Shown: positions 1-8,254 of the stretch, piece after piece | Layout of the letters: each line of letters opens with the position of its first letter | Position numbering within the stretch: the first letter of the stretch is position 1 | Program-made: the position numbers and the translations under genes | Origin: Paraphysomonas bandaiensis | Lineage: Eukaryota > Protista > Chrysophyceae | Length of the DNA: 8,254 nucleotides | Reading direction: 5' to 3' | Assembly: GCA_965644295.1 (NCBI GenBank) | Contig: CBFFRP010000554.1 | Location: forward strand, 1 to 8,254 | Notes under the pieces: generated by a model | Told to the model about the DNA's origin: nothing | The model's database searches: none | Seen by the model: only the letters and a program-made list of their open reading frames with translations

Positions 1-5
1 GACTG

Positions 6-107
6 CTGTTGGACACATCACCATGTCCATGTACCTGTATACCTGTACTGTTGGACACATCACCATGTCCATGTACCTGTATACCGGTACTGTTGGACAC
101 ATCACCA
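6..107. repeat. 42-bp tandem repeat (minisatellite), ~2.4 copies
   Basis: Unit CTGTTGGACACATCACCATGTCCATGTACCTGTATACCTGTA starts at 6 and 48, with a partial third copy at 90-107. Copies 1 and 2 differ at one position (T44 vs G86). Confidence 0.95.
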
Positions 108-625
108 GCTCTCTCTCTCTGTCCAACACACTCATAACACCACTGCAGTGTCATACACACACACAGTACACTCTACCTCCTCCTAGAAAACCCCCGGACA
201 AACTATCGCCTCTCCCTTACTGGGCGTACTGGTCCACCCACCATTCCTCCTTCCTTCCACAAACTCAATTCCTTCCATCTTATGATGTGTTTTGCTCCAA
301 CGATCACTTCTTCCTGGACACCAAATACCCGGTGGAGTTGGAACTACACGCGCTACTCGAGAGAATTCCTGACCTTGTCATCATGCGTCTCCAAAATGTG
401 TTGCAATGTCATTCCAAGGGAATGCAAGGAGTCCACCGTGCCAGGTCCATCAACCATCCCTCCCACGCCCTTCAGGGGAAGGAATTCTCCTCCGATAACA
501 GCGGTGACGGACCCAGCAAATCGGACCTAGGTGCACTCAGGACCCTAATTCAGAATGCTGAGCCCCCTCCAAAACCAATGGAGACCCATCCCAAAGGGAG
601 ACCCCCAGATCAAAAGCGCCGGTGA
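23..625 (+). CDS. Hypothetical ORF. The 5' part is minisatellite/low-complexity; the 3' part (~170-625) may be a retroelement or gene C-terminal remnant
   Basis: 200-aa ORF whose ATG lies inside the 42-bp repeat and is followed by CT/CA-rich sequence. The remainder is complex, Pro-rich sequence with RKPPD and RPPD motifs. No diagnostic domain recognised. Confidence 0.2.
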   Translation: MSMYLYTCTVGHITMSMYLYTGTVGHITSSLSLSNTLITPLQCHTHTQYTLPPPRKPPDKLSPLPYWAYWSTHHSSFLPQTQFLPSYDVFCSNDHFFLDTKYPVELELHALLERIPDLVIMRLQNVLQCHSKGMQGVHRARSINHPSHALQGKEFSSDNSGDGPSKSDLGALRTLIQNAEPPPKPMETHPKGRPPDQKRR

Positions 626-1320
626 GTCCACGGACACACGATAAAGGCGAATTTCATATCACACAAAAAGAACGGAAGTGGTTGCACCTTGGTGCTTGCG
701 GCGACGCACAAGCAGCTTTCGTAGCGTTAAATAGTAGGATAAAAGAGTTTGTATTGATTAGTTACGGGTAGTGGTCTAACTAGTATGACTAGCATTCTTC
801 TAGCCACTAATTGATGCAAGGTCTCAACGCCTATTGCTAAATAATCAGACATTCACTAGTATCTGTTAGGCCCTGATGACATCCTTGCCTATCCAAAGTG
901 CGTGGGGCTTGATGCCCCGTGAAAATGAAGGAAGCTGTGGAACTACATCGGACTTGCTCACAAGAAACTACCCAACTCTGATTAGAATGCAAAGATAAAA
1001 TGTAATGTGTTGCATATACACAGTATATCTGCATTCAGTCATCAGTGATGGCTAGAGTATGCTCCCATCATGTTTGAGTGAAAATTTTTATTGCTGACTA
1101 GGCAAAACACTTCTAGTCAACCTGGAGTCAACTTAGTCATCGTTAACTGAAAATACGAAATACTAAATGACTAAGTTCTTCAACCACTTTACTTTTTACG
1201 CCAATTTTGGTGTGACTACTATGCGCTTAATTTTGATTTATATTATTTATAAATATGCCCTATTTTAGCATACTCACCTCGTCTAGTGTAAATTATATGA
1301 TTATACCCAATAATAAAGTG

Positions 1321-2877
1321 CTAAGTGGAGGGTGTATGATCTGAACTACTAAAAGCCTTGACTGCACTGATAAGGTCAGAAATGATGTTGTCAATCCGGG
1401 CCTTCAGTTGCACTATATTAATATCATCAGTCGCAGATACACGTATATGTCCCTCAGGGAGTACTGCTATGACCTCCGGGGGAATTTCTACATCTGCCTT
1501 TGATACTACATCTAGCCATGGCCTCCGCGGAAATCTTTCTCTAAGAGAGCGTCTGATATTCAACTGTGCCTGAAGAGAGCTTTTATCCCCAGCTGATTCG
1601 GTAGGATCCATGACAAATATAACAGCAGTAGGGAGATGCTACATTTGTAATACATACATTAGATGTCAACCAATACTAACCAAAATATCAAAAAATGTAC
1701 TGCTCTATTCCTTCAGAATCCTGAAGTAGCATACATGGCACAAAAATATTCTTCAACAAGCATATCCATTCACCACTCTTACCGCCAGTGACGCATAGGT
1801 CAGTCTCTCCATCTCGTTTCTGCTAAATTCCTCCCTATCCAGCAAACCAGGGGTGTCTACTACTTGAACTTTCCGCCCCCCTTCTCTGCCCCCCATATGC
1901 CCCACAGTAAGTCCCCGGGTTGTGAAGGGATAGTTCGCGACAACTGGGACACCCGTCGAGATTCGACGGACCAGTGACGATTTACCCACATTGGGCGCCC
2001 CCAAAAGTACTACGGTTGGTATTGTTAAATCCAGCACCGGTACGCGGCGTAAATCCTTCTGGAGCTCTAAGAGCTCCTCTATGCACCGACTACATTCCGG
2101 ATCCGATGAGGATGTACCGGTAGAACTAGCAGCTGGTGCAGACACACCGTACAACCTCCCCAGAGCGGTTCGAGCCTCTTGCAACGTTGCCTACAGTACA
2201 GTACACGTCAACATGTACAGTGCACGTTTATGTCACAATTTCCGATATACCTCAGAGCTGTGTGTATTTTTAGCTAGCTTCGCTAGAGCAGCATAGTCCT
2301 TACCAAGCAGTGACGTACGCGCTCTCAGAGCCTTTATATCATCTAGAATTTCCTGTGTGCAACGCAGCATTAAAATTCCGTAAAAATACACTATCTGTGA
2401 TACCTTCAAGGTTCTACTCCCTCTTTTTACTCTAGACGCTATCGTTAACTCAGCCACGGCTGCCTTCATTACAGATCAAGTACAATATTAAACAATGCAC
2501 TCTTCAACCTCAAAAGGATGCAGATTGGCGAAACACTTCTTGTACGACTTCAATATATGGGTGAGGGGGGCAGTGAGCCCAACGGTCAGCTGATCGATAG
2601 AATGGACTGACAACTTTCTGTTTCGCATACTCAGATTGCGTATTTTTAAATCTGGGCGCACAGTATACATAGCCTTCAGACCGCGTTTGAAGTGCAGTGA
2701 AGGAGAGAGAATGTCAGGCAGATCTCTTCGGAAGGTTGCTCCCATCTCAGTGACGCTACTCTCAGATCTCTTCTGAGCGATGCTCGTATCTGTGGCGGTC
2801 ACGAGGCTCCTCATGCGGCCTGTGCGACAGAAACTGAACGACTGAATTAAGCCAACTCTCCAACCAGAGGGCCTCAT
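1321..2877 (-). CDS. NOG1-like (OBG-HflX superfamily) GTPase, short organellar type resembling plant PDE318-like proteins. Five exons: 2877-2509, 2463-2404, 2352-2251, 2190-1783, 1638-1321 (1257 nt, 418 aa)
   Basis: G1 GAPNVGKS (2001-1978), G2 NYPFTT, G3 DTPG (1857-1846, followed by LLDR..RNEMERLT), G4 SKAD (1503-1492), G5-like VSAT. Splicing four GT-AG introns restores family motifs across junctions: LHPFE|AAVAELTI and YASLA|HLPTAVIFVMDPT. It lacks the long C-terminal extension of nucleolar Nog1/GTPBP4 and has an Arg/Ser-rich, acid-free N-terminus. Confidence 0.92.
1639..1782 (-). other. Intron 4 of the NOG1-like gene (144 nt, phase 0)
   Basis: GCG|GTAAGA...AATGTAG|CAT. Removal restores the LAHLPTAVIFV motif typical of NOG1 G-domains. 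Confidence 0.9.
2191..2250 (-). other. Intron 3 of the NOG1-like gene (60 nt, phase 0)
   Basis: GAG|GTATAT...TTGAC...CTGTAG|GCA. Contains an in-frame TGA. Confidence 0.85.
2353..2403 (-). other. Intron 2 of the NOG1-like gene (51 nt, phase 0, in-frame and stop-free)
   Basis: AAG|GTATCA...CACACAG|GAA. AT-rich; removal gives RTLK|EILDDIKALR, a continuous amphipathic-looking segment. Confidence 0.72.
2464..2508 (-). other. Intron 1 of the NOG1-like gene (45 nt, phase 0)
   Basis: GAG|GTTGAA...AATGAAG|GCA. Contains in-frame stops; removal joins LHPFE to AAVAELTI. Confidence 0.85.
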
Positions 2878-3414
2878 AAGGGAGATTCACTTCAGTGACT
2901 AGTAAACTAAAGTAAAGGCATCTGCCTCACTCCACCCCTCATATATATGCGTCTATAGGCATCTGTGGACGTGTGTGTGTAGAGTTTGAGACGTCTAGAC
3001 GTCATATAGACACATATGTACACGACCACCCTGGTATACGCAAAATACGCTCAGCTGTACTTATATATACACCTAGAATACGCATCTCATACCACACCAC
3101 ACCACACCATACCATACCATACCATGCGTATCGGCAGTCAGCATCTTATTTTTCGGAAATAAATTGAGGCAAAATTCTTCTATATTACTGAAGTACAACT
3201 ACGTCTAGAATACATATAATTGTTGTCTCAATATTTGAGGCATCTTTGAACAAAAATATACGAAGGCATGCCACACCATACCACACCTCTGAGCACTGCT
3301 GTAGGAAAGAATAACATACATACACACTGAGAACACCCGACCACACCGAACACATCTATACATGAGACTCTATGTGGAGTAGTCGTTAAAGGCACTGGAA
3401 CTGATACTGTTGAC
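2878..3414. promoter_or_regulatory. Divergent (head-to-head) intergenic region, likely shared promoter/5' UTRs
   Basis: About 540 bp between the minus-strand ATG at 2877 and the plus-strand ORF start at 3415. Contains TA-rich tracts (2941-2948, 3062-3069). The call is positional inference only. Confidence 0.5.
3091..3125. repeat. Pentanucleotide microsatellite (ACCAC)3(ACCAT)4
   Basis: Seven ACCAY units; a shorter related tract CCACACCATACCACACC occurs at 3271-3287. Confidence 0.9.
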
Positions 3415-4855
3415 ATGATACGGATCCCTTCCGATCAGTTCAGAGCATCGGCTCCTCTGCTGATGTTTGCTTGTAGTGTGGCGCTGTTGTCTGCTCGAGT
3501 GAGACGACTGCTGCATCATATGGTCGCCAGGACACGACCGCTAACTACTGATATATCTGTAGACAGCTCCACTGGATGCATTGTAACGGCCAGAGACGTG
3601 TCGAGAGGGGTCAGATGGGAGTCCATCAGAAGCGAACAGAGAGATCAGTCCACTTCATGTGAGCTGAGTTTCATCAGTCGACTTGATGCCCCTGTGCGAG
3701 TGTGTCTCATAGACACAGATGGGAGACTCAAGCAGCTGGCTGTTATGACTGCTTCAGATGCTGCGGTGTTGGAGTGCACACAGACGTACTTCTCCTATGC
3801 ATGTATCAGAGCCGTGTGTGCGTTGCCTCCCACTCTAGAGGGGGTCTCACCTCATGTACGTGTGTGCTCTTTCTGGATTTGTTCGTTTGATTGTTTTTCA
3901 GAACATTGTCTGTTTGTATACTCCTCTCGGGGGAGGCCTGCGACACGCCATCACACTGACCAACTGTCCTCTAGATTCCGATCCTGTCGTTTCGGTATCC
4001 TTTACTCCTGTCGCGACTTCTGTGGTTGAGTGCTCTGATTCACATGGCTCCGACTCCTCTGCTGTGCAAGTCGTCTCAGAGTGGGAGCGGGAAGAACAGG
4101 AATGCACTGAGGTGTGCGGATTCAGGGTGTATTACCGTCCTTCAACCCAGATGCGCACAATGACAGCCGTCGGAAAGAGTCTACAACAGGTGCCCAATGT
4201 ATATCACTGCGCTAACCAATCACTTATGTATCATAATACACAGGCAACAAATGTGCTTCCCACATCTATATTAGTTGCGCTAAGGAATAACCTGGTAGTG
4301 CGTGTGGATGGCGACCCTCATCCAGGTTATTTAGTGTCAGGAAACTTCTTTCTGAACCCACTCCATCTGTTGCATGGCCACTCTTGTGTGACTGTGGATG
4401 TGCATGGGACGGGAGGCCTTTCCATTCTGGTTGTGCTAATGATGATGTACTTAGATATCTACCATAAGGGTAACGAAGGGGTAACCCCTTGGTGGGAACT
4501 CCTGGCGGCATGTGGAGAGGAGAGGGAGTCAGATGATGCTGTTGAGAAAGCCGCAAAGATATGCGTCATGTGCCTCGAGGGTGGAGGTGATCCGACGATA
4601 CGAAGCACTGTCTCGCGTGTGTTGGATTGTGGAGTTAGTGTATCCACAGCACTGTCCTCACAGAGACTGGGAAAAGAATGTCCAGCTGACAAAAGTAGTG
4701 GAATGGAAAAAGTCACGACAAATTGTGAAACGAAACCGTGTCCCAATTCACCGAACAGATCAACCGAATCTGTCACCGTCCAAACGCCGAAGCCGTCATC
4801 GCTATTGGACCATGTATTGTGGGCTGTTGTGTACACGTGTAGTGACTCGAGATAA
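3415..4855 (+). CDS. Uncharacterised protein, predicted exons 3415-3855, 3902-4189, 4244-4855 (~446 aa). Putative VHL-beta-like domain plus degenerate zincin-like region; 5' end uncertain
   Basis: ORFs 3415..4029 and 3854..4855 join in frame by removing a 46-nt intron, 3856-3901 (CAT|GTACGT...TGTTTTTCAG|AAC). A second 54-nt in-frame intron is likely at 4190-4243 (CAG|GTGCCC...GCTAAC...ACACAG|GCA). Intron-like signals at 3461-3476 and 3499-3562 make the N-terminus ambiguous. Domain calls are by-eye similarity. Confidence 0.72.
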
Positions 4856-4985
4856 CGTATGAATTCCCTGTTATTTATGTTGAGTTTTGCTTATTTGTAC
4901 GCAATTCGAAGCTGTATTATAAGTTTTTGTTGGATTATGACCGTAACTTGAGTAAAGCACTTATGTAATACTGTATTGGATTGCA

Positions 4986-4999
4986 GGTTAGGGTTAGGG
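4986..4999 (+). repeat. Short internal telomeric tract GG(TTAGGG)2
   Basis: GGTTAGGGTTAGGG in the same orientation as the terminal array, 465 bp proximal to it. Confidence 0.92.
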
Positions 5000-5190
5000 C
5001 ATCATATAGATAGGGGTATATCTCGTACCTGCATTCACCGTTGAATTATACAATAGTTGAATCGTGGATAGATATACATCCCAGTCGGAGTGCTTGCACA
5101 TTCACATAGTGATGCAACTGATCCTTCAACGTAGCATTCATATTCTCTACCAGTCCATTAGACCTCGGGTTCTGGAGAGTTGTATGTATT
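5000..5190 (-). mobile_element. Degenerate LTR-retrotransposon (Ty3/Gypsy-type) integrase core fragment, frameshifted and truncated
   Basis: The minus strand reads IHTTLQNPRSNGLVENMNATLKDQLHHYVNV (5189-5097), then one extra base near 5096, then KHSDWDVYLSTIQLLYNSTVNAGTRYTPIYMM (5095-5000). This matches the Gypsy integrase consensus TTxYHPQxNGxVERxNxTLKxxL...xxDWDxxLxxxxxAYNSxxxxSTGxTPFxLxFG. The catalytic Glu of DD35E corresponds to GLVE (codon 5147-5145). Confidence 0.88.
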
Positions 5191-5464
5191 GAACTACAAC
5201 CAACTCCTATGTGCGTACTTGAAGTTTGGTAAAGCCAATCGCTAGTAGTTATCCTGTATTCTATGTAGCAATGAAATACAGAATATACATGACTACAGTA
5301 TAGGAGTAGCTATTACAAGTATACAAAGAAACTGAAAATATAGCAGCTGTTAAAGATACGATTTGTAAAACAGAATGTTAATGTTGGTGAATGACGTGGT
5401 TCCTAACTCACAATGCTACAACATAATAAATTTACTATATCTCCTATAATATCAATCAGTTCGA

Positions 5465-8224
5465 TTAGGGTTAGGGTTAGGGTTAGGGTTAGGGTTAGGG
5501 TTAGGGTTAGGGTTAGGGTTAGGGTTAGGGTTAGGGTTAGGGTTAGGGTTAGGGTTAGGGTTAGGGTTAGGGTTAGGGTTAGGGTTAGGGTTAGGGTTAG
5601 GGTTAGGGTTAGGGTTAGGGTTAGGGTTAGGGTTAGGGTTAGGGTTAGGGTTAGGGTTAGGGTTAGGGTTAGGGTTAGGGTTAGGGTTAGGGTTAGGGTT
5701 AGGGTTAGGGTTAGGGTTAGGGTTAGGGTTAGGGTTAGGGTTAGGGTTAGGGTTAGGGTTAGGGTTAGGGTTAGGGTTAGGGTTAGGGTTAGGGTTAGGG
5801 TTAGGGTTAGGGTTAGGGTTAGGGTTAGGGTTAGGGTTAGGGTTAGGGTTAGGGTTAGGGTTAGGGTTAGGGTTAGGGTTAGGGTTAGGGTTAGGGTTAG
5901 GGTTAGGGTTAGGGTTAGGGTTAGGGTTAGGGTTAGGGTTAGGGTTAGGGTTAGGGTTAGGGTTAGGGTTAGGGTTAGGGTTAGGGTTAGGGTTAGGGTT
6001 AGGGTTAGGGTTAGGGTTAGGGTTAGGGTTAGGGTTAGGGTTAGGGTTAGGGTTAGGGTTAGGGTTAGGGTTAGGGTTAGGGTTAGGGTTAGGGTTAGGG
6101 TTAGGGTTAGGGTTAGGGTTAGGGTTAGGGTTAGGGTTAGGGTTAGGGTTAGGGTTAGGGTTAGGGTTAGGGTTAGGGTTAGGGTTAGGGTTAGGGTTAG
6201 GGTTAGGGTTAGGGTTAGGGTTAGGGTTAGGGTTAGGGTTAGGGTTAGGGTTAGGGTTAGGGTTAGGGTTAGGGTTAGGGTTAGGGTTAGGGTTAGGGTT
6301 AGGGTTAGGGTTAGGGTTAGGGTTAGGGTTAGGGTTAGGGTTAGGGTTAGGGTTAGGGTTAGGGTTAGGGTTAGGGTTAGGGTTAGGGTTAGGGTTAGGG
6401 TTAGGGTTAGGGTTAGGGTTAGGGTTAGGGTTAGGGTTAGGGTTAGGGTTAGGGTTAGGGTTAGGGTTAGGGTTAGGGTTAGGGTTAGGGTTAGGGTTAG
6501 GGTTAGGGTTAGGGTTAGGGTTAGGGTTAGGGTTAGGGTTAGGGTTAGGGTTAGGGTTAGGGTTAGGGTTAGGGTTAGGGTTAGGGTTAGGGTTAGGGTT
6601 AGGGTTAGGGTTAGGGTTAGGGTTAGGGTTAGGGTTAGGGTTAGGGTTAGGGTTAGGGTTAGGGTTAGGGTTAGGGTTAGGGTTAGGGTTAGGGTTAGGG
6701 TTAGGGTTAGGGTTAGGGTTAGGGTTAGGGTTAGGGTTAGGGTTAGGGTTAGGGTTAGGGTTAGGGTTAGGGTTAGGGTTAGGGTTAGGGTTAGGGTTAG
6801 GGTTAGGGTTAGGGTTAGGGTTAGGGTTAGGGTTAGGGTTAGGGTTAGGGTTAGGGTTAGGGTTAGGGTTAGGGTTAGGGTTAGGGTTAGGGTTAGGGTT
6901 AGGGTTAGGGTTAGGGTTAGGGTTAGGGTTAGGGTTAGGGTTAGGGTTAGGGTTAGGGTTAGGGTTAGGGTTAGGGTTAGGGTTAGGGTTAGGGTTAGGG
7001 TTAGGGTTAGGGTTAGGGTTAGGGTTAGGGTTAGGGTTAGGGTTAGGGTTAGGGTTAGGGTTAGGGTTAGGGTTAGGGTTAGGGTTAGGGTTAGGGTTAG
7101 GGTTAGGGTTAGGGTTAGGGTTAGGGTTAGGGTTAGGGTTAGGGTTAGGGTTAGGGTTAGGGTTAGGGTTAGGGTTAGGGTTAGGGTTAGGGTTAGGGTT
7201 AGGGTTAGGGTTAGGGTTAGGGTTAGGGTTAGGGTTAGGGTTAGGGTTAGGGTTAGGGTTAGGGTTAGGGTTAGGGTTAGGGTTAGGGTTAGGGTTAGGG
7301 TTAGGGTTAGGGTTAGGGTTAGGGTTAGGGTTAGGGTTAGGGTTAGGGTTAGGGTTAGGGTTAGGGTTAGGGTTAGGGTTAGGGTTAGGGTTAGGGTTAG
7401 GGTTAGGGTTAGGGTTAGGGTTAGGGTTAGGGTTAGGGTTAGGGTTAGGGTTAGGGTTAGGGTTAGGGTTAGGGTTAGGGTTAGGGTTAGGGTTAGGGTT
7501 AGGGTTAGGGTTAGGGTTAGGGTTAGGGTTAGGGTTAGGGTTAGGGTTAGGGTTAGGGTTAGGGTTAGGGTTAGGGTTAGGGTTAGGGTTAGGGTTAGGG
7601 TTAGGGTTAGGGTTAGGGTTAGGGTTAGGGTTAGGGTTAGGGTTAGGGTTAGGGTTAGGGTTAGGGTTAGGGTTAGGGTTAGGGTTAGGGTTAGGGTTAG
7701 GGTTAGGGTTAGGGTTAGGGTTAGGGTTAGGGTTAGGGTTAGGGTTAGGGTTAGGGTTAGGGTTAGGGTTAGGGTTAGGGTTAGGGTTAGGGTTAGGGTT
7801 AGGGTTAGGGTTAGGGTTAGGGTTAGGGTTAGGGTTAGGGTTAGGGTTAGGGTTAGGGTTAGGGTTAGGGTTAGGGTTAGGGTTAGGGTTAGGGTTAGGG
7901 TTAGGGTTAGGGTTAGGGTTAGGGTTAGGGTTAGGGTTAGGGTTAGGGTTAGGGTTAGGGTTAGGGTTAGGGTTAGGGTTAGGGTTAGGGTTAGGGTTAG
8001 GGTTAGGGTTAGGGTTAGGGTTAGGGTTAGGGTTAGGGTTAGGGTTAGGGTTAGGGTTAGGGTTAGGGTTAGGGTTAGGGTTAGGGTTAGGGTTAGGGTT
8101 AGGGTTAGGGTTAGGGTTAGGGTTAGGGTTAGGGTTAGGGTTAGGGTTAGGGTTAGGGTTAGGGTTAGGGTTAGGGTTAGGGTTAGGGTTAGGGTTAGGG
8201 TTAGGGTTAGGGTTAGGGTTAGGG
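5465..8224 (+). repeat. Telomere, (TTAGGG)460
   Basis: 2760 bp of uninterrupted TTAGGG, with the G-rich strand running 5'->3' toward the end of the window, which is the polarity of a true chromosome end. Confidence 0.99.
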
Positions 8225-8254
8225 TAAAATTAAAATTAAAATATGCTCTATAAT
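8225..8254 (+). other. Terminal TTAAAA-type tail, probably a long-read basecalling/assembly-end artefact
   Basis: TAAAA TTAAAA TTAAAA TATGCTCTATAAT keeps the 6-nt period with GGG replaced by AAA. TTAGGG-to-TTAAAA miscalling is a known nanopore error mode. Confidence 0.65.

Follow-up and report, generated by a model that had tools for sequence, protein, structure and literature searches.

Organisation of the chromosome end

The window, i.e. the whole stretch of DNA that was analysed, is a contig of only 8254 bp which starts in a high-copy repeat and runs through a last single-copy open reading frame into telomeric repeats. A second, very short telomeric tract lies buried ahead of the terminal array, and the features from the last open reading frame onwards are as follows:

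3854-4855, plus strand: last single-copy open reading frame before the chromosome end, 333 aa (open reading frame list; single copy in the genome)
4874-4974, strand unassigned: dispersed repeat of approximately 95 nt, sharply delimited at its 5' side (alignment to other loci)
4986-4999, plus strand: buried telomeric stub GG(TTAGGG)2, without a TTCGA leader (sequence)
5000-5184, minus strand: Gypsy-type integrase relic, end of the catalytic core and the next ~50 aa, with one frameshift near 5094/5095 (translations, tblastn)
5186-5460, plus strand: first ~276 of the 309 bp of a copia long terminal repeat (LTR), starting precisely at the LTR 5' terminus and lacking the final 33 bp
5461-5464, plus strand: leader TCGA (TTCGA if T5460 is included), matching neither the LTR nor the telomere repeat
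5465-8225, plus strand: terminal telomere array, perfect TTAGGG x460, ~2.8 kb (Tandem Repeats Finder, composition)
8226-8254, plus strand: unpolished read end of 29 nt with TTAAAA units (sequence inspection)

The gene stop at 4855, the stub, the 465-bp block that follows it and the array from 5465 were all found where the earlier sequence-only reading had placed them, and the 130 bp after the gene stop, which it had described as unique, proved to hold the dispersed repeat at 4874-4974. An own-genome search returned this repeat at 77–87% identity from at least 12 other loci, an Rfam search of 1-5464 found no match to it or to any other part of that region, and the fold of 4870-4985 was not better than that of shuffled sequences (z -1.2). 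The product of the 333-aa open reading frame matched no family in a Pfam search. Positions 860-4985 are single copy in the assembly, indicating that the contig is not a redundant haplotig, and the same own-genome search identified no second haplotype contig in the assembly.

Tandem Repeats Finder described the array as 460.2 copies of TTAGGG with 100% matches. The TTAAAA units beyond it correspond to a known nanopore miscall of TTAGGG (PMC9414165), and the array is thus taken to be terminal; on other contigs of the same assembly, remnants of nanopore adapters follow the telomeres. We consider the locus to be a layered, twice-capped chromosome end, with a probability of roughly 0.6. It is an ordinary repair scar of a kind that further ends of this genome also carry, several of them being layered in a similar manner (L069, L064, L075 and L074), and no new mechanism is involved.

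The buried telomeric stub

The stub is embedded in the sequence GCA-GG-(TTAGGG)2-CATCAT. A given 14-mer is expected by chance approximately 0.5 times per 62.6 Mb (both strands), and with an expectation of ~4e-6 within 500 bp of a given point, hence the presence of this one beside a telomere is not attributable to chance. Its first two nucleotides, GG at 4986-4987, are in register with the repeat and may be of chromosomal origin, and the stub combines a short tract, a 2-nt in-register 5' flank and an unrelated 3' flank, the properties of a short interstitial telomeric tract. Tracts elsewhere in the genome that start without a leader, as at 4986, lie mostly on G-ending flanks, in agreement with the microhomology rule that holds for chromosome healing and for the insertion of telomere repeats at breaks (PMC2246262). 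At its distal side the stub ends GGG|C; most short tracts in the same genome run on as TT or TTA, a difference that counts against the account proposed below.

Dozens of internal tracts of two to three repeats, with unrelated sequence on both sides, are present in the genome, which suggests that telomerase-extended breaks were often rejoined. The orientation of the stub and its in-register flank are as would be expected for telomerase acting on a break at ~4985. The earlier proposal that the chromosome once ended at ~4986-4999 is one possible reading of the stub, and an in situ deletion sealed with a two-repeat telomerase filler fits equally well.

A composite of two unrelated transposon fragments

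In the 465-bp block only the proximal integrase piece had been recognised, and the block was found to be a composite of two unrelated transposon pieces, a Gypsy-type integrase in antisense followed by a copia LTR in sense. As regards the first, the integrase core that had been recognised on the minus strand of the proximal block was recovered at 5000-5184 when the 720-aa open reading frame of a relative (L022) was used as tblastn query (29/30 and 28/32 identities, joint E 2e-26). The relic is 92% identical at protein level (57/62) to residues 501–561 of this intact open reading frame, and minus-strand translation yields ...TTLQNPRSNGLVENMNATLKDQLHHYVNVQ and, in a second frame, ...HSDWDVYLSTIQLLYNSTVNAGTRYTPIYMM. 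The E of the D,D35E triad is retained within GLVEN, and only the region around this third triad residue survives. While the intact 720-aa product matches Pfam rve (E 1e-12, 48.6 bits) together with Integrase_H2C2 and SH3_Tf2-1, the relic alone scored 17.8 bits against rve_3 (E 0.0028), below the cut-off of 26.5. In three relatives (L022, L023 and L026) the flanking domains scored 37–40 bits for Integrase_H2C2 and 25–28 bits for SH3_Tf2-1 (cut-off 30). Neither the N-terminal H2C2 domain nor the C-terminal SH3-like domain is present in the window, and the fragment, being cut on both sides with both flanking domains gone, is thus the remnant of an integrase gene and not a working member. At DNA level it is 73–86% identical to eight other loci in the assembly. 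The Gypsy label rests on the integrase region, the relatives' loci having been examined to 330 aa upstream of it, and a SET domain lies within that stretch.

On one side the relic abuts the copia LTR, and on the other it is cut at ...YTPIYMM; the loss of similarity at the point where FG(R) is due, which the sequence-only reading had noticed, was borne out, given that relatives read ...YMM-FGREAS where the window turns into CCCTAA and the stub. Intact copies natively carrying telomeric sequence at this point were sought, and none was found; seven relatives read through as integrase (FGR...), and the possibility that CCCTAA/CCCTAACCCTAACC after ...YMM is native to the element was rejected. The idea that the rest of the same Gypsy element lies to the left of the stub was likewise rejected, as 4840-4985 bears no similarity to the Gypsy loci compared here, its matches being to the separate ~95-nt dispersed motif. 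A further candidate, an element that recurrently follows telomere tracts elsewhere and starts TACGCTGTCC..., showed no DNA or protein similarity to this Gypsy family and was discarded. No further association with telomeres was seen for the retroelement family of the block among the loci examined.

The second fragment, 5186-5460, aligns to LTR positions 1–276 at 96–97% identity with at least 40 scored copies among 288 candidates, and LTR pairs of this family are spaced 4872 bp apart. A full element (L031:1281-6461) carries two 309-bp LTRs that are 100% identical to each other, and its 1505-aa open reading frame contains, in order, Retrotran_gag_2, zf-CCHC, gag_pre-integrs, SH3_retrovirus and RVT_2 (Pfam); a direct terminal repeat thus surrounds an open reading frame of the order gag-PR-IN-RT, with RVT_2 last, which is the Ty1/copia arrangement. 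The source family is abundant and recently active. The LTR of the window differs from the family majority at 10 positions, seven of which are private. At 5184/5186 the integrase DNA gives way to the exact LTR 5' terminus, as defined by the 5' and 3' LTRs of intact copies, and such a junction indicates a genomic nested insertion rather than cDNA.

The distal junction and its leader

After LTR position 276 every other copy continues CAATATTG, while the window instead continues with TCGA and 460 copies of TTAGGG; a 7-nt extension of the LTR match in one other locus (L009) was dismissed as chance. The terminal array is thus placed, as in chromosome healing, directly on DNA that the other LTR copies continue differently, and the suggestion that telomerase built a new array at 5465 is upheld by the truncation of the LTR 33 bp short of its end.

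A 17-letter pattern search of the same genome located TTCGA followed by (TTAGGG)2 at 71 sites, compared to none for the reversed control, and the flanks upstream of these sites are mutually unrelated. Leaders of 5, 7, 8, 9, 10, 11 and at least 12 nt were observed, shortened from the 5' side, and that of the window is 5 nt long. An invariant portion beside the repeats, its recurrence at many independent junctions and a variably short far side together form the pattern that a footprint of the telomerase RNA would be predicted to leave. The graded leader fits variable entry into the RNA template, whereby telomerase would copy RNA adjacent to the template, and not a fixed element.

Search for a donor and the proximal junction

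A search of the block against the whole assembly had been suggested as a way to its donor locus. Searches with the whole block and with its integrase part identified no donor in the 62.6-Mb assembly; the best integrase DNA match reached 82–86%, and the integrase|LTR junction was present at no other locus. No microhomology was detected at 4999/5000 when judged against the sequence of relatives, nor was an adapter found at 4999/5000 or at 5185/5186, although the assembly retains adapters at contig ends. The proposed joining of a short telomere to a retroelement-containing fragment is favoured by the mid-gene cut against the stub; among the routes that had been offered for it, cDNA capture is opposed by the nested junction, break-induced replication from another end is weakened by the lack of a donor in the assembly, and a microhomology-mediated join finds no microhomology at 4999/5000.

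Proposed order of events and alternative explanations

A four-step account of a layered, twice-capped end is, taken as a whole, probable. In the first step, of which the junction at 5184/5186 is the evident trace, a Ty1/copia element integrated normally into an older element of Gypsy type, within its integrase gene. A break at ~4985-4987, to the left of the block, would then have exposed a 3' end in GG, to which telomerase would have added two repeats directly. The short end would subsequently have been joined without microhomology to nest DNA broken within the integrase gene (4999/5000), most likely by end joining of real DNA ends. Finally, a break in the copia LTR at 5460 was apparently followed by telomerase copying TCGA and then building the 2.8-kb array. 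The second to fourth steps may have occurred in another order, and the account is compatible both with a nest that lay beyond the last gene from the outset, a telomerase-made filler then sealing a deletion, and with one that came from elsewhere (capture).

Where the nest was always distal to the last gene, which is one version of the best explanation and for which we would accept close to even odds, a deletion from ~4985 to the middle of the integrase gene would have been sealed via a two-repeat filler added to the left end, and a separate terminal break in the LTR would have been healed. Such an origin accounts for the missing donor and is in keeping with the many internal tracts of two to three repeats, the process being documented in mammals (PMC2246262); it nonetheless requires two or three breaks close together, and no trace of the remaining Gypsy element or of a Gypsy LTR lies left of 4985. 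Capture, by which the chromosome ended near 4999, its telomere shrank to two repeats, and foreign DNA was gained before the end broke again and was re-capped, is a possible reading that falls short of even odds. Copying, whether through break-induced replication or template switching, or else fusion to a broken fragment could have brought about the gain. The stub is oriented as expected for the centromere-side end, and the layered ends L069, L064 and L075 provide precedents; against capture stand the lack, in the assembly, of a donor or of a second integrase|LTR junction, the lack of microhomology at 4999/5000, and the seven private LTR changes, which make a recent copy from a surviving donor unlikely.

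The remaining explanations are much less probable. An artefact, either a chimeric nanopore read or a mis-join of a small contig, might be suspected from the shortness of the contig and its unpolished, miscalled end, and is improbable in our estimation: an adapter would be expected at chimeric joins and is present at neither, the 14-nt telomere seed and the genome-typical TTCGA leader at the two joins would not be explained, and the same architecture recurs on other contigs. It is very improbable that a Gypsy transcript was reverse-transcribed from the 3' end of a telomere as primer, or that retroelement cDNA was captured. Read rightwards from the stub, the plus strand is antisense to the integrase, the polarity expected for priming by a G-strand 3' end on sense RNA, but the same polarity would arise by chance in 50% of cases. 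Moreover, the block crosses from Gypsy DNA into the start of the copia U3, a junction absent from the RNA or cDNA of either element, and a read-through transcript would be required from a nested locus of which the assembly contains no copy.

Significance

The locus would preserve, at a single chromosome end, a clean natural record of telomerase having acted twice on broken DNA, once by starting straight from a break ending in G and once by way of a short leader copied from RNA adjoining the template. Considered alongside the other layered ends, it points to frequent end breakage and re-capping in this protist, with transposon nests being trimmed along the way, and it contributes one more dated and well-delimited example to a genome-wide study of healing junctions. 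It also carries a caution, as blocks that appear to be captured retroelements may be what already lay at the end. A far more speculative and very doubtful notion is that transposon transcripts or transposon-nest DNA can be copied onto a critically short telomere as an emergency patch, ahead of its re-capping by telomerase. The antisense polarity of the integrase beside the stub would fit telomere-primed synthesis on sense RNA, and nothing else requires such a patch; if true, retroelement-rich DNA would constitute a regular back-up substrate for end repair and mark a step in the direction of the retroelement-based telomeres seen in Drosophila.

Comparison with known systems

As in chromosome healing, G-strand repeats are placed directly on non-telomeric DNA, with 2 in-register nt at the proximal junction and, at the distal one, a transposon LTR severed at an arbitrary position along its length. 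Unlike in chromosome healing, two rounds are stacked 465 bp apart, and the distal round carries the short non-telomeric leader TCGA. Retroelement sequence at breaks and ends is familiar from the capture of Ty1 cDNA in yeast, from HeT-A/TART and from endonuclease-less Penelope-like elements, and these systems share with the present locus the placement of retroelement sequence between telomere repeats at a chromosome end. What sets the block apart from them is a nested-insertion junction of genomic origin, at which Gypsy DNA meets the start of the copia U3; this signifies that the block was not made from the RNA of either element.

Neotelomeres and telomere-spanning fusions of cancer genomes, as described in a long-read study (PMC11293586), likewise combine buried repeats, beyond which other DNA continues, with the addition of a new telomere at a break; in the present case the state is germline or clonal, the organism is a free-living protist, and the buried tract is only 14 nt long. 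Short interstitial telomeric sequences inserted during double-strand-break repair, and the TERC-ITS loci (Nergadze et al. 2007, PMC2246262; PMC8537989), present a further parallel. The tract here lies 465 bp from a real telomere and not deep in a chromosome, and no piece of the telomerase-RNA 3' domain, as carried by TERC-ITS loci, was seen. The likeness nevertheless extends to both junctions: at the proximal one, a short perfect tract with in-register 5' microhomology is followed by unrelated 3' DNA, as in such interstitial sequences (PMC2246262; PMC8537989), and at the distal one the TTCGA/CTATTCGA leader may be compared with the few beside-template bases that precede the repeats at mouse loci (PMC2246262; PMC8537989).

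Layout of the contig end

The assembly comprises 62.6 Mb in 669 contigs, of which the window is one complete contig. It begins within a high-copy repeat (positions 110–860), which many loci match at 100% identity, followed by approximately 4 kb of single-copy DNA. Ahead of this high-copy repeat, at positions 6–107, a 42-bp unit is repeated in tandem 2.4 times, and some copies of the high-copy repeat elsewhere are interrupted at position 413 by an additional ~570–990 bp. The sequence-only reading had described a short buried telomeric tract, GG(TTAGGG)2 at 4986–4999 (the stub), followed by 465 non-telomeric bases (the block), and both are indeed present. The remaining features are:

Within the ~4-kb single-copy DNA, minus strand: NOG1-family GTPase (MMR_HSR1 and NOG1 domains)
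Within the single-copy DNA, stop at 4855: 333-aa ORF
5000–5184, minus strand: integrase relic of a Gypsy-type family (from translation and relatives)
5186–5460, plus strand: copia LTR fragment, matching at 96–97% identity a repeat of which there are at least 288 candidate copies
5465–8225: terminal telomere array of 460 perfect TTAGGG repeats

The final 29 nt (8226–8254) consist of TTAAAA-type units. TTAAAA in place of TTAGGG is a documented nanopore miscall (PMC9414165), and nanopore adapter remnants (GCAATACGTAACTGAACGAAGT) follow the telomere at other contig ends of this genome (including loci L069 and L074), thereby indicating that the array of the window is terminal and that the assembly is nanopore-based. 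Such raw-read artefacts, when kept at contig ends, are useful proof that arrays mark true molecule ends.

A dispersed motif of ~95 nt (4874–4974), beginning 19 nt past the ORF stop, was found at no fewer than 12 loci at 77–87% identity. Its copies have a sharp 5′ edge in common (ATGTTGAGTTTTGC) and most carry a 7-bp hairpin (TTGCTTA/TAAGCAA). An Rfam search returned no match for this motif, which may represent either a small mobile element or a 3′-end signal.

Transposon debris in the block

The relic translates in two frames (...TTLQNPRSNGLVENMNATLKDQLHHYVNVQ and ...HSDWDVYLSTIQLLYNSTVNAGTRYTPIYMM), and its DNA matches eight other loci at 70–86% identity. The best relative, L022, has an open frame of 720 aa in which Integrase_H2C2, rve and SH3_Tf2-1 domains are present; the relic is identical to residues 501–561 of this frame at 57 of 62 positions, with one frameshift. 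As protein identity to this relative (92%) greatly exceeds DNA identity (82%), the relic derives from a sister lineage then still under selection and has decayed little since. The integrase is cut mid-gene against the stub at ...YTPIYMM, beyond which the sequence-only reading had predicted (F/Y)G(R); seven relatives continue as ...YMM-FGREAS, in agreement with this prediction, and consequently CCCTAA is excluded as a native part of the element at this position.

Three diverged copies of the relic's Gypsy-type family also contain a Pfam SET domain (35–39 bits, cut-off 22.4), which shares an open frame with the integrase zinc-binding domain and lies ~230 aa upstream of it:

L022, 1024–3183, minus strand
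L023, 2–1663, plus strand
L026, 994–3174, minus strand

The closest clusters in the Atlas are those of plain integrases that lack SET, and a histone-methyltransferase-like domain within a retrotransposon pol would be unusual.

While the earlier description of the block as non-telomeric and integrase-bearing is correct, it had left the remainder unrecognised as a copia LTR. Copies of this LTR repeat occur as pairs spaced 4872 bp. Locus L031 (1281–6461) contains an intact Ty1/copia element of 5.15 kb, whose two LTRs (309 bp each) are 100% identical and enclose a single ORF of 1505 aa (gag, zinc knuckle, gag-pre-integrase, SH3_retrovirus and RVT_2). The median identity among 23 LTR copies is likewise 100%, which, together with the L031 LTRs, marks a burst that is very recent or still under way. 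The window copy has 10 differing sites, seven of them private, and is therefore an older copy. It begins exactly at the LTR 5′ terminus, so the integrase/LTR join is a nested transposon junction formed by ordinary integration in genomic DNA. At its other side the LTR is cut mid-sequence, 33 bp short of its end, where the window reads TCGA (5461–5464) and then telomere, whereas all other copies read CAATATTG....

Junctions with telomeric repeats

The distal join carries a leader, i.e. TTCGA or a longer form directly before telomere repeats. TTCGA with two repeats occurs at 71 genomic sites (zero for the reversed control), and the flanks upstream of TTCGA-led tracts are unrelated. The leader is constant beside the repeats and variably shortened on its far side to 5, 7, 8, 9, 10, 11 or at least 12 nt of CAAACTATTCGA, the window having the shortest form. 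This graded length fits a DNA end pairing at varied points on an RNA and being extended into the template, and is at odds with a fixed inserted element.

Among 30 of the 71 sites (L048–L077), many TTCGA-led tracts are internal to large contigs and comprise exactly two repeats, mostly continuing TT or TTA. These inserts, (C)AAACTATTCGA(TTAGGG)2TT(A), are nearly fixed at 25–28 nt between unrelated flanks, and look as if a template had been copied once at a break whose ends were later rejoined. At L059 (C132:50529, on another contig), the 5′ end of a same-family copia LTR is ~200 bp away from an internal leader and two-repeat tract. Furthermore, a repeated element starting TACGCTGTCCCCCGATCGCTCC, unrelated to the relic's Gypsy family when the two were compared, is joined to short telomere tracts in at least three places (L051, L057 and L077, minus strand, after leader and (TTAGGG)4).

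The stub lacks a leader and rests on ...GCAGG, two nt in register. By simple counting, this 14-mer is expected ~0.5 times genome-wide and ~4e-6 times within 500 bp of a telomere. Among 17 leader-less tract starts in the loci compared, the independent ones are mostly on G-ending flanks; direct healing and the insertion of telomere repeats at breaks both follow this rule (PMC2246262). No microhomology was found at the outer junction of the stub (GGG/CATCAT, against CCAAA/CATCAT in relatives).

Proposed origin of the layered end

The probable process is chromosome healing combined with one of two others, namely telomere capture or a repair that left an interstitial telomere-repeat scar. A break at ~4985 would have been lengthened by telomerase by two repeats, the extended end would have been joined to broken transposon-nest DNA, and a break at 5460 would have been healed. 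Capture of retroelement cDNA, an option of the sequence-only reading, is ruled against since the block passes from Gypsy DNA into the copia LTR U3 start. The donor locus which that reading had proposed to locate did not emerge from a whole-assembly search with the block and its integrase part; mechanisms that copy require such a donor. This absence favours the nest having always been distal to the gene, with an interstitial deletion sealed by telomerase filler, and dozens of internal short tracts in the genome suggest that such sealing happens. The orientation of the stub slightly favours capture instead, in which a short telomere took up DNA from a locus since lost or unassembled. That the structure is an artefact is argued against by the adapter-free inner joins, the genome-typical leader at the distal join and an equivalent layered layout on other contigs (L069, L064, L075 and L074).

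The filling of this end is transposon debris by happenstance, and while the example itself is new, healing, repair scar and capture are all known processes. At mouse TERC-ITS loci, a few bases are copied from beside the template (PMC2246262); similarly, going by the sequence pattern, the few bases that precede the repeats here would have been copied from next to a template.
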